Shown here piece by piece: positions 1-64,000 of a stretch of DNA of 64,000 bases. The notes beneath the pieces are model-generated. The model was given only the letters and a program-made list of their open reading frames with translations. It did not search any database and had not been told where the DNA came from. The position numbers and the translations under genes are program-made. Every line of letters begins with the position of its first letter. The stretch's first letter is position 1. Origin of the DNA: Octopus sinensis (Eukaryota); the NCBI RefSeq assembly GCF_006345805.1, contig NC_042997.1, positions 102,796,001-102,860,000 on the forward strand, written 5' to 3'.

Positions 1-52
1 TCACAAGCGAAGACTCAATGCAAGATGCTTTGCTGCTGTAGATGTGCATGAA

Positions 53-171
53 TTCTATTGGTCTCTTTTGCCGAACTACTAAGTTATGGTGATGTAAACA
101 CACCAACATTAGTTGCCAAGTGATGGTGGTGGGGACAAACACAGACATGCACATAAATACACGTGTGTGTG

Positions 172-235
<64 letters not shown>

Positions 236-402
236 CACACACACACGATAGGCTTCTTTTCAGTTTCTGTCCACCAAATCCACTCACAAGGCTTTGATCA
301 GCCTGAGGCTTTAGTAGAAGACACTTGCCCAAGGTGCCACACACAGTAGGATTGAACCTAGAACTATATGGTTGGGAAGCAAGCTTCTTACCACACAGCC
401 AT
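53..402 (-). mobile_element. tRNA-derived SINE family A (CORE-like) with internal microsatellite
   Basis: Reverse complement of family A (ggctgtgtggtaag...ccttgggcaagtgtcttc...gtgagtggatttgg) with an internal (TA)n/(CA)n tract. Confidence 0.75.
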
Positions 403-404
403 AT

Positions 405-725
405 GTGTGGTCATGGTTATGTGATTAAGAAGGTTGCTTTGTAACCACATTGTTTTGGGTTTAGTTCCATTATGTGAAACCTTTGGCAATTGTTTTCTGT
501 GATAGCCCTGTGCTAACCTGTACCCTAAGCATTTGTGTCTGTCTTTGTGTTTGCTTCTCACCACTGCACAAGTGGTGTTGGTTTGTATATATCCCCTTAA
601 CTTAGCAGTTTGGCAAAAAGATACTGATAGAATAATAAAATAAGCACTGATGTTGATTTTTATCAACTAAACTCTCCAGGGTAGTGCTACAGCATAGCCG
701 CGGTCTAATGACTGAAAAAGTAAAT
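405..725 (+). mobile_element. Diverged SINE family A copy
   Basis: Head plus tail cagcatagccgcggtctaatgactgaaaaag, similar to other family A copies. Confidence 0.6.
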
Positions 726-974
726 GAAGAAAAAATCTTAGCACCATAAAAGAGCTAAAGGCTTAGAAGGTGTCATTGCTGCAGACATTCAACCCCAATG
801 GTACTCTGATATAACGTCATAAACAGTAATAATATTAGGTATAAAGCTGTTTACATATTTATAATTTTCATGTGTTTTTATGTTGTAGGTTGCCATTCTT
901 GTTCTCTGGTCATTTGGCTAAATTTCTTTGATATTTAGTTGCAAGACCAAGAACTGACTAATTTTATTTTGTGA

Positions 975-1610
975 AGATGCATCAGATGTGTGTGCAAGAT
1001 AGATGACTGTGCTGGTATGGTCTTGTGTTGCCTTTGGATGTGGACAGCTGTCTGAAGAAGTGTCACACCCTAATAATGGAGGGATCCTGTGGAAGAGGTA
1101 GACTCAGGAAGACATGAGATGAGGTGATGAAACACAACCATCAAACATTGGACCCTACAGAGGCAATGACAAGCAACTGAGACCTTTGGAGATATGCTAT
1201 ACTTGAGAAGACCCAGCAAGCCAAGTGAGATCATAGCCATGGCCGATGCTCATTTAAAAGTACCCTTTGATCATCAGGCAATATGCTGTGCTTGAGAAAA
1301 ACTGTTGAGTCAAGTGAAATCGTAGTCATGGCTGATGTCAGTGCCGCCACCTGACTGGCACCTGTGCCAGTGACACATAAAAAGCATCATTCGGGTATGG
1401 CTGTGGCCAGTACTGGTGGTACATATAAAGCACCATTTGAATTTAGTCAATGCAGTGTCGCTCAACTGGTTCCTGTGCCCATGGCATGCAAAAAGCACCC
1501 ACTACACTCTCGGAGTGGTTGGTGTCAGGAAGAGCATCCAGCTGCAGAAACCTTGCCAGATCAGATTGCAGCCTCCTGGCTGATGATGGTGATAAAAATC
1601 AACATCAAAT
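975..1610 (+). mobile_element. RTE-clade LINE 3' remnant
   Basis: Degenerate coding for LxWYGxV...KKCHTL..EGSCGRGRxRKT, followed by a 3' UTR with repeated aaaagcacc units and a (GAT)n-like tail. Confidence 0.65.
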
Positions 1611-1611
1611 T

Positions 1612-2535
1612 CATCATCTTCAACATTTAATATCCATTTTCCATGCTGACATGGGTTGGATGGCTTGACAGGAATTGGCAACTCCAGGGGATGTACCAGG
1701 TTCTATAGTATGTTTTGGCTTAGCTTCATCTGGATGTCCTTCTTAACACCAACCACCCCGTATCGTGTACTAGGTACTTTTTACATGGCACCATAACCAG
1801 TGCTTTTTACGTGGTACCAACTCCTATACTAATGCTTTATATGTGGCACTTTGGTTTTAGGATCTCACTTCTGTTGTGGTGGGCAGGTCTTTTTGTGTAC
1901 AGTAATGCTCCACATATCTTAGTCCTCTGTCATCTCCTTCCTAAGGCTCAGCGTTTTGAGATCGGTCTTCATTATTTCTCTCCATGTCTTCCTGGGTCAC
2001 CCTCTTCCACAACCTCCCTCCACTTTAACTGTCCTCATCCATCCACATCACATGATGAAACCAGTGTAGTCTACTCTCTTGCACACTGCATCTAATTCCT
2101 CTTATGTCCAACTTCTCTCTCAATACATCAATGCTCTGTCACACACGCATCCTGACATTGCACATCCAGTGGAGCATACCAGCTTCGTTTCTCTCCATCC
2201 TTTGCATGTCCTCCACATTCAGGTTCCACATCTCATTACCATGCAGCATCCCAGTTCATACATATCATCATCGTTTAGCGTCCGTTTTCCATGCTAGCAT
2301 GGGTTGGACGGTTCTACCGGGGGTCTGTGAAGCCAGAAGGCTTCATCAGGCCCAGTCAAATCTGGCAGTGTTTCTACGGCTGGATGCCCTTCCTAACGTC
2401 AACCACTCCGTGAGTGTAGTGGGTGCTTTTTACGTGCCACCCGCATAGGTGCCAGACAGAGCTGGCAAACGGCCACGAACGGATGGTGCTTTTTATGTGC
2501 CACCGGCACAAGGGCCAGGCGAGGCTGGCAACGGA
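1612..2535 (-). mobile_element. Two RTE-clade LINE 3' remnants in reverse orientation
   Basis: catcatc tails at about 1612 and 2265, each followed by tccattttccatgct/tccgttttccatgct and reverse-complement RTE UTR or coding sequence. Confidence 0.6.
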
Positions 2536-2713
2536 ATCATACAATCTTCCCTTCACTCAGAGAGACTTTTTGTTGCCAACAGAGGTAAAAGTTCTCTGAA
2601 CTTTCTCCATAAATACCCAATTCTTTGTCAGAGAAAAAAGAAACCCAGTTCATTTTTGTATAAATTTCAGTTTTGTGAAATTAATGTTTTATAAACTACT
2701 TTTTTTTTTTCAG

Positions 2714-2923
2714 GTTGTATGTCCTGTATGTCGTGAAACCATTTTGTATGACTTAGACTCTTGGTTGAATGCTCCAGAACCTATTCAAGAAGATACTTCT
2801 TTCCAATTATCCACTAAACTCATTTCCAGACAAGAAGAAATGGCTATCATATTTGAAAGACAGCGAGCCAACGGAGGTCTTATTGACATTGAAGCTGAAC
2901 GTAATAAATACCTTATATCGGCA
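2714..2923 (+). CDS. RNF25: RNF25 (AO7-like RING E3 ligase) internal coding exon
   Basis: Acceptor tttttcag at 2713 and donor gtaagt at 2924, 210 bp, phase 0/0. Encodes VVCPVCRETILYDLDSWLNAPEP...RQRANGGLIDIEAERNKYLISA, matching the RNF25 RING end plus the conserved 'GGIIDLEAERNRY' block. Confidence 0.88.
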
Positions 2924-3329
2924 GTAAGTTGAATATTCTCTTTAATTTACTTATCTTTCTAGGATGTCACTTTGTTCAGTATAAATTATCTTCAGATTTT
3001 GTGATTTGAATGGGAAGCAAAATTTCGAATTGAGAATCCTCAAAGAAAAGCTAGCAATGTCATTTTAGTTAGCAGAAAAGAAGGTAAAACTCTGTTGCTA
3101 TTGGGATGGTGGCCATACTCAAAATGCAGGAAAAATTGGGTAGGTAGGAATGTAAGCTGCTATGCACAACAGATGCAATGGGAGCAGAAGCAGACAGAAG
3201 CAAGACTTTGTGTATGGCAGATGCATGAGAGTAGTTAACAGTAAGAGCACTCCTGAAATAAGTTCTTTCAAATAAACAGAAGGCTTCACTATTTATGACT
3301 TAATTAGCATGGGTTGTGGATGTTCTGAA

Positions 3330-3780
3330 AATAGAGTAGCCAGTATAAAAACAGAGTAGAAAGAGTTCTGGGAGATATTATTTCTGTTGGCAACAAGGGG
3401 ATTCTCTTTCTGAGTGACAAGTAGAATCTATGATGCATGTTTACAAAATGTAGTGTTGAATTGCAGTGAAACATGGGCTGTGAAGGCTGGAAATTAATGA
3501 CATGTACTTGCTTTGCTGGATGTGCTATGTTTGCATAAATGAGTGATGGAGCACAACTGATTCAGGGAGAAAAACTAGATATAAGAGGAATCAAGAGTAT
3601 GGTGCAAGAATAAAAAGCTCTACTTGTGTGGCCATGTTCAGCATATGAATGATGGCAGTTTGATAAAGAGGTGTAGAGTGATTCAAATGGATGCAACCTG
3701 CAAAGAAGGAAGATCTAAGAAGTGATGGAAGCTGATCCAAAAAGGCTGCTCCTTACCAAAATGATGAGACAGCAAATGTA
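3330..3780 (+). mobile_element. RTE-clade LINE fragment in the RNF25 intron
   Basis: Degenerate coding LLATRGFS...RIYDAC...VLNCSETWAV...GHVQHM, typical of the RTE post-RT region. Confidence 0.55.
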
Positions 3781-4692
3781 GGAGTGAATTAGCATCATGA
3801 ACCCTTTTGTCACTATATTCATATTGAAATACGTTGCCTTTGTTTCAACTAGTTTTGAAAATAACGAAGAATTTATTAAAATAACTTTATCATTATTGAT
3901 TTGGTGTTTTACATATAAATTAATGTGGAATTTTCATGGAATATCTTAATTTAGATCACTTTAATACACTGAGAATTAATTTCTTTTATAAGACCAAGGA
4001 TGGTTTTAGGTAGTTTGATATCAAAAATGTTAATATAAGCAAGTCTAAAGACGCAGCTTTTATAATTATACAACAATAATTTTATTTATACCATTTCATG
4101 AATAATCTTACTATATATATATATATTTGTGGGTTAACAAGTAGTCTTGTTAACCCACAAATATGGTTTCATGAAAAGATGGATCTTTACAATTGTTCAA
4201 GTATACCACATGGGTACAGTACTTGTTTCCTTTTGGATGAGAATACATGGAGTTACACGAATTTCTCATTCAAAATGGAGACAGGTACCAATGTTCCCAA
4301 GTGGTACATTTGAACAATTGTAAAAATACCTCTTACATAAAACCAGTGGTAGCCTTGTTAACCTACAAATAAAGAATATTCATCCACCAATTCATTGTTG
4401 GGTACTCATTCTCACTGTTTGATATTAGTGAGTGTATATTTGATGAGTAACATCTTATTTCTTTCTATTGAAACCTCATAAAAAAAAAATTCCATTACAT
4501 TTAGTATTATTGTTGTTGAAACCTCTCACTTCATGTTGTAGCTATTATTGGGAATTAAGAGAAATTATTGCCATGCATATGATAAAACCTAGCATAATCT
4601 TCGCTGATGTGATAGTGCAAATGATAATGATATTGCTCCTGCTTTCTTTTTGGTTGCATAGTAATTGATAAAATATTATTGTTTTATTTCAG

Positions 4693-5841
4693 GGAGAGTG
4701 TATTAATACCACTGCAAAAGAGACACTTGCTGATTTTCCTTCAGTGCTCAATGGTAACCAGTTAGGAAACTTTGATAAGAAGTCTGGGAAGTCACCGACT
4801 AGAGCTAACATCAATTCTGTTGAGGACGATAAGTCTGCCCCTAGAGATTACGGTATGCGTCATCACAGACGTGGTAACCAGAGTTATGGGAAAAACGGTT
4901 TTGGCGAAGGCAAAGGTAGATATTTTCGCAACAAAGAAAACTATAATGGGCAACGTTGTAATAGCCCTAACCAAAACAAATGGAACCGGACTGAATACAA
5001 TAACATCGAAGATTCCAATCTATCTTCTCCAAGAGGTGACCGTCCTCTTGCTAAGATGGATGCTCAGTGTTCAAATGATAAGCTGAAAAATGCTGACTTG
5101 CAGGTTCAAAACCATCAACATACTTACAAAGAAAGTAATGCCAAACCCTTTGAAAAGCAGCACAAAAAGTTTGATGTAAACCAAGATAACCGTAGATACA
5201 ACAACAAGTCTTCTAATCATTTCCAAAGGAAAGGAAACAATAATAGTTACAAAGATAAAGGATGTTTTTACTCAAATTCTTATAATAACAATTCTGGACA
5301 AGGCACTCAGGAAAAATTTGCTTATTCTCATAGACATTCTGATAAGAGCAAAGCTGTAAATATATCTAAAAATACTGCTAATCCTTGCCCAAAATCTGAA
5401 TATCATAACTCTCAGGAAACTCCGGTTGTGACGTCTTCGGACAAGCCCCAACACAGATATACAAGGAATTATCAGGAAAACAATAGAAAATACCATGATG
5501 ATGATCATGATGTACCAATCTCTTCGCCTCAGACTAGGAGTCATCAGGAGGATTTAGAATTACAAGGAAACAAAAACCGAACAAGAGCCAAATCTCAGAA
5601 CTATTTTCATAGCAAGAAAAACTATTATGAAAATGGGGATCACTCCAGGAAAACACCAAGGTACAATAAACATGACTGCTACGACAGTGATCAAAAATAT
5701 TTAGCTCACACTCGAAAATCCCACCTAAATGACCATTACTTCCAGCGTCGCTATCAAGGTAATAGACGAGATGGTCATTATCCACAAGAGGTCCACAACA
5801 TATCACCTAAACAGCAGGAAAATGAGGCACATGCCAAGTAA
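4693..5841 (+). CDS. RNF25: RNF25 probable last coding exon (long low-complexity N/K/R/H-rich tail)
   Basis: Acceptor gttttatttcag at 4692. GGA at 4693 is in frame with the open 4744-5841 ORF and phase-compatible with the upstream exon. 382 codons then TAA. Confidence 0.75.
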   Translation, partial: GECINTTAKETLADFPSVLNGNQLGNFDKKSGKSPTRANINSVEDDKSAPRDYGMRHHRRGNQSYGKNGFGEGKGRYFRNKENYNGQRCNSPNQNKWNRTEYNNIEDSNLSSPRGDRPLAKMDAQCSNDKLKNADLQVQNHQHTYKESNAKPFEKQHKKFDVNQDNRRYNNKSSNHFQRKGNNNSYKDKGCFYSNSYNNNSGQGTQEKFAYSHRHSDKSKAVNISKNTANPCPKSEYHNSQETPVVTSSDKPQHRYTRNYQENNRKYHDDDHDVPISSPQTRSHQEDLELQGNKNRTRAKSQNYFHSKKNYYENGDHSRKTPRYNKHDCYDSDQKYLAHTRKSHLNDHYFQRRYQGNRRDGHYPQEVHNISPKQQENEAHAK

Positions 5842-5959
5842 CTTATTAAAGTATACAGTTTGCACTCACTGTGGAAAGTTAACCCACATAATAATACTTC
5901 AATGCACTTTCATTCATAAAATTGTTGGATGAAACACTTTCCGGATTTGAATCTTCATA

Positions 5960-6370
5960 AACACTACATTACACACATACACACACACACGGGCACAGTC
6001 CTGTCTGATTTGTATGTTTGTAATTATATATATATGTATATATGTAGATATGTATGTATATACATACATATATGTATGTCTGATTATGTGTGTGTACACA
6101 TACGTATTTGTATATATATGCTTCTATACATATATATGTGTGTGTGTGTGTGTGTATGTATGTACGTACGTACGTTTCTATATATATATATATATATACA
6201 TACATGCATATGTAGATGTATGTTTGTGTACATATATATATATATATACATACACACACACAAGTGTGTGCATGTATGTCTATAACTCACACACACATAT
6301 ACACATGTTTGTGTGTGTATATATACACACACACTCATATATGTACATGTGTATATTTATTAGTGTGTGC
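5960..6370. repeat. Compound (TA)/(CA)/(TG) microsatellite downstream of the RNF25 stop
   Basis: Direct reading. Confidence 0.9.
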
Positions 6371-6667
6371 AGTGAGAATGTAAATATATCCAGGGAAAAT
6401 ACTGTCTACATAAGTAACCAAGTGTAAAGAAAAGGTTGAAAGAATTAGTCACCATGCTGGACAGTGGTCATTTGTGAACTCAGAAGGAAAAGGGCAGGAA
6501 AAATAAACAGAAAAAATCATGTTTTTTGTTTTGTTGCTAGTATTCTACATGGATATTATCTTAGCATATCAATGCAGACTTAGCTTAGATTACCCTTGGA
6601 TTATATATGTTTATATGTGTATATATGTGCTTAATGGTGTGTGTTTACTTAAATATGTGTGTGTATT

Positions 6668-6707
<40 letters not shown>

Positions 6708-7414
6708 ACACACACATATATACTTAACACACACAAAACTGTGTGTGCTATATGTATGTGTGTTCTGTGTTGTTTTTATTATGCAGACGAAACCCGTATT
6801 TAAAAAAAATTGCAAGGAAGGTAAAAAAAATAAGTTGTTAATTTATCTTGTTACTGCTGTAAACTTAAGAAGTTTTTGTATAACGAAAATGGAATTGAAT
6901 GATGCTTTTTTTTTTTTTCTTTCATTTCCTTTTTTTGATTTTTTTTGTCTCTAATTTATTCAGAGGAAAAATTATGTTACTTAAATACCTATTGTTAAAA
7001 AGCTGACCTGAAGGAGATACATGCGCTGGCAACTTGTCTTTCATAAAGGTTTTCGAAAATGAATTTCTTCGTGTGTGTGTGTGTGTGTATGTGTTGGTGT
7101 TAGTGTGTGTGCTTGAGTATTTGTGTGCATAAAAAAAATGAGTAAAAAAAAATACGCATCCACACACACTGTCACAAACTCTTGGTGCTGTGCTTACAGC
7201 TATGCATACTCAATGACTGGCAGCAAATACTCCTTAAAATATCATCTGAATACTCTTTATTCCTCTCCCTCTGCTCTCCTCACTTATTGTTGAAAATATT
7301 TTATGAAAACAAAATCTGATAGTGAAACAAAAAGAAAACAAACAAACAAACAAAAAAAAAAATTATACATATCTCTTCAATATTGCTATTCTTCTTCTTC
7401 TTCTTATAATAATA

Positions 7415-8560
7415 AGGTGGTGAGCTGGCAGAATCGTTAGCACGTTGGACAAAATGCTTAGCGGTATTTCACCTGTTGCAACATTCTGAGTTCAAATTCC
7501 GTCAAGGTCGACTTTGCCTTTCATTCTTTCTGGGTCGATAAATTAAGTACGAGTTGAATACTGGGGGTTGATGTAATCGACTACCCACCTTCTCCAAATT
7601 TCAGGCCTTGTGCCTAGAGTAGAAAAAATTATTATTATTATTATTATTGATAAAGTGGTGAGCTGGCAGAATTGTTAGCATGCTGGACGAAATGCTTAGC
7701 AATATTTCGTCCACCACTATGGTCTGAGTCCAAATTCTTCTGAGGTGACTTTGGCTTTTTGCCTTTTGGGGTCAATAAATGAAGTACCAGTGTAACATTG
7801 GGGTCGATGTAATCGACTTGTCCCCTCCTCCAAAATTTCAGGCCTTGTGCCTTTAGCAGAAAGGCTTATTATTATTATTATTATTATTATTATTGATATT
7901 AAGATGGTGGTTTTGAAGAATCATTAAAGTGTTGGACAAATAAATATACTTAGTGGTATTTAGTTATGGTTCTTTAGTTATGGTATTTAGTTATGGTATT
8001 TAGTTATGGTTCAGATCTCGCAGGTCAGCTTTGCTTTTCACTTTCTTGGAGTTAAAATAAACTACCAGTTGATAAACTGGAGTCGATGGGGTCAGCTAGC
8101 TGCCTCCTTTCAAGATTGTTGGCCTTGTGCCTAAGTTTGAAACCATTATTAGAATGGTGAACTTTTTTCCCGTTGAATTGAGTGTTGAGCCTTGGTTATT
8201 TGGCCCTTTATATTGTGGGTTCAAATCCTGCTGAGTTCGACTTTATCTTTCAATTTCCCCAGCAAGCTGGCAAAATTGTTAGCCCAATGGGTAAAATGCT
8301 TAGTGGCATTTCATCCATCTTTATGTACTGGGTTCAGATTTTGCCATGGTCGACTTTGCCTTCATGTTTTCTGGGTCAATAAAATAATTACCAGTTGAGT
8401 AATGGGGCCGATGTTATTGACTTATCCCCTCCCTTAACATTGCTGGCCTTGTGGCAAAATTTGAAACCACTAAAATAAAATTGCAGCTACGTACTGGAGA
8501 TGATGGCATTAATTAATTCCTGTTAGATTCTAGGTCTTGTACACATGTTAGAAATATCAT
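7415..8560 (+). mobile_element. Head-to-tail array of SINE family B copies separated by (ATT)n
   Basis: Units ggtggtgagctggcagaatcgttagc...gagttcaaattcc...gactttgcctttcat...ggccttgtgcc start near 7415, 7653, 7901 and 8262. Confidence 0.75.
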
Positions 8561-8924
8561 TATACAACCCATGCTAGGATGGAAAGCGGACGCTAAATGA
8601 AGGTGATGATGATGATCAAGTTGGTGAGTAGCAGCTATTATAGGGTTGTGACAAAAATCTTAATGGTATTTAGATATCTCATTTTATTCAGGATTTAAAT
8701 CTTTAGCTACATTTTTCATTTGTTCCTTTTTTTTTCCCTTGTTTTTACCCTTTATCCATCTTGGGTTGTTAAGATAAAATACAAATCAGATACTATGATT
8801 AGTTCAGTAATGGTCTACACTTCCTCCTTAATTTATGGACTATCCCAAATATTAGATGTTATAATAATAATAATAATAGTAATAGTAGTAACACAGTAAC
8901 ACTTCCAATCAGTTAAGATCAGAA

Positions 8925-9430
8925 GACTCATGGTTTCTGATCTTAACTGATTGGAAGTGTTATCATGCACATGTTTTGTCTTGGTATGAAAGATGGGCTA
9001 CAGCAAATATTCTGCTCAATACCACAGATTTGCTTGTCAGTTGTTTGACCATAACTGGTTGACAATATGTGCATCTCTGATCATGAGCAAGAGTTGTGGG
9101 CGAGCATCATAGCCATGTGTTGAGAGGAATTCTTTGGGGTTTGAATAATTCACCTCTGGAAACATGGGTGTTTTGTTCATCATCCTTAAACAATCCTCAT
9201 CCAGGGACCTTTTGGGCAGGATTGGCTACTCAACCTGAAGAAAATTCTAACAGGGCTCCACCTGCAAGGTCATGTGCTGTTTATCTTGATATCAGATCAC
9301 CATGCTGTTCAGATATGGTTGTGATGCATGTGCCTGGTGTAACCTTATGAGACAGGTAGTCATGATGAGTACATTAGGCTTTGTACATTTGTACCCCAAT
9401 GTCACACTGATGGTATGCAATACTTTCTCA
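8925..9430. mobile_element. (AAT)n-flanked repeat, copy 1 (homologous to 59585-60141)
   Basis: Colinear with 59614-60141 (ttctgatcttaactgattggaagtgttatcatg...gtcac). Flanked by (AAT)n. Confidence 0.75.
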
Positions 9431-10811
9431 ATAATAATAATTATTATTATCATCATTATCATGAAAGTGTTGAGCTGGCTGAATCGTTAGCTTGCCAGAT
9501 AAAATAATTAGTGGCATTTCTTCTGATTTTATGTTCTGATTTCAAATTCTATTGTAGAAAGAATTATTATTCTTATTATAATAAAGGTGGTGAGCTGGCA
9601 GAATCGTTAGTAATGAGATTAATTGAAATACCAACAATATGCTTTCTGGCTATTCCTGAAACTCTTATGTAGCTCTTCCCACTGTGTAATAGCCCGAAAG
9701 TGTATCGATTCCTCTTCAACTGTATCATATTGTTGTGGGGGTTTAAGATGGCTTGAATTCTGAGTAGTAACCTTATGTGGTAGTTTCATGCACCTGCCTC
9801 TATCCACATATACCCACATAACTATATAATGAATATCATGAAATTTTTAAGCAATATTATTTCAAACCATTTTTTAAGAATAACTACTGAGCATTTGTTG
9901 AAGGTGTGACTCTATACTCAGAGTAAAACTTATTAAGATCAAGTTGAATGGGAGTTTAATTTTACCCATCAGCTTAAGTAAAATAATGGCAGTTCTAAAT
10001 TCCATCCAGGTTGAACAAACTGATAGGGGAAACTTGAAGTTCCTGTCAACTTGAAGCATTAAGATATAGTGCTTGCCATATTTCTGATATTATACGTAAA
10101 GAGAAAATCTGCTGCTTTCCACCATTTCTAATACCACCATTTAACTTTAAAAAAAAAAATTATATAATAATGCCTATTATGTGATAATAATAATAATAAT
10201 AATAATGATGATTGTCCCAAATCTCGCCCTGGTTGATTTTTGCCTTTCATCCTTCTGAGAACAATAAAATAAGTATGGGTGATGTATAACTGTTGTTATA
10301 GTCCATTCCACTATTGAAGGCAGTCTTCAGCAAGCAGAAAGTCCAATGACTGAACTCAATGAAATAATACCTCATTAAACTTAGAATTTTGGATATGGAC
10401 TTGTTTTCCACCACAGTATAAATATAATAAAATATAAAATTTTAAAAAATAATAAAAAAAAAAGGAAAAAAGAAAAAAATCCATCTACATCCATTTTGAA
10501 AAGTAAAAAGATTTGTTGAAATTATTTGAAGATACTTTAATGAATTTTATCATCTTTAAATTGTGATGTAATGTTTGATTTGATATATCCTCATCATTTT
10601 ATTCACATCTGTTCGATTTTTTTTCTGTGATGGCATGGGTTTCAGGGATTCTCAGCCATTTTCTTTTTTGTCTATGGAGCCCTTTCATTACTATTTATGG
10701 TATAGAAGCAACTAAACCCTTCTTGTGTATAGGTGCACATTTCATGCAATCGCTAATATTAATATTTTTATTCCTATCTTTAAGGATTGCATTAGGGGCT
10801 GAAACTGTATA

Positions 10812-11157
10812 CTCTTTTATTTGTTTCAGTCATTTGACTATGGCCATGCTGGAGCACCACCTTTTTCATTGAGCAAATCGACCCCAGGACTTATTCTTTG
10901 TAAGCCTAGTACTTATTCTATTGGTCTCTTTTGCTGAACCGTTAAGTTACGGGGACGTAAACACACTAGCATCAGTTGTCAAGCGATGTTGGAGGGACAA
11001 ACACACACATATATACATATATACGATGGGCTTCTTTCAGTTTCCGTCTACCAAATCCACTCACAAAGCTTTGGTCGGCCCGAGGCTATAGTAGAAGACA
11101 CTTGCCCAAGAACCCGGAACCATGTGGTTGGTAAGCAAGCTACTTACCACACAGCCA
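10812..11157 (-). mobile_element. SINE family A
   Basis: Reverse complement of 36657-37008. Confidence 0.8.
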
Positions 11158-11862
11158 GTTGAATGTGTGTGTGTATGATTCAAGGATCAAGGTGTAGGAA
11201 GAAGGTGATCTTCAAGCAAACTGTAGAAAATATCAAAAACAACTTTCAGGAACAATAGTAGTTTATTGAGGCGGAGGGTTGTAAATTTTTTCCATATTGG
11301 ATTATGGTAAGCTGAAAAAAATTGTTTTATATTTCACGGTAGGTAACCAGGGTTGCCTACATGTATGCGAATAAAACTGTAATCGAATCGTCTGTATGTT
11401 GCCATGTGCTCTTTATGACAATGTAAACTTCATTTAATCAAGATACCTTTGGCCTGAAGAGTAGTCTAGTAGCCTGCAGTAGGCACTTGAGTTTCCACTT
11501 GCTATCAAACATATGTAGCCAGGATATTATGTATACCACTCCTTAACTCTCTATCTATCTATCTATCTATCTATCTATACACACACACACAAAGTGCTGG
11601 TGCCACGTAAAAAAGAGCACCCAGTGTATGCTGTTAAGTGGTTGGTGTTAGGAAGGGCATGCAGCTGAAGAAACCAAACAGATTATGGAGTCTAGTGCGG
11701 CCCCAGACCTTGCCAGCTCCTATAAAACTGTACAACACGTACCAGCATGGAAAACGAACTTTAACTGATATAATGTAGTGGTTCTTAAATCTGCCTTGAG
11801 CCTTCAGGTGCATTACGACAGCTTATCTAGTTTTTTGTTGGGTATAAATATATACGCACATA

Positions 11863-12135
11863 TACATTATTTACATTTGACGGATATTTGTCCTCATCTT
11901 GTTTGTTATTAACTCAACGTTTCGGCTTATATACCCTCCAACCTTCATCAGGTGTCTTGGGGAAATTTCGAACCTGGGTTCTCATTCCTAAGGTATTTTT
12001 GTTGTTGTTCAGGTCACTGCCTGGAATCGAATTCGGAATCTTGGGGTTTGTAGCCTGCGCTCTTAACCACTACGCCATATGCCGTCAAATGTAAATAATG
12101 TACATAATTCCTCATCTCTTAAATATAGAGCTGTA
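11863..12135 (-). mobile_element. tRNA-headed element with hammerhead motif and inverted tail copy
   Basis: Minus-strand tRNA-like head at 12083-12010. CTGATGA...GAAAC core at 11951-11919. Perfect 21 bp inverted repeat at 11863-11883 and 12082-12102. Confidence 0.65.
11911..11956 (-). ncRNA. Candidate minimal type I hammerhead ribozyme
   Basis: Minus strand reads GACAC-CTGATGA-A-GGTT..AGCC-GAAAC-GTT-GAGTT. Helix I has one mismatch and helix III is the palindromic ACGT. Confidence 0.55.
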
Positions 12136-13509
12136 TAAATATATATGTTTAAATATTTTAGATATATATGTATGTAAAATCATATATATACAGATATATG
12201 TTTATATAAATATACATAATATAAGTATATGTTATATTCACTCAGTCAAATGTATATGTACCGTAAACTAATATAGATGCAAACGTGGTTGTGAGGCAAG
12301 AAGTTTGTTTCCCAACCACATTATATATATATATACTAGCGAGACATGTAAATATTTCACGGAATTAATAGTAAACTTTTTGGGTTATTTCTGAAAACAT
12401 AAAAAAAAACAAACCCTAAAAGTGTATCCTATGTTGAGTCTGTATAAAAAACTAGCCGTTCATCTGCTAATCGTTGAAATGTGAAAGTGTTACAAACGGG
12501 CTAAGTAACGGAAGAAAAAAACTTAGTTAAGAAAAGCTTACACATTTCACTCACCACCACCCTCCCTCCAACTAATCACGTGGAATCGTTACGGACGGGC
12601 TAAGTAAAGGAAAAATGAGCAGAATTATAAGATAAATATCAGTCAATATGTATACACTCATACATGCGCATGCCCACGCTGCTATGCACGTGCTTACATT
12701 CCCACGTGTAGACCTTCACTTACATGAGCTACAAGTAAAGGAGAAATTCTAAGAAAATTGCAGAAACCTTAATGCTAAGGTGGAGACCTTGAGCCCATGC
12801 ATATAATGAAGACCCTCTTCCACGTACGTCTCAGGCAAAAGTTTTATCTTTCCTCTTTCCTGAGTAGACGTTTACTCGAAAATATTTCGCAAAATTTTTA
12901 GATTTCCCATGATTTTCCTCTGTTACTTGATGTTGAAGGTCACATGTATGAAAGAGAATCTGTGTTTGGGTGATGTTCTTTTGAAGGTACATATTTACAT
13001 GTGTGTGTGAGTCACATTGCTGAGCAAAGCAATCAGTAACTATGAAGAGAGACCATATTCTGTCCTAATCAGAGTGCAGTCTCTGAAACGATCGGCTTGA
13101 TAAACTATTAAGGAAATACTTGCCCATTGGAGTTCATATATGCTGTGGAAAGCATCGTCAAAACACAGAGTTAAGTATTTCAATAAAAGGAACTTTATTC
13201 GTTTTAGATAAATGATGAAAGCTTGCTTCCTTCCCAACCACATTGTTTCGGGTTCAGTCTAGTACGTGGCACCTTGGGCAAGTACCTTCTGCTATTGCCT
13301 TGTGAGTAGATTTGGTAGATGGAAACTGAAATTCATTGTCGTATGTATGTATGAGACATATATGAGGAATTTGTTGTATCATTCAACTACGGTAGCTGTT
13401 GAATAATATTCTTAAGGACGCCATTTACTCACACGCAGCATCTTTCAGAGCTTGTCGCTAATTCAGTTCTTAACTAAATTGAAAACTATTAACATTTTTG
13501 AAGAGGACT

Positions 13510-14518
13510 GCTTTTCATAGTAGCCCTCTCAGATATGCCCTCAGCTGCCCGGATAACCACCCTTGCTAGCTACGCAGACGATACGAAACTCTCGCAGAAA
13601 ATTAGAATCCCAGCGATGGGATTAATGATGGGCTGAGGACAATAATATACAGTTTAATGCTGATAAATTCCAAACCCTGCGATACCAGCGTCCAAAACTG
13701 AATATAAAACTTATAGGGTACACTGGTCCACAGGGGATTGCAATCCGAGAGCCTAAATCAGTGGGACCTGGGTATCGACATGAGTGATGATACCTCTTTC
13801 CAAGTGCACATTACCAGGATGGTCACAAAGTGCAGACGACTGGCTGGCTGGATCCTGAGAACCTTCAGGACCAGAGAGAAGGAAACCATGATGGTCCTCT
13901 GGAGGACGTTCGTCCTCAGTCGCCTGGACTACTGCTCCTAGCTATGGTCACCCAACAGTGTAAAATTAACAGCGGACCTTGAAGCAATCCAGCAAAGCTT
14001 CACAAAGAAGATTGTCTCGTTGCAACAGCTCAGCTACTGGGAAAGGCTGATACAGCTAAGACTCTACTCCCTGGAGCGAAGACAGGAGAGGTATGCAGTA
14101 ATATACACCTGGAAGATCCTGAAAGGAATTGCGCCAAATTTTGGCATTGAAAGCTAAACCAATGCCAGAACAGGTCGACACAGCGCAGTGCCAAAGATCC
14201 CAGCAATACCATCGTGCTTCAAGATCAGTTACTGTAATAGCCCGAGTTTCGGTGGCCCACAGCTTTTTAATATTCTCCCAAAGCGCCTGAAGGACCTACA
14301 TAAAGTGAATGTAGGTGTTTTCAAATCAAAACTGGACTTCTTCCTATTGAGAGTCCCAGATGAACCAGCCGTAGCAAGAGGTGCAAATGAGGGTAGCGAC
14401 ATCAAACTCCCTTATTCACCAAATGCTACACATTGGAGGAGGCTCTCAATAATAAAAGTGTAGCAAAACGACGGTGCCCGATCATGGCCGCACCTCTGAG
14501 CTGAAACTACAAAAGAAA
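13510..14518 (+). mobile_element. Degenerate 5'-truncated relative of the CR1-like LINE at 30897-36586
   Basis: YADD (tacgcagacgat), KCRRLAGWILRTFRTREKETMMVLW, several stops, and the same 3' tail (cggtgccc...catggccgc...gctgaaact). Confidence 0.85.
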
Positions 14519-14533
14519 TATATATACATACAG

Positions 14534-14600
<67 letters not shown>

Positions 14601-15264
14601 ATAATATATATAAATTAGATATAGAGATATATTATTGACATTCAATAATTTATTTATATTACAATATTGCATTAAATACTATGAATACTATGATTTTGCA
14701 GCCTTTCAGCGCACTCGGTTGTATTTCCTTGCGAATCTTCTAGTCCGGACGAACTAATTTTGTCAGTCATTGTTTTTTTTTTTAAACAGCAACGAAAAGG
14801 TTTCCCCCCTTCTGCAAGGGAAAAAAACGTTAACAAATTCTGCACAAAGCAGTAAAACGAAGTCTTTTTACACAATCAACAATATTTTAAACAACAATTT
14901 TCAACAACTCTACAAAAACCTTGACTTATGTCTGAGAAAACACCAAAACCAACACAAAAAGTGGAGTGCGTGTGCGAAGAACAGGCTGGTAAATTTGGGT
15001 GCCTTTTATATCCAATGAGTCAATGTTTTGCACGTGCATCATACTTTTCATAAAGATGCGTTTGCGAGCATTACCATGTTCACAAAAAGTGAGAGAGTTC
15101 GAACCCTACATGAAATCCTTGTATTTTCAAAAGAGAGTGGTGTTGTGGGTCAGTGACATCTTCCTGATGCCAAGCTACCTAGAAATGTGATAAAATCTAT
15201 ATAATCTCAATATCGTGTGTGAAAAAAATAATCTTTTACAGTGCGACGTTTCTTTTGAAGTTCA

Positions 15265-15322
<58 letters not shown>

Positions 15323-15377
15323 CGGAGATGTACTTGCATAGCAAGTGACCTGATCTGAGATCGTGTGCTGGAACGAA

Positions 15378-15601
15378 AACAACTGCAGCGTGGAAGGTGT
15401 TTATAATCCATTTAAGAAACACACAAAAACCGTTAGATTCAGTTCAACATTTAAATTTACTCTGCTAAAATATTTTCGTCGCTTCGAGACCCTGACCTGT
15501 TCACTGACAAAATTCCGAGATGCAGCACGGAATTTTGTCAGTGAACAGGTCAGGGTCTCAAAGCGACGAAAATATTATAAACACCTTCCACGCTGCAATT
15601 G

Positions 15602-15603
<2 letters not shown>
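15378..15603. repeat. Fold-back inverted repeat between (TA)n tracts
   Basis: Inner arms 15469-15517 and 15528-15576 with a 10 nt loop. Outer arms 15378-15407 and 15574-15603. Confidence 0.9.
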
Positions 15604-15604
<1 letters not shown>

Positions 15605-15635
<31 letters not shown>

Positions 15636-16501
15636 AGAGAGAGAGAGAGAGAGAGTGATCTCTCTCTCACTCTCTCTCTCTATATATATGTATATATATA
15701 TATAATATGTATGTATATATATATGTTTGTATGTATATATATGTTTGTATGTATATATATATGTATGTATATATATATATATGTATGTATATATATATAT
15801 ATGTATGTATATATATATATGTATGTATATATATATGTATGTATCTATATATATAATTTTAATCCAAACGGGAAAACAGAAAAAACAACAACACGTGGAA
15901 CAATTACAGTATTATTATTAATAGGCGCTCAGGAAAAGATGGAATGTATATATATATATATATGTATGTATATATATATCTATATATATGTATATATATA
16001 TAATATATGTATGTATATATATGTATATATATATATATGTATGTATATATAATATATATATATGTATATATAATATATATATATATATGTATATATATAT
16101 CTATATATATGTATGTATATATATATTATATATATGTATATATATATGTATATATATATCTATATTATGTATGTATATATATATATATATGTATATATAT
16201 ATGTATATATATATCTATATGTATGTATATATATATATGTATGTATATATATATATGTATGTATATATATATATATCTATATATATATCTATATATATCT
16301 ATATATATGTATGTATATATATATATATATAATATATATATATATATCTATATATATATGTATATATATATATATATGTATATATATATTATATATATAT
16401 ATCTATTATATGTATGTATATATATATATATATGTATATATATATGTATGTATTATATATATGTATATATATATATGTATATATATCTATATATATGTAT
16501 G

Positions 16502-16536
<35 letters not shown>

Positions 16537-16552
16537 GTATATTATATATATG

Positions 16553-16594
<42 letters not shown>

Positions 16595-16610
16595 TATATA
16601 TTATATTAAA
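15605..16610. repeat. About 1 kb degenerate (TA)n/(TATG)n tract with a short embedded non-repetitive fragment (15858-15945)
   Basis: Direct reading. The embedded piece is a reverse-complement relative of 39490-39545 and 58400-58440. Confidence 0.85.
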
Positions 16611-17157
16611 TTAGAGATAAAACCACTATTAGGCAAATCATACAATGAAAAACTTAAGGCAATACATAAGATTAATTAATTCATATTATTTAAATATATA
16701 TCAAAATTATTAAAAAAGATAATTAATATAACACTACGATCGTTTAGAAGTATAAATTAGTAGATTAATTTTTTTAGATTTAACTTAATATTTACCTCCA
16801 TTTTGTATTGTAGTATGATTATAGACATTTATATATCTATTTATTTTATATATGTGGATGTGTGTGTATGTATATATGTGTATATGATGATGTGTGTGTA
16901 TATATATATATGTATATACATTTATTTATGTGTATGTGTGTGGGTGTGTATATATAGGTGTAAGTGTATATATTGAGTATTGTATGTATGTACATGTATG
17001 TATGAGTGTGCTATTGATATTCTCTTGTGCTTTTTTGCATTATACGTCTATACGTAATGTTTTCTCGAGAGGCATTCTGCAGTTTTGTAGCTTTATACGG
17101 TACATCCACATTAAATTACGACTAAATTACGACGACGAGGGTTCGATCTATTCCTGC

Positions 17158-17352
17158 AATTAACGTGTAAGTGGCTGAGCACTCCACAGATTCGCGTATC
17201 CTTAACATAGCTCTCAGGGAGATCCAGCGTGACACAGAATGCAGCAAGGAGTACAAGTACAACTTATTCTTGCCAGCTGAATGGACTAGAGCAACACAGG
17301 GAATCGAACTCACGACCTTACGACCGTGAGCCGATTACCCTGACCACTAAAC
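17158..17352 (-). mobile_element. tRNA-derived SINE (internally deleted)
   Basis: Minus strand has ttagtggtcaggg...gagttcgattccc, with A-box-like and B-box-like motifs. Confidence 0.55.
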
Positions 17353-17913
17353 CTTTTACCCACATTTTTTAATAAGATATACAGAATGATGTTTTGAACG
17401 AATGCTGCTTTCGTCACTAATAACGAATTTCTTTTTTTTTTACCCAGCCTGCTGGCTATTTGCGATATCAGGGATGTGTTAACACTATTTTTCTATATCA
17501 GTGGAGACTAAATTTATCTAAACATGCAAGTTTGTAGTGGATACTTGCTAGTGATGGCGCGCAAATACTCAGAAGTCTAGATAGCTATTCCACCGTCGTT
17601 GCTGGTCGATTTTCAAATTGTTACTGAGATACTCGTGGGATTTTTTAGCACTTACGTCTATACGAGATGCTTTCGCAAGACAAATACGACAGTTGAGTGG
17701 CTTTTTACAGTATATCGACGTTAAGATATAGTGAATGCTATTTTGAAGTAATTTTGCTTTAGTCACTAATTACGAACACATACGTACGTGCGTGAGTGCA
17801 CACTCACACACACATATGTGCGCGCACACACACGGACACTTAGACACATAGACACAGACACAGACACGCACACACACTGAAACACACAAAGACACACACA
17901 TAGACACACACAC

Positions 17914-18013
<100 letters not shown>

Positions 18014-18460
18014 GCACATACGTTTGTGTATGCATAAGTATGTATGCGTATGCATTGGGTTTGTGTAAATATATAAGCATATATACATGTATGCACACAT
18101 TCACATACATACACACACGCACACACACATACCATACGCACACAAAACGCAGTGCCTGGCAAACGAATAGGCGATATCAAAGTTGACTTCTGGTACTTGC
18201 GAAAAGTAAAACTAGATCGTGCAGTGAGATGCATTGCAGTGAACCGTGAGTGCGACAACTTGCTTACACCAACCTGTGAGCCTGCTTCGGCAGTGCATTT
18301 TCTATTTTTGTTTTGATATCTGATATTTAGATTTCACCGCAGGATAATTTTTCGTAATTCACCCCATGCCTTTTCATTTCACTTTTTTTTTTCACTATTA
18401 CTTGTTGATAGTATTTTACGCTTCAATATTTCATATTCACACTATGTCAGATATTATCAT

Positions 18461-18699
18461 TGTGACCACTCAATTTTGGAGGCGCCAAAAACAAAAACAA
18501 AAAAAAAGCTAGCGAATGTATACTAAGACAGAAGCAAACAGGACATTATATAATACAATAGATAAAGAATTATGCATATGTATAATTCTTTGTTGTATTT
18601 ATATAATGTCCTGTTTCTTTCTGTCATAGTATACACTCGCTAGCTTTTTCCCAGTAGCTTAATAACAACACTGGTCCCTCCAAAATTGAGAGGTCTCAA
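18461..18699. mobile_element. Diverged palindromic MITE-like foldback
   Basis: ctcaattttggagg pairs with cctccaaaattgag, aaaagctagcga with tcgctagctttt, and aaacaggacattata with tataatgtcctgttt. Confidence 0.7.
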
Positions 18700-19199
18700 C
18701 GGTAATGGCGCGAAACCACTGTGATATTTTGAGTCATTGATTGACGTGGAAAACTCAGTTGCGAATATTCCATGAAATGTCTCTTTGTCTAAATTTCCCG
18801 TCCGTTAAGTTTTCGTCTAGTTTCCCTTTTGCTCTGCTTTCGTCTAACTTTTTCTCCTTGTATTATTTTTATTCAACCATTGATACATCCATATAGCGCA
18901 ATGCACACCCCGTTTGCTTACTTTATTGTAAAAAATATTCCTTGAATATTTATTGTGCGACTCATAACTCATTCTACTCTTACTCTATCACTTTCCACCG
19001 TTACTTTTACTCTATCTCTTTCTTCATTCTTACTCTATCTTTCTCAATCGCTTATATATGTATGTATATACGTAAGTGTATGTGTGTGTCTTTGTTTCTG
19101 TGTTTCGCCCTCATCACTGCTTCACAACTGCTGTTCATTTATTTACGCCCCCATAACTTACTGGTTTCACAAGAACAAACTAATAGAAGAAGTATAATG

Positions 19200-20660
19200 C
19201 AATATCTTTGGTTTGAATTTCAGATGGCTTAAAGGGGGCAGAACCCCCATGAAAATTCATAAATTTTCGATATTGATGGAATTTCAACCATGGGTAATTG
19301 ACACACATCAACAAGTATTCTCAAAGTTTCCACTTCACATGACGATTCTAAGACACCCTAATGGGGGCCTTAACTCCCAAATTTTAGTGATTTCTTTTAT
19401 GATCCAAAACTAGGTCAAAAGTACTGAATGGATCTTTACAAAATTTGGAAATTATATTCTATGCATAACGGCCACAACCCCCATGACAATTCATATATTT
19501 TTGCTGATGATGAAATTTTAACGATAGATATTAGACACAAATGAAGTAATATTTATAAAATTTCATCTTCTTACAAGTTAGAAAGACCCCTTCATGGGGA
19601 CTTAACACCCACAATTTAGTCATTTTATCTAAGCAAAGACGAATACAGTTGTACTCTTGAAAGCTGTAGGTTCACTCGAGCATAAAAGATGAGCATTATT
19701 TGTAATTCAATGGTACAACAATGTAAGAGTTTGCTTTGACATACAGTTAGGTTGTGATTTCTGCAATGTGCTGCATAAATTGTCAAGTAAATGAGAGGCA
19801 TCTTTGCCTCCACTGATTCAGTTGCAAAGTGTTGAGTAAAGTTATTTGATTGCAGAACTTCTTTCAGTCTTTTTATTATTACTGGGTCACACATAGTCCC
19901 CAGATGGTAACATTGGTTTCAAGGCCTTCCTAGATGAGTGACAGCTTATTCAAAGACATTTATAGATTGTAAATTTATTCTGTTGAGTTACGTATCAGTA
20001 TAGAGGTCATTTACAAACTCCAGAGGTGACACTTTCATTTCTCCTTAGCCCTCACGTCACACAGTTGTTAATGTTTATTTCAGTTGGGTCACGCCCTTCC
20101 AATTGTTATAGATTCGTAATGCATCTTATGGCTGTGTCTGTCACCTGGATGGTGAGGAATCCTACATTGGGAGTGGTAACGACTAGGGTATGGTAGCTGA
20201 CTGCTTATTGTGATCATTCCTCTTTTGGTTTCCTGTACCTTTCCTCTCGTTTACAAACCCAGTGAACATATATTTCCTATTTCAAAGAAATTAAAACAAT
20301 AGATATAAAACCCAAGTTAAAAAGATTCTCAACAATTTAACTTCTCTGGTTGACATTAAAACACCCACCCCCAATAACTCTCACATTTTAGAGCTCCATG
20401 ACCTTCACTTTTGTGGAGCAAAATCCTTTTAACAGGTTCTATAAGACTGGAATTTTGTAATATGCTCATAAAAATCAGTAGTATGGGATACATGTGGCAC
20501 GATAACAATTTTTTTAGGGTGTGTAAAGAGGGAAATAACCCTCATCTGCAATTTTGATGAAATTCGAAACATAGGTATTCCAGTTCATTACAGAAAATAT
20601 AACAGAAAAGTCTAATTCTTCAATTGCATGTGACACAGGCAACGCCGGGTATCTCTGCTA

Positions 20661-20661
<1 letters not shown>
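19200..20661 (+). mobile_element. Helitron-like non-autonomous element (3' end clear, 5' end approximate)
   Basis: Ends ggcaacgccgggtatctctgCTAG then T, the usual GC hairpin plus CTRR terminus. Confidence 0.5.
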
Positions 20662-20717
<56 letters not shown>

Positions 20718-20956
20718 ATTGTGAGATAAATCATAAGTGACATATTTATTTTCTTATTTACTTCAACGCCTGAGTGATTCTTTCGAATTTCCATTACACG
20801 CTTCAATGATTTTCCTCGCAAACCACAACTTGCAAACATACTCTTTCTTTTCTTCACCCTTTGCATTTCTACACAACTTGGTTTTCGGCAACCCACGTCA
20901 CACTTAGTTATAATTCACATTATACCACCTATCAAAGGAATATGCTGCCATTTTGG

Positions 20957-21031
<75 letters not shown>

Positions 21032-21248
21032 TTTGTTCTTTTACTTGTTTCAGTCATTTGACTGCGGCCATGCTTAAAGGGTTTTATTCGAACAAATCGA
21101 CTCCAGGACTTATTCTTTGTAAGCCTAGTACTTATTCTATCGGTTGCTTTTCCCCAACCGCTAAGTTACGAGAACATAAACACAATTATCTGTTGTCAAG
21201 TCATGGCGTGGAAACAAACACAGGCTCACACACTTAAATACATACATA

Positions 21249-21324
<76 letters not shown>

Positions 21325-21718
21325 GTAAAGGCTATTTGCCAACATAATATGCCTGTCCTGGAAGGGACGATTGTTATTATATGTTCACTGGGTTTGTAAA
21401 CGAGAGGAAAGCTGCAGGAAACCAAAAGAGAAATGATCACAATAAGCAGTCAGCTACCATACCCTAGTCGTTACCACTCCCAATGTAGCTCCAGGAAACA
21501 TCGTTTCCAGCCGGCTATACGACATAATATCTGTCCTTATATTTTCGAACAGGGAGTTCAATTCTCTCATCCAGTACAAAACAACATCCGTGGGCCGGTT
21601 TGTGGGTTATTGCGCTTTGTCTGCGCAGAGTAGCTGCTTGGCTAGGTGGCGTTGCTGAATTCACCGTTCGAAAATATATAGTTTTCAAGGCGACACACAT
21701 AGTCACTGATCTAATAAA

Positions 21719-22089
21719 TAGAAACATCAATTTTTTGTAAATCACTCAAAGAGAGATTTTCAATAACAGTTCTTTCAAGTAAAGGCTATTTGCCAAAATA
21801 ATGTGCCTGTCCTGGAAGGGACGATTGTTACTGATGTTTAGCCGCAGGAAACTTCGTATCCAGCTGGCTATACGACACAATATTTGCTTCCTTATATTTT
21901 CGAACTGGGAGTTCAGCACTCCCATCCAGATATGGTGTCGTATAGCCAGCTGGAAGTGATATTTCCTGGGGCTAAACAACAATAGCAATCATCTCTTCTC
22001 GGACAACCACATTATGTTGGCAAATAGCCTTCACTTTATAAAACTGTTATTGAATATGTCTCTTTGAGAGATTTAAAAATAACAATGGT

Positions 22090-22093
<4 letters not shown>
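21719..22093. mobile_element. About 375 bp palindromic MITE-like foldback, with a partial second copy at 21322-21575
   Basis: aggctatttgccaa pairs with ttggcaaatagcct, ccagctggctatacgacac with gtgtcgtatagccagctgg, and ctcaaagaga with tctctttgag. Confidence 0.75.
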
Positions 22094-22158
<65 letters not shown>

Positions 22159-22187
22159 ATCTATCTATCTATCTATCTATCTATCTA

Positions 22188-22282
<95 letters not shown>

Positions 22283-22297
22283 ATCTATCTATCTATC

Positions 22298-22374
<77 letters not shown>

Positions 22375-23459
22375 ATAAATTCGACGGGTTTCTTTCAGTT
22401 TGCACCTACCAAATCCACTCACAAGGCTTTGGTCGGCCTGAGGCTATAGAAGAAGACACTTGCCCAAGGTACCACGCAGTGGGACTGAACTCGGAACCAT
22501 GTGGTTGTGAAGTAAGCTTCTCTCTTCTGCGCATATAAATCAATTTTTGTACAGATGCATGCATGCATAACCTAGCACACAAAACCGCTCAGCCGCACAT
22601 GTTGTATAACAAATCGAACCGTTTGCGAACTCTAAAATGAAATAGAGCAAAATTGCAATCATATGCAAAAAAGTTTGTTTTGTAGCAAGAAAACTTCAAG
22701 CAACAGAAATTGTGAACAGAACATGACACATCTAATTACTCCTTTACCTACAGGCCTTACTGAGTCTTAAATATAGCAGATCTCTATCAAACCAGAATAA
22801 TTGTTTCCACCATCTATTTCTGTCAACCCATGCACTTAACTTATAATTCAATTTTAATTAATTTATGTTAATTATGTATCTTAATTATGTAATTATCAAA
22901 TTAATGAAGTCTATTCCTAATGAAACAGCCGATGAAAGTAACTAAATGAGGAACTATCTGGTGAAATGTGCGCGTTTCCGCTTTGTTATTCTAAATATGC
23001 GTTGTCCTTAAGGATCGTTTTAATTGATTATGCACGTATATGCAAGCTTTTTCCACCTTGATTTACAGCAATGTTATAATGTGTTGGAGTTTAACGGCCA
23101 TCTGTTAACTGGGCGCGTAATTATCATGGATATATATTTTTTTTTGTTTTACACACATCTCTTTTTTTATGTATATACACACACTTTGCCCCATTTGTCT
23201 TCTTCCGTCCTTCCTTCCTTCCTTCCTTCCTTCCTTCCATCCTAATTTTCCAATTCTCCTATCTCCCTGTAGCACACCGAATTATCATTTACACCAACCC
23301 CATTTACCAAAGGCAGACTTAAAAACTATATAAGATAGTAAGCTGAAACTTCGAAGTCACTGTGAGCCTTTTTCTTATAAAAAATTAATAATTGATATAT
23401 ATATATAACATCATAATCATGATTTAATGGCCATTTCCCATGCTAGCATAGTTTATATA

Positions 23460-23527
<68 letters not shown>

Positions 23528-23536
23528 TATATATAT

Positions 23537-23838
23537 TCTTTTACTTGTCAGGATTGCGGCCATACTGGAGCACCACCTTTAGTCGAACAACTTATTCTTT
23601 ACAAGCCTAGTACTTATTCTATTGGTCTAGTTTGCGAACACCTAAGTTACGGGGACGTAGACACACCAGCAGCGGTTGCCAAGCGATGGCGGGGTTGGGG
23701 ACAAGCACAGACACACAAACACACACACACACACAAACACACACTCACACATACACACACACGACGGGCTTCTTTCAGTTTCAGTCTACCAAATCCACTC
23801 ACAAGACTTTGGTCGGCCTGAGACTATAGTAGAAGACA
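23537..23838 (-). mobile_element. SINE family A (5'-truncated)
   Basis: Reverse complement of the family A body and tail. Confidence 0.75.
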
Positions 23839-24001
23839 ATTATGATTTTTTAATGATATTTTAAAAAGAAAAGTTGGTTATTCTGATATCAAGAAAAAAG
23901 TCTCTTATGGGAGACTTTAATCTGTCCAATGTCGGAAGGCCTGAGGGCCTTTCTCTCCCAGGAATGGCGCATTGCGAACGAGGACAGTTGTGTGTGCGTG
24001 C

Positions 24002-24043
<42 letters not shown>

Positions 24044-24132
24044 TAATGTGTAATATACAAATAAATATATATAATAATATAAAATATATATACAATTGCA
24101 TCTATACATACGTATATGTACATACTTACATC

Positions 24133-24180
<48 letters not shown>

Positions 24181-24375
24181 CATATGCGGGCACAGGACGT
24201 CATGAAACGTGTACAAAAAAGTACGAGTACATAGAATATGAACTATTTTTTCGAACAACGAAAGACACAAATGGAAAACGAGAGAAACAACACTAAGAAC
24301 GACACTTAATCAGTTGTTGGCTGTTTTTCTACTCTCGTATTTCAAGCATTATATATATAAACACACACATAAACC

Positions 24376-24497
<122 letters not shown>

Positions 24498-24509
24498 CAT
24501 ATTATTTTA

Positions 24510-24678
24510 CTCTTTTACTTCTTTCAGTCATTTGACCGCCTTTTTTAGTTGAGCAAATCGACCCCGGGACTTATTCTTTGTAAGCCTAGTACTTATTCTA
24601 TCGGTTCTTTTGCCGAACCGCTAAGTTACGGGGACGTAAACACACCAGCATCGGTTGTCAAGCGATGTTGTGGGGGGA

Positions 24679-24777
<99 letters not shown>

Positions 24778-24951
24778 TATATATATATTCGACAGGTTAT
24801 TTCAGTTTCCGTCTATCAAATCCACTCACAAGGCTTTGGTAAGCCCGAGGCTATAGTAGAAGACACTTACCCAAGGTGCCACGTAGTGGAACTGAACCTG
24901 GAACCATGTGGTTCGTAAGCAAGCTACGTAGCACACACCCACTCCTACGCC

Positions 24952-24952
<1 letters not shown>
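24510..24952 (-). mobile_element. SINE family A, full length with internal microsatellite
   Basis: Reverse complement of 47661-48080. Confidence 0.8.
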
Positions 24953-25020
<68 letters not shown>

Positions 25021-25384
25021 ATATTATTATTATATACATAATTATGACAAGGGCTTGGGTTGTACCTCACCACCACTGAAAAATAGACGTCAAAAGACAC
25101 TATTACCACCATAAATTCTCCGAGAAAAATATACTTCCCTGTATCTAATAACCTTTAAAAATGTTTATATAAAGTAACTAAAGTATTTTATACAATGAAC
25201 ACATATAGCTATCATGTTCTCGATCTGATAAGATATCGTATCTTATATCATACATATATGTACTTGCAAAATGTCAGGATAAAAATACGGCAGCATAAAT
25301 GTTATTGTGATCATTGTTACATTCACAGGCCGCCGACCGACTACAACTTAATGACAGAGACCTACTAAAACGATGTCCGTTCTA

Positions 25385-25598
25385 CGAGAGGATGCTGAAA
25401 AGTCCCTGGCTTTAAGGGTGTCGCGAAAGACCTAGTTGGAAGCCCAACCTTCCGAGTTCTTTTACAGGACTTAGAAAAAGAGAAGGATCGCTGCAATAAG
25501 TGTGTGAATATGAGAGGGGAGTATGTTGAATAAAATCATTAACTGATCTACCTGTACTTTCTGTGACGCAGAACCAGGAACTTTTCAGAACCTCCTCA
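25385..25598 (+). mobile_element. Mariner deletion derivative (MITE)
   Basis: TA-flanked TIRs cgagaggatgctgaaaagtccctgg and ccaggaacttttcagaacctcctca. Internal RCNKCVNMRGEYVE* matches a mariner transposase C-terminus. Confidence 0.75.
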
Positions 25599-25904
25599 TA
25601 AAAGATGCTAACATATTAACAAACACGACATATGCAAACAGTAAATAGATTTGGGACAACAAGAATGCTCACATTTATGAGTATGAATCTTGTATAAAGA
25701 TCATATACCCAAAATAACATTCAAAATAAGAAATATGCCCATGTACAAAGGCGTAAAACCGTCACAAATGCGTTATGAAAGCAGACACGAACATATATAG
25801 AAATATATATGTCTTAGGCTGAAAAAAGCATTCGAGAACAGACACACCCATACATGCAATAACGGTCGAACATACATACATACATACATACATACATACA
25901 TACA

Positions 25905-25938
<34 letters not shown>

Positions 25939-26466
25939 CATACAAAGAAAATAAAAGAAATAATATATACAAATATATATATAGCCTTTTGTGAACGCAC
26001 ATATATACATATAATTGTAGAGTAGAGTTATGCACTAGGCGACCACAACCATAAGGGAAAACTGATTTTTGTAAAATCGTAAAAAGGTTGTGTTTTTGGC
26101 AATAGGGTAAAGGTCAAGCGTAGAGGTAAGGGTTAAGTCCTACAGCAGAGTTTCTAGCGTCTCTCAAGCTGACGCGAAGCAAAATTTTGATGAGGCGCGG
26201 CACTTCAAAAGTAACAAGTGAATGGAAATTTTAATGAAATTTTAACCAATTTCATCTTCATTTTAATATATATTTATTCTCTTCTTTTATTGTTTTTTTC
26301 TTTCATTTCAGTCATTTGACTACGGGCATGCTTGCAGCACCGCGGAACTTATTCTTTGTAAGCCCAGTTCTTATTCTATTGGTCCCTTTTCTTTAATCGC
26401 TAGATTACGGGAACGTAAACACACCATAAATCAGTTATCAAGCGATGGTGGTGGGCACAACTACAG

Positions 26467-26522
<56 letters not shown>

Positions 26523-26575
26523 GCACGCACACACACACAGATACATATACATACATACACACACACACATACACA

Positions 26576-26611
<36 letters not shown>

Positions 26612-26634
26612 ACACATACACACACACGCACGCA

Positions 26635-26734
<100 letters not shown>

Positions 26735-26799
26735 TATATATACACATATATAATAGCCGCAGGAGTGGGTGGGTGGTAAGAAGTTAGTTCGGGTTGTAC

Positions 26800-29160
26800 C
26801 TAGTTCAAAAGCAGTCTGGAAATCTTCAAGGGTGCGATATGATCCAAGTTGATAAAATCACGAATCTTAACACCCTAACACCTCTCAAACCATGCAGAAA
26901 GAAAGATGACCTCTTTACCGACTTTTAAGTGTTTATAGTAAATTGGTTCCATTATGAATTCATTAAATGAATTAGTCTCTGTCTTATTTGTAAACTTATC
27001 AAAGCATGAATACAATCATGCCAAAAATCTTTCTTGATATCTTTTACTCGGAAAAACGTTACCAAAAACAGCTAAATGTTTCAGTTTTGGGGAGGAGGCA
27101 TAGCACAAGTGTTTCTATTTCGATTCATAATTAATATGTAACAACTTTCTCATGCAAAGAGCTAACATAAGCAGAAGCTTCCACCATACCAAGTCCACCT
27201 TCTTTAACACACTTACAAGCAACAAGCAACAACTCTCTTAGTTTTATCAGGTGTTCCACTCCAGAGAAATTTTAAAATAATATTTTCTTTAATTCCTGGA
27301 GAAATTTACCCAGTGGATTTGGGAGAGTAAGGAAGAGAGAGAGAGTTCAATTTTGAAATGAGCAGTGACTTTATAACAGTAATTCTACCAGTTGGTGTAA
27401 TTATTCTTTTCATTCATCTATTGATTATGACTTGAATCTCAAATAATCTAATTTCAAAATTCTTTTTATCCATAACCTTTAAATCTATTGAAAATATTAC
27501 ACCCAGAAGCTTGAAGTGACCGGAGTTCCATTGTATATTTAAATTAAGTAAGTATCTGACTGGGCTGCTAAACACAGAGTGGACAAACAAGGACAGACAA
27601 CCAGATTAAGTCGATTATATCGACCCCAGTGCGTAACTGGTACTTATTCAATCGACCCCGAAAGGATGAAAGGCAAAGTCGACCTCGGCGGAATTTGAAC
27701 TCAGAACGTAACGGCAGACGAAATACCGCTAAGCATTTCGCCCGGCGTGCTAAAGTTTCTGCCAGCTCGCCGCCTTAATACAAGTAATAATACCTTGCCT
27801 CTGTGTCACTGGTAGATAACCCTTAGCAAAGTTATAACTGAATGACCTCAACAAGAACGGAAATAAATCTTTCCAAAGGAATTTATAAGAATCATAGATG
27901 AGCCCCATCCGAACCTGGACTTTTATTGTCCTTTGCCTTTTTTAAACATTTCAAAAGTTCGCCGTGAGTTATTGGGCCTTCCAATGAGTTAGAAACTCCC
28001 TTACTAAGCCTATACAAGTTCCCTTCAGTAAAATGTTAATCACGGTCACAATCTTTCAACACATGCTCCTTGGAAGAATACAATCTTTCGTAAATATCCT
28101 TTGTATTTTCTACATTAGATCCATTGTCTAGCTCTAACTGGGTCATGCCTTTGCTTACAAAATTCATATTTTCTAAATTGCAAAAATAACAGCTAACCTC
28201 CATTTCATCTATCCAATTGACCCTTGAGCGAATTATGATACCCTCCATTTTTGCTTTTCGAATCTCTTCTAATTTTTTCTTTTTTCCTCCAGTTCCTTGA
28301 TTTCTACAAAATTAGTTTCCAGTCGCTTAATATCATCTAGTAGATCTTGTTCTTTTTTACTCTAAATTTTTTAAGGATGAAGAGTATGAAATAGATTTCC
28401 CCCTAGTTTCCATTAACAGAGTTTCCAAAAACAAGTCATCATTTACAATAGATTCAATGCCAGGCATATTAACTCTATTAATATCTCTATCAGGTTCCAA
28501 AGACAACACTGCCAATGGTTCCCTTAACCAATGAGACATATCTTGGATCTCTTAAAAAGGAGTTATTAAATTTCCAATATGTACTTTTACGGTCGTCTTT
28601 CTTGGAAAATTTAATTTTGATGTCTAGAAGACAACGGCCTGATTTGTACCTAACCTTTATAGAAGACTGGTAAATCTAGCCTTGCTTATCTAACAGGCTT
28701 TGAACGTCTCCATGTATAGCCTTGTATTTCTGGGTTATGATCTTTTCAAACATCTACAAGGTCGAGGTCTTCCATCATATTGATCACTTGCTTTCTAGCG
28801 TTAGGATTGTTTATATGTTGATAATTGGAAGTGCCTAAAGACTGCTGCAATGGGAGTTTCCAAAGGTATTGATTTTATCTATCACCACAGCATTTGAACC
28901 ACATAAGTTAACTAAAGTTATCCTTCTCTCACAGACAGTAATACTTAACATCAAGAGATTGCTTTTGCCATCCCTGAAATTGTCATGTAGCATATAATAA
29001 ATATTATTAGAAAACAAGATGGCAACTCCTCCTGACTGCCCATTATTACTATTAAATAGTGCCTCAGTGCCCCATTCACTTCTAATAAAAGGTTCTTTTT
29101 CTTTCAAAAAGTGGGAATCTCGCAAGAAGTAGAGTTACTGATATTTTTATTGATTTTTAA
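26800..29160 (-). pseudogene. Decayed L1/Tx1-clade LINE ORF2 (endonuclease to post-RT region, RT core missing)
   Basis: Minus-strand peptides RSEWG...SGGVAILF...ITLVNL, GIIIRSRVNWIDE..YFCNLE, KSPGSDG, QRQGIITCI, FKLLGVIF and GGLGMV. Confidence 0.8.
27560..27776 (-). mobile_element. SINE family B inserted in the L1/Tx1 remnant
   Basis: Near-identical to 56430-56637. Confidence 0.8.
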
Positions 29161-30038
29161 AATTTATTTCTGTTACTGATTTAATCAAATAATCCTTTTT
29201 ATTTATTTTTTATTATAACTAATTTTTATTTTTCATATTCCACACACCACAGACACCACACACACATACGTACACACGTACACACACACCACACACGCAC
29301 GCTCGTTCGCACACATAATACCCACACCCTTGACTACACCAACGCATACTCACACACTCCACCTCACCTTCTCTCCCTCTCACGCACGCACACACACATA
29401 CATACATGCATGCACACACACACACGTACACATACGCACGCACATATACATGAACACACATATACCGTCATACACACAACCATCCACACACACGCAACCC
29501 GTCCCACACACAACCCTCCACACACACACAGAAATTGACACACCCACTCCTTTACACACCTGTCACTATAGCAGCTGACCTCTCATGGCGACATTGATAC
29601 ACACGCAATTAAATTCTATCACACACACACACAGACACACACAGATACGCACACACACACACAGACACACACAGATACGCACGCACACACACAGACACAC
29701 ACAGATACGCACACACACACACTACTCACACAAACACATACACAGTTAACACAAACACACACAGTTAATATCACACACACACATATACTACTCATACAAA
29801 CACATACAGTTAACACAAACACACACATTTAATACCACATACACACACACACACACACACCACACACGCACACACACACAGTAACCATGCACACACACTC
29901 ACACACACACAGTAACCATGCACACACACTCACACATACTTTCTAAAATTCTGACTACCTCCTTTTTCTCAATGTACAATATATGTACATCACTTCAAAA
30001 GCTCTTTACATACACACACACATACATACATACATACA

Positions 30039-30072
<34 letters not shown>

Positions 30073-30110
30073 CATACATACATACATACATATATACATA
30101 CATACATACA

Positions 30111-30144
<34 letters not shown>

Positions 30145-30305
30145 CATACATACATACATATATACATACATACATACATACATACATACATACATACATA
30201 CATACATACATACATACATACATACATACATACATACACACCTGTATGTATATATATATATATATATAAAAACTAGGAGAAGAGAAATAACGCGTGCGTT
30301 CGGTC

Positions 30306-30414
30306 ATATAGTAATATAATAAATAAATAAAATATATGCATATATACATATATGTACATACTTACATCTACATATATATGTACTCATATATAATATATAT
30401 ATATATATATATAT

Positions 30415-30453
<39 letters not shown>

Positions 30454-30762
30454 TACAGGACACCACAAATAAACGTAGAACACAACGAGAGACGAGAACA
30501 TAAAATCAAACAAGGACTTTTTTTAAACAACGAAAAAACAGAGTACAGGACAAACAATACAAGGAAAATTCCCCTTCATCAGCTGTCGAAACACCTTTGA
30601 AACACACTTTGAGTCGAACCAGGGACAGCTGATGAAGGGGAATTTTCCTTGTATTGTTTGTCCTGTACTCTGTTTTTTCGTTGTTTAAAAAAGTCCGTTT
30701 CCTTGTTTGATTTTATGTTCTCGTCTCTCGTTGTGTTCTACGTTTATTTGTGGTGTCCTGTA

Positions 30763-30856
<94 letters not shown>

Positions 30857-30896
30857 TGTATATATACATGTAGATGTAAGTATGTACATATATATA
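30306..30896. repeat. Large fold-back inverted repeat (right arm resumes at 36587-36637 after the LINE)
   Basis: Inner arms about 30447-30587 and 30624-30770 with a 36 nt loop. The outer arms (tgtacatacttacatctaca and its complement) also pair. Confidence 0.88.
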
Positions 30897-31475
30897 CAAG
30901 ATAGCGCTGAACTAACAACAAGTGTGTTAACGTGTCTCTCCTAAATATTAAAGAAGTCCCTCCAGAGATCGATGTTATCAGAAGCGAAATTGTCTGCAAA
31001 GCGAATATAAGTGAAAGTACAACAAGTCACTGTATTTGAGAAGAATATTTTCGCTTTTGATATAATATTTTGCAACTAGAACATACTCGCGAATACACGT
31101 GTTAAAACGCACGTGTGTTACTTTCCCGAAATCGAAGTGAATTTTATTCTTCGTCTGTGAATCAACAAGACACAGGATATTTTCGTTTTTGATGTATATC
31201 TGCGTGTTATGAAAAAAGCCTCTGAAAAATTTGCTGCTTAATACCAAATCGCTTAGGAAAATACAGAAAGTATTCCTCAAACTGTTGCATGTGCTAAATC
31301 GAAACTCAAATCCCTTTTGTTTACAAAATAAGGAATATAAAAGGACTGTCTTGTCTATCTATCTTCCTTTCTCATAAAAAGGAATCGCGTAAGTATTCTC
31401 TCAGCCGGTAAGGTAAGGAAGATATTATTTATTTTGTTATCATTAGTGTTCTTTCAAACAGAAAATAATAATATA

Positions 31476-31740
31476 TCTATGTGTATGTATATGTGTGTGT
31501 TAAAAGTATAGTCGCAATTAGTTTTTATTTTAGAAGACATTGTCTGTAGCGACGGACAAATATATATTTTCTTTTCTCTTTTTCTCTGCTTAAATTCTGT
31601 AAAATCTCTATGTGTATGTATATGTGTGTGTTAAAAGTATAGTCGCAATTAGTTTTTATTTTAGAAGACATTGTCTGTAGCGACGGACAAATACATATTT
31701 TCTTTTCTCTTTTTCTCTGCTTAAATTCTGTAAAATCTCT
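31476..31740 (+). repeat. Tandem duplication, 2 x 131 bp, in the putative LINE 5' UTR
   Basis: gtgtatgtatatgtg... recurs at 31481 and 31612. Confidence 0.9.
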
Positions 31741-31964
31741 TGGATTGTTTTCTTTCAGCTATTTCATTATTATTATTATTGTTTCTTTATATACTCACTT
31801 GGTACTACTGTTTATATATGTGCATGTGCACACATGTGTATATGTGTGTATATGTATGTATGTATACGCGTGTATGTGTGTGTACAAATAGCTTCGCTTA
31901 GAATTCTCCCCTCTCTCTCTCTCTCTGTCTGTCTCTTCAGTTCTCTCCCTCACGCTTCTCCTTG

Positions 31965-32548
31965 TCTCTTCATAACTCTCATTCTATCTTACTCCCCTCT
32001 TTCAAATATATAAATTCTCTCTATATTTCTTCCTTCTCTCCCTATCTCTTCAGTTTCTCTCCAGCTTCTCCTTGTCTCTCCATTACTCTCTTCTATCTCT
32101 TCAGTTTCTCTCCCGCTTCTCCTTGTCTCTCCATTACTCTCTTCTAACTTACTCTCCTCTCTCGGATACATATAAGGACATAGACGCTTTCTCTCTCTTC
32201 CTTCAGCTCTCAGTCTCTCCTCTTCCTCTTCTCTCTTACTCTCGGCTCCCAATTTCTCTTCATAACTCTCATTCTATCTTACTCCCCTCTTTCAAATATA
32301 TAAATTCTCTCTATATTTCTTCCTTCTCTCCCTATCTCTTCAGTTTCTCTCCCGCTTCTCCTTGTCTCTCCATTACTCTCTTCTATCTCTTCAGTTTCTC
32401 TCCCGCTTCTCCTTGTCTCTCCATTACTCTCTTCTAACTTACTCTCCTCTCTCGGATACATATAAGGACATAGACGCTTTCTCTCTCTTCCTTCAGCTCT
32501 CATTCTCTCCTCTTCCTCTTCTCTCTTACTCTCGGCTCCCAATTTCTC
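31965..32548 (+). repeat. Pyrimidine-rich tandem duplication, 2 x 290 bp, in the putative LINE 5' UTR
   Basis: attctatcttactcccc recurs at 31981 and 32271, with internal subrepeats of about 50 bp. Confidence 0.9.
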
Positions 32549-32666
32549 CTTAAGTACATAGACGCTCCCTTTCTCTACTTCCTCCCTACCCCCTATTGCA
32601 CTATTAGACTAATATAAATTAATATAATATAATTAGATAGACAGATAGATAGATAAAATATCAAGA

Positions 32667-33557
32667 ATGTCCAGAATCTGGAAACGTGACGAACTGGCGT
32701 GGTTCCTGCGAGGATGGCAATGCGCTGACGGAGAAAATCCAAATAATATAATTACGGCTGCGCTGAAGAACAACGGATACAAAAGGACGTCAGCTCAAAT
32801 AGAGCGGAAGAAGCAAGAATTTATACGCTCCTACGCACTTGTCAGATCGCACATTAACACGCTGGATGCCATTTTTGACAGCGAAAAACGCGAACAAAGT
32901 AAAGATGGCAAGGATAGAGACGCGAGCGCTGATGAAGAGGGTCACCCCCACCTGGTAGACGCCCAGGAAGAAAACTCCAGTGAGAAGCCTGCCCGGGAGA
33001 TGAACCCAGGTGCGGATGCTCCTACCAGCACCAAAAGCCATGGACATGGAGGTGAAAAAACCAAAAAAGGAAGAAAAACTGAAGCTAAAACACAGACAAA
33101 GCCAAGGGGCAAGGCAGCCAGGGATAGAGGCAAACCTAACTATCCATATGCCAAAAAGGATGGAAACGGGCAGCGCACACGGGTATGTAGGTTCTACCTG
33201 AAAGGTGCCTGCCGGCATGGAGAGGAGGGTGCAGGCTGCCGCTTTGCACATCAGGGACCCTGCCACAGAAACCAACCACCGAAAGGAAATGGGATGGACC
33301 ACGCATCACCTGCCCCAAAACGGAGGTACGCAGACGTGGTGCGTACCACAAACCACCAACGTGTTGTTGAAAGGGCAGCTGCTGAGCAGGAATCTTTTTT
33401 GTGCATGGCACAAAAGATTGTACAGCAGCTAACCTGGCTCCATCAGGCTCAGGCTCGCAGATGGAACTGCCCACAGTTCACAAGACCGCCACAGCAGATG
33501 GACCCAGGGTGGACACCGCCGGCAACAGCATACACCTCACCTCGATGCTCCTACTGA
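32667..33557 (+). CDS. LINE ORF1: trihelix Myb/SANT-like N-terminus plus CCCH zinc finger
   Basis: 296 aa open frame directly upstream of ORF2, containing WKRDELAWFL...NGYKRTSAQIERK and CRFYLKGACRHGEEGAGCRFAH. Confidence 0.8.
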   Translation: MSRIWKRDELAWFLRGWQCADGENPNNIITAALKNNGYKRTSAQIERKKQEFIRSYALVRSHINTLDAIFDSEKREQSKDGKDRDASADEEGHPHLVDAQEENSSEKPAREMNPGADAPTSTKSHGHGGEKTKKGRKTEAKTQTKPRGKAARDRGKPNYPYAKKDGNGQRTRVCRFYLKGACRHGEEGAGCRFAHQGPCHRNQPPKGNGMDHASPAPKRRYADVVRTTNHQRVVERAAAEQESFLCMAQKIVQQLTWLHQAQARRWNCPQFTRPPQQMDPGWTPPATAYTSPRCSY

Positions 33558-36497
33558 ACATCAGAGGACTACTAACACACAGTAACAGGACAAAAGTCCC
33601 GTTCCTGAGAGACTTTGTCGCATGCAATCAAGCCTTATGCATAGCACTCACAGAAACGCATCTGAAACCGGACATAGCAGATGCGGAATTACACATACCA
33701 CAGTATGTTGTACTACGGACCGACAGGAAAGAAAGGAGTCATGGAGGAGTTGCTATGTACATCCGTGGGGACCTCACACCCCAGGTCCTTTTGTCATACT
33801 CAAACTCGGTGTGTGACACACTAATTGAACACATAAGGCAACTTGATGTAGTTGTGTGTGCTACATATCGCCCTCCAGATGCCCCAAGTCATATGGGCAA
33901 GTTTGAGGACTGCCTTTTAAAAATAGAAGAAGTTCTAATCACATTAGAACAACACATAAGTGTACTTCTCATGGGAGACTTCAATCTACCCAATGTCAGA
34001 TGGCCCGAGGGCCTTTCTCTCCCAGGAATGACAAGATGTGAACGAGGACAGGCGAGGTCCCTCCTGAACCTCATCAACACCCTGTACATGGAGCAAGTAA
34101 TACTCCAACCAACCAGAGCAGGTAACACACTGGATCTCTGCTTCACAAATAATATGGATCTCATCCATAATGTGAAAGTGACACCGACACTACTCTCGGA
34201 TCACAACATGGTAGAGCTGACCATGTACGGGCCAAAAGAGAGCACGGACATGCAGCCTACAAGAAACCCTCAGAATCTTTCCAGGTTGAACTTCAATAAG
34301 GCAAACTGGAATCAAATTGAGAAAGAGATCCTCAAACAAAACTGGCCTGAATGTCTCTCCTCGCCGGACATCGACATGATACTTCAACAATTCATGTCTG
34401 TAATGCAAGCCATATGCTACAAATGTGTCCCAGAGAGAAAGGCCACTGTACACAAGAACAAAATCCCCAGAGAGAGGAAAATTTTAATGAGACGGCGTAC
34501 AAAAATTTCAAATCGCCTAAACAAACAAACTGAAAGCAGTGAAAAGTCCCGCCTGAAAATAAAACTGTTAGAAATTGAAAATTGTCTGCAACTCTCCCAT
34601 GAGAAGGAGAGAGCAGACAAAGAAGCCTGGGCTATAGACAACATAAAAACTAACCCCAGAGCTTTCTACAGGTATGCCAAAGAAACAGCTACGGTGCACT
34701 GTAGGATAGGGCCACTCCTTGAAAAGGATGGCACACTCACAGGAAAACCAATGAGGGTAAGTGAAATTCTGAATGAACAATTCAAGAGTGTTTTCACCCC
34801 ACCCCTTGGGCATTTCCAAATCAGCAATCCAACTGACTTCTTTACCACTGCAGATATAGAATCAGAGGCGGCGACGATAGATTACATCGATATAAAGGAA
34901 GACGATGTAATAAAGGCTATAGATGAAATGAAAACAGACTCAGCTATTGGCCCCGATGGATTCCCGGCAGTCCTCCTAAAAGTATGTAAGAGAGTCCTAG
35001 CAAGACCACTGCAGTTCCTCTTTCAGAGCTTCCTTGCAGCTGGCAAACTTCCAAGAAAACTGAAGGAAGGTAAAATATGCCCTATTCATAAAGGAGGTAG
35101 CAGAGCGGAGGCCAAGAACTACAGACCTATCTCTCTGACCTCACACATCAGCAAGGTCATGGAACAAATAGTCAGAAGGAAGCTGATCACCTTCCTTGAA
35201 GAGAATGACTTGCTGCCCGACACCCAACATGGTTTCCGACCAGGGAGAAGCTGCTTAACTCAGCTCCTGCAGCACTATGACTGGGTGCTGAAACAACTGC
35301 TCAATCACTCAAATGTAGAAGTCATATATCTCGACTTCGCAAAGGCCTTCGATAAAGTCGATCATGGAATGATATGTCACAAACTGCGTGATCTTGGCAT
35401 AGTTGGAAAACTAGGAGAATGGCTTCATGACTTTCTAAAGAATAGAAGTCAGGTGGTAGCAGCCAATGGGGCCACTTCCATTAGCACGCAAATTGTGAGC
35501 GGTGTTCCACAGGGCACTGTTTTGGGATCACTACTGTTCATAATGGCCCTCTCAGACATGCCCTCAGCCACGCGGAGAGCCACGATCACATGTTATGCAG
35601 ATGATACAAAAGTTTCACAGGCAATACAGAACCCTGAAGACACTAAGCACCTGCAATGTGAGCTGGACGAAATATACAAGTGGGCTGAAAAGAATAGCAT
35701 GCAGTTCAATGCTGAAAAGTTTCAAGCTTTATACTATCAGCATGCAAAACTGAATGCAATACCCAATGAATACACTGGACCCGGAGGGATTGCAATCCCA
35801 GAGGCACAATCAGTGCGTGACCTGGGTATTCACATGAGTGATGACGCGACCTTTCATGTACATGTTGCTAAACTGACAATGAAATGCAGACGGCTGGCTG
35901 GATGGATTCTTAGAACCTTTAGAACAAGAAACCATGATGGTCCTCTGGAAGACACTTGTCCTAAGCCACTTTGACTATTGCTCTCAGCTATGGTCACCAT
36001 CCAGTGTCAAGTTGATCACAGAACTTGAGGCGATCCAACGAAGCTACACGAAGAAGATAGCCTCTGTGCAGCATACGAGCTACTGGGAGAGACTCAAGAG
36101 ATTAAAGCTCTATTCCCTGGAGCGTAGGCGAGAAAGATATGCCATAATATATATCTGGAAGATCCTGGAAGGTCTTGTCCCAGACTTTGGCATCGAGAGT
36201 CACACAAACGCCAGAACCGGACGCCACTGCGTAGTACCAAGGACTCCAAATTTGCCATCAAGGTGTAGGACAAGATATTGTGATAGCCTGGGCTTCAGAG
36301 GCCCACGGCTCTTCAATGTCCTCCCGAAGAACCTGAGGGACCTGCATGGTGTAGATGCGGATGTCTTTAAAGTAGGACTGGATCTCTTCCTGTCAGGTGT
36401 CCCGGATGAACCAACTTCACGGCAGGAGGTGCAGATGAGGGCAGCTGCATCGAACTCTCTCATGCATCAGATGGCGTTTGCTAAAAAGCATCCGTGA
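33545..36497 (+). pseudogene. LINE ORF2 (APE endonuclease plus reverse transcriptase), one frameshift near 35930
   Basis: Motifs LNIRGL, LTETHL, GDFN, SDHN, YRPISL, YLDFAKAFD, GVPQG and YADD. Continues in the 35934-36497 frame (YSLERRRERY). The likely start ATG at 33545 overlaps the ORF1 stop. Confidence 0.9.
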
Positions 36498-36656
36498 GGT
36501 AAACCTGTGTAGCAAACCAAATGGCGGTGCCCCAGCATGGCCACAGCTCATTAGCTGAAACTGGAAAAAATCAAAATCAAATCAAATATATGTATGTATA
36601 TATGCATATATTTTATTTATTTATTATATTACTATATATATATATATATATGTATA

Positions 36657-37008
36657 GGCGCGGGAGTGGCTGTGTGGTAAGTAGCTTGCTAACCAACCAC
36701 ATGGTTCCGGGTTCAGTCCCACTACGTGGCATCTTGGGCAAGTGTCTTCTGCTATAGCCCCGGGCTGACTAATGCCTTGTGAGTGGATTTGGTAGATGGA
36801 AACTGAAAGAAGCCTGTCGTATATATGTATATATATATGTATATATATGTGTGTGTGTGTTTGCGTCCCCGTCACTTAGCGGTTCGGCAAAAAGTCACCG
36901 ATAGAATAAGTACTGGGCTTACAAAGAATAAGTCCTGGGGTCGATTTGCTCGACTAAAGGCGGTGCTCCAGCATGGCCGCAGTCAAATGACTGAAACAAG
37001 TAAAAGAG
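36657..37008 (+). mobile_element. SINE family A
   Basis: Head ggagtggctgtgtggtaag...gggttcagtccc, CORE-like cttgggcaagtgtctt, and tail ggcggtgctccagcatggccgcagtcaaatgactgaaac. Confidence 0.85.
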
Positions 37009-37040
37009 AATATATATATACATATGCATATATACATACA

Positions 37041-37087
<47 letters not shown>

Positions 37088-37125
37088 CATATATATTGGA
37101 AGGTTTGGAGATGATGTACAGGTAT

Positions 37126-38366
37126 TATATATTAGAAGAAATGAGATATTTATTTATATATTACATTTTTTACATTTATATATCATATCATTCAGATCAT
37201 ATCATTCAGATTATTAGCGCTTTCTCCCATTCTAGTGGAGTTTTCAAATCAAATTAATTCCTTTGTGGGGAATTTAATCATTTTATAGAGTTTCGTAGTT
37301 GTGGGGAGGAATAAGACAGTACAAGAGGGTGAAGTTGATGAGGAGGAAGTGAGAGAGAGAACATGTGTGTATGTGTATGTGTATGTGTGTGTGTGTGTGT
37401 GTGTTTGTATCTGAGGCTAAAGAGAAAGAGGGGAAGGGAGAGGGAAGAAGAAGAAGGATTTCCTTTGGTCTGCTGGACCCCTAAGGGAGTTCTAAGAATT
37501 TTAGCCATTTGTCTATTTTGGTGTCACTGAGTCTGTGTTGGTGGGTAGGCAGGCCATAAATTACACCTTTTATGATTTTGAGGATGGTCAAATACCTCTT
37601 CTACTTTGTATGATCGTTTTGTGGAGGTGTGTGTGTGTGTGTCTCTGTGTGTCCGTGTGTGTTTGTGTGCGTGTGTTTGTGTGTCTCTGTGTGTTTGGAG
37701 AGGGGGAGAGAGACAAAAAGAGAAAAGGGAAAATAAAAATAAAAATAAAAATAAAAATAAGGGAGGAAATGGAGAAGAAAAAAAATTTTTTGTGTGTTGA
37801 TATTTATACCACTACATATATATACACAGACTTATACATAAAGTATTTGAAAAAAATCCTTTTATCGGTTCAAAATGAACAACCAAATTACACCATCTTG
37901 AAAATTGTATATCATAGGAAAGTTAAAATTAAAGTGACAATTAAAAAGTAAAGATGGAAGTAAATATAAAGATAATAATATAATGTATATAACAGGCAAT
38001 ATATATATATATATACATACACAGATATATATATATACACACATACAGACATATACTAAATGTTCTACTATATTAGATTGTAAATCGAAAGATGCGTCCT
38101 TCAATGTCACTATATATCTATAGATATACATGCTTACACATAAAATATTTAGAAAAAATATTCTTATTCCTCCTCACAACTACGAAACTCTATAAAATGA
38201 TTAAATTACCCACAAAGGAATTAATTTGATTTGAAAACCCCACTAGAATGGGAGAAAGCGCTAATAATCTGAATGATATGATATATATATATATATATGT
38301 AAAAAACGTAATATATAAATAATATCTATAAATATGAACCATCCGATCTTCTGATTACCTCATTTC

Positions 38367-38378
<12 letters not shown>
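37126..38378. repeat. (TA)n-flanked element with about 190 bp inverted arms
   Basis: 37126-37316 is the reverse complement of 38162-38378 (cagattattagcgctttctcccattctagtgg and its complement). Confidence 0.85.
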
Positions 38379-38460
<82 letters not shown>

Positions 38461-38925
38461 ATATATATATGAGATCTTTCAAAATGAATTGAATGTATTG
38501 TGAATATACATTGCTTAAAAAGAGAGGTCGTTTTTAGCAAACAAAATACAACAGCGATTAGCACTAGGGCCAGTGCTAGTAAAAGAATAAAAGAATATAT
38601 ATATTATTTTATTCTTTTACTTGTTTCAGTCAAAGAATAAGTCCTGGGGCCATACTGGAGCATCGCCTTTAGTCGAGAAAATCGACCCCAGGACTTATTC
38701 TTTGTAAGCCTAGCTTATTCTATCGCTCATTTTTGTCGAACCGCTATATTACGGGGGCGTAAATACACCAGCATCGATTGTCAAGCGATTTTGGGAGGAC
38801 AGCGTATGCTCGAAGCGTAAAAGACTTTTTCGATTCCCGAGCGTTATACTAATACATCTGTTGTTTTCTACACCACCTGTCTTCGTCTCTTGTTTTTTTC
38901 GTGAATTCTCCCCATACATACATAC

Positions 38926-38975
<50 letters not shown>

Positions 38976-39202
38976 TCCCCACACACACAACCTCTACGCA
39001 TACACACACACACTGCAAACAAAACACACACACAATACATATACATACACGCACACACACATACTTCAAACTACCAGTACCTCCCACTGACCATTCTTCT
39101 ACGCAAATGGGTAGGTAAACACAAGAGCCACACCTACTATCATTCTTCCTATGACCTTAAATGGTACTAAGCCCAACCACACACATATTTTAACAGCCAC
39201 AA

Positions 39203-39277
<75 letters not shown>

Positions 39278-39450
39278 CTGCGCGCACGCACATATCCACA
39301 CTTACACACACATACCTCTTGCACTCTCCTGTTTTGAAAGAAGTTTTTCTTCACCTATTCCCTCCCGGTCATTCAGTATGTGACCGCGTGTGTATCGTTG
39401 GCGATTTTTTTCCCTCCGTCTCCTCTTCCTTGGATCTTTCCTTTTCCTAT

Positions 39451-39485
39451 ATTTCTGACGAAGAGCTCCGCCCGAAACGTTAAAT
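39451..39485 (+). ncRNA. Degenerate minimal hammerhead ribozyme candidate in a Penelope-like tail
   Basis: ATTT-CTGACGA-A-GAGC-TCC-GCCC-GAAAC-GTT-AAAT. Helix I has 4 bp and helix II has one mismatch. Confidence 0.5.
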
Positions 39486-39572
39486 CCTTCTTCTATACTT
39501 GTTTCACGTTCTCGCGTTGTTGTGTTTTCATGTTTGGATTAACTTTGTATATATATATATATATATAGATTC

Positions 39573-39955
39573 TCCTTTACTTGTTTCAGTCATTAGATTG
39601 AGGCTATGCTGGGGTACTGCCTTGAAGAAGTTTTAGTTGAATGAATCGACTCCAATACTTTTTTTTTAAACCTTGTACATATCCTATGTCTCCGCCAAAT
39701 TATGGGGACGTAAATACACCACCGTTGGTTGTCAGACGACGATGGGAGAACAAACAGACACAAAGATACACACAGGCGCCCGCACACATATATAAATACA
39801 ACGGGCTTCGTTCAGTTTTTGTCTACCAAGTTTACTTACAAGACTTTGGTTGGCCTGAGGCTATACTAGAAGGCACTTGCCCAAGGTGACTTTCACTGGG
39901 ACAGTACTTGGAATTATGTGGTTGGGAAGCAATCTTTTCACGACATAGTCACGCC
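39573..39955 (-). mobile_element. Diverged SINE family A
   Basis: Reverse-complement similarity along the full length. Confidence 0.7.
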
Positions 39956-40524
39956 TGGCTTCATTTACTTTTTATTCATTTTATTCGTATGTGTATGCTT
40001 GTGTGGTGAGTGAGTGTATGATAGGAGTGGCAGGTTTTATGTAGGAGGCCACTGTTAACTTCTTTGAAACGACGAACCGCCATGCACACCTCCTTTTCAG
40101 CTGTAGAAATAACTTCACTAGTGGAGTGTGTCCATACTCTAACAGGGAGTAGAGTCAACTATAGTTTGAAATGGTTGGTATGTGGTTTATTTTTTGTTAT
40201 CTGAGAAGTCTTTCAAAATGAATTGAATGTATTGTGAATATACATTGCTTAAAAAGAGAGGTCGTTTTTAGCAAACAAAATACAACAGCGATTAGCCTAA
40301 TTAGAGAATTGTCAGTGGGCCCTCTACTCTACAAAAGCTGAAGAATGAAGCTTTATGCTTCGTGTAATACGCCAGTCCCAGCCAGAAAGTGTCGAAGGCT
40401 TGAGGCGCCACAATGATATATGAAAAATTGAAAGCTCATATTAAAGTTTTAATGTTTTACTACAAGTCAAGATGATTACTGACAAACTGTATGTGAATTG
40501 GCCTTCTAAAAATAGACTTTTCTG

Positions 40525-40960
40525 GCTTTATTTTTTATCCGAGAAGTCTTTCAGAATCGTTTCAAAGTCAATGGTTCTTTTAATATCTTTTAATAATGGA
40601 TACAGGTTCGTGTGTCATATAGCTAGCTAAAGGCGATGGCCTCTTGGAGCTAATCAACGGCAGCTTTTGTCCTATATTTATGGACTGCCATATTAACTTG
40701 GCGATAACTGTTAATATCCAGTTCCGCTGCCGTAGTTTCCTTTACAGAGACTTAGAAATAATAATATTTCTATCCTTTAATATCATTTTCTATAAATATA
40801 ATCGCCAATTTATTTAATCTCCCCTGTGAAATTGTTGACCGTCGGTATGTTTTGATTAGTTTTAGGTTTGAAAAACTTCTTCACTTGATGTGTCTGTTAC
40901 AGGCATTGTTAAATAAATCCTCAAAGCAATAAAAACATTAGGAAATGTTTCATTCATCAT
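40525..40960 (-). pseudogene. hAT transposase C-terminal dimerisation domain remnant
   Basis: Minus strand encodes ETFPNVFIALRIYLTMPVTDTSSE/RSFSNLKLIKTYRRSTISQGRLNKLAIIFIENDI, then after an interruption DIKRTIDFETILKDFSDKK. Confidence 0.8.
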
Positions 40961-41794
40961 ATCATCCTCTGTTCGAGCGTGTTCGGGGAGCCCAGTGTAA
41001 GCAAATCTGTCTAATTGGCTTAAAACTGCTCCTGATTAGCACATTCACGTGTGAATATGCCGGGATGTACTAATGTATTCAGAATGAATATGTATACCAC
41101 TGCGTTGCTTTTCGCTGTCCTCCGTGTAAGCGACGATATATTATCGGGTTGGTAACATCAACATGCGTCAGCAAATAATTTGCTTGCTGATTCCATAAAC
41201 AAGTGCCAAAATTCTTGTTTTAACTCAATGATCCGGGGATGCTTTGACTGAAGAAACACAACCTGGTCGAAACACCACAATGTCTCAAAGTCTCCTTAAG
41301 TCTACGAACAGAGTGTTTCTGAAAGGAAAATAGCATATTCATTTTCGAATCTGCTTGAAGGTATTAAGAATGAATATGTACGTCATTTATGTATGTTATT
41401 ATTCAGTTTATTTCAAGATTTCTTGCCAATAGAGAAAGAACCGGTTTCTAACCTAGATCCAAGGTTTCTTCATTGGAATTTTAACATCAACAACAGACAG
41501 GGTATTTTTGTATGTATGTATGCTTTATATATGTATTCTCATGGATAGAGTTACATATCTAGGCATGCTCATATATATTTAAATGATAAATTTCTGGAAA
41601 GTTTTACAGATTTTTACAGTTCCAGTGATGGACTGGATCTCTAGCCTTCGAATTAGCTTTCTCCTTTCTGGTTTTGAGAAGCTTAATTTCTCAAGATTGA
41701 TATTTAAGCAGTGTGTTACATATCCCAGGGTTCCAATAATGACAGGTATAAACCTGAACTTGTATGTATGTATGTATGTATGTATGTTTGTATG

Positions 41795-41828
<34 letters not shown>

Positions 41829-41889
41829 TGTATGTATGTATGTATGTATGTATGTATCTATCTATCTATCAAATAAAGAAACATATCTA

Positions 41890-42253
41890 TCGGAAAAATT
41901 CAATCGTCATTAAGAGTGACTAAAGGTGCCGAAACACTTACATTGCCAGAAATAGTAGTTAAAATACTCTTAATGCTGTAAGAGGTGTACAAGTATATAC
42001 ACATATACTGACAGAAGAGGTGACCACCCCATGACCAACTGGAGACTCGATCAGACTGGAGAATCGATCATAGTTTCATCTATACCGTAGGCATCGTACA
42101 AGCGAAACTAGGCCTAGTCTGGTCGATCATGGGGCGGTTGCCTCCCCTGTTAGTAAATGAGTACATATTTTTGCCCCTCTTACAGCATTAAGAGTATTTT
42201 GACTATTATTTCTAGCAATGTCAGTGCTTCGTAGTGACAATTGAATTTTTTCC
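41890..42253. mobile_element. About 365 bp palindromic MITE-like foldback
   Basis: aaaatactcttaatgctgtaagagg pairs with cctcttacagcattaagagtatttt, and ggaaaaattcaat with attgaattttttcc. Confidence 0.75.
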
Positions 42254-42340
42254 TTTATGGTATCCCATTGTGCCTAGCTGTTTACACGCAAACAAACGCT
42301 CGCACGCACGAATGTACACACACGCACACACACACACACA

Positions 42341-42393
<53 letters not shown>

Positions 42394-42657
42394 TGAGTGT
42401 ATAGGAATAAAATTATTTAGGCGGGTACCGTGGTAGCTCTCAGGTATATTCCAGATTACGGCTAACCGCTTCAAGTAGTACTAAGCTTTAATGATCGCTA
42501 AGTATTAGCAATCTCGCTGTAATTCTTCCGATAGGTTTCCTTCCCTGTATTATGAATATTATCAGGATATTATCAGATTTCAAACAATTATGAAGAATAC
42601 GGAGATCGGTACATCATTATGTTATATTTTTTATTTTACAGTTGGCTATACAGCATA

Positions 42658-43154
42658 CAGTGATCCCTCGCTACTTCGCGGTTCAACTATCGCGGATTCA
42701 CGACTTCGCAGATTTTAAAAATATATATATATGGACGCCTAAAACTTTTCATTAAATCCATTAAAATATTAATAATAAATATTATTTCCTAGCCTAGGAA
42801 CAACAAAACAAGCGTAAAATAGCAAAAAAGCATATACAGGGGTATTTGAACTTAAGACGGGCTGTGATTGGTGCAATGGAGAGAGACGACGAATCTCAGC
42901 TTTTTATTTTGTAATCTGGCCTGTGTAACAGTAACAATTTTTATTTTTTTAAATCTAAAGTGTTATTGCTTAACAGTTGTCCTTGTTATTAATATACTAT
43001 TGTAGTGGGTGGGTTGTTACCAGTACAGGGAGGATTTTAAAAGTCCAAATACACGTTAAATAAATACTGTAAATATGGTGTCCCTACTTCGCGGAAATTC
43101 AGTTATCGCGGCCGATCTCGGAACCAATCTACCGCGATAAACGAGGGATCACTG
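42658..43154. mobile_element. Tigger/pogo-like (Tc1/mariner) MITE, 497 bp
   Basis: TA-CAGTGATCCCTCG ... CGAGGGATCACTG-TA, with repeated subterminal ttcgcgg motifs. Confidence 0.85.
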
Positions 43155-43385
43155 TAATTATTTGGTTAGAATGACCGACACGGCATAATCTTCTGTGCAC
43201 CTTTATTCAGGGTCCTTCAGCGAGCGTGGTTCAAAGCGAACTAAATTACTTTATTTACATGTGGCTAGTTTAAGATAGCAAGTGAAGTGACGAGTGATAT
43301 GTTGAAATCTGATAAGGCTATAAAATCAATAACTACGGTGACTTCTACTTAACATCAGTTCAGAGCAGCAAGCGAGAATTTTCTC

Positions 43386-43771
43386 TAGTGTTTCTCAACC
43401 ATACGATTCTTTTTATCCGAGAAGTTTTTCAGAATCGTTTCAAAGTCAATGGTTCTTTTAATATCTTTTAATAATGGATACAGGTTCATGTGTCATATAG
43501 CTAGCTAAAGGCGATGGCCTCTTGGAGCTAATCAACGGCAGCTTTTGTCCTATATTTATGGACATATTTATTATATGTTTCTCAACCATATGATTCTTAT
43601 TTTATTCTACTGGACAACCATAGCCATCCAATGTTTTAAAAAATCCTATTATATTTTTATAATAATATATTATAAGGAATTGTTAAAAAAATTAATAAAA
43701 TATTTTGTGTGTTGTAGAAGTGTACCCAATTCATTGCATGGGCCATGTGGGCCTCGGTTGAGAACCATTGA
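43386..43771. mobile_element. hAT-type MITE carrying a copied local segment
   Basis: TIRs tagtgtttctcaacc and ggttgagaaccattg. Internal 43410-43563 matches 40532-40685. Confidence 0.6.
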
Positions 43772-44371
43772 TTAAATTTTAATCTATGTTGAATTAGGTC
43801 AAATCGTATGTATCCCAGGGTTAAAGGAGATTGAAAAGAATTGGAGTTAAACTTAATTATGTCGATAGGGTTCAGTCAATAAATATTCTAGTCGGGCTTT
43901 TTACAGTTGAGTTTAAGCTTTATTCATGTTTCCATATCTTTATGTGTTGCTATCGTTTAAAGGAAAAAAAAGAAACAAAAAAGAAAAAAGGAAGATATTA
44001 TAAATAAATAAATAAATAAATAAATAAACAAACAAAAGGTTGAGAAACTTTGGATTGCAGTTAGGATTCATTATTAAACGAGGGAAAAGAAGAACTAAGA
44101 ACATAATTCAAGGAAATATCGAGAGAAAAGTGAAAAGTGAAAAAGTCATGGCTGGTTTTACCGGGGTGGGTGGGTGGTAAAATAAACAGATTGAAATTCC
44201 ATGTGTATGCATGTATGTATGTATGTATGTGTGTATGAATGTATGTGTTCGTGTGTATGTATGTATGTATGTATGTATGTATGTATGTATGTATGTATGT
44301 ATGTATGTATGTATGTATGTATGTATGTATGTATGTGTATGCATGTATACATGCATGTATGTATGTATATT

Positions 44372-44530
44372 CATGCTTGGCTGTATGGTAAGAAGTTTGC
44401 TTCCCGGTCACATGATTTAGGGTTCAGTCCCACTGCGTGGCACCTTGGTCAAGTGTCTTCTACTATAGCCTCAAATAAACCAAAGCTCTGTGAGTGGATT
44501 TAGTAAACGGAAACTGAAAGAAGCCCGTCG

Positions 44531-44590
<60 letters not shown>

Positions 44591-44875
44591 AAGAGCATTT
44601 GAAATGATTTTTAAATAAAGAATTGACTGCTTCTCAATACAGACACACACACGTATGTGTGTGTGTGTATATGTATATGTATGTATGTATGTAGAATGTA
44701 TGTATATATATATATGTGTGAGTGTGTGTGTGTGTGTGTATGTGTGTGTGTGTGTATCTTCGTGTCTGTGTTTGTCCCTCACCACTGCTTGACAACCGAT
44801 GCTGGTGTGTTTATGTCCCCCGTAACTTAGCTGTTCGGCAAAAGAGACCGATAGAATAAGTACCAGGCTTTAAAA
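44372..44875 (+). mobile_element. SINE family A with expanded internal microsatellite
   Basis: Family A head and body. Confidence 0.75.
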
Positions 44876-46099
44876 ATAACAATGGTTGATCTGCTAAAAT
44901 TTCTACAAGACTTTACACTCCATGTTCTGAAATTATAAAGAATTATTTACTGACAGTAACTTAACAAGTTGGTATTTTCTTTTATCTTCCACCTGTTTCA
45001 CTCATTGGGTTGCAGTCATGCTGGGGTACCGCCTTGAACAGTTTTGTTGAGCATATCAACCACAGGACTTTGTTTCTTTCCAAGCCTAGTAGTTATTCTC
45101 TACTTTCAGAAATACGCTACACTGCCCTATTCCCCCAAATAGGGCAATCCCTCTGATCTACCAGTTATCGTCGTATAACACTCACTGCCAATATCGTAAA
45201 AGATAATGTAGACAACCTAGCCATAAGCAACATTCTCCAACCCCTTGAATCTCTCTCTCTCCCTCACTGTCTCTATCTCTCTCTCTGTCTATCTATTTCT
45301 GTCTCTCTCGCTCGCTTGCTCTCTTTCTCATCTTTATTACGACCACCATTACAGACTTTGTGAGGGCTAAAATATCAACCAGGGAGAGGAGTACTTGACG
45401 ACATCAATGCCCACGGTCACGGAGGACCGACGAAAATCATAGACACAACTCTTTCTTCCGAGCCTAGTCACCGTAAGTAAAAAGAAAAATACTGTCTTTT
45501 GGTAAGTGATTGTGACATTCACATACTCAACCCACCACCATCACCACCACTACCACCCACACCACAAATAACATGTAAATTATATAGATATAAGAATGAC
45601 TTGTATAGTGGTCTTGTATGCCTTCTGTATACAACTAGTAGCTTGAATCAATATATTGTTTTGCAAATAAGTAGCAGATACATAGAAAGGAATTAGTGTT
45701 TCGTTTAAAGATATTGAGAAGCAGTCAATTCTTTATTTAAAAATCATTTCAAATGCTCTTCTTATGTTGGCTGTTGCCCGAATGGGGTAGGTCGGTGGGG
45801 AATGCAAGTTTACAAGAGGTTCTGAAAGATTGCTGTGTCCTAATGCTCTAAGTGACCAATTATATGGCTGTAAAACTATCTAATATTACACATCCTGTAT
45901 GCTACACTAAAAGAATTTTATTTAGTAGCTAAGTGGACGGAGTGGTGATGGGTGATAATTAACACAATTTGCTCATATGTTTCATGTTATATTGATAGAG
46001 CTATGGAGATGGCTGAATAAATACGGCACCAGATTAGTAGCTTTACTGTAACTACTTCACATTTTTGCTTTCTGAGTTGGAATTTTGCTAGAGTCGATT

Positions 46100-47065
46100 A
46101 AATAATAGTTTCAAATTTTGGCAGATGGCCAGCAATTTGTGGGGAGTGGGATAGTCGATTACGACTAGTACTTCATTTTATCGCCCCTACCCCACCACCG
46201 GATGGGTGAAATGCAAAGTTGACCTCAGTGGTATTTGAGTTCGGAACGTAATGAGCCGGAAGAAATGCTGCTAAGTGTTTTGTCCGACGCCCTAGCAATT
46301 CTGCCAGTTCGCCGAATTTATAATGGTTTCAAATTTTGGAAGGGGTAAGTCGATTACATCGACTCCAGTATTCAACTGGTACTCATATTATCGACCCAAA
46401 CAGGATGAAAGGCAAAATCAACCTCGGTGGAATTTGAACTCAAAACGCAAAGACGGACAAAATGCCGCTAAGCATTTTGTCCGGCGTGCTATCGATTTTG
46501 CCAGTTCGCCGCCTTCAAATATGTTCTTTCTACTGTAGACATAAGGTTTGAAATTTTGGGCATTTGTATGGGCCCCGGTGCTCAAAAGGTACTTTATTGA
46601 TTCCCGAAAGGGAAGAGAGGCATAATCGACTTCATCACCTTAGTAATGGTCTCAGATTTTGGTACAAGGGCGGTTTTAAGGGAAGAGGATTACTCGATTT
46701 CATTGACTCCATTGCTCAACTAATATTTATTTTATCGACCACCAGAGGATTAAAGGCAAAGTCGATATCGGAGGAATTCAGTCAACTAAATCCCTTCTCT
46801 AACAAATGTTAACATCTATTGAGTTAAATTAGAAATTTATATTAGTTACGGACAGTAAGGTGGTGATCTTGTAGAATCATTAGGGCGTTGGAGAAAATGC
46901 TTAGCGGCATTTCTTCCGCCTCTTAACTTTCTAAAGCTGTTGACTTTGCCTTTCATCCTTTCGGTGTCGATAAAATAAGTACCAGATGAACATTTGTATC
47001 GACGTAATCGATTAAATCCCTCCCCTTCAAAATTGCTAGCTTTTTCCCCGAAATTAGAAAGAATT
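46100..47065. mobile_element. Cluster of diverged SINE family B copies (minus strand about 46110-46790, plus strand 46857-47065)
   Basis: Repeated gatgaaaggcaaa..cgacct/ggaatttgaactc motifs and their complement. Confidence 0.65.
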
Positions 47066-47541
47066 ATTTACTGATCGTAAGTTAACAGGGTAGTATCTTT
47101 TATCTTCCACTTGTTTCACTCATTGGGCTGCAGCCATGCTATGGGTACCACTTCAAAGATTTCTTCAGTCGAACTACTAGATTATGATGACGTAAACAAA
47201 TCAATGTCAATTGTCAAGAGATGATGGTTGGGCTGCGAACAGAAATAAAGCACACATGCACATATACACAGCAAGCTCTCTTTCCTGTCTTTTACGTGGT
47301 CAGTTTCCTGTTCACCATGCGGTATTTTCCGACTAACTGTTACCAATATACCAACATCAAACCACGATACCGAGTGACCTTCCTCTCGACCAATCGCAGC
47401 CCACCTTCTGTCATTCAAATTCAAAATGGCTGACGACTAGCACCACGCTTGAAACGCAAGAGTACTAACGAATTTGAATCAAACTGTTTTGATCCATACA
47501 TACATACATACATACATACATACATACATACATACATACAT

Positions 47542-47574
<33 letters not shown>

Positions 47575-47605
47575 AACATATATATATATATATAGATATA
47601 TATAT

Positions 47606-47659
<54 letters not shown>

Positions 47660-47660
47660 T

Positions 47661-47833
47661 AGGCGCAGGAGTGGCTGTGTGGTAAGTAGCTTGCTAACCA
47701 ACCACATGGTTCCGGGTTCAGTCCCACTGCGTGGCATCTTGGGCAAGTGTCTTCTGCTATAGCCCCGGGCCGACCAATGCCTTGTGAGTGGATTTGGTAG
47801 ACGGAAACTGAAAAGAAACCTGTCGTATATATG

Positions 47834-47880
<47 letters not shown>

Positions 47881-48080
47881 TTGTGTTTGTCCCCCTAGCA
47901 TTGCTTGACAACCAATGCTGGTGTGTTTACGTCCCCGTCACTTAGCGGTTCAGCAAAAGAGACCGATATAATAAGTACTGGGCTTACAAAGAATAAGTCC
48001 CAGGGTCGATTTGCTCGACTAAAGGCGGTGCTCCAGCATGGCCGCAGTCAAATGACTGAAACAAGTAAAAGAGTAAAAGA
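47661..48080 (+). mobile_element. SINE family A, young full-length copy
   Basis: Nearly identical to 36657-37008, with the full internal segment. Confidence 0.85.
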
Positions 48081-48192
48081 GTATATCAATAATAACAAAG
48101 GGTAAAATTAATTAATTAACAAGTAATCAATAATTTCACCAAGTAGAATTCGGCATGAAAAAGGACCATTTCACGGTAAACTTAAGTAATAG

Positions 48193-48510
48193 TTAATAAT
48201 TAGGGTTCAGCAAAGATTTGCTTTACCACATACCGAAGTTTAGAAATAGCGGCCAAAATATCTTAGCTATTTCTTCTACTTTAAAAAGGGACTCCCGGAA
48301 AAAAAAAATACTTGAAAACAATCCATACCGGCAGAGAGGAAAAGTACTTTTCGTTACTTTTCCTCTCTGCCGGTATGGATTGTTTTCAAGTATTTTGTTT
48401 TTTTCCGGGAGTCCCTTTTTAAAGTAGAAGAAATAGCTAAGATATTTTGGCCGCTATTTCTAAACTTCGGTATGTGGTAAAGCAAATCTTTGCTGAACCC
48501 TAATTATTAA
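48193..48510. repeat. Near-perfect 318 bp palindrome
   Basis: Arms 48193-48346 and 48355-48510 with an 8 nt loop, followed by (TA)n. Confidence 0.92.
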
Positions 48511-48593
<83 letters not shown>

Positions 48594-48869
48594 ATAATAG
48601 TTTGATTATAATGTTTCGCGGGTGAGTAGGATGGTATATCTCATCGGATATCTTCTGATATGTGATGAGATAAGTTCATTCCATGCATCTACGAAACTAG
48701 GTCATATAGTGTTGATTCTAACTTTTATTTAAAATATATGTAACTCCAACCAAATGTACTAAGTGCCACTTTTTTTTCGTTTGTTCACTTATTCGTATAT
48801 ACACACATACATACACGCATGCATGCATACATACATGAATACATACATATATACATACATATTCATATA

Positions 48870-48935
<66 letters not shown>

Positions 48936-50168
48936 GTCTATCTAACTATCTATCTAACTATCTATCTATCTGTCTATCTATTACTAAATTGATCTTTTAA
49001 GTTGAACTACATTTCTGTTGCCTGATGATGTACTTGAAATACCTATGGTAAAAAAATATAATCATGAGGACTTACTTAAAAACCACACAACTCAGGTGAA
49101 AATTTTCTCACAGACTTACACTACCCATTGACGTTATATTTATGTGAACGAGTGCTTTATCTTAGAGGAGGGATTAATGTACCATTTTTGTATTAGTATT
49201 AACTAGTTTTTTTATTGATCTTTTTCGTGTAATGAAGATTTTTATGCTCCAAAAACAATTTATCAGACTCTGATGTTATCAAGATAAAAATAAATATATA
49301 TCACGTACTGCAAACAGCTGGTACTGAAATTCATCTTTTATAGTACCGTTTTTTAAAAAAACTATTTAGTATTTAAACCGGCCTAATCCGGCCCAAATGT
49401 TCTACCCGTTTTACATTCAAACTAGCCAGTTCTGATCTCTTGCACTTACCCTGCAATGTCATTCTAACGGTTATATAATTACATAGCTAAAATCTCAAAG
49501 CTATGAGATAATGCTTGATTAATACTAAACGATAAGAATAAAGAAAGTTTACATTTGACTGAATAATCAGAATGCTGAAGGATTAAATCATTTTGTTTAC
49601 CTAGCTATAAAATAATTCCTCCACCGAAATTAGTTTTTATTTTTTACTGAGCTAATATCAGGAATGTAGTTCTTTTAGTAGGCGATATATTTCCTGATGC
49701 TGCCGCTTAGGAATTCGTACTTTCTTTGAGTGCTGCGAGATTAAAAAAGAAAATCCAGCTTATGTTGCTATGTGAAATGCTGAATAATAAATGAAATAAA
49801 GAATAATATAAACAAATGATATTAGATACTTTAACGAACAGCAAAAAGGCGGAATCGACCGAATTGTACTATGTACTACTATCAGAATTACTAATTTATT
49901 TTTATATTTTGCGTTCCAATCTTGGATACTATTCTTTTCTCATGTTTCCTCTATTAAGTGGGTGCAGAAACAATAAATATCAGTTATATACAGACGTGTG
50001 GCGGGGTATGAGTTTTTATATCCTCAATTCCTGACAGTGTTGTTGGGATGTCGTTGTGTCATTCGACATGTCTTGGATAGTTTAAATCTAGAAGAGCCTA
50101 TTTCTCTCTCCAAGTCTAAACACAGTGATTGCGACCAAAAAGAAAGTATATGCGCGCGCGTTTGAGAT

Positions 50169-50215
<47 letters not shown>

Positions 50216-52139
50216 CATTGACACATACATATATACATATGTACTCACACACTATTTGCACACGCATAGCTGCACGCGCACGCACGCTCAAACTCATATG
50301 CCCGAGAGAGGGGAGAAAGGAGAAAGAGAGAAAGAAGAATCGACCCCAGTACTTTATTGATTTCAAATTTTGGCACAAGCCCAGCAATTTCGAGAGAAGG
50401 GGTAAGTCGACTACATCGACCCCAGGGCTCAACCGGTTCTTATTTTATCAAAGGAAGAAAGGCAAAGTCGACATCCGTGGAATTTGAACTCACAACGTAA
50501 AAACGAACGAAGTGTCACTAACGATTCTACTACCATCTCACCGCTTTACCTTCTCTGAAGACTATTGATCCTGAAAGAATGCAAGGTAAAGATGAGGATT
50601 TGAACTTGGAACGAATACCACAACGCATTCAGTCTAAAACTCTAACGACCCAACTAATACTTTAAATTCGTGAGTAGAACCACTCAAATAATTGCAAGAT
50701 ACAAGTCTTACATAAAGTTTGGTTTTGTGTCACAGCAAGAATTTATCACTTCTGTAGAGTTATAGAAATGCTTTAAGTTCAAATCTTATTTGGATCATAC
50801 TGGATTTTTTTTTTGTCATTCAACGATGAAGGTTTCGCTTATAAGTTCCTATTTTATTTTTAGCCACAAGTCAGCATCGCTTAAACGAACCTATAATTAA
50901 AAGTTTTCCGTGTTATTATTATTCTTTTTTTTCAGATTTAATATGCACACACAGCCAACTAAAGAGAGTTCACTCCGGTGAATGGCATGAAGCTCGACTT
51001 TACATTCCAGCCTTTGGCTTTTGAGACATGCTGCTTCTTTCTCTATTACTTTTGTGGCTGCTATAATGGCCAGTGTTCCTCACTCTAGCTGCTTTAGTGC
51101 AACACTCTACTCAAGCTCTCTCGACACGCTCGTCTTCCTTCTCGTTACCTGTATTATATTTCTCGCTCGAGGCCTACTATCCTAACCTAACCTAACCACT
51201 GTGACCAGTCCTTATTTCTCTGTAAGTTTTTGTTTGATTATCTAGAATATCTTGCCTGTACATGTTTTCTTGCAACCGTCGATTTGTAACTCTCCAAGAG
51301 AAACCTTAATATTTTCGATGTCAACGGTCTAAGAAGGCCTAAGGATATAGGTTCAACCGCTTCAGATCGAGCACCACCACAAAAAAAAATAAAGAAAAAA
51401 GAAAAAAAGAAAATGTAAATACGAAGAAATCTTTGAGTATATGAATATTTCCTTTGGTAATGATACTTTTTTTTTAGCAATCATCATCATTACAACACTT
51501 TGCAATGCAATGAACAAAACTCCCTCTCTAATACTTACATTTTCATTTGCTTTCTCTCTAACCCTAAATCTTAATTATTGATAAACCAAACAACGTGTTC
51601 ATTCTCCCTCCCTATTCTCCGTATTCCTAATGTCATTCAGTTCAAAGCAACAGCAAAATATCGGTCACCTCCTCCGGCTGGTCCTTTCTCACGTTCCTCA
51701 TTAGCTGTTTTTAGATTTGGAACAGCATGCGGTGAAATTATTTTCTACGTACCGCATTCTTTAATAGTTCTTATTAATATACCTGCTTTTCAAAGAAAGT
51801 TCTCAGCTATTTCACTCATTTAGAAATTAATATTTAATCATACGATGCAACAGTGTGGGTCTCAGATACAGACAAGACTGGTCAATGAGGAAAAAAATGA
51901 TAGTTTATTTCAGAAATAGCTATAAATGACTCTTTTCATTATCCTATTAAGTAATTCATTAATTAATGTCATGAAGGCAGACAACCTAAAAACTGAAATA
52001 AATCAAAAACATAAATGAATGTATGAATAAATAAATAAATATAGATAGTGTTTGATATAAATTTAAAAGAAAATAAATATGTTTGCACAAAAATTTCGTA
52101 GACACGGTTGATACATTCCATATGCATGGTCTTATTGCA

Positions 52140-52447
52140 GCAACAACACCAATAACAACAACACCAGCAGCAGCAGCAACAACACCAGCATCATCATCAT
52201 CATCATCATCATCATCAGCATCAGCAGCAGCAGCAGCAGCAGCTATCACCCGATTCACAATTAACGGTCCTGACTATTTTAAAGAACTACATGGAAAGAA
52301 CAGAATTTCTTGCCTGAAATGTAGTCTTCCATGAAAAGATAATCTACCACCACCACCATCACCACCACCACCGCCACCACCTCCACCGCCGCCGCCACCG
52401 CCGCCGCCGCCGCCGCCGCCACCGCCGCCACCGCCGCCGCCGCCACC
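52140..52447. repeat. Compound trinucleotide repeats (CAA/CAG/CAT, CCA/CCG)
   Basis: Direct reading. Confidence 0.9.
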
Positions 52448-52743
52448 GGGCTAAACAAGAACTTGGGCTAAACAAGAACTGATGTTATATAACCAATTTC
52501 AGTGCGGCTGTCAACGCATCGGGGATTCTCAGATGTATCACAGTGTACCAACGTTGTGAGATCATTGTTTTAAGCGGCCTAAACATGTTTCCTATGAACA
52601 CATAAACCTGCGACTGATCATTTTTTCCCCGCACTCTCTCTTCCCCTCCTCTCTCTCTATGTATATTCATATATTAATTATTAGCGATGGAAGCAGTTTA
52701 ATACTAAAAGGTGATCTTTATATACAGCTTAACACGGTTGCGT

Positions 52744-52939
52744 TGTTGGAGCACCGAATACTGCGTTATGAGCCTTGAGAGATCCTCTCGTATAGCCGCT
52801 TGGTGCATAAAAGCGTACACAGATCGTAGCAAACGAAATTCGTCAGTCATGGCACCAGAATTTTTATATCATAGCACCCAGCGCTTATATGAGAGGATCA
52901 CTCAAAGCTAATAACGCTGTATTCGGTGTACTAATAAGG
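52744..52939. mobile_element. Diverged foldback MITE-like element, with a half copy at 53590-53668
   Basis: caccgaatac...gatcctctc pairs with gagaggatc...gtattcggtg. Confidence 0.6.
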
Positions 52940-52997
52940 TATACATTTGAATTGGATATAAAGATTACCGTTTGGTATTAATACAGCTTGTGTTTTT

Positions 52998-53392
52998 TTT
53001 TTACTTGTTTCAGTCATTTGACCGCGGTCATGCTGGAGCAACGCCTTTAGTCGAGCAAATCGACCCCAGAACTTATTCCTTGCAAGCCTAGTACTTATTC
53101 TATCGGTCTCTTTTGCCGAACCGCTAAGTTACGGGGACATAAACACACCAGCATCGGTTGTCAAGCGATGTTGGTGGGGGGACAAACACAGACGCACAAA
53201 CACACACACATATATACATATACATATATTCGACAGGCTTCTTTCAGTTTCTGTCTACCAAATCCACTCACAAGGCTTTGGTCGGCCCGAGGCTATAGTA
53301 GAAGACATTTGCCCAAGGTGCCACGCAGTAGGATTGAACCCGGAACCATGTGGTTGGTAAGCAAGCTACTTACCACACAGCCACCCTGCGCC
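52998..53392 (-). mobile_element. SINE family A
   Basis: Full-length reverse complement. Confidence 0.85.
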
Positions 53393-53689
53393 TATAATTA
53401 TTGATTTCTAGCCTGCTGGCCTGATGGACGTCAACGTCTGAAAAGATGCTGATATTCTTTATATCGTGGCAGCGAGATTTGGGTGGCATACAGTAGCCAG
53501 TGTGTCCTACTGCTGAGATCCAGTCGACTGAAATCACGTGATATGAGAATTCTGGCATGCATGAATTTCGTCTGATACAACCTATGTGTATGCTTTTATG
53601 CACAAAGCACCTATATGAGAGGATCTCACAAGGCTAATAATACAGTATCCGGTGTTCTAACAAGGCAAGTTTGGTATATATAAATAGGA

Positions 53690-54210
53690 GGAGGAGGAGA
53701 CCTCCTTCGGTCATGAATGACCATTGGATAGCACCTAGAAAGTTACCCTCCGAGGCACAAGTCAGGGCAAGATTGTTTGTGGAAGGCTAGCAGTCGCCCA
53801 AGCATACCAGCCTCCCCTCTCCACACCACTGATGTTATCCAAGGGAAAGACCAAGGCCGATACAGCTTGGCACCAGTGATGTCGCAACTCATTTCTACAG
53901 CTGAGTTAACTGGAGGAGCGTGAAATAAAGTGTCTTGCTCAAGAACACAACACGCAGCCCAGTCCGGGTATCGAACTTACAACCTCACGATCGTAAGCTC
54001 TACGCTCTAACCACTGAGCCATGCGCCTTCACAAAAATAAATGCGCCCTTTTAAAGCCTAGCCAGGCTCATGGACCCGGTTTCCTGGTTTCAATGGCGTA
54101 TGTGTTCTCCTGCTAGACGGGACACAACGCGTCGCCCGGTCCAGGAATCGAAGCCACAATCTTACGATCATGCTGCTGACACCCTAACCACTAAACGACG
54201 CGCCTCCACA
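53690..54210 (-). mobile_element. Two further tRNA-derived SINEs in tandem (53690-54033 and 54040-54210)
   Basis: Minus-strand heads ggcgcatggctcagtggttagagc...gttcgatac and ggaggcgcgtcgtttagtggttaggg...ttcgattcc. Confidence 0.65.
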
Positions 54211-54316
54211 TAGATATATGTCACAGTATTAAACTAATGAAATATTTCTAAAAACTTGTTACTCGTGTTTATTCTTTTGCTGTTCACTGACGTCCTTACA
54301 CACACATACGCGCACG

Positions 54317-54385
<69 letters not shown>

Positions 54386-55139
54386 AGACAGACAGACGCA
54401 CACGTGCGCACGCGCGCACAGTATGTAGATAGGGTTGTAATCAAAGTTGCATCTTCATGAAGCATATTTCAGTACTCCAAAATTGTATATAGACGGTATA
54501 ATTGTAAGACACGCAAAATGTTGAAAAATAATCGAAAGCATTCTCTACTGTGTGATCACATGTGAAAACGGGAAATTCCGCGCTATTTGATTCTGTCGGA
54601 CGAATTTTAATAGGAGATATCTTTCATGCTTCTCCTACATGCACAACCTTGTAACTCCTGTTAGCAGATGAAACACGTGTAATGGTGAATAAATAATACT
54701 AAATATTTTCCACTCTCCTGCTCTGATACATACACACCCACACATACACGTGCGCGCGCACACACATATATATGTACATAAGAAAAGAAAGGGTGTATTT
54801 CTACACAGGAATAAATATAGGAGAATTTGTTGTTGAAAATGCACTTGAATTTGAAAAACTTGTAATTATTTTAAAATATGTTTATTTACATACATGCCAA
54901 ACTGGTTTCAAGAATTTTTTGTTTATCAATGGTATAAACGTGTGGGATTAAAAAAATTTAAATTGCTGAGTAGAAAACATGTTTAAATGGTTAAATGTTC
55001 ACAAAGTTTAATAATATCAAAAATGATCAGCGAAGAAAATAAGAAACGTGGTTCCCCATAAGTTGGGTCTTAGTTAATAAAGAGTAAAATAAAAACGATT
55101 ACAAGTTTTTCAAATTCAGGACCATTTTCAACAACAAAC

Positions 55140-55400
55140 TACGCTTTATTGGCCAAAAGGTCACAAAAAGCGGAAGGGTAGAGGATCCTATCAGACATGA
55201 ACCGGAGTAAAACACGGCGGTCGGGCGGTAATATATGACAGAGGCAATGTAGACATTCGTTGCCTCTGTACGACTGTTCAAGGATAGCTTCTTGATCACA
55301 ACTCTGATTCTCTCTGATTCTCGAAGCGGGTTGGTCTCCTACATGCTTCACTCAAGCACTCCAGTTTCACTCGCCTTTCCTCCTTCCGCCACTCATTTTA
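55140..55400 (-). pseudogene. Small L1/Tx1-like LINE fragment
   Basis: KKLSLNSRTEATNVYIASVIYYR resembles the post-RT 'LSLxGR' motif of Tx1-like LINEs. Confidence 0.4.
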
Positions 55401-55619
55401 TCTTCTACCTATGGTCAGAACTAATCACTTATGCTCAATTTAACCTCCACGAAATTTCTTGAATTTTCTTCCCTTCCCATCTTTTCTGGAATTCGTTCCC
55501 TGGCATTTATCGCCATACTCTCATGTTTTAGTGGGAGTGAGCATGTAAAGGTCATTAAAACGTTCCCTTTTTCTAAACTCATCAAGAGCTAAAACGTCTT
55601 GGGTAAAATTGTTAGAAAA

Positions 55620-55733
55620 CTGTGGTGTCTGGGGAGAGTCATTTTCTTTTTGCGCCTTATAGTGTAAATTTTACCGGTGAGTGTGTTACAATATAAGGCA
55701 CAAAAAGAAAATGACTCTCCCCAGACACCACAG
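55620..55733. repeat. Hairpin with arms of about 45 bp
   Basis: ctgtggtgtctggggagagtcattttctttttgcgccttata pairs with tataaggcacaaaaagaaaatgactctccccagacaccacag. Confidence 0.9.
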
Positions 55734-56227
55734 AATATGTTTCAACACACGAAATCATATAAAGAATCTTGCAAACCAAATCCCAAAACGAAATGTTAGA
55801 AAACTATTTTAGCGGTTGCTGCATCTATTAAACCTAGCACTTTGGAACAGATTTAAGTCAAATTTTATGTATCAGATTCTTCACCATTTTCGATTTACGC
55901 GGTCTGGGTTATGTTTTAAGAAAATAGCTACTCATACTGTTCATCAATATTATTTCAATGGTAGGAAACCATTATTTTCGATTTGATAGAGTGAATTTCT
56001 GCTGCTGTTTGTATATAGTTATTGAGCCATTATTGCCGAAACCGGTCGTCTCGCTTATGTTTGGGTGCTGAGGCAGTGTATTAGTTTAAGAGGATATAAA
56101 CATGCTGAAAATAGCTTCCAAAGAAAGTGATGTCTCTTAAAAATTCAAGATTTCGAAAATAGGATATGCTCTTGCCGAATAACTCACGTCAAGAAACGAG
56201 CAACAAATATTATTAAAAAGAAAAACA

Positions 56228-56637
56228 CTTATTTCTTTACTACCCACAAGGGGCTAAACACAGAGATGACAGACATACGGATTAAGTCGATCATATCGAC
56301 CCCAGTGCGTAACTGGTACTTATTTAATCGAACCCGGAAGGATGAAAGGCAAAGTCGACCTCGGCGGAATTTGAACTCAGAACGTAGCGGCAGATGAAAT
56401 ACCTATTTCTTTACCACCCACAAGGGGCTAAATACAGAGGGGACAACCAAGGACAGACAAAAGGATTAAGTCGATTATATCGACACCAGTGTGTAACTGG
56501 TACTTAATTTATCGACCCCGAAAGGATGAAAGGCAAAGTCGACCTCGGCGGAATTTGAACTCAGAACGTAACGGCAGACGAAATACCGCTAAACATTTCG
56601 CCCGATGTGCTAACGTTTCTGCCAGCTCGCCGCCTTA
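56228..56637 (-). mobile_element. SINE family B, partial tandem dimer
   Basis: Two near-identical units, 56230-56402 and 56403-56637. The second carries the ggcggcgagctggcagaa head. Confidence 0.8.
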
Positions 56638-57045
56638 TAAAAAGAAAAACACTGCAATATGCTTTCCATTATTGTTGAATATATCTAACAGTTATATGAT
56701 GTATTACGCCTTCTGTATCCTTATGTTTCAATCATCTTTCCACTGAAACCTTGCTACATATAACATGCTCGCGTTGGGGAGGGGAAGCGCAGATCAATGT
56801 CCTCAAACCCGAATCCAAAGGAGAAAGGTCAACAATTCATAACTAACACTCAAGGAAATTCAACAATATAATTGGAAGTTGAAACTGAATCTAAAGAAGC
56901 TGAGCTAACTGGTACTTGTTGTTAGAAGTATTGCATTTTATCACTATCGTGTAGTATCTTCCCTGCTGACCGAGATACTCATATTACAGATTTTTGAGGA
57001 CGAACCGTGAAATTGTTTTCTGTAGGAGAGAGAGAGAGAGAGAGG

Positions 57046-57079
<34 letters not shown>

Positions 57080-57607
57080 GGGAGAGAAAAGAGAGTAGAA
57101 AGAAAGTAAAATAGAAAGGAAGAAGGAAAGAGAGTGAAAGAGAAAGGGAGGAAAAATAACCTAACATTTCTAACTCAAGGAAGCTATTTTGGAAGAATAA
57201 AACAATAAAGAAAAAATTGTTTTAAATGTAAGTAGGCGTGTTCCTCTACCTATTGGTTAACGAATTCGCTTATGACACCTTTTCTATACAGATGTATGTG
57301 TGTATGTATGTATGTATGTATGTATGTATGTATGTATGTATGTATGTATGTATGTATGTATGTATGTATGTATGTATATATATATGTATGTATGTATGTA
57401 TGTGTGTGTGTGTGTGTGTTTGTATGTATGTATGTGTGTATGTATGTATGTTATGTATGTATGTATGTATGTATGTATGTATGTGTGTGTGTGTGTGTGT
57501 TTGTATGTATGTATGTTTGTATGTATGTATGTATGTATTTATGTATGTATGTATGTATGTATGCGTGTATGTACATATATATATATATATTTATATGTTA
57601 ACACCAA

Positions 57608-57651
<44 letters not shown>

Positions 57652-57763
57652 CTTCTACATCCGCAGTTCTCAAGCATAGTCCCTCTGCGGCCCCTGACAA
57701 TCTTCTTTCTATCTCTCTGACGTCTTTTATTTGTTTATACATACATATATGTATGTCTATATA

Positions 57764-57799
<36 letters not shown>

Positions 57800-57835
57800 C
57801 ATACACACACACATATATATATACATATATATATA

Positions 57836-57878
<43 letters not shown>

Positions 57879-58485
57879 ATATATATATATATATCGGGAA
57901 AGAAAGGTGAGTGAGACAGAGACTTAGAGAGAGAGAGAGAGAGAGAGAGAGTGGAAGAGATAGAAGAGAGAGGGAGATAAAAAGAGATGTATAAACAAGT
58001 ATCAGTGCATAAACATCATACACCATAAAAACATATTGTTATGGGACAGTGCTTGCGACCGACTTTTGTGAGTAAATCCTTTGTCCTGTCAGATTCAGGT
58101 GGATTGATGAGTTCTGGGGAGACCTTTGACCCTTTTCAGGCGAAACAAATTTCGAGGAAACACCCCTTAAAAATCAGGAGATGTGAGTCTGTTGGACAGT
58201 TGAGGACAGAGCGAGTTAGTAACAGGTTGTTTCTGCGGTGACAGTGAACGTGAAAGAGGAAGACAAGATTAAGGAGCTGAGAAGGAACTGAGAGAGATTG
58301 CGGCAAGAGGGCATGGCGATTACGGTTGCCGGGTTCGCTGCCGCCTCGCCCCACCGAATTCTCGCGTAGGCTCGAAACGTAAAAGACTTGTTTTATTTAT
58401 ATTCCTGAGCGCCATACTAATACAATTGTTTGTTTGTATTCCACCTGCCTTCGTCTTTTGTTTATTTTCATAAAACTTCCCGTTA

Positions 58486-58544
<59 letters not shown>

Positions 58545-58562
58545 ATATATATATTTTTTTTT

Positions 58563-58694
58563 ATTTATTATATAGAAGGAGCTTCTACAGGACTAGTACT
58601 GTTTCATTCAAGAGAAATCTTCAGGAAGCTTCCTGAAGATTTCTCTTGAATGAAACAGTACTAGTCCTGTAGAAGCTCCTTCTATATAATAAAT
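58563..58694. repeat. Perfect 132 bp zero-loop palindrome
   Basis: 66 + 66 bp, centred on AAG|CTT at 58628/58629. Confidence 0.95.
58627..58677 (+). ncRNA. Type I hammerhead ribozyme candidate (mirror copy on the minus strand, 58580-58630)
   Basis: AGCTTC-CTGAAGA-T-TTC/TCTT/GAA-T-GAA-ACAG-TACTAGTC-CTGT-A^GAAGCT. Helix I has 6 bp, helix III has 4 bp, and the GUA cleavage triplet ends at 58671. Confidence 0.65.
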
Positions 58695-59491
58695 TAATTT
58701 TACTCTGCTATGTATTGAGTACCTTACCTACTGTGGTTAACCCCGGATCAACCCGGGACCTACATATATATATATATATATATATTTACACGAAAATATT
58801 TCATAACATACACAAACACTTGTTGAGTTCTGTTGGCGAAATGTTCCTTCATTAAACTAATTATGGTGAAACCGGTGAAGTACGTACATACCATGATATC
58901 GAGTGTCAGTCGTTCTAACTCATGCTGAGTTAAGCATAAAAAGCATATTGTAGAATCAATGACGAGGAGTCAAAGGGACGATAAGCTTTTCAGCCAATGG
59001 CTAAATATATATATCGGCTGAATACTCTTCCCAGAGTACGCCTCTGGGAAGCGTTAAAAAATATGTGAAAAGCTGTCATAATACTATTCCATTTAACATA
59101 TTCACATCAAAATCACAGAAGAATTTGTTTACATTCTTATTTCACTCAGAGCTAGGCTGCCTTACGCAAACACACAAACATACATACACACATAAGCACA
59201 AATATATAATATACAATGTAGCGTGTAGTTGGCTAGCGGTGTACATTGAAGTAGCACTGAGAGTGCATCATCCAGTTACTAAATTTATTGACGCACCTGC
59301 AACTTGTTTAAAGATATCACTTATTACACAACTGCAGTCCCTATGACAATATTCACTGAAGATAAAACGAATGGAGATTAAAAGATAACAACAGTTTAAT
59401 ACATGCTACATATGTTTCAATAACAGCAAATTATTTGCACCTAATGTATTATATCAATGTTATTATATATGCTAAACTTGCATGTAAAATC

Positions 59492-59584
<93 letters not shown>

Positions 59585-59587
<3 letters not shown>

Positions 59588-60141
59588 GCCCTGATGCAGT
59601 ACCAGGCAGTGGCTCTCATGGCTTCTGATCTTAACTGATTGGAAGTGTTATCATGTACATTGTTTTGTCTTGGTATAAAAGATGAGCTACAGCAAATATT
59701 CTGCTCAATACCACAGATTTGCTTGTCAGTTGTTTGACCTTAACCAGTTGAGCATGTCCCTTAGTGGCTGACGATATGTGCATCTCTGATCACGAGCAGA
59801 AGTAGTGGGGGAGCATCATTGCCCTGTGTTGAGAGGGATTCTTTGGGGTTTGAATAATTCACCTCTGGGAACATGGGTAGTTCTTTCAACATCCTTAAAC
59901 AACCCTTATTCAGGGACCTTTTGAGCGGGATGGGCTACTCAACCTGAAGAAAATTCTAACAGGGCCCCACCTGCAAGGTCATGTGCTGTTTATCTTGATA
60001 TGAGATCACCATGTCGCGCACATATGGTTGTGATCCATGTGCCTGGTGTACTCTTATCAGGCGGGTAGTCATGATGGGTATATTGGGCTTCGTATATTTT
60101 ACCCCAGTGTCACTTTGATGGCATGCACTGCTCTCTCACTC
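59585..60141. mobile_element. (AAT)n-embedded repeat of about 555 bp, copy 2
   Basis: Sits between two long (AAT)n tracts. Homologous to 8925-9430. Confidence 0.8.
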
Positions 60142-60212
<71 letters not shown>

Positions 60213-60369
60213 TGTAATACATTGAGGGGATATAATTTGGCACACTATTGAAACATTTATAGCATGTATTAAAATGCTATTATCTTTTCATCGTAATTAT
60301 TTATTTATATATATATATATGAATATATATATAATTCTATTAGTATGCGTATGTGTGTGTGTGTATATA

Positions 60370-60660
60370 TGTTTGTACCTTCTCGAGCCATGCCTGGCTC
60401 ATAAGGGCCAATTTCTTGGTTTCCTTGGCGTATAGGTTCCCCACCTGGACGGGACGCCGGTCCGTCGCAGGTGAGCTGCAAGATGCAGGAGGAAAGAGTG
60501 AGAGAAAGTTGCGGCGAAAGAATCAGCAGAAGTTCGCCATTACCTTCTGCCGGAGCTGCGTGGAACTTAGGTGTTTCGCTCATAAACACACACATCGCCC
60601 AGTCTGAGATTCGAATCCGCGATCCCTCGACCGCGAATCCGCTACTCCATGTGCCTCCAC
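60370..60660 (-). mobile_element. tRNA-derived SINE with V-domain-like segment
   Basis: Minus-strand head with gattcgaatc, and ctgcgacggaccggcgtcccgtccagg resembling the V-SINE central domain. Confidence 0.55.
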
Positions 60661-60693
60661 GTATATATATATATATATATAATATATATATAG

Positions 60694-60784
<91 letters not shown>

Positions 60785-61676
60785 TGTGTGTGTGTTGTGT
60801 GTGTATATAAGTTTATACACACATACGATTATGTGCGTATGTGCGCGTGTGTATGCGTGCGTGTTTGTAACACGTAGATGTTATAGCGTAGAACACAGTA
60901 ACAAAATTATAATATTATAGATAACTCGAAAAACTAGCAAGCTCTTTTCGAAATCTGGAGTTTAGAAGATATTATTACGCAGACTATAAGTATCTGCGCT
61001 GAAATACATTATTAAAATCATAATTACTATTAGAAATATAAATATCAGATTACTAGATCATAAATTAATGCACACTTCAACTTCCTCGTACTACATAAGC
61101 ATAATGGCATAGGGGACGACGGTGAAGAATTTATTTTCTTGTTAAATTGTATTATTAGACTGTTCATTTTCTATAATCCTGCTGCTATTCTATTACTCTG
61201 CTATGGAATGAAATCAAATATTATTCATAAGACATCTAACTGAAAAGCTAAGGAACCAAAGTGAGGATGAAACTCGTCTTCTAGGCTGTAGTATTCGGCT
61301 CAGAATTTCTGGAACCACCGTTGCTACTGACTTACGCTTATTGTACGATCCCCAAATACAGCATTAATATTCCTCACACTTTTTGTCGAATTGTTGCCTT
61401 TATTGAACTCATAAAGCAAAATATGCCGAATATGCTCCTTTGTGACTTCCGTTATAGCGTTGAAGAAATAGCTTAAGATCGAACTGCACTCTTCACAACT
61501 TGCACTAAGAATAAGACAAAGGTAAAAGTACTACCTGTTTTTATAGTAAGTTGATGCAGATAGTTTATCCCCTTCCACTCCGACTTTTAGTTCACGCAAT
61601 TGAAAAAAAGACCACATTATTTACGGGTTGGCCCAACACATACATAACTCAATGCTCGGATACGAGCTGGAGCCGA

Positions 61677-61752
<76 letters not shown>

Positions 61753-61817
61753 GTAGAGGTTGTGAATCCAACCAACTAAGGAATAATATATATCGATAGA
61801 ATACCTAATTATTAATT

Positions 61818-61908
<91 letters not shown>

Positions 61909-61994
61909 CTTTTATTTATTTCAGTCATTTGACTGCAGCCATGCTGGAGCACCGCTTTTAGTCGAGCAAATAGACCCCAGAGCTATATATATAT

Positions 61995-62835
61995 CTGAGT
62001 ATTACCATTTGGTTGGTAACTGATGAAGAATTAGGAACCTTCTGTGTCTGTCCCCCCATCCGGTTGTTACACTCAGTATACATTATGTCGTTAGTTTATA
62101 TACCAAGCATTATTTCATTTTTTGTCATTTATTAAGTAACGGAATGCTACGCACCTCGACTTGTATTAACAGTAAGTTTTTTTTATATATTTGTGCGACT
62201 CTTATTTCTTGCTTTCACTCTCTCTCCTTTTCTCTATCTCTCGCCCTCTTACTTCTATTTCTAGCCTTTCCACTTTATCTTTTTTTCTCTCCCACCCCTT
62301 TTGTTTTCCTAGCCTTTCTCCTCTTTCCTTTTTCACCCTTCATCGCTTCCCTTGTTTTCTCTCTGTCACTCTCTCTTGCCCTCCTTTCCTTTTACCTGCT
62401 GCTGTCACGTGACTCGTGGCCAACTTTCCTTGGTCAAATTCTCTGTGTCTCACTGTTGTCTATCCTTTAGGATGTCTGCTAAGCGTTACCCACCATTCTT
62501 GCCTTTTTGGCCCGGAGGCTGTATTTTGCTTGTTTCTTATTTATTTCATCTTTGCCCATCGTCTTAAATCACAATTATTCACTTTCGTATGTCAACTCTG
62601 TATTATTTTGTTTTGTCTTGTTTGCCCTCGGCTCTATATTCTCGGCAACTTTCGCGGGCACCGCCAGCATGGGAAATTCTCAGTCTTATCATTAATGGTG
62701 CAAAATTGAGTATTACTATTTGTTTGATAACTGATGAAGAATTGAGGACCTTCTGTTGTCTGTCTCCCGTCCGGTTGTACACTCAATATATGTTATATCG
62801 TTTGTTTATTTACCATGCATCTCTTCATTTTTTCA
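61995..62835 (+). mobile_element. (TA)n-flanked element with diverged direct terminal repeats of about 130 bp
   Basis: tgagtattac.attt...actgatgaagaatt...ccggttgt..actca.tata recurs at 61996-62125 and 62707-62835. Confidence 0.7.
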
Positions 62836-62844
62836 TATATATAT

Positions 62845-62878
<34 letters not shown>

Positions 62879-62904
62879 ATATATATATTATATATATATA
62901 TATA

Positions 62905-63200
62905 TATTATATAAAATCCGTTCTGTCTGTGTGTCTTCTAGGGTCTGTCTGTGTGTCTTCACCCGATTGCGCTCAAATTTGATACCGACGGTATCAGGGC
63001 GTGTATAAGTCTTGAAAAAAATTACAAAAATCGATTCCAGGTGAGAATGCGATCGATAAAGCCGTGGGAACGTGCATTTGTAAAATCATTTTTTTGGGGA
63101 ATAGAAAAAAGTCTATCTTTATTTCTTTTTTTGCTGGTGTCTCAAATTTATGTTAAATCAATGTTTCTCAAAGGAGAGGCCTAAGGGACGGTCGGACAAG
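62905..63200 (+). mobile_element. Possible Helitron-like 5' fragment
   Basis: tatataaaatcc...tgtctgtgtgtc...ccgattgcgctcaaatttg resembles non-autonomous Helitron starts. No 3' CTAG end was found. Confidence 0.35.
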
Positions 63201-63273
63201 TTGTTTTGAGAAAATTTGATTTAAATATTTGACAACTCAGCACCGTCCATTGGACGGGGGTGGGGGGGCGTTT

Positions 63274-63325
<52 letters not shown>

Positions 63326-63486
63326 GGTAAGAAATTTGAAAAGGTGAACGCGAAACCGGTCATTTCTTCTATACTATGTCATTGTATGAAAAAAATTTAT
63401 AACATTCTTCAGACATATTGACTCAAATATTTATTTTTTAACCTTTTAAAACAAGCCTTCTGTAGTTTTTTCACTTTTTACTATTT

Positions 63487-63524
<38 letters not shown>

Positions 63525-64000
63525 CACATTTTTTATCGCCTACTAATCATGAGTGCGTGCGCACACATACATACACACATGTAGACACACCTGTTTTTTC
63601 TAATGCACTTATAGAGCAAACTACCACACAAACACTCGTCCACGCACATACACTCCCTTTCTCACCTTCAACCCTATATCACGTACATTCCCATTTCTAT
63701 CCATACAACTATATAGATATAGAACTTAAAACTGAGAGACAGACAAACTCAAAATTGAGCTGGAGTAGAGAAGGTATGTCAATGGACAGGTCACAAATCG
63801 GGACGAAAGGACATCGACAAGTATAACTGATTGATTGATAAACCGAATCATTGAATAAGCAACCGACTAGTTAGTTGGTTAAATAGTTAACCAATTAACT
63901 ATTTAACTATTTAACTATACACACATACAAACACACAAACACACACGCACACATAAACACACACACACACACAAAGTTGCGCGTACGTACATGCAGACAC

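What the first reader, a model, noticed from the sequence alone, without database searches (positions are those of the whole stretch)
58563..58694. Zero-loop 132 bp palindrome encoding a type I hammerhead fold on both strands
Seen: a perfect 66 + 66 bp palindrome. The right arm folds as helix I AGCUUC/GAAGCU, core CUGAAGA and GAAA, and helix III ACAG/CUGU with a self-complementary ACUAGU loop and a GUA cleavage triplet. Helix II is weak (U-U first pair). The symmetry axis lies inside the 5' strand of helix I. The right arm continues about 70 bp to (TA)n. Inference: fold-back synthesis started at the ribozyme's 5' boundary during insertion. A read-through RNA would form dsRNA that masks the ribozyme.
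Basis: partly seen in the sequence, partly recalled or inferred. Interest (0 to 1): 0.78.

Follow-up and report, generated by a model that had tools for sequence, protein, structure and literature searches.

The report
Head-to-head Penelope retrotransposon footprint
This perfect DNA palindrome is one of about 500 identical junctions left by a young Penelope-like jumping gene, likely made when its capped RNA was copied twice from the two ends of a cut TA repeat and the copies were joined, which would explain the long-puzzling inverted ends of these elements.

Summary
The 66+66 bp palindrome and the type I hammerhead are real, but not unique. The right arm is the 5' end of a young Hydra-clade Penelope-like retrotransposon (about 5,700 arms genome-wide), and the same zero-loop junction occurs 493 times. 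The axis marks the probable RNA start (+1 = 58627): a TATA box lies 29 nt upstream in full copies, short arms stop at +1, and an extra G precedes +1 in 13 of 14 informative cases (cap signature). Every arm ends on (TA)n at one of two sites (+68 or about +139), and 64 of 65 junctions pair one of each, with either arm the longer. Best reading (0.7): the RNA is primed twice from both ends of a cut (TA)n, both cDNAs run to the cap, and they join through the self-complementary AGCT. Simple fold-back is less likely. Templates were uncut: the equivalent junction at the cleavage site occurs 9 times. A second, distant family repeats the pattern, as predicted before searching. Cleavage, the start site and this locus in raw reads remain untested. 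Known kind of element; the mechanistic evidence was not found in print.

The parts
58484..58553 (.). Left half of the (TA)n target microsatellite
58554..58562 (.). Nine T between (TA)n and the left arm; not element sequence; likely slippage or untemplated addition at priming (inferred)
58563..58630 (-). Arm A: inverted copy of element positions +1 to +68, ending at priming site A
58627..58630 (.). AGCT shared by both arms: first four bases of the inferred RNA and the 4-bp microhomology of the junction (axis 58628/58629)
58627..58767 (+). Arm B: element positions +1 to about +139, ending at priming site B (58764-58767 shared with the TA repeat)
58627..58677 (+). Type I hammerhead motif, predicted cut after 58671; U.U at 10.1-11.1
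58580..58630 (-). Mirror copy of the hammerhead motif, predicted cut after 58586
58695..58763 (+). 69-nt 'tail' between sites A and B, present on one arm only; holds two predicted hairpins, the first resembling one in a second family
58764..58786 (.). Right half of the (TA)n target

Best explanation
The palindrome is a promoterless, non-coding insertion of a Hydra-clade Penelope-like retrotransposon into (TA)n, likely made by priming one capped, uncleaved RNA twice. Inferred steps: (1) a TATA promoter starts the RNA at the first base of the hammerhead (+1). (2) The element's GIY-YIG endonuclease cuts both strands of (TA)n. (3) One DNA end primes at site A (+68), the other at site B (about +139). 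(4) Both cDNAs run to the cap, often copying it as an extra G. (5) Their 3' ends anneal through the self-complementary AGCT at +1..+4, giving a zero-loop palindrome with the 69-nt tail on one side. Priming at the same sites in the downstream repeat gives the long inverted insertions. Shown: the parent element, copy numbers, end positions, A+B pairing and G bias. Inferred: start site, cap, order of events and one RNA versus two sister RNAs.
For: Parent: the arm continues into an RT + GIY-YIG frame in L031 and L084. Counts: 5,700 arms; 238+255 exact zero-loop junctions. First 100 arms on C1 (corrected): 5' ends 21 at +1, 43 at +2..+41, none at +42..+46, 3 at about -9..-26, 33 upstream of -40; 3' ends 34 at +68-72, 64 at +138-141, 2 elsewhere. 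23 of 25 pairs are exactly A+B, none A+A or B+B. 64 of 65 short junctions are A+B; A longer 20, B longer 19, equal 25. G next to a +1 arm in 13 of 14 inserts vs 12 of 28 for later-starting arms (Fisher p=0.002). TATAAAT stays at -29 in a subfamily with a different spacer. Arms agree at subfamily sites (at most 2 mismatches in 77-84 comparisons per site). Zero-loop junction at the AGCT after the cleavage site: 9. Second family: 553 junctions at the predicted start, 17 of 17 pairs A+B, sites about 70 nt apart. In vitro, a Poseidon PLE cuts and extends both strands, starts at two sites bounding the tail and uses uncleaved RNA (PMC11167929).
Against: No RNA 5' end data. 18 of 30 G-before-+1 arms could take the G from the partner arm. 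The boundary also looks like a splice acceptor (YAG after +2). One B+B junction and one inside a composite insertion (L176). The junction set was not random and counts a few tandem copies more than once. Later central deletions could mimic unequal arms. A linear RNA starting at +1 does not explain why 17 of 30 ORF-bearing copies carry upstream promoter sequence; longer-than-unit templates are also needed.
Confidence: 0.7

Rival explanations
1. Fold-back: one cDNA primed at site B reaches the RNA 5' end, snaps back, copies itself to +68 and joins (TA)n there. Later central deletions diversify the junctions.
For: Gives strict A+B pairing and identical arms. Some junctions (+9/+3 type) fit a small hairpin. 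Two pairs share a private variant.
Against: Arm A is the longer one as often as B (20 vs 19), by 1.4-2.2 kb in L036, L145 and L152. Site A alone ends a full-length copy (L031). A zero-loop AGCT hairpin cannot prime within one strand (established folding constraint). L174, L181 and L184 keep the extra G on both arms.
Confidence: 0.13
2. The boundary is a 3' splice site rather than the RNA start: templates are spliced RNAs or intron-end products, as in Drosophila Penelope, where the intron ends at the 5' end of helix I.
For: A branch-point-like motif and YAG end exactly at the axis. Precedent in PMC4209133.
Against: No common upstream exon appears in the junction inserts. In the second family, arms keep seven bases upstream of its YAG and stop at the predicted initiator. 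TATA spacing is conserved.
Confidence: 0.08
3. Self-priming on an antisense RNA, the published explanation for head-to-head PLE palindromes.
For: Proposed in PMC3846280. Accounts for head-to-head geometry.
Against: Does not predict the extra G before +1, the sense TATA at -29, or the A+B rule.
Confidence: 0.06
4. Sequencing chimera or assembly artefact.
For: This locus was not covered in the runs laid.
Against: 493 exact junctions and hundreds of variant ones with fixed biological ends. Inverted-arm loose ends in raw Illumina reads of run X21 (6 reads; 5 reads) and in contigs of X1.
Confidence: 0.03

Closest known systems
Hydra clade of Penelope-like elements (Craig et al. 2021, PMC8557442)
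   Same: Single short RT + C-terminal GIY-YIG frame, RWK-like, DKT and CxCX5C motifs, CxxC/CxH around the conserved E and N, hammerhead in the pLTR, (TA)n target.
   Different: This family reads RWR rather than RWK. Its tail is about 70 nt, against the 30-40 nt described for PLEs. It has a long microsatellite-like 3' UTR. Its ribozyme motifs were not found in the held, truncated supplement.
Head-to-head inverted pLTRs with palindromic junctions (Arkhipova et al. 2013, PMC3846280)
   Same: Inverted 5' pLTR, palindrome at the junction, tail on one side, overlap between the inverted and direct repeat.
   Different: Here hundreds of young copies fix the axis at the inferred sense start with a cap-like G, which argues for sense twin priming rather than antisense self-priming.
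Poseidon PAc in vitro (Frangieh et al. 2024, PMC11167929)
   Same: Two internal initiation sites bounding the tail, both DNA strands extended, uncleaved RNA as template.
   Different: That paper does not link each site to one DNA end or explain inversions in the parts read. Its ribozyme overlaps the ORF start; here it lies about 130 nt upstream of the ORF.
L1 twin priming and untemplated 5' G (review PMC4859970)
   Same: Two primers from one target, inverted 5' part, cap copied as G.
   Different: In L1 the inverted and direct parts barely overlap (recalled). Here both cDNAs copy the same 5' segment to the cap, which produces a palindrome.
Non-LTR retrozymes (bioRxiv 10.64898/2026.07.22.740005)
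   Same: Short, non-coding, type I hammerhead, PLE-derived.
   Different: Retrozymes are head-to-tail tandems defined by two same-strand ribozymes. This is a head-to-head, promoterless product.

Membership tests
Hydra-clade PLE | Single ORF with RT and C-terminal GIY-YIG endonuclease | tested here: met
   688-aa frame in L084 with YRDD and a VY...YIG motif; Pfam itself gave no RT hit on L031 pieces; a homologue of the sister family carries PF01541
Hydra-clade PLE | RWK and DKT motifs | tested here: met
   RWR and DKT in L031; RWK and DKT in sister families
Hydra-clade PLE | CxCX5C linker; CxxC and CxH around conserved E and N instead of CCHH | tested here: met
   (by eye, against the description)
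Hydra-clade PLE | Insertion into (TA)n and hammerhead in the pLTR | tested here: met
Hydra-clade PLE | Phylogenetic placement with named Hydra RTs | not tested
   No named reference proteins were in hand; no tree was built
Hydra-clade PLE | Element shorter than about 3 kb | tested here: not met
   Unit about 5.5-5.8 kb because of a long simple-repeat 3' UTR; the coding part is about 2.2 kb
Type I hammerhead ribozyme | CUGANGA, GAAA, UH core with helices I-III in type I order | tested here: met
Type I hammerhead ribozyme | G10.1-C11.1 pair | tested here: not met
   U.U in 138 of 138 and 149 of 150 arms; A.A in the second family
Type I hammerhead ribozyme | Conservation or covariation that fits the fold | tested here: inconclusive
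   In 151 arms common variants fall at N7 (38%) and loop 2 (19%), helices vary under 1%, and no compensatory change occurs; anchors bias toward conservation. The second family keeps the core with different helices
Type I hammerhead ribozyme | Self-cleavage | not testable with these tools
   Needs an assay; no Rfam match
Non-LTR retrozyme | Head-to-tail tandem units each with a type I hammerhead | tested here: not met
   Arrangement is head-to-head

The most novel reading that the evidence does not exclude
Penelope-like elements insert by priming a single capped RNA twice, once from each end of a double-strand cut, at two fixed sites that bound the 'tail'. This one rule produces their inverted pLTRs, one-sided tails and junction palindromes. 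In Hydra-clade elements the hammerhead is the very first structure of the transcript, is held off in inserting RNAs, and would decap the RNA or release a unit-length circle when it fires.
Probability: 0.55. Interest if true: 0.72.

Novelty: new member of a known kind. Interest (0 to 1): 0.52.

Why it matters
How PLEs form tandem and inverted structures is named as an open question in PMC8557442. The one published explanation found for the palindromes is antisense self-priming. Two young families in one genome give thousands of insertion records with a fixed start, a cap-like G, two priming sites and a near-strict one-of-each rule. That turns the question into exact, testable coordinates and connects it to the 2024 in vitro data. 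It also shows that ribozyme-cut RNA is rarely the template, which narrows what PLE hammerheads can be for. The single locus itself is most likely an inert, promoterless remnant.

Tried and rejected
Rfam: only hairpin-driven microRNA matches below gathering score, no hammerhead model. Pfam gave no meaningful hit on L031 pieces. Sequencing runs: no RNA holder listed; contigs of runs guessed to be RNA cannot show a start or a cut. Locus-level read check: no coverage of the right flank in any of 4 runs, inconclusive. Idea that the axis is the ribozyme cut site: rejected (5 and 9 such junctions, against 493; none of 100 arms starts at +42..+46). Idea of two unrelated RNAs in a dimer: not supported, arms share subfamily variants, though sister RNAs from one source are not excluded. 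My strict descriptor missed the ribozymes of sister families; they were found by eye. The inversion flag failed and was not used. One search removed duplicates wrongly and was redone. Three arms first scored at +1 proved to belong to a divergent subfamily. Earlier scan notes: none found. (129 junctions trimmed further in) was only a rough background.

Full report
Observation. The palindrome is perfect over 66+66 bp and breaks at the 67th pair; it was the only one with arms of 10 bp or more and over 15% G+C in the window. Both ends of the insertion lie on (TA)n. Below, +1 is window 58627, the A of the AGCT that both arms share.

What it is. The right arm has 852 candidate matches; the 39 other full-length matches listed are 99% identical. 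Exact motifs give 5,700 arms, 238 and 255 zero-loop junctions for two subfamilies and 642 junctions within 30 nt for the first. In L031 and L084 the arm continues into a reverse transcriptase plus GIY-YIG frame, followed by a long simple-repeat 3' region and a second copy of the repeat. The protein has RWR, DKT, YRDD, CxCX5C, and CxxC and CxH around the conserved E and N. These match the description of the Hydra clade of Penelope-like elements (PMC8557442; passages, sections 11 and 15 read). No tree was built. Only 55 exact arm-to-ORF junctions exist, so most copies are non-coding ends. The window copy has no mismatch between its arms and differs at 1 of 137 bases from 29 of 29 other close copies, so it is young. 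It lacks the upstream promoter.

The axis. In copies with upstream sequence TATAAAT lies at -29, also in a subfamily whose spacer differs. I mapped the first 100 of 5,700 arms (anchor +46..+68, so arms starting later are missed). 5' ends: 24 scored at +1, of which 3 proved to reach about -9 to -26 in a divergent subfamily; 43 at +2..+41; none at +42..+46; 33 upstream of -40. In 65 short junctions (not a random set, loci chosen for G or for the cut site left out, a few tandem copies counted more than once) the inserted base next to a +1 arm was G in 13 of 14 cases, against 12 of 28 for later-starting arms (Fisher p=0.002). Genome-wide the base before +1 is T 2,313 (native), A 1,340 (mostly the zero-loop overlap), G 706, C 316. 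Against this, 18 of 30 G cases could borrow the G from the partner arm. Untemplated 5' G is the accepted sign of a copied cap in L1 and SVA (PMC4859970, passages). I infer that +1 is the capped start and that it coincides with the first base of helix I.

The outer ends. Of the same 100 arms, 34 end at +68-72 (site A), 64 at +138-141 (site B) and 2 elsewhere, nearly all directly on (TA)n. Of 25 head-to-head pairs, 23 are exactly A+B and none is A+A or B+B. Of 65 short junctions 64 are A+B and 1 is B+B; one more B+B lies in a composite insertion (L176). Arm A reaches further 5' in 20 cases, arm B in 19, and 25 are equal. In long insertions A is longer by kilobases in L036, L145 and L152, and B in L033 and L166. 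The arms share subfamily variants almost always (at most 2 mismatches in 77-84 comparisons per site). Junctions are 4-bp microhomology (20), shorter microhomology (14), blunt (10) or carry small inserts (21).

Mechanism. A cDNA primed at A lacks the tail, so it cannot template arm B. A fold-back copy of cDNA B cannot be longer than B. Two RNA-templated cDNAs fit the data most simply, and the one-of-each rule points to one RNA primed twice. Both run to the cap, and AGCT at +1..+4 lets their 3' ends pair, which gives a zero-loop palindrome. This is inference. It agrees with in vitro work on a Poseidon element that extends both strands, starts at two sites bounding the tail, is predicted to be a dimer and uses uncleaved RNA (PMC11167929; parts 1-2 of 4 read). 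Fold-back followed by asymmetric central deletion remains possible (0.13). A splice boundary is a weaker rival (PMC4209133; parts 1-2 of 4 read).

Independent test. A second family, 47% identical in protein, has a different hammerhead. Before searching I predicted its start and a zero-loop join through a CTAG near that start. The search found 553 short junctions (3 for the reversed control). By eye, 11 of the first 50 places are the exact CTAG join and 8 have G before the predicted +1. Of 54 arms, 30 end at +82-89, 23 at +152-160 and 1 elsewhere; 17 of 17 pairs within a locus are A+B; 4 of 4 arms starting at +1 follow a G, though each could share it with the partner; 4 arms end between -35 and -3. 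Its helix I is predicted to begin at +1 as well.

The ribozyme. In 151 arms, common variants fall at N7 and loop 2, helices vary under 1%, and no compensatory change occurs. The 10.1-11.1 pair is U.U here and A.A in the second family, against the conserved G-C in the literature, so activity may be weak or assisted. In +1..+141 the hammerhead helices have predicted probabilities of 0.03-0.07 because a downstream hairpin takes the 3' strand of helix I; in the palindrome they are 0. A second AGCT lies just after the cut site, yet the zero-loop junction there occurs 9 times and a helix-I type junction 5 times, against 493 at +1. Templates were therefore mostly uncut. 17 of 30 ORF-bearing loci keep the upstream promoter, which needs longer-than-unit templates; ribozyme-released circles (proposed in PMC4209133) or tandem read-through could supply them. 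This was not tested.

Artefact check. Raw Illumina reads of run X21 show the inverted arm as a loose end near +1 (6 reads, 5), so the class exists outside this assembly. The locus itself had no flank coverage in the 4 runs laid.

Novelty. Inverted pLTRs, junction palindromes, tails and PLE hammerheads are known (PMC3846280, passages; PMC8557442; PMC2377424, passages; bioRxiv 10.64898/2026.07.22.740005, part 1 of 5). I found no paper stating the cap-G boundary, the A+B rule or twin priming for PLEs in searches (listings only). The library lacks most subscription papers, and the Craig supplement was held cut, so this family and such analyses may be on record elsewhere. Verdict: a new member of a known kind, an inert remnant at this locus, but part of a dataset that makes an open mechanistic question directly testable. 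Interest 0.52.

Noticed in passing
window 41241-41290 (+): A second hammerhead-like motif (7-bp helix I) in an old dispersed repeat, 40 matches at 70-88% identity besides none closer; possibly the pLTR of another PLE family.
   Followed up: partly
window 32649-36497 (+): Near-complete LINE: ORF1 with a weak CCCH zinc finger, ORF2 with AP endonuclease and RT, interrupted by a stop at 35974.
   Followed up: partly
window 55622-55731: Hairpin with about 39-bp arms and a 32-nt spacer, MITE-like; a few similar stretches in fetched loci.
   Followed up: no
L236:5180-5370 (10 kb right of the finding, outside the window): Another zero-loop palindrome of the same element, CUGAUGA subfamily.
   Followed up: partly
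window 58689-58725 and L217: In both families site A follows AATAAA by one base and precedes a similar short hairpin; a candidate conserved signal for RT binding or initiation.
   Followed up: partly
L032, L066, L034, L092: Secondary inversion axes upstream of +1, for example in the T-rich tract near -170, suggesting preferred stall or join points.
   Followed up: no
G000:C16:42874984-42877670 and C9:87420563-87422221: Head-to-head arrays of 200-490 bp tandem units containing the site-B/ORF junction, resembling retrozyme-like amplification.
   Followed up: no
L217-L234: At least four more Hydra-type families with open frames of 700-1,100 aa in this genome; close relatives are abundant in public assemblies (1,946 proteins).
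   Followed up: partly
window 58300-58480: The left flank next to (TA)n is itself a dispersed repeat, seen in many fetched loci.
   Followed up: no
window 31965-32548: Two 290-bp tandem copies, 99% identical, just upstream of the LINE.
   Followed up: no
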